Notes under the pieces: model-generated
The model's input: the letters and a program-made list of their open reading frames with translations, nothing else
Told to the model about the DNA's origin: nothing
Database searches by the model: none
Position numbers and translations under genes: made by a program
Shown: positions 1-4,294 of the stretch, piece after piece
Position numbering within the stretch: position 1 is the stretch's first letter
How the letters are laid out: the number at the start of each line of letters is the position of its first letter
IMG/VR virus record: IMGVR_UViG_2703719366_000022
Length of the DNA stretch: 4,294 nucleotides
From: a virus
Lineage: Duplodnaviria; Heunggongvirae; Uroviricota; Caudoviricetes
Reading direction: 5' to 3' (one strand)

Positions 1-513
1 GATATAACGGTTTACCCACACCCCAGCGTGCCGAATCCTGGCTGGCCCCCGTGTCCGCACTGAATGTCCCCTCAGCGCCCTGGGTGAATGCAGAACCACC
101 ACGACAGCATGGTACCAGCANNNNNNNNNNNNNNNNNCATCATGCAGGCAGTGGTCGGCCGGAATGATGTCGTTATACGTACAACTCTCTCCACCCGGAG
201 TTACCGTGCTGCGGCGCGCCAGCTGTTTAATGCGCGGATCCGGAGCATCGTAAGAATCCGGTAACGGAAGCCCTTCACCGTAGGCCATGCCGTTGGACTG
301 TCCGGCAAGCACAACCACGTAGAACCAGTCCGGCTTAGATGAAGGGCCGACCTGTGGATCTCCTTCAATAGCCACCGCCTGCATCAGTGTGTACGGCGTA
401 ATGGCAACCGGTCCGCCGTATGGCTGCCAGCCCTCTTTCAGTTTGTGTGTCAGCTTTTCCGCAAGGTCTGACGGCGACGCCGCCCTGACAACATCATAGT
501 GTTTAAATGCCAT
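1..513 (-). CDS. NanS-p-like prophage esterase (DUF1737-type N-terminus followed by SGNH/GDSL-like hydrolase region with GQSNG motif); 5' portion only, continues beyond window start
   Basis: Minus-strand ATG at 513..511 with GGAGG Shine-Dalgarno 4 nt upstream. Translation begins MAFKHYDVVRAASPSDLAEKLTHKLKEGWQPYGGPVAITPYTLMQAVAIEGDPQVGPSSKPDWFYVVVLAGQSNGMAYGEGLP...; the reading frame remains open to position 1 on the far side of the N-run. The N-terminus matches my recollection of the DUF1737 domain of Stx-phage NanS-p sialate O-acetylesterases, and GQSNG is a typical SGNH catalytic-serine block. Absent from the supplied ORF track, probably because of the N-run. Confidence 0.7.
   Translation of the reverse strand, partial: MAFKHYDVVRAASPSDLAEKLTHKLKEGWQPYGGPVAITPYTLMQAVAIEGDPQVGPSSKPDWFYVVVLAGQSNGMAYGEGLPLPDSYDAPDPRIKQLARRSTVTPGGESCTYNDIIPADHCLHDXXXXXXCWYHAVVVVLHSPRALRGHSVRTRGPARIRHAGVWVNRYI
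121..137. other. Run of 17 N (assembly gap or masked bases) inside the esterase CDS
   Basis: Literal n characters at 121-137; frame continuity across the gap cannot be verified. Confidence 0.95.
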
Positions 514-706
514 GAATCCTCCCGGCCGGGATAATATTGTGAGTAAAATGAGGAGCGGGCTGAAGTCCGGAAGTTACAGGACAATGGCAGAAGAGAGACA
601 ACAGCCCGCAATACGAAAAAGGCCGCGCTATTGCGCAGAGTGATTACTGTCGGATATTATTCGCCAGCTGAAATATTACTTCACGTTTTGTTGTTTATTC
701 CTTGCC

Positions 707-735
707 GCCCGCGTCTCCCTGCGCGGGCTTTTTTT
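707..735 (+). terminator. Rho-independent terminator, plus-strand orientation
   Basis: GCCCGCG (707-713) / CGCGGGC (722-728) 7-bp GC-rich stem, 8-nt loop, followed by seven T (729-735). No T-tract on the opposite strand, so the orientation is plus, opposite to all genes in the window. Confidence 0.55.
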
Positions 736-737
736 GT

Positions 738-766
738 CCATAAGAAAGCCCCTCCGGAGAGGGGCT
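738..766 (-). terminator. Candidate weak intrinsic terminator or structural hairpin
   Basis: Perfect 8-bp stem AGCCCCTC / GAGGGGCT (747-754 / 759-766) with CGGA loop; on the minus strand it is followed by TTCTTATGG, an imperfect U-tract. Confidence 0.3.
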
Positions 767-962
767 GGAGAGTGGCGCTATGTGCCATTGCATGGTGCCG
801 GGTGCCTCCCGGTGAATTCAGTACCAGCACCTGAATCCGCGATTATCCCATATACCTACTCGCTGATTGCCCCTCCGCACAGGGGGATTCACCATGCCAG
901 TTTCTTTTAACAAACTCCCCGCAAACCAGACAACAGTCAACCGCCTGAATTGTGAGACATTT

Positions 963-988
963 AAAAAAAAGGCCCGCAAAAGCGAGCC
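963..988 (-). terminator. Rho-independent terminator closing the tRNA cluster
   Basis: Minus strand reads GGCTCGC-TTTT-GCGGGCC (7-bp stem with one G-U pair) followed by eight T; lies about 15 nt past the 3' CCA of the last tRNA. Confidence 0.6.
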
Positions 989-1002
989 AGGGAAAATAAG
1001 TG

Positions 1003-1079
1003 TGGCGCGTTGTACTGGATTCGAACCAGTGACCGATTGCTTAGAAGGCAATTGCTCTGTCCGGCTGAGCTAACAACGC
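1003..1079 (-). tRNA. argO: tRNA-Arg (anticodon UCU), 77 nt, CCA encoded
   Basis: Hand-folded cloverleaf: acceptor GCGTTGT/ACAACGC, D-stem GCTC/GAGC, anticodon stem ATTGC/GCAAT with loop CTTCTAA, T-arm ACTGG-TTCGAAT-CCAGT, discriminator G, 3' CCA. Fully canonical. Gene symbol is by analogy with the ileZ-argN-argO order I recall for Stx phages. Confidence 0.85.
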
Positions 1080-1092
1080 AGGATACAGATAA

Positions 1093-1169
1093 TGGACCGC
1101 CTTCGGGGACCCGAACTCCGCGCAACCAGCTTCGAAAGCTGGCGCTCTTTCCTGATGAGCTAATGGCGG
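1093..1169 (-). tRNA. argN: tRNA-Arg-like (anticodon UCG) with non-canonical features; possibly degenerate
   Basis: Hand fold: acceptor CCGCCAT/AAGGCGG (one A/A mismatch), D-stem GCTC/GAGC, anticodon stem CCAGC/GCTGG with loop TTTCGAA, T-arm CGGAG-TTCGGGT-CCCCG (one A/C mismatch, G rather than A at position 58), discriminator U, CCA encoded. Gene symbol by positional analogy only. Confidence 0.5.
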
Positions 1170-1176
1170 TATGTGA

Positions 1177-1252
1177 TGGTGGCCCTTGCTGGATTTGAAC
1201 CAGCGACCTGGCGATTATGAGTCGCTCGCTCTCACCACTGAGCTAAAGGGCT
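1177..1252 (-). tRNA. ileZ: tRNA-Ile2 / Met-type (anticodon CAU), 76 nt, CCA encoded
   Basis: Hand fold: acceptor AGCCCTT/AAGGGCC (A1 opposite C72), D-stem GCTC/GAGC, anticodon loop CTCATAA, T-arm GCTGG-TTCAAAT-CCAGC, discriminator A. Closely resembles the E. coli ileX sequence as I recall it (lysidine-modified, AUA-reading). Confidence 0.8.
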
Positions 1253-1262
1253 GGGTCAAAAA

Positions 1263-1291
1263 ATAATAATCAGATGAAAATCAATAATCAA
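1263..1291 (-). promoter_or_regulatory. Candidate sigma70 promoter for the tRNA cluster
   Basis: Minus strand: -35 TTGATT (plus 1286-1291), 17-bp spacer, -10 TATTAT (plus 1263-1268), ending about 11 nt upstream of the tRNA-Ile 5' end. Overlaps the 3' end of the AraC CDS. Confidence 0.35.
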
Positions 1292-1994
1292 GCCCTTGCC
1301 TGGATACATATCTGTCTGGCGGGAAGCCATAATAGCGGTGAAATACAGAAATAAAGTAGGACCAGCTTGAATAACCGCATTTTTCTGCTACAGCCTGTCC
1401 ATATCCATGCCGGGAACATAACATATTGACAGCAACACGCATCCGCTCTTCCAGCAACAAGCGACTGAACATGTGCCCTTCATTTTTCAGTTTTATCTTT
1501 AACAAACTCTCACTCATATGCAGGCGTAACGCAATCGCACCAAGCGTCCAGCTTGCTGATATATCTGTCTGAATTATCGCCCTGACTTTGGCACTTATAC
1601 TGGATAAACATCCACTTAAAAATAATAATATCCGTTCATCTGATTCAAACAGCGACAGGCATGCCATCATAAGAAACATATCCGTGGTATCTCCGGAAAA
1701 TCTCTGGCTGGTAATTAAAGCCTCAGCCAACGCAGGGTTGTTGGGTTCCAGTGACAGATAAAGCGGAACGTCAGTCAGATGAGTTCTTGTCAGCTTATGC
1801 TGAATTTCCAGATATTGACTTACTATGGAATGGTTTATATCGAAAATTTTAACTTTGCCATAATGCATAAGGAAAAGCGCCCTGATGCATTTGGTGGCCA
1901 GAACGACTGAGCCGGGCTTAAGTGACAACGTATCCTTTTCAAGAAAAATATTAATTGGGGAGCAAACCATGATAACTGAACAGACAACAACCAT
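1281..1994 (-). CDS. AraC/XylS-family transcriptional regulator, AppY/GadX/YdeO-like (237 aa)
   Basis: ORF-track protein; C-terminal AraC-type double HTH (...WTLGAIALRLHMSESLLKIKLKNEGHMFSRLLLEERMRVAVNMLCSRHGYGQAVAEKCGYSSWSYFISVFHRYYGFPPDRY). N-terminus MVVVCSVIMVC and C-terminus align with the AppY sequence as I recall it (MDYVCSVVFIC... / [24 protein letters not shown]). AT-rich gene; no clear Shine-Dalgarno, alternative start at 1970. Confidence 0.85.
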   Translation of the reverse strand: MVVVCSVIMVCSPINIFLEKDTLSLKPGSVVLATKCIRALFLMHYGKVKIFDINHSIVSQYLEIQHKLTRTHLTDVPLYLSLEPNNPALAEALITSQRFSGDTTDMFLMMACLSLFESDERILLFLSGCLSSISAKVRAIIQTDISASWTLGAIALRLHMSESLLKIKLKNEGHMFSRLLLEERMRVAVNMLCSRHGYGQAVAEKCGYSSWSYFISVFHRYYGFPPDRYVSRQGLDY

Positions 1995-2029
1995 TATAAT
2001 TTTACTTTCATTAGCAATTGGTTAGTTCA

Positions 2030-2060
2030 ATTATAGCCCCAAAAGGTAAATTATCATCAA
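2030..2060 (-). promoter_or_regulatory. Candidate sigma70 promoter for the AraC-like gene
   Basis: Minus strand: perfect -10 TATAAT (plus 2030-2035) with -35 TTGATG (plus 2055-2060) at a long 19-bp spacer (18 bp if TGATGA is used); about 35 nt upstream of the ATG at 1994. Confidence 0.35.
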
Positions 2061-2088
2061 CACATAAGCAAAGGACTGACAGGTGCCG

Positions 2089-2328
2089 CTAACACCCACC
2101 AGCCGCCCATTTACCACAAATAAAAAAGCCTTCAGGACTGAAGGCGTCTGTAACAACCGAACTGATAGTCTGCCAGACCCGCATAACCAGCTGGGTCAGT
2201 ATTAACTGGCAGCGCTCGCGTGAAAGGTACGTATTCTGCGCAATCTCCCCGACCGTCGCCGGTTCGGTGACGCTTAATTCATCAAACACAACTCTGGCGG
2301 TTTCTGTCATATCCTGCTGTTTCAGCAT
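2089..2328 (-). CDS. Hypothetical small protein (79 aa), doubtful
   Basis: ORF-track entry with normal GC and non-repetitive composition; a possible HTH-like stretch (TVGEIAQNTYLSRERCQLILTQLV). No convincing Shine-Dalgarno, and an intrinsic terminator sits inside its last ~20 codons, so it may not be a real gene as drawn. Confidence 0.3.
   Translation of the reverse strand: MLKQQDMTETARVVFDELSVTEPATVGEIAQNTYLSRERCQLILTQLVMRVWQTISSVVTDAFSPEGFFICGKWAAGGC
2122..2145 (-). terminator. Rho-independent terminator
   Basis: Minus strand reads GCCTTCAGTCCTGAAGGC (6-8 bp stem) followed by TTTTTTATTT; the T-tract ends about 30 nt before the stop codon of the 79-aa ORF. Confidence 0.6.
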
Positions 2329-2451
2329 GTCTTTTTACCCTTTCCGGTTAACGTGACACACCAATAACTCTTGTCGAAAAAGCCAGCAAGCTGAAAGACC
2401 TGTATTAATAACTACCAGCACATTTAACGCACTGCGCTACTTTGCGGGCAC

Positions 2452-2473
2452 AAAAAACCCGCTCAGAGGCGGG
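2452..2473 (-). terminator. Rho-independent terminator downstream of the CPBP gene
   Basis: Minus strand reads CCCGC-CTCTGA-GCGGG (5-bp GC stem, 6-nt loop) followed by six T; about 140 nt past the CPBP stop codon. Confidence 0.6.
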
Positions 2474-2520
2474 GTCAAGCTATGCGGCGAAATAACCACT
2501 CTTAACAGCATACCTGATTT

Positions 2521-2534
2521 TTTACGTACGTAAA
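2521..2534. repeat. Perfect 14-bp palindrome TTTACGTACGTAAA in the CPBP 3' intergenic region
   Basis: Read directly; the sequence equals its own reverse complement. A second short inverted repeat TGCAT-N7-ATGCA lies nearby at 2545-2561. Confidence 0.3.
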
Positions 2535-2614
2535 TGCTTTGCCGTGCATATTTTTCATGCAAATGTCACGTCCTGCTATTTTTCAGTCTTATAAATTTAA
2601 AACCATAGAAAAAA

Positions 2615-3433
2615 TCAATTATGTTTTAAAAATGGATAGGTAAAGAATAACAAGTGACACAGATTCAAACCAAAATGGAAAAGGGTGGCAACCCACAAAC
2701 GCCCACTCCACATCCATGACAATCCATACACAACACCAGATAACGTGGCAAATAATACAAGTAAAGCACCACCTGAATAGTGATAAAAACCAAACAACAA
2801 AGCCGCCACAATTAATGCAACCAATGGAGACGTTACTTCTGATAGCCGTGATTGAATATACCCTCTAAATAATGATTCCTCTGCCAGAGACACAAAAAAC
2901 AAATTAGCCAATATAAACTCTGGCAACCACTCAGGAAAATGAATCTCTGGCTTTAATCCACCAAAAAAAACAGCCAAAAACAGGATAAGAGGAACAGAGA
3001 GCGACAGAGCCCCCCACTTCCACAAAGACACTTCTGATTTTACTTCTTTTTTAAACAAAGAAGATGTACACAGGACTAACAAAAATGGCACCAGCGCTTT
3101 ATCAAAATTAAAATACATTGTATAGGGAGTACTTTGAGGGCCAACAGTAACAGAATTTAGCACTACAGGATTGTGAAACCCTGGCCATAGATGGAAAAAT
3201 AATGCTATGGCTGATAAAACTATGCCAACTTCATATATAGATTTAGCCCAGGCGTTATATTTCCAGTTGAACTTCAAAATAATAAAAAAAACGATTGTAG
3301 CAACAAAAAATAACACCGACCAATCAATAATATCATTAAGCACAGCCAGGACAACAGACACCGTCAACAATGAAAAAGCCACTACCTTATGCCAACTGAG
3401 AGTTGACAGTGACAGTACTAACACAATCCACAT
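2615..3433 (-). CDS. CPBP-family (CAAX protease / Abi, PF02517-like) intramembrane metalloprotease homolog, ~272 aa, about 8-9 predicted TM helices
   Basis: ORF-track frame. I place the start at ATG 3433..3431, because AAGGAG lies 5 nt upstream; the track's first codon at 3439 is GTG. All three CPBP signature motifs are present in order within hydrophobic segments: EExxxR (AEESLFRG), FxxxH (FGFYHY), HxxxN (HFGLN). Sampled 60-nt stretches are about 30-38% G+C by hand count, against about 58% in rusA. Confidence 0.85.
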   Translation of the reverse strand: MWIVLVLSLSTLSWHKVVAFSLLTVSVVLAVLNDIIDWSVLFFVATIVFFIILKFNWKYNAWAKSIYEVGIVLSAIALFFHLWPGFHNPVVLNSVTVGPQSTPYTMYFNFDKALVPFLLVLCTSSLFKKEVKSEVSLWKWGALSLSVPLILFLAVFFGGLKPEIHFPEWLPEFILANLFFVSLAEESLFRGYIQSRLSEVTSPLVALIVAALLFGFYHYSGGALLVLFATLSGVVYGLSWMWSGRLWVATLFHFGLNLCHLLFFTYPFLKHN

Positions 3434-3464
3434 AAGCACTCCTTTTATTTAATGATGAAGATTG

Positions 3465-3493
3465 ATTATCAATATTTTCAATTCACCAGGCAA
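3465..3493 (-). promoter_or_regulatory. Candidate sigma70 promoter for the CPBP gene
   Basis: Minus strand: -35 TTGCCT (plus 3488-3493), 17-bp spacer, -10 GATAAT (plus 3465-3470), about 30 nt upstream of the CPBP ATG. A separate perfect TATAAT (plus 3544-3549) lies about 40 nt downstream of the Q stop but has a poor -35. Confidence 0.35.
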
Positions 3494-3584
3494 CATTTTA
3501 TCTACCTTCCACAATACATGACCATCAAAAAATAAACATGTTAATTATAAACACAGAAAACATAACCCTCATCACTATATATCC

Positions 3585-3956
3585 CTACCGCATATCCATA
3601 TCTAACCGGACATTCAGAGCCATAAGCATTCCTTCAATAATACCTTCCGCTTTATAAAGCCTTTTACCAATAAGCCCATCAGAACATCTATGCTTACGTG
3701 CAAGAGCCATAAATGTCATTCCACCTACGTAATAATCCACCAACAAATCGTGCAAATACTGATTATTCTTGTTTAATCGTGCCATACAACCACAAATTAT
3801 CATGGCGTCATCATCAGAACACTTAGGACGTGATTTCACTTTAGTCGGGATTAATCCTTTAAAACCAGCAGCTATCGAGGGCCATGTTACATCTTCATGA
3901 TTATTTGCTGCCCATGCCCCCCATCGCTCAAGAACCATCTGGATATCACGCGCCAT
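3585..3956 (-). CDS. Q: Phage late-gene antiterminator Q, short (~125 aa) phage-82 / DLP12 QuuD-like type
   Basis: Protein [123 protein letters not shown] closely matches my recollection of E. coli QuuD. I place the start at ATG 3956..3954 (GAGG 8 nt upstream) rather than the track's GTG at 3965. The ATG overlaps the rusA TGA stop, and the rusA-Q order is canonical for lambdoid phages. Confidence 0.8.
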
Positions 3957-4294
3957 CGTTACCACCTCTGATTTCGTAAATCTTCACGCCCAGCCGTCCA
4001 CCTGGCACAGGCTGACCGCGCACAATATTGATTTCATCAAACTGCTCGTCATCAATGAGCACTTCCGCATGCGTCAGCGCATCCAGCGGTGCTTTCAGAA
4101 TGTTGTCCAGGTCACGGCGGCGCTTATCCGGTGGTTCTGCAATAATTTTTATTGCCAGCCGTCCGGACAGGCTTAATTTCAGCCGCTGCTGGCGAACAAT
4201 AAGCGCCACAGCCCGGCGATAACGCTCACCGGCTTTTGATACAAAATATGTGCTGCCACGACGTCGCCAGTAGGTGTTCACCGTCGGCGGGTAA
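3946..4294 (-). CDS. rusA: RusA-family Holliday junction resolvase, 5'-truncated by the window edge
   Basis: Translation ...[36 protein letters not shown]...[62 protein letters not shown] contains the conserved RusA acidic block (RRRDLDN) and aligns with the RusA sequence as I recall it. The frame is open to the window end; the track's M at 4281 is an internal GTG. Confidence 0.85.

Follow-up and report, generated by a model that had tools for sequence, protein, structure and literature searches.

Prophage Sp4 of Escherichia coli O157:H7 has a conserved module of two convergent sRNA genes between its tRNA cluster and its NanS-p-like esterase gene

The ileZ-argN-argO tRNA cluster is found in many Stx phages, although not in all of them. 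Prophage NanS-p proteins are sialate O-acetylesterases with activity on 5-N-acetyl-9-O-acetyl neuraminic acid. For the NanS-p esterases, a three-domain architecture has been described (PMC10462455). Convergent sRNAs at the moron site have been reported for a number of prophages, including Sp4 (Tree et al. 2014), and such sRNA dyads occur in at least eight prophages of the Sakai strain (review PMC7873438). The existence, position and family of both Sp4 sRNAs are already published, and the locus considered here is that of the well-known toxin-free Sp4.

Sequence comparison identifies the window, i.e., the whole stretch of 4,294 nucleotides that was analysed, as the part of Sp4 that extends from Q to the esterase gene; Sp4 is one of the lambdoid prophages of E. 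coli O157:H7 and lacks stx. Apart from a run of 17 N (121-137), the window and Sp4 of the Sakai strain are 100% identical, and coordinates were converted as window = 1180671 - Sakai position. On the minus strand, which is the direction of late transcription at the Sp4 locus, the order is RusA, Q, three cargo genes, tRNA-Ile2/Arg/Arg, a 489-bp interval (514-1002) and a NanS-p-like esterase (Table 1), and all elements of the layout proposed in the initial annotation (Q, then tRNA-Ile(CAU)/Arg/Arg, then esterase) were recovered. At least 80% of the window is covered in each of 542 complete genomes, so that this layout represents no chance pattern. Homology comparison with Stx phages detected neither an stx gene nor an stx remnant in the window, including the interval, and the flanks are common to Stx phages, in agreement with the earlier description of an stx-negative relative. 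Sp4 itself is defective, with IS629 insertions in the lysis region. We are highly confident of the combined reading, namely an stx-negative Sp4 segment, a conserved convergent sRNA dyad in the 489-bp interval, and a point junction as the stx site.

Table 1. Features of the Sp4 segment, given in window coordinates
Feature	Position	Strand	Basis or remark
ECs1088, NanS-p-like sialate O-acetylesterase, 5' part	1..513	-	DUF1737 and start of SASA domain
Highly conserved esterase 5' leader	514..622	-	90-98% identical in Sp15, Sp5, ASU11 and PhiR5_1
EcOnc21 and EcOnc08, Hfq-binding RNA convergent with EcOnc05	570..735	+	Terminator 707-728 plus T7
Terminator-like hairpin, then CCTTTTTCGT	623..638	-	Late direction, upstream of esterase; kept in all aligned homologues
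Promoter-like TTGCGC-18-TATTAT	631..660	+	Aligns with the region preceding the AsxR 5' end in Sp5
EcOnc05, STnc100/PasD family sRNA	736..958	-	Rfam match 736-926; terminator 747-766; likely 5' end near 956-958
Module junction, site of stx cassettes or other cargo in related phages	959..967	.	Uninterrupted in Sp4
Intrinsic terminator after the tRNA cluster	963..988	-	Stem 971-988, then T8 at 963-970
argO1 (tRNA-Arg UCU)	1003-1079	-	tRNA search and Sakai annotation
argN1 (tRNA-Arg UCG)	1093-1169	-	tRNA search and Sakai annotation
ileZ1 (Ile2, anticodon CAU)	1177-1252	-	Met in ARAGORN; tRNA-Ile in RefSeq; ileZ1 in the Sakai record
psrA (ECs1087), AraC-type regulator, prophage cargo	1281..1994	-	Pfam HTH_18 and HTH_AraC
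ECs1086, TrmB-like small ORF/pseudogene	2089..2328	-	Frameshifted per RefSeq; no Pfam match
Block homologous to sequence directly downstream of Q in VT2-Sakai, Nil3, ASU11 and PhiR5_1	2452..2535	-	Candidate late-promoter region
ECs1085, CPBP/CAAX-type membrane protease, cargo	2615..3433	-	Pfam Rce1-like, E = 1e-19
Q antiterminator (ECs1084)	3585..3956/3965	-	Pfam Phage_antitermQ, E = 9e-52
RusA resolvase (ECs1083), truncated at the window end	3946..4294	-	Annotation and Pfam

The esterase ORF starts at 513 and its reading frame leaves the window, and the apparent frame break in the fragment is explained by the N run, in which 17 N stand for 126 masked bases of the gene. The full-length ECs1088 protein, taken from an identical genome, has 616 aa and contains DUF1737, SASA and DUF6645, all above the Pfam cut-offs; it shares 54% identity with orf42 of VT2-Sakai, the esterase beside stx2 (645 aligned positions, E = 0). 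By domain content and full-length similarity, the Sp4 esterase is classified as NanS-p-like, which bears out the initial annotation. The segments adjoining its leader diverge among the same homologues in which the leader is conserved. A small hairpin (about 518-531) overlaps the GGAGG ribosome-binding site of the esterase, with a fold z of -1.5 that is not significant alone.

Upstream of the tRNAs, accumulated cargo had been proposed, and the CPBP protease, the TrmB-like pseudogene and psrA (ecs1087 of Sp4, named in PMC13502914) are indeed located there. They are not present instead of stx, however, because phiSTEC1575-Stx2k carries both the AraC-type and TrmB-like genes and stx2k, and psrA-type cargo is thus no substitute for the toxin. 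A hairpin followed by T6 (2458-2473) closes the late-promoter-like block, and the Tree et al. table includes no Hfq-bound RNA at this block (Sakai coordinates 11781xx-11783xx). The Sp4 Q shares 48% identity with the Q of the Stx2 phage ASU11. Phage vB_EcoS-640R1 has a Q that differs from the Sp4-type Q.

A location of stx between the tRNAs and the esterase, as stated in the initial annotation, was observed in VT2-Sakai and ASU11. Its reading of the 489-bp interval as an empty toxin bay had to be abandoned, since the interval is collinear with sequence downstream of stxB and encodes two known Hfq-binding sRNAs. In ASU11, window positions 406-959 are collinear with the region downstream of stx2B and 962-1255 align to its tRNAs, with a 1,332-bp stx2AB cassette in between. 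In VT2-Sakai, a 1,332-bp stx2AB cassette (L005 6904-8235) is likewise present and missing from the window, and the alignment consists of two blocks (416-638 and 789-959), the middle being replaced by AsxR. In Sp15, positions 406-897 align downstream of stx1B. As the interval aligns downstream of stxB in both Stx1 and Stx2 phages, these phages have the interval as well as stx. Collinearity with non-Stx phages, which had been put forward as an argument against the empty-bay reading, was also found, but it holds equally for Stx phages and therefore does not discriminate.

The alignments further define where stx is inserted. Breakpoints fall at 959/962 relative to ASU11, VT2-Sakai and the Stx2k phage, at 967/991 relative to mEp460, and at 967/968 relative to PhiR5_1, and database matches of a junction probe break at 962-967. 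Such breakpoints place the stx site at a point junction at approximately 959-967, between the T-run of the tRNA terminator and the start of the STnc100-type RNA. The terminator (fold of -13.8 kcal/mol, z = -4.5) is kept in VT2-Sakai directly ahead of the stx2 cassette, and the Sp4 tRNA cluster (1003..1252) is 93% identical to the VT2-Sakai cluster. An uninterrupted junction was found in 1,020 of 5,426 complete E. coli genomes, among them the UPEC strain UTI89 and non-STEC strains, as well as in 10 phage records, none of which is named as Stx-converting and one of which is Nil3 (100% identity). Judged from these counts, the toxin-free join is a common state in E. coli, the alternative fillings being stx cassettes and, in mEp460 for instance, other DNA.

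It may be asked whether Sp4 arose from an Stx phage by precise deletion or recombination of the cassette, in which case the site would be a scar and not a never-filled joint. Both flanks are shared with Stx phages, and in phiSTEC1575-Stx2k the tRNAs and the psrA-like (AraC-type) and TrmB-like genes correspond to those of Sp4 (91% identity) and are followed directly by stx2k, exactly at the junction (break at 962). Moreover, Sp15, the Stx1 prophage residing in the same genome, matches positions 514-799 at 98-100% identity, implying that recombination with Stx phages has clearly occurred. On the other hand, no stx remnant was found, the right-hand module begins with TTTTTAAAT...TCACAATTCAG just as in PhiR5_1 (which lacks tRNAs and stx) and mEp460 (which has other cargo), and the same join is uninterrupted in the 1,020 complete genomes, non-STEC strains among them. 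A past loss of the toxin from Sp4 is considered quite improbable.

The interval itself is a conserved module in which the genes of two Hfq-binding sRNAs converge, with their terminators opposed at 707-766. The minus-strand RNA, EcOnc05, matches the STnc100 family in Rfam (RF02076) at 138 bits (gathering score 47) over model positions 1-206. Its Hfq-crosslinking (CRAC) peak lies at 757-865 (-) and its northern band is ~222 nt (Tree et al. 2014, Table S2 coordinates), and the published northern probe matches exactly at 834-868. The conserved block that runs from TCACAATTC to the terminator predicts RNAs of 218 nt in Sp4 and 233 nt in Sp5, compared with northern lengths of ~222 and ~235/247 nt, respectively; northern size and conservation suggest that the 5' end of EcOnc05 is likely near 956-958. 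A consensus scan revealed no convincing -35/-10 promoter for this RNA, and a TTAAAT/TGTAAT element located 7-8 nt upstream of TCACAATTC is common to all homologues, with no conserved -35. EcOnc05 may be processed from read-through transcripts instead of having its own promoter. In an RNAalifold consensus of five homologues, a small sample of related sequences, 57 pairs were obtained, 9 of which have both sides changed, and the compensatory pairs include two in the GGAUUCAG/CUGAAUUC hairpin. Whole-RNA fold energies of the long RNAs were not clearly better than those of shuffled sequence (z = -1.6), and neither these single-sequence folds nor that of the esterase leader, likewise not clearly better than shuffles, were counted as evidence. 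The family is also present just downstream of stx2B in VT2-Sakai, beside AsxR (208 bits), and in ASU11, the Stx2k phage and Nil3.

For the plus-strand RNA, the EcOnc21 and EcOnc08 Hfq peaks lie at 570-655 (+) and 661-733 (+), respectively (Tree et al. 2014, Table S2). The published EcOnc08/21/42 probe matches exactly at 627-661, and a northern band of ~271 nt has been reported (Tree et al. 2014). This size implies that EcOnc08/21 probably starts near 465 and extends across the esterase start codon in antisense orientation. An AsxR-like form of ~69 nt (667-735) was considered on the basis of the promoter-like element; the published probe overlies this element and detects the ~271-nt RNA, so the northern band represents the longer RNA and the short form was rejected as unsupported. 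Membership in the AsxR/AgvB group was also rejected, as an Rfam scan of 500-1010 at E up to 10 gave no match to RF02703 or RF02702, and the same scan detects AsxR in VT2-Sakai at 88 bits. The 5' region of EcOnc08/21 has 11 bases identical to the core sRNA Spot 42 (UUACUUCACGU; shuffle frequency 0.0095; the Spot 42 sequence used matched genomes at 100%), a comparison made post hoc among several sRNAs and therefore a weak lead only.

ORFs in the interval are short (58-77 aa) and unconserved. The initial annotation was correct in noting hairpins and no credible ORF, and its wording 'only terminator hairpins' omitted the two convergent sRNA genes. A non-functional spacer with transcription terminators only might be suggested by the four terminator-like hairpins at 971-988 (-), 747-766 (-), 707-728 (+) and 623-638 (-) in the lack of a credible ORF, but such a reading has almost no probability in the face of the RF02076 match, the Hfq crosslinking and northern bands published at exactly these coordinates, the compensatory base changes in the fold, and blocks of 98-100% conservation in phages that are mosaic elsewhere. 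Equally implausible is a small-protein locus, for which a partial RefSeq 'hypothetical protein' (~782-907, +), two 38-aa ORFs in the homologous stretch of the ASU11 record and the 58-77 aa ORFs could be cited, since RefSeq marks its own ORF as incomplete, homologues vary by indels of 4 to ~20 bases, and the conserved columns track RNA helices and not a reading frame.

With the interval read as an sRNA module, leftward (-) late transcription would pass the tRNA terminator, the EcOnc05 terminator and the third hairpin before entering the esterase, and Q-modified RNA polymerase would, by analogy with lambdoid biology, read through all three on induction. EcOnc08/21 fills the position held by AsxR or AgvB in other prophages. 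The two Sp4 sRNAs are putative Hfq-dependent base-pairing regulators that most likely act in the lysogen on host and prophage transcripts. A more elaborate proposal holds that EcOnc08/21 is a regulator distinct from AsxR/AgvB that restrains the start region of the esterase in cis as an antisense RNA (and hence late lysis-gene entry) and acts in trans via its own 5' region, and, separately, that the outer edge of the dyad (T-run plus TTAAAT) is a recurrent exchange joint for stx1, stx2 and other cargo; as a whole, this proposal is tentative and rather unlikely. The apparent empty bay consists of described sRNA genes that toxin phages carry as well, which makes the finding an ordinary one. What separates the tRNAs from nanS-p is no empty toxin slot but a conserved non-coding regulatory-RNA module of toxin and non-toxin phages, and the Sp4 locus belongs to the prophage sRNA dyads tuning EHEC physiology. 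In genome scans, a 'moron' site without an ORF should trigger a search for RNA families.

Compared with AsxR and AgvB, EcOnc08/21 has the same position and orientation, being antisense to the late operon, convergent on an STnc100-type RNA, and located between the moron site and the esterase. Both types end in ...UUGCC followed by a GC-rich hairpin and a U-run, with a promoter-like element at the aligned position. However, the 42-nt 3' region common to AgvB, AsxR and EcOnc03 is missing from EcOnc08/21, and AsxR and AgvB, anti-sRNAs that sponge a core sRNA, are primary transcripts of 51-60 nt, in contrast to the ~271 nt northern band. With the STnc100/PasD family (RF02076), the Sp4 minus-strand RNA shares the long-range helix closing three hairpins and the terminator; like pasD in its published description, it precedes a gene for a sialate esterase. 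Its central variable region falls short of the model length and is unlike that of the Sp5, Sp15 and Salmonella copies, so that any seed and target set may differ.

Among Stx prophages, Sp5/VT2-Sakai (Stx2a, 933W type) has the order Q, ileZ-argN-argO, stx2AB, EcOnc27 + AsxR and nanS-p, and Sp4 has the same order without stx2AB. Both contain an STnc100-type sRNA followed by a convergent short sRNA, their esterase leaders (514-622) are 95% identical, and their esterases have the same domain architecture at 54% identity. On the other hand, the convergent sRNA of Sp4 is of the EcOnc08 type and not AsxR (43% identity over 661-735), its Q is of another type, and the CPBP protease, TrmB-like gene and psrA are extra between Q and the tRNAs. 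Sp15 (Stx1, Sakai) has the order Q, stx1AB, EcOnc13 + EcOnc42 and esterase, without the tRNA cluster. Within the 98-100% identical stretch (514-799) lie the esterase leader, the EcOnc08/42 RNA, the two terminators that face each other and the 3' portion of the STnc100-type RNA, whereas the 5' half of this RNA is just 56-73% identical to Sp4; the published northern probe is common to the two prophages and named 'EcOnc08/21/42'.

Among stx-negative phages, Nil3 matches the window at 100% identity from 560 to 1002, and its sRNA module follows the tRNAs directly; in contrast to Sp4, Q and tR' immediately precede its tRNAs, and CPBP and psrA cargo is absent. PhiR5_1 has the same joint without tRNAs and psrA, and the stx-negative lambdoid PhiR49_2 and UTI89 prophage also share the joint of Sp4.

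Outside the mask, the window is 100% identical to prophage Sp4 of Escherichia coli O157:H7 Sakai from ECs1083 to ECs1088, and 542 of 5,426 complete E. coli genomes cover at least 80% of it. It carries psrA, a prophage-encoded regulator of type III secretion that acts via gadE (PMC13502914), and IS629 insertions and pchA follow downstream of the window in Sp4. Therefore, its source is a well-studied, stx-negative, defective lambdoid prophage. All window genes lie on the minus strand, the phage late direction running from high to low coordinates. The order of Q, three tRNAs and esterase reported in the initial annotation was correctly observed, each named element having been located. The CAU tRNA is called Met by ARAGORN, tRNA-Ile in RefSeq and ileZ1 in the Sakai record.

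Features of the window, listed in the late direction, followed by the elements within the interval
Feature	Position	Strand	Basis or remark
RusA	4294-3946	-	Pfam; truncated by window end
Q antiterminator	3956-3585	-	Pfam
CPBP/CAAX-type membrane protease	3433-2615	-	Pfam Rce1-like
TrmB-like small ORF (ECs1086)	2328-2089	-	
AraC-type regulator psrA (ECs1087)	1994-1281	-	Pfam AraC helix-turn-helix
tRNA, anticodon CAU	1252-1177	-	
tRNA-Arg UCG	1169-1093	-	
tRNA-Arg UCU	1079-1003	-	
489-bp interval between tRNAs and esterase	1002-514		
Esterase gene, 5' end	start at 513	-	
EcOnc05	865-757	-	Tree et al. Table S2; ~222 nt northern band (PMC4104026)
EcOnc08	661-733	+	Tree et al. Table S2 (PMC4104026)
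EcOnc21	570-655	+	Tree et al. Table S2; one probe, one ~271 nt band common with EcOnc08 (PMC4104026)
EcOnc05 terminator	747-766	-	
EcOnc08/21 terminator	707-728	+	hairpin + U7
Terminator after tRNAs	971-988		
Further hairpin before esterase	623-638		

The interval between the tRNAs and the esterase was compared with its counterparts in Stx phages. Two window blocks match the Stx2 phage ASU11 on either side of a 1,332-bp stx2AB cassette: 406-959 covers the stretch between the esterase start and a point immediately past stx2B, and 962-1255 corresponds to the tRNAs. In VT2-Sakai (the Stx2a prophage Sp5), the part without counterpart in the window (L005 6904-8235) consists of stx2A and stx2B, preceded by a 50-nt leader and ending in a 41-nt tail. 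In the Stx1 prophage Sp15, co-resident in Sakai, tRNAs are absent, and the DNA between stx1B and the esterase matches window 514-799 at 98-100% identity. These alignments show that Stx phages carry the 489-bp interval as well as stx, and because they have both, 514-1002 is not the empty toxin bay that had been proposed; the vacant stx site is a joint of just a few bases, at ~959-967. The relationship to Stx phages as an stx-negative relative was confirmed; both flanks of stx are common to Sp4 and these phages.

The interval was described at first as holding only terminator hairpins. Hairpins are indeed present, but two of the four are the facing terminators of two convergent RNAs. A full-length Rfam match to STnc100 (RF02076) was found at 926-736 on the minus strand (138 bits versus a gathering score of 47), and the family is also found in ASU11, the Stx2k phage phiSTEC1575-Stx2k and Nil3. 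In VT2-Sakai, an STnc100 match of 208 bits lies directly downstream of stx2B, with the convergently oriented anti-sRNA AsxR coming next. This arrangement, in which convergent Hfq-bound sRNAs are bounded by moron genes on one side and by a conserved phage ORF on the other, was reported by Tree et al. 2014, with Sp4 listed (PMC4104026). Their Table S2 coordinates were converted as window = 1180671 - Sakai position, and each of the published northern probes has a perfect match in the window, one at 834-868 and the other at 627-661.

A common fold of EcOnc05 was found for five homologues (Sp4, Sp15, Sp5, ASU11 and PhiR5_1), in which a long-range helix, GCAUGGUG/CACCAUGC, encloses three hairpins and is followed by the terminator; 9 base pairs of this consensus (n = 5) have changes on both sides. 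The conserved block starts at TCACAATTCAG, a few bases off the joint. Counted from this point through the terminator, the RNA would measure 218 nt for Sp4 and 233 nt for Sp5, in agreement with the northern bands of ~222 and ~235/247 nt, respectively. A 5' end at ~956-958 is therefore suggested, which would make the start of EcOnc05 coincide with the right-hand boundary of the stx cassette. No convincing promoter was found for this RNA, only a common TTAAAT/TGTAAT element 7-8 nt upstream; alternatively, EcOnc05 could be processed from read-through transcripts. The EcOnc05 gene is itself mosaic: identity to mEp460 is 100% for 800-926 and drops to 88% for 927-960, and the stretch 514-799 is nearly identical to Sp15 (L009), which places a recombination breakpoint inside the sRNA gene, in the conserved CACCGGGAGGCACCCGGCACCATGCA block.

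On the plus strand, the ~271 nt length implies a start of EcOnc08/21 near 465, and this RNA would thus be antisense to the ribosome-binding site and first codons of the esterase. It occupies the place of AsxR/AgvB; membership in that family was rejected by the covariance model. An 11-nt identity, TTACTTCACGT, between EcOnc08 (676-686) and positions 40-50 of Spot 42 RNA, with a shuffle frequency of 0.0095 in a post hoc comparison, may be due to chance.

The complete esterase sequence was taken from an identical genome and contains DUF1737, SASA and DUF6645 (Pfam). It shares 54% identity over its whole length, and the same three-domain build, with the VT2-Sakai esterase adjoining stx2, in support of the NanS-p-like assignment made earlier. 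Non-Stx prophages with nanS-p genes have already been noted (PMC10462455). The frame break in the translated fragment arises because the N run at 121-137 (17 N) stands in for 126 masked bp of coding sequence, present in identical genomes. A small hairpin, UCCCGGCCGGGAGG, at 518-531 (minus strand) takes in the esterase ribosome-binding site, GGAGG, and lies in a leader with 90-98% conservation among otherwise divergent phages.

Upstream of the tRNAs, a minus-strand block at 2452-2535, running from TTTACG through TAAGAGTGGTTA to a hairpin with a T-run, represents a candidate late-promoter region and stands directly after Q in VT2-Sakai, Nil3, ASU11 and PhiR5_1. Because it lies ~1 kb downstream of Q here, past the CPBP protease gene, this gene appears to be an insertion separating Q from its probable promoter target. 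The annotated start of psrA varies, giving a length of 714 nt for RefSeq strain TR01 but one of 588 nt for the Sakai record, and ECs1086 is frameshifted according to RefSeq, the Stx2k phage copy being intact (222 nt).

In the lysogen, the tRNAs, EcOnc05 and EcOnc08/21 would be kept apart as individual units by the terminators, and upon induction Q-modified polymerase would pass these and transcribe the esterase and lysis genes; such read-through is established for lambdoid late operons. Both EcOnc05 and EcOnc08/21 may act via Hfq on host or prophage transcripts. Among related sRNAs, EcOnc27/sRNA103 increases the levels of fimZ and espA transcripts when overexpressed, and many partners of PasD have been found by RIL-seq. 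Every element of the locus is already described in the literature.

The suggestion that upstream cargo stands in for the toxin did not hold: in the Stx2k phage, which matches the window at 91% identity over the AraC-type gene, the TrmB-like gene and the tRNAs, stx2k is present as well, and the alignment stops at window 962, the same position as for ASU11, with stx2k coming next. The initial interpretation was half right, in that an stx-negative relative is present, but neither an empty bay nor toxin-replacing cargo. A joint probe (window 880-1040) gave an unbroken match in 1,020 of the 5,426 genomes, including uropathogen UTI89, and partial matches end at 962-967. The toxin-free joint is the common state. 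Past loss of stx from the Sp4 locus by recombination could conceivably have occurred; no deletion scar was seen at the joint. Within the phage collection, only 10 records, none named as Stx-converting, have an uninterrupted joint, and the two halves of the probe match separately in Stx phages. The joint is a module boundary that has been used repeatedly, and the pattern there is that of ordinary lambdoid mosaicism: the stx-negative phage Nil3 has an uninterrupted, 100% identical joint, mEp460 carries a different 642-bp insert (L007, mEp460_ev081, 2680-3321, with just two small annotated ORFs) at the point used by stx in Stx phages and an STnc100-type RNA whose 3' end is replaced by unrelated sequence, and PhiR5_1, which lacks the tRNAs and psrA, has 73 bp in place of window 968-2091.

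Follow-up and report, generated by a model that had tools for sequence, protein, structure and literature searches.

The AraC/XylS-family regulator gene of prophage Sp4 in Escherichia coli O157:H7 is the previously described psrA (ECs1087): gene, cassette and relatives

Introduction

Several AraC/XylS-family regulators are known to control acid resistance in Escherichia coli. In K-12, GadW, GadX, YdeO and AppY activate gadE and the AR2 acid-resistance system; AppY acts directly on gadE, at gadE P3, and its DNA binding is abolished by the substitution K170E (PMC10057817). In enterohaemorrhagic E. coli (EHEC), the AraC-like protein PatE (z0321, OI-8), encoded by a prophage, has been described as an activator of both gadE and hdeAB. 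Two further EHEC proteins, PsrA (z1789) and PsrB (z2104), which are 90% identical according to reviews, raise GadE and YhiF, regulators of the acid fitness island that in turn repress LEE type III secretion. Deletion of psrA has been reported to increase type III secretion, and the gene contributes to persistence in sheep. It has also been reported that PsrB raises acid resistance and binds the gadE and hdeA promoters directly, direct binding having been reported for PsrB and not for PsrA. The oxygen-regulated small RNA EvrS, which represses LEE via Z2269, is encoded between z1789 and the esterase gene z1793 (PMC11774850).

Here, the identity, intactness, domain layout, family relationships and genomic setting of a prophage gene for a regulator of this kind are established. 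A preliminary description made from the DNA sequence had pointed to a prophage-borne AraC regulator of the AppY/GadX kind, of the sort that rewires acid resistance and virulence in EHEC, and had left it to a search whether the gene was already known.

Identity of the Regulator Gene

The stretch of DNA analysed (the window, 4,294 nt) is 100% identical at positions 1-120 and 138-4294 to Sp4 of E. coli O157:H7 Sakai (NC_002695.2), over 4277 aligned bases in all. It departs from Sp4 only at 121-137, where 17 N take the place of 126 bp of the esterase gene ECs1088 (NC_002695.2 1180534-1180659), owing either to a gap in the assembly or to masking. The open reading frame (ORF) at 1281-1994 on the minus strand encodes a protein of 237 aa (WP_000261909.1), whose residues 43-237 show 100% identity to the annotated product of ECs_1087, a gene that the Sakai annotation calls an 'AraC-family transcriptional regulator' and places between ECs_1085 (CAAX protease), ECs_1086 and ileZ1-argN1-argO1. 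An exact-sequence database look-up gave the protein nothing but generic names, without a locus tag. The original paper on PsrA is reportedly that of Tree et al. 2011. We take the name psrA for ecs1087, and hence for this ORF, from a later publication of that laboratory (PMC13502914) and from reviews. In addition, the order in the window of AraC gene, tRNAs, STnc100-type small RNA and esterase gene is the arrangement of z1789, EvrS and z1793 (PMC11774850). Taken together, these data lead us to assign a probability of about 0.9 to the reading that the ORF is psrA (ECs1087; z1789 in the EDL933 literature) and that it encodes an intact, functional AraC/XylS-family transcription factor of the lambdoid prophage Sp4 / CP-933M of O157:H7. 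The regulator foreseen in the preliminary description is thus PsrA, a member of the AppY/GadX/GadW/YdeO group; near-identity to a characterised regulator had been named there as what would remove novelty, and since the ORF is 100% identical to ECs1087 no novelty is left. The finding is real, correctly interpreted and already known.

The gene is widespread, with at least 99% identity in 504 complete E. coli genome records, and a psr-like gene is present in 726 of 5426 complete E. coli genomes, with a median copy number of two and a maximum of four. A second O157 copy, EDL933_RS10010, shares 215 of 237 residues (91%) with PsrA, near the 90% that reviews give for PsrA and PsrB, which agrees with the naming of the ORF as psrA; this copy is probably PsrB (z2104), as indicated by the prophage that carries it and by the two copies typical of O157:H7 genomes.

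Reviews assign psrA (z1789) to O-island 50 / CP-933N, in conflict with the position of the gene in the finished assemblies examined, three of which put it in Sp4 / CP-933M; this discrepancy is a by-product of the analysis. In resequenced EDL933 (CP008957, regions 1620000-1665000 and 1262001-1312000 compared), the identical WP_000261909.1 is encoded in the Sp4-equivalent prophage, which adjoins a tRNA-Ser gene and hyaA. In the potC-adjacent, nleL-carrying prophage of the same assembly the psrA slot is filled by a TerB pseudogene and a DUF3927 gene, and a search for an AraC gene in that prophage found none. It may be that near-identical prophage segments were joined into a chimera in the original EDL933 assembly.

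Gene Setting in Sp4

All recognisable genes of the window, as well as the tRNAs, promoter-like sites, hairpins and other features located below, are on the minus strand. Transcription order begins with the RusA resolvase gene (3946-4281), followed by the antiterminator Q gene ECs1084 (3585-3965; Pfam Phage_antitermQ, 174.5 bits) and the CPBP/Rce1-like intramembrane protease gene ECs1085 (2615-3439; Pfam Rce1-like, 70.6 bits), the latter two being considered here as context only. Next come ECs1086 (2089-2328), a 79-aa ORF of the ORF list that represents a frameshifted TrmB-family copy, and psrA (1281-1994). The tRNA cluster consists of ileZ1 (1177-1252, anticodon CAT), argN1 (tRNA-Arg, TCG, 1093-1169) and argO1 (tRNA-Arg, TCT, 1003-1079), the two tRNA-Arg genes being identified by both the tRNA call and the Sakai annotation. 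Beyond the tRNAs are a match to the STnc100 small RNA family (736-926; Rfam 138 bits, E = 1.7e-31, gathering score 47) and, 3' of both, the SASA-family esterase gene ECs1088, whose start is at 513. The order in Sp4 is therefore RusA, Q, CPBP, ECs1086, psrA, ileZ-argN-argO, small RNA and esterase, with psrA located 3' of Q, on one strand with it, in the slot that separates Q from the lysis genes. Only 28 nt separate the psrA stop codon from the first tRNA, in keeping with the position immediately upstream of the tRNA cluster given in the preliminary description.

By its position, the STnc100-family match is a candidate for EvrS. HnrS, a newly described prophage small RNA, was also sought in the window and is not there; it is located in Sp9, Sp10 and Sp12, not in Sp4.

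Other details of the annotation deserve mention. The tRNA with the CAT anticodon is called tRNA-Ile (ileZ) by the Sakai annotation and by PGAP, and Met by ARAGORN; tRNAs of the ileZ kind are read as Ile once modified with lysidine, and ileZ-argN-argO is a rare-codon tRNA set typical of Stx-type prophages. The rusA and Q ORFs overlap by 20 nt (3946-3965), which suggests translational coupling. For the CPBP gene in Sakai, PGAP chose an ATG that follows an AAGGAG ribosome-binding site and is located 6 nt downstream of the GTG start given by the ORF finder.

The PsrA Protein and Its Translation Start

The psrA ORF comprises 714 nt including the stop codon, begins with ATG and encodes its 237 aa with zero frame disruptions, so that the lesion that had been considered as a possible sign of a pseudogene does not appear on translation. 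Residues 155-230 match Pfam HTH_18 (36.6 bits, cut-off 33.6) and the protein also matches HTH_AraC (35.3 bits, cut-off 26.6), which agrees with the AraC-type C-terminal HTH described from the sequence. The protein is laid out as an N-terminal domain resembling that of GadW, YdeO and AppY (residues ~1-130) and an AraC two-HTH DNA-binding domain (~134-233), that is, it has the C-terminal two-HTH domain of ~100 aa by which AraC/XylS proteins are recognised. Residues 134-233 match the solved DNA-binding domain of GadX (3mkl, E = 1.5e-18), and Rns was matched too. AlphaFold2 run on the single sequence gave a mean pLDDT of 38.5, too low to use. The AT-richness attributed to the gene was confirmed, with 42.3% GC in psrA versus 45.5% in the window, and in the stretch 1801-2100, which covers the upstream region of psrA, the GC content is 37.7%.

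The length of the product requires some discussion. In the Sakai RefSeq record ECs_1087 has 588 nt and encodes 195 aa from a start at M43, without residues 1-42, and a clear Shine-Dalgarno sequence is absent before the ATG at 1994, from which it could be argued that the true product is the shorter protein. We regard this as quite improbable, however, given that the first 42 residues can be aligned to the N-terminal ends of GadW, AppY, YdeO and the PatE candidate discussed below, and that the motif M-x-x-(V/T)-C-S-V begins at residue 1 in all five proteins. Moreover, PGAP annotates a product of 237 aa, PsrB and the allele of a Stx2k phage have the same 237-aa frame and start, and the conserved promoter-like site lies upstream of M1. 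The 237-aa start is thus favoured because the N-terminus of PsrA aligns from M1 onwards with those of its relatives, and the Sakai start of ECs_1087 is probably 42 codons too short (window 1871-1994), a second by-product of the analysis.

Promoter-Like Sites and Terminator-Like Hairpins

The candidate promoter of psrA noted in the preliminary description, with its perfect -10, was recovered at 2030-2057 as ATGATA (2057-2052), a 16-nt spacer and TATAAT (2035-2030), scoring 10 of 12, the best in the region. The promoter scan as a whole was not above chance (5 sites versus 3.1 +/- 2.0 expected), and for this reason the site alone proves nothing. Across the psrA, psrB and phiSTEC1575-Stx2k loci, its TATAAT is invariant and its -35 nearly so, and this conservation, together with the match to the consensus, suggests that the site is the psrA promoter. 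Transcription starting ~7 nt past the -10 would give a leader of ~30 nt ahead of the ATG at 1994.

Just 5' of this site, in the tail of the frameshifted ECs1086, there is a terminator-like hairpin (2128-2145; GCCTTCAGTCCTGAAGGC then TTTTTT), which is kept together with its T-run in the psrB locus and differs in its 5' arm in the Stx2k phage. Another terminator-like hairpin (2458-2473; CCCGCCTCTGAGCGGG then TTTTTT) is found 3' of the CPBP gene. A second promoter-like site, TTGATT-17 nt-TATTAT (1263-1291; 9 of 12), recognised solely by its match to the consensus, extends over the final codons of psrA and could start the tRNA transcript a few bases ahead of ileZ. A terminator-like hairpin at 971-988 (GGCTCGCTTTTGCGGGCC then TTTTTTTT) closes the tRNA cluster.

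The psr Cassette and Its Neighbours

BLASTN comparisons delimit a block of ~1.5 kb (962-2473), here the psr cassette, which contains the small TrmB-like ORF, psr, ileZ-argN-argO and the terminator. Its nucleotide identity is 92.6% over 1507 nt to the psrB locus of EDL933 and 90.8% over 1516 nt to phiSTEC1575-Stx2k, and its flanks are unrelated or patchily similar. The upstream edge falls at window 2462-2473, where the hairpin that follows the CPBP gene is found, and the downstream edge at 962, next to the hairpin that ends the tRNA cluster. In phiSTEC1575-Stx2k (OQ243220.1 16390-19071) Q is followed by a few small ORFs, then by an intact TrmB-family ORF, psr, three tRNAs and finally stx2k A and B. 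Other lambdoid phages, e.g., phage 1H12, carry more distant homologues (40% identity) in the same slot, between Q and the holin gene. The psr cassette lies in the same Q-to-lysis slot as stx.

phiSTEC1575-Stx2k is an inducible Stx2k phage in which the psr cassette stands directly upstream of stx2k A and B, so that one late-region stretch downstream of Q carries the toxin genes together with a Psr-type regulator.

The small TrmB-like ORF is directly upstream of psr in all three loci. Intact copies of this winged-helix ORF encode 65 aa in the EDL933 psrB locus and 73 aa in phiSTEC1575-Stx2k, whereas in Sp4 PGAP annotates ECs1086 as 'TrmB family transcriptional regulator, frameshifted', and its translation departs from the intact copies after ...LILTQLVM. 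To our knowledge, no function has been reported for it.

The cassette also bears on the suggestion, made in the preliminary description, that the regulator could control the neighbouring CPBP gene. In Sp4 the CPBP gene (2615-3439) and psrA (1281-1994) are close and on the same strand, and both are AT-rich accessory genes of the Q-to-lysis slot, so that PsrA might be thought to regulate mainly its own prophage neighbourhood, with the effects on gadE and LEE being secondary. Nevertheless, the CPBP gene was sought in the EDL933 psrB and phiSTEC1575-Stx2k loci and is absent from both, that is, the cassette persists at 91-93% nucleotide identity in two loci that lack the supposed target, and in both comparisons similarity stops between ECs1086 and the CPBP gene, at the terminator-like hairpin. 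Since the literature, in addition, credits the psrA phenotype to GadE and YhiF, a mainly local role is judged very improbable, and control of the CPBP gene by PsrA found no support. CPBP is better seen as a separate accessory gene, merely adjacent in Sp4, because the cassette mosaic ends short of it, and the host regulators GadE and YhiF are retained as the route by which PsrA acts.

Alleles and Selection on psr

The psrA, psrB and phiSTEC1575-Stx2k alleles each have 237 codons and align without gaps. Pairwise dN/dS among the three is 0.22-0.43, with values of 0.13-0.27 in the DNA-binding half versus 0.37-0.57 in the N-terminal half. This pattern and the full length of the alleles indicate purifying selection on psr. 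A pseudogene reading of psrA was considered and ruled out by the intact ORF and by dN/dS below 1.

That psrA merely survives, silenced or decaying, in a cryptic prophage and plays no role in the lysogen is scarcely credible, for although Sp4 is degraded and carries IS629 and frameshifted genes, the adjacent ECs1086 among them, although the region has the AT-richness typical of H-NS-silenced DNA, and although reviews state that deletion of psrB has little effect, psrA is full length and of the same length as two diverged alleles with dN/dS of 0.22-0.43, is 100% conserved in hundreds of genomes, and has in the literature both a secretion phenotype on deletion and a regulated mRNA.

Regulation and Proposed Mechanism

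Activation of gadE and AR2 genes by PsrA is taken here from the literature on PsrA and PsrB. By analogy, PsrA would act like GadX, GadW, YdeO and AppY: its two-HTH domain would bind AT-rich sites at promoters of the acid fitness island, resulting in activation or de-silencing, and its N-terminal domain may serve in dimerisation or signal input. In the lysogen, psrA would be transcribed from its own site at 2057-2030, behind the hairpins at 2473-2458 and 2145-2128. The antiterminated late operon of the prophage may also read through psrA, as the gene is downstream of Q and on the same strand.

The regulation of psrA itself has been addressed in the study of HnrS, in which psrA mRNA was lower in a mutant lacking HnrS and higher after an HnrS pulse, an effect that the authors judged to be indirect (PMC13502914). 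HnrS represses hha, which encodes a partner of H-NS. Silencing of psrA by H-NS/Hha would fit with this repression of hha.

A further proposal, which goes beyond the established role of the protein and which we consider doubtful but worth stating, is that PsrA output is coupled to prophage induction through Q antitermination, besides its own promoter, so that the SOS response and toxin expression would be tied to activation of GadE and to the shutting off of type III secretion; the small TrmB-like ORF could act as a second regulator of the cassette.

PsrA is one link by which EHEC prophages commandeer host GadE/YhiF and so set the timing of type III secretion, and it also has a part in persistence in ruminants. 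As this role is established biology, finding the gene again adds nothing new to it. The generic names under which PsrA appears in public databases do mean that automated annotation misses a characterised virulence regulator.

Comparison with Known Systems

The closest system is ECs1087/PsrA of Sakai itself, to which the ORF is 100% identical in DNA and protein, in the same prophage Sp4 and with the same gene order; there is no sequence difference, and what differs is the shorter annotated start in Sakai (195 aa). PsrB (z2104, OI-57 / CP-933O) is 91% identical over all 237 residues, and its gene likewise belongs to a psr cassette that includes the small TrmB-like ORF and tRNAs. It differs from PsrA by 22 amino acids, the larger share of which falls in the N-terminal half (dN/dS 0.54 vs 0.27), its locus has only two tRNAs and lacks the CPBP gene, and the phenotype of its deletion is reported to be weaker than that of psrA. 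The allele of phiSTEC1575-Stx2k is 89% identical to psrA.

Among the regulators of K-12, the chromosomal GadW, GadX and YdeO and the AppY of prophage DLP12 can be aligned with PsrA from end to end, with identities of 29-35%. BLASTP gave 35% between PsrA 1-230 and GadW 1-234 (E = 5e-39), 31% between PsrA 1-233 and YdeO 1-233 (E = 3e-31) and 28.7% between PsrA 1-232 and AppY 1-236 (E = 1e-33), the last in accordance with the likeness to AppY at both termini given in the preliminary description. In an alignment of seven proteins, the identities to PsrA were 38% for ECs0287 (the PatE candidate), 34% for GadW and 29% each for YdeO, AppY and GadX; the closest K-12 paralogue is therefore GadW (34-35%), not AppY (29%), and the PatE candidate is nearer still. 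PsrA shows the collinear full-length similarity, N-terminal domain included, that characterises the GadW/YdeO/AppY/PatE-like subgroup, and shares with GadW, YdeO, AppY and the PatE candidate the N-terminal M-x-x-(V/T)-C-S-V. GadX has a different, longer N-terminus without the V-C-S-V motif. The helix S-x-S-L-(L/I)-K is common to all the regulators compared, GadX included, as SESL(L/I)K in PsrA and its K-12 relatives, and within the S-E-S-L-L-K of PsrA, in the first HTH, K166 aligns with the K170 that AppY needs for DNA binding, a lysine kept in 7/7 proteins.

Orthology of PsrA to YdeO or GadX was tried with the NCBIfam equivalogs NF007407 (YdeO) and NF007432 (GadX) and rejected, the scores being 104.1 bits against a cut-off of 348 and 88.5 bits against a cut-off of 500, respectively, both far below. 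PsrA is therefore a paralogue within the group and not an orthologue of any K-12 member.

ECs0287 of Sakai Sp1, which from its location is probably PatE, is with 38% full-length identity the closest to PsrA of the seven regulators compared, Psr alleles aside. It differs from PsrA in its setting, since another prophage carries it, with a position at the end of the remnant Sp1 instead of the Q-to-lysis slot that psrA occupies in Sp4.

Follow-up and report, generated by a model that had tools for sequence, protein, structure and literature searches.

A membrane-embedded CPBP-family protease gene carried by Escherichia coli O157 prophages and copied from a chromosomal gene of related bacteria

Among bacterial CPBP proteases, functions have been assigned in just a few Gram-positive examples. 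The two CPBP proteins with solved structures are Rce1 of Methanococcus maripaludis (PDB 4CAD), a type II CAAX prenyl endopeptidase that cleaves prenylated CAAX proteins, and SpdC/LyrA of Staphylococcus aureus (PDB 6U0O), which carries a C-terminal extension and partners the glucosaminidase SagB without being catalytic itself. To our knowledge, E. coli makes no prenylated CAAX proteins. CPBP "Abi" proteins give Gram-positive bacteria self-immunity to class II bacteriocins, and in lactic acid bacteria the corresponding genes sit in bacteriocin loci; Kjos et al. reportedly found in 2010 that this immunity needs the catalytic motifs.

Here we describe a gene of this family located in a window of 4,294 nucleotides, i.e. 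the whole stretch of DNA that was analyzed. The coding sequence spans positions 2615-3433 of the minus strand (ATG at 3433-3431, stop codon at 2617-2615), encodes 272 aa and agrees with the RefSeq CDS WP_000265265.1, which is ECs1085 of the Sakai prophage Sp4; the strand had not been stated in a previous sequence-only reading of this DNA. ECs1085 is thus a real gene of an E. coli O157 prophage, and its product is a membrane-embedded protease of the CPBP family. The gene is already annotated as a CAAX/CPBP protease, and a literature search for WP_000265265 and ECs1085 retrieved no paper.

The sequence-only reading had claimed a CPBP product with three ordered motifs and proposed a search with the PF02517 (Rce1-like) profile as a check. 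This search yields a match over residues 171-260 (profile positions 3-92 of 93) with an E-value of 1.4e-19 and 70.6 bits, vs. the curated cut-off of 22.4 bits, and the motifs are located at E185-E186-x3-R190 (EExxxR), F214-x3-H218 (FxxxH) and H253-x3-N257 (HxxxN). Among 106 distinct homologues from both the prophage and the chromosomal clades, residues E185, E186, R190, F214, H218 and H253 are strictly invariant (106/106), while N257 is kept in 105 and replaced by Asp in one. Since the catalytic residues are invariant, ECs1085 would be expected to act as an endopeptidase. The AF2 model (pLDDT 87.9, pTM 0.87) places the EExxxR motif on the helix 170-198 and matches solely the two solved CPBP proteins, with which the modeled protein has the polytopic alpha-helical membrane fold in common; a profile search of the PDB sequences with ECs1085 gave nothing at E up to 1, hence the relation to these structures is visible by fold alone. 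The protein is polytopic, with about 8-9 hydrophobic helices; a topology derived from hydropathy and charge only predicts the N-terminus inside, the C-terminus outside and the loops 80-109 and 159-169 in the periplasm. Family profile, motifs and fold together confirm the assignment to the CPBP family.

Concerning the subfamily, ECs1085 scores below every cut-off of the named NCBIfam CPBP subfamilies, i.e. the myxosortases MrtP, MrtC, MrtX, MrtS, MrtJ and MrtZ, as well as MroQ and ABC_perm_CPBP. The best score is that of ABC_perm_CPBP (46.2 bits vs. a cut-off of 435), with MrtP at 33.2 (cut-off 250) and MroQ at 14.2 (cut-off 270). Judged by these scores, the protein belongs to an unnamed CPBP subfamily, whose specific invariant residues in the N-terminal half are G85, N88, S101, N109-D111-K112-A113 and P116-F117, with the further invariant motif E163-x-H165-x-x-x-W169.

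By genomic context, members of the ECs1085 family are for the most part resident genes on the chromosomes of Enterobacterales. In all 80 species-representative genomes the orthologue lies in a chromosomal context of matching GC, in 41 of them at modF-gal/gpmA, and no Q or RusA gene is found within 6 kb of it (0/80). modF lies upstream in 41 loci and gpmA downstream in 34 (both checked against K-12), and the GC content of the gene is mostly within about 0.03 of that of its flanks. In many Enterobacterales it is a single, vertically inherited gene, the typical order being modE-modF-CPBP-gal/gpmA. E. coli K-12 has modF-galE with no CPBP gene in between. In the NJ tree the prophage copies build one clade nested in the chromosomal family. 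The prophage gene is thus an old copy of a normal chromosomal gene that related bacteria possess. Prophage-borne copies are confined to the clade at ≥55% identity; the observation that the sequence-only reading had named as one refuting it, homologues mainly in core chromosomal contexts, is made for the wider family, but not for this clade. As a lead only, PA5132 is a possible CPBP orthologue of Pseudomonas aeruginosa, where an insertion in the PA5132 promoter suppressed a hyper-biofilm mutant (PMC2691606).

The prophage-borne clade comprises copies at 55-100% identity, whose GC lies 9-12 points (0.09-0.12) below that of the flanks, and which are under purifying selection, with dN/dS values of 0.12-0.26 in variants down to 55% identity. 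With respect to the 59-62% variants, dS is saturated for the CPBP gene and likewise for Q; the gene is therefore not a recent independent acquisition, as it was kept beside Q while both diverged to synonymous saturation. It lies directly after Q in 41 of the 44 IMG/VR viral-contig loci, and in the variant locus L053 it comes after a Q of lambda type, so that it follows Q of two unrelated families. An intact open reading frame, always in single copy, is present in 572 complete genomes. The gene occurs in about 10% of the complete E. coli genomes, including strains of O157:H7, O145, O111:H8 and O121:H19, and it is intact also in prophages whose late genes are frameshifted or disrupted by IS elements. 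Some Stx1 prophages harbor it directly upstream of stx1AB; the Stx1 prophage of GCA_012267765.1 is an example bearing the gene. Among 50,697 sequenced phage records, megablast of the gene gave no match, and tblastn of the protein only two Listeria matches of 29.5% identity.

In the window, the upstream boundary of the region is set by the antiterminator gene Q (ECs1084, 3585-3956, minus strand, 123 aa), which is of Q21/QuuD type, matching PF06530 at E 8.7e-52 and the Q21 chains 6p18/6jnx at E 1e-7. The spacer between the Q stop and the CPBP start (3434-3584, minus strand) is AT-rich (GC 0.285) and shows no terminator-like site. On the other side, a 3' untranslated stretch (2535-2614, minus strand, GC 0.312), poorly conserved between distant variants, leads from the CPBP stop to a conserved promoter-terminator cassette. 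The gene had been placed directly after Q and before the tRNAs; the former is right, but the ECs1086 remnant (wHTH, annotated as frameshifted, 2089-2328) and the virulence regulator gene psrA (1281-1994) also intervene before the tRNAs. The annotated neighbours are accordingly Q, the wHTH remnant, psrA and tRNAs, and those in the variant loci Q, stx1AB, or holin and lysis genes. Similarly, a GC content of 0.377 makes the gene far more AT-rich than RusA (0.539) and the ECs1086 remnant (0.512), as had been proposed, but Q (0.42) and psrA (0.423) are also AT-rich. An Rfam scan of 2400-3600 detected no RNA family.

The cassette (2450-2534, minus strand) is built from a 14-bp palindrome, TTTACGTACGTAAA (2521-2534), holding a -35 element TTTACG, a -10 element TATGCT (2512-2507), the conserved stretch TAAGAGTGGTTA, and a terminator-like hairpin (2473-2458) followed by a T-run (2457-2450). 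The 14-bp palindrome occurs a single time in the window (0 expected by chance) and once in each of 48/48 Q21-type CPBP loci, the cassette lying 74-99 nt past the CPBP stop codon in the variants measured. The cassette aligns full-length to PA-2 and to DLP12, in which 122 nt separate it from the holin gene essD downstream. It was found in 3693 of 5426 E. coli genomes, in most of which the CPBP gene is missing, and in 82 phage records. In DLP12, PA-2, PhiR40_1 and mEp460_4F5 it precedes the lysis genes, and the cargo that separates it from Q is a different one; with the same Q type, the slot contains a porin gene in DLP12 and PA-2 and other ORFs in PhiR40_1 and mEp460_4F5, so that the comparison of related phages proposed earlier does reveal other genes at this site. 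In QuuD/Q21-type prophages the cassette probably serves as the late promoter, corresponding to a putative pR' plus tR', in which case the interval from Q to the cassette is a slot for variable cargo, occupied here by the CPBP gene. What counts against a late promoter is that the palindrome over the -35 element is unlike the Q21 binding element, in which two 8-bp subsites form a direct repeat (10.1101/651190); the papers searched and the Q21 structure preprint do not contain the palindrome, and our search for a published mapping of the cassette as late promoter found none.

The hairpin and T-run are what the sequence-only reading took for the gene's own terminator; they are present, but belong to the conserved cassette, which also exists without the CPBP gene. 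The short cassette transcript is not predicted to fold more stably than shuffled sequences (z -0.93), hence the terminator call rests on the hairpin and T-run pattern and on conservation; in the variant locus L002 this terminator is degenerate. Pfam gave no match for a 41-aa ORF (2437-2562) that overlaps the cassette. Two other assignments were discarded. The cassette is not the sRNA HnrS, which is encoded in Sp9, Sp10 and Sp12, not in Sp4 (PMC13502914). Neither is the TTGCCT-17-GATAAT site upstream of the CPBP gene pR', with the hairpin 2473-2458 as tR' and the gene inside a 6S-like transcript, because the Q-CPBP spacer is not conserved among variants with 79-82% identical Q, whereas the downstream cassette is conserved in all of them and also in CPBP-less phages; the spacer showed no homology to the DNA after quuD in DLP12.

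By its foreign composition and its variable presence at the slot, the CPBP gene is lambdoid prophage cargo (a "moron"). The picture of an independently acquired, autonomous module turns out half right: composition and cargo slot fit it, and close variants preserve a promoter-like site, but the gene has long been kept beside Q, and its terminator is that of a shared cassette mostly found without the gene.

Concerning expression, the strong Shine-Dalgarno sequence noted before can be read as AAGGAG (3439-3444, minus strand), 5 nt upstream of the ATG, and close variants keep it as AAGGA. The candidate sigma-70 promoter (3465-3493, minus strand), also noted before, consists of a -35 TTGCCT (3493-3488), a 17-nt spacer and a -10 GATAAT (3470-3465). 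Promoter consensus matches are not enriched in the AT-rich stretch (10 found vs. 5.6 ± 2.5 expected), hence this match by itself is weak evidence. Variants of 83-100% protein identity retain the form TTG[CT]C[TA]-17-GATAAT amid bases that vary, the equivalent site in L002 scores 10/12, and the 55-62% variants show only looser promoter-like sites. That the gene has its own promoter is plausible, and read-through from the Q transcript is possible as well, since the spacer holds no terminator. One microarray study suggests expression of the gene in uninduced cells, where, with an inferred Z-number mapping, its signal appears high; cross-hybridization is unlikely because the gene is single-copy per genome. 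Against expression in the lysogen counts that AT-rich prophage genes are often silenced by H-NS.

The explanation that we consider most likely, and to which we would give about an even chance, is that ECs1085 is a lysogen-expressed envelope protease, i.e. a captured chromosomal gene with a lysogenic-conversion function. A lambdoid phage captured one chromosomal CPBP copy, carried since then by prophages under purifying selection. In the lysogen, the gene would be transcribed from its own sigma-70 promoter and, after induction, also by read-through from the Q transcript, the transcript ending at the terminator of the late cassette. The product, a presumably catalytically competent glutamic intramembrane endopeptidase (Rce1-like CPBP), would insert in the inner membrane, where its active site of Glu/His/His/Asn and its conserved, predicted-periplasmic loops would act on a conserved protein or peptide of the host envelope, cutting it in a segment close to the membrane. 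E. coli would regain in this way an envelope-processing activity that its relatives encode chromosomally, and not a dedicated anti-phage system. The further proposal, that the prophage gene is an unrecognized lysogenic-conversion factor, an active intramembrane protease expressed in the lysogen, whose cleavage of a conserved host envelope protein or peptide alters envelope signalling, toxin or peptide resistance, or colonization, is tentative and should be taken as a possibility.

Protection of the lysogen from superinfecting phages, by exclusion or abortive infection, or from a membrane-acting peptide toxin would suit a membrane cargo gene of foreign composition, with intact catalytic motifs, in a prophage slot where PA-2 and DLP12 have the Lc/NmpC porin gene. 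We nevertheless consider it unlikely, as 0/5027 PADLOC-DB v2 models match ECs1085 (E up to 0.1), the annotation of Sp4 includes no bacteriocin, toxin or partner gene, none is seen beside the gene in the variant loci, and the orthologues are syntenic, housekeeping-type chromosomal genes of native GC in dozens of genera, outside defence islands; in the literature searched, CPBP proteins are connected with prophages or anti-phage activity by passing mentions only. Phage defence and toxin immunity, as offered by the sequence-only reading, thus gained no backing. The constant position beside Q could instead indicate a role in the phage cycle, as a delayed-early gene co-transcribed with Q whose product would process a phage or host membrane protein, affecting lysis timing or envelope remodelling. 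The gene follows Q as the very next ORF, in Q21-type loci without an intervening terminator, it was retained behind Q of two unrelated families and co-diverged with Q, and in L053 it would depend on Q, because there it lies past a promoter and a strong terminator that follow Q. Such a role looks quite improbable in view of its absence from all the sequenced phage records, of functional phages of the same Q type carrying other cargo in the slot, of its integrity where late genes are frameshifted or IS-disrupted, and of a microarray signal that appears high without induction.

A scaffold or regulator, which like SpdC/LyrA would bind a membrane partner (a hydrolase or sensor kinase) without catalysis, would not be expected to keep the catalytic residues across 106 diverged sequences; moreover, ECs1085 has no C-terminal extension beyond the CPBP core and no conserved partner gene was found, so that we regard this role as very doubtful. 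The Sp4-type prophages, with their IS insertions and frameshifted late genes, and the frameshifted neighbour ECs1086 could also suggest a functionless passenger decaying in a defective prophage. An ORF intact in 572 complete genomes, dN/dS of 0.12-0.26 across variants down to 55% identity and the retention of all motif residues make this hardly credible, and the selection analysis has already largely refuted it.

What is new here is the chromosomal origin of the gene, the prophage clade, the cassette nature of the terminator and the hint of expression in the lysogen. With E. coli devoid of the chromosomal gene and some lineages regaining CPBP by prophage, a natural gain-of-function experiment is available, and in the regaining lineages (among them strains of O157:H7, O145, O111:H8 and O121:H19) the gene is carried in the same block as the virulence regulator psrA. 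If the lysogenic-conversion reading is true, the prophage restores to E. coli an activity that most other Enterobacterales encode at modF-gal/gpmA. The substrate of ECs1085, once found, would assign a function to a whole subfamily widespread in Enterobacterales, and might bring to light a further way in which prophages shape the envelope biology of EHEC. The conserved cassette, in turn, probably as the QuuD/Q21-type late promoter, defines a variable cargo slot after Q.

Compared with the described CPBP systems, Rce1 shows only 15-17% identity to ECs1085, whose subfamily, unlike Rce1, has the extra invariant motifs in the N-terminal half and E163-x-H165-x-x-x-W169. With respect to SpdC/LyrA, ECs1085 differs in its invariant catalytic residues and the lack of the extension. 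The immunity proteins PlnI and SkkI of lactic acid bacteria belong to the same family, with motifs intact, and this is a resemblance only: in contrast to them, ECs1085 has no bacteriocin gene annotated in its locus or seen beside its variants. The chromosomal orthologues are much closer. The modF-linked proteins of Serratia, Yersinia, Providencia, Photorhabdus and Xenorhabdus show 45-54% identity over the full length, and the gpmI-linked one of Pseudomonas aeruginosa about 50% over its whole length, rising to 60% in the C-terminal three-quarters; they are about as long as ECs1085 (mostly 269-281 aa) and share the same invariant residues, including the subfamily-specific ones, but, unlike the prophage copies, their genes are resident and in synteny, match the surroundings in GC and have no phage genes near. 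Regarding position, the closest counterpart is the porin gene lc/nmpC of PA-2 and DLP12, which occupies the same slot, from a QuuD/Q21-type Q to the cassette upstream of the lysis genes. Both are membrane-protein cargo, although lc/nmpC is oriented the other way, on the opposite strand, and its product, a porin of the outer membrane, is unrelated to ECs1085.

E. coli O157:H7 chromosomes match the window at 100% identity, and it belongs to the Sakai prophage Sp4. Every gene lies on the minus strand, in the order rusA (4281-3946), Q (ECs1084, 3956-3585), the CPBP gene ECs1085 (3433-2615), ECs1086 (2328-2089), ECs1087 (1994-1281) and the tRNA trio ileZ-argN-argO (1252-1003). ECs1085 carries the annotation 'phage CAAX amino terminal protease family protein', and since both the gene and its family were annotated before, the finding in its original form is unremarkable; the present analysis adds a chromosomal origin with a single prophage clade, a long-standing linkage to Q, a cargo slot delimited by a putative late-promoter cassette that is conserved, and the reassignment of the gene's 'own terminator' to that cassette.

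The sequence-only reading had described a CPBP/Abi-type membrane protein with three ordered motifs, and the profile search agrees: the 272-aa product scores 70.6 bits against PF02517 (E 1.4e-19) and shows E185-E186-x3-R190, F214-x3-H218 and H253-x3-N257. The strong Shine-Dalgarno (AAGGAG, 5 nt ahead of the ATG) and the candidate promoter (TTGCCT-17-GATAAT at 3493-3465, found by scan) are likewise present. These motif, profile and signal results, together with GC content, confirm the observation, with corrections to strand (minus), intervening genes and terminator ownership. The gene directly follows Q as proposed, but ECs1086 and ECs1087 separate it from the tRNAs; and its GC of 0.377 is indeed below that of RusA (0.539) and ECs1086 (0.512), although Q (0.42) and psrA (0.423) are also AT-rich.

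ECs1086 is a small winged-helix gene remnant (phrog_331, frameshifted according to RefSeq, which labels it a TrmB-family regulator), whose 79-aa ORF matches positions 35-110 of the 111 in phrog_331, and which contains a terminator-like hairpin at 2145-2128. ECs1087 encodes an AraC-type regulator similar to YdeO and GadX, identified as psrA (PMC13502914), while a 2024 review assigns psrA to z1789 of EDL933, within OI-50. The CPBP loci L002, L004 and L006 lack ECs1087, as do those of the 62%, 59% and 84% variants (L002 being the 84% one), hence this AT-rich gene was inserted separately, on the immediate upstream side of the tRNAs. The tRNA at 1177-1252 (minus strand) is called tRNA-Met (anticodon CAT) by ARAGORN and tRNA-Ile (ileZ) by RefSeq, and presumably belongs to the Ile2 type with lysidine modification, which Stx-like prophages commonly carry. 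Adjoining the trio on its downstream side, 736-926 (minus strand) matches the Rfam sRNA family STnc100 strongly (RF02076; 138 bits, gathering score 47). A run of 17 N at 121-137 falls, by comparison with locus L001, in the 5' part of a minus-strand SASA-family (NanS-p-like) esterase gene.

The fold is that of a CPBP protein, and the Glu/His/His/Asn site is complete. Among 106 distinct sequences, of which 23 come from prophages and 83 from chromosomes, E185, E186, R190, F214, H218 and H253 are invariant, and N257 is replaced once, by Asp. Additional subfamily invariants, G85, N88, S101, N109, D111, K112, A113, P116, F117, E163, H165 and W169, are predicted from hydropathy and charge to sit in loops on the periplasmic side. 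The protein falls short of every curated CPBP subfamily in NCBIfam, and PHROGs places it in phrog_13291, with no function attached there.

Relatives were sought among 5.8 billion proteins, and full-length ones, at about 50% identity, occur across Enterobacterales and in Pseudomonas aeruginosa. Genomic context divides the family cleanly into prophage copies (55-100% identity) and chromosomal ones (45-54%). The former, in E. coli, Shigella and E. albertii prophages, lie 120-150 nt past a small Q21/QuuD-type Q, an arrangement seen in 41 of the 44 IMG/VR loci; the deepest prophage branch (locus L053, 55%) follows a lambda-type Q (PF03589), and in an Stx1 prophage (locus L002, 7479-10833, GCA_012267765.1) an 84%-identical gene lies between Q and stx1AB. 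Neither Q nor RusA occurs within 6 kb of the chromosomal copies in any of 80 species-representative genomes. GC content is 0.09-0.12 below the flanks for prophage copies and mostly within about 0.03 of them for chromosomal ones, which are stand-alone resident genes with no partner conserved across genera. In 41 species (of Providencia, Photorhabdus, Xenorhabdus, Serratia and Yersinia) modF is the upstream neighbour, with gpmA or galT, galK and galM downstream, as named by comparison with the K-12 locus, where modE-modF-galETKM-gpmA-aroG runs with nothing intervening. By neighbour-joining, the prophage copies fall into a single clade within the chromosomal family, the rest of which groups by genus. 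The prophage gene is thus of chromosomal origin, and the simplest reading of these sequences would be that a resident enterobacterial gene was captured once by a lambdoid phage.

Several observations accompany this distribution. The gene adjoins gpmA in Morganellaceae, and in P. aeruginosa (loci L010 and L011) the orthologue is flanked by gpmI and an M23 peptidase/CtpA-type protease pair. A tpbA hyper-biofilm mutant was suppressed by a transposon that had entered the PA5132 promoter (PMC2691606); PA5132, a 'putative protease', is a candidate for this orthologue. An identical gene occurs in a plasmid-collection record, H63 (NZ_CP124741.1, 286,775 bp), labelled as an EDL933 plasmid; several further 'plasmid' matches come from records of roughly 4 Mb and upwards or from second replicons of megabase size, so that the plasmid labels are doubtful.

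The gene is cargo under purifying selection. Compared with variants at 97%, 84%, 83%, 62%, 59% and 55% identity, dN/dS is 0.12-0.26, which indicates that it is functional. Synonymous sites are saturated against distant variants both here and in the adjacent Q, hence the linkage to Q is old, and the proposed independent acquisition does not hold as a recent insertion. The Q-CPBP spacer is unconserved among distant variants and holds no terminator in any Q21-type variant, and the -35 and -10 pair TTG[CT]C[TA]-17-GATAAT is retained in variants of 83-100% identity.

We infer that the lysogen would make the protein from the gene's own promoter, with extra transcription after induction by read-through from Q, and that the protein may work in the inner membrane as an active intramembrane endopeptidase, with a conserved protein or peptide of the envelope as its target. 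The invariance of the catalytic residues is at odds with a non-catalytic role like that of SpdC. A part in phage defence or toxin immunity is possible, but none of the PADLOC defence models matches the protein, and the literature searched gives no positive evidence. The constant position beside Q suggests a lytic-cycle role, against which stand the gene's absence from all sequenced phages (0 of 50,697 records) and its retention by defective prophages. Among complete E. coli genomes, 572 of 5426 carry the gene (median one copy, maximum two).

The hairpin and T-run (2473-2458) that had been taken as the gene's own terminator do exist, but they end a conserved minus-strand cassette at 2450-2534, which lies 74-99 nt past the CPBP stop codon in the variants measured. 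It starts with a perfect 14-bp palindrome, TTTACGTACGTAAA (2521-2534), containing a -35-like TTTACG, followed after a 16-nt spacer by a -10-like TATGCT (2512-2507), and includes the conserved stretch TAAnAnTGGTTA. The cassette is kept at all Q21-type loci, including those whose remaining 3' sequence is unalignable. Of the E. coli genomes, 3693 of 5426 have it, as do 82 phage records; in L002 its hairpin is degenerate (CCCGCCTCCGAGATGGGCTTTAT). The cassette aligns end to end in the K-12 prophage DLP12, 122 nt ahead of the holin gene essD, where the porin gene nmpC separates it from quuD. In PA-2 it adjoins the lc porin gene. Two functional phages, PhiR40_1 and mEp460_4F5, have other reverse-strand ORFs between Q and the cassette, and a methylase gene and a holin gene after it.

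In lambdoid phages pR' and its terminator follow Q, ahead of the late genes (10.1101/651190), and on this ground the cassette is probably the pR'-tR' of QuuD/Q21-type prophages, with the CPBP gene filling a cargo slot of variable content that extends from Q to pR'. The cassette would then yield a short RNA, about 50 nt long; no published mapping of the cassette promoter was found in the literature. Where the CPBP gene lies with respect to the putative late promoter varies with the Q family: in L053 (5700-6001) the lambda-type Q is separated from it by a promoter-like site and a strong terminator (5798-5823). The palindrome over the -35 suggests a site for a dimeric regulator. It is unlike the Q21 binding element, a direct repeat (10.1101/651190), a difference that counts against the pR'-tR' assignment.
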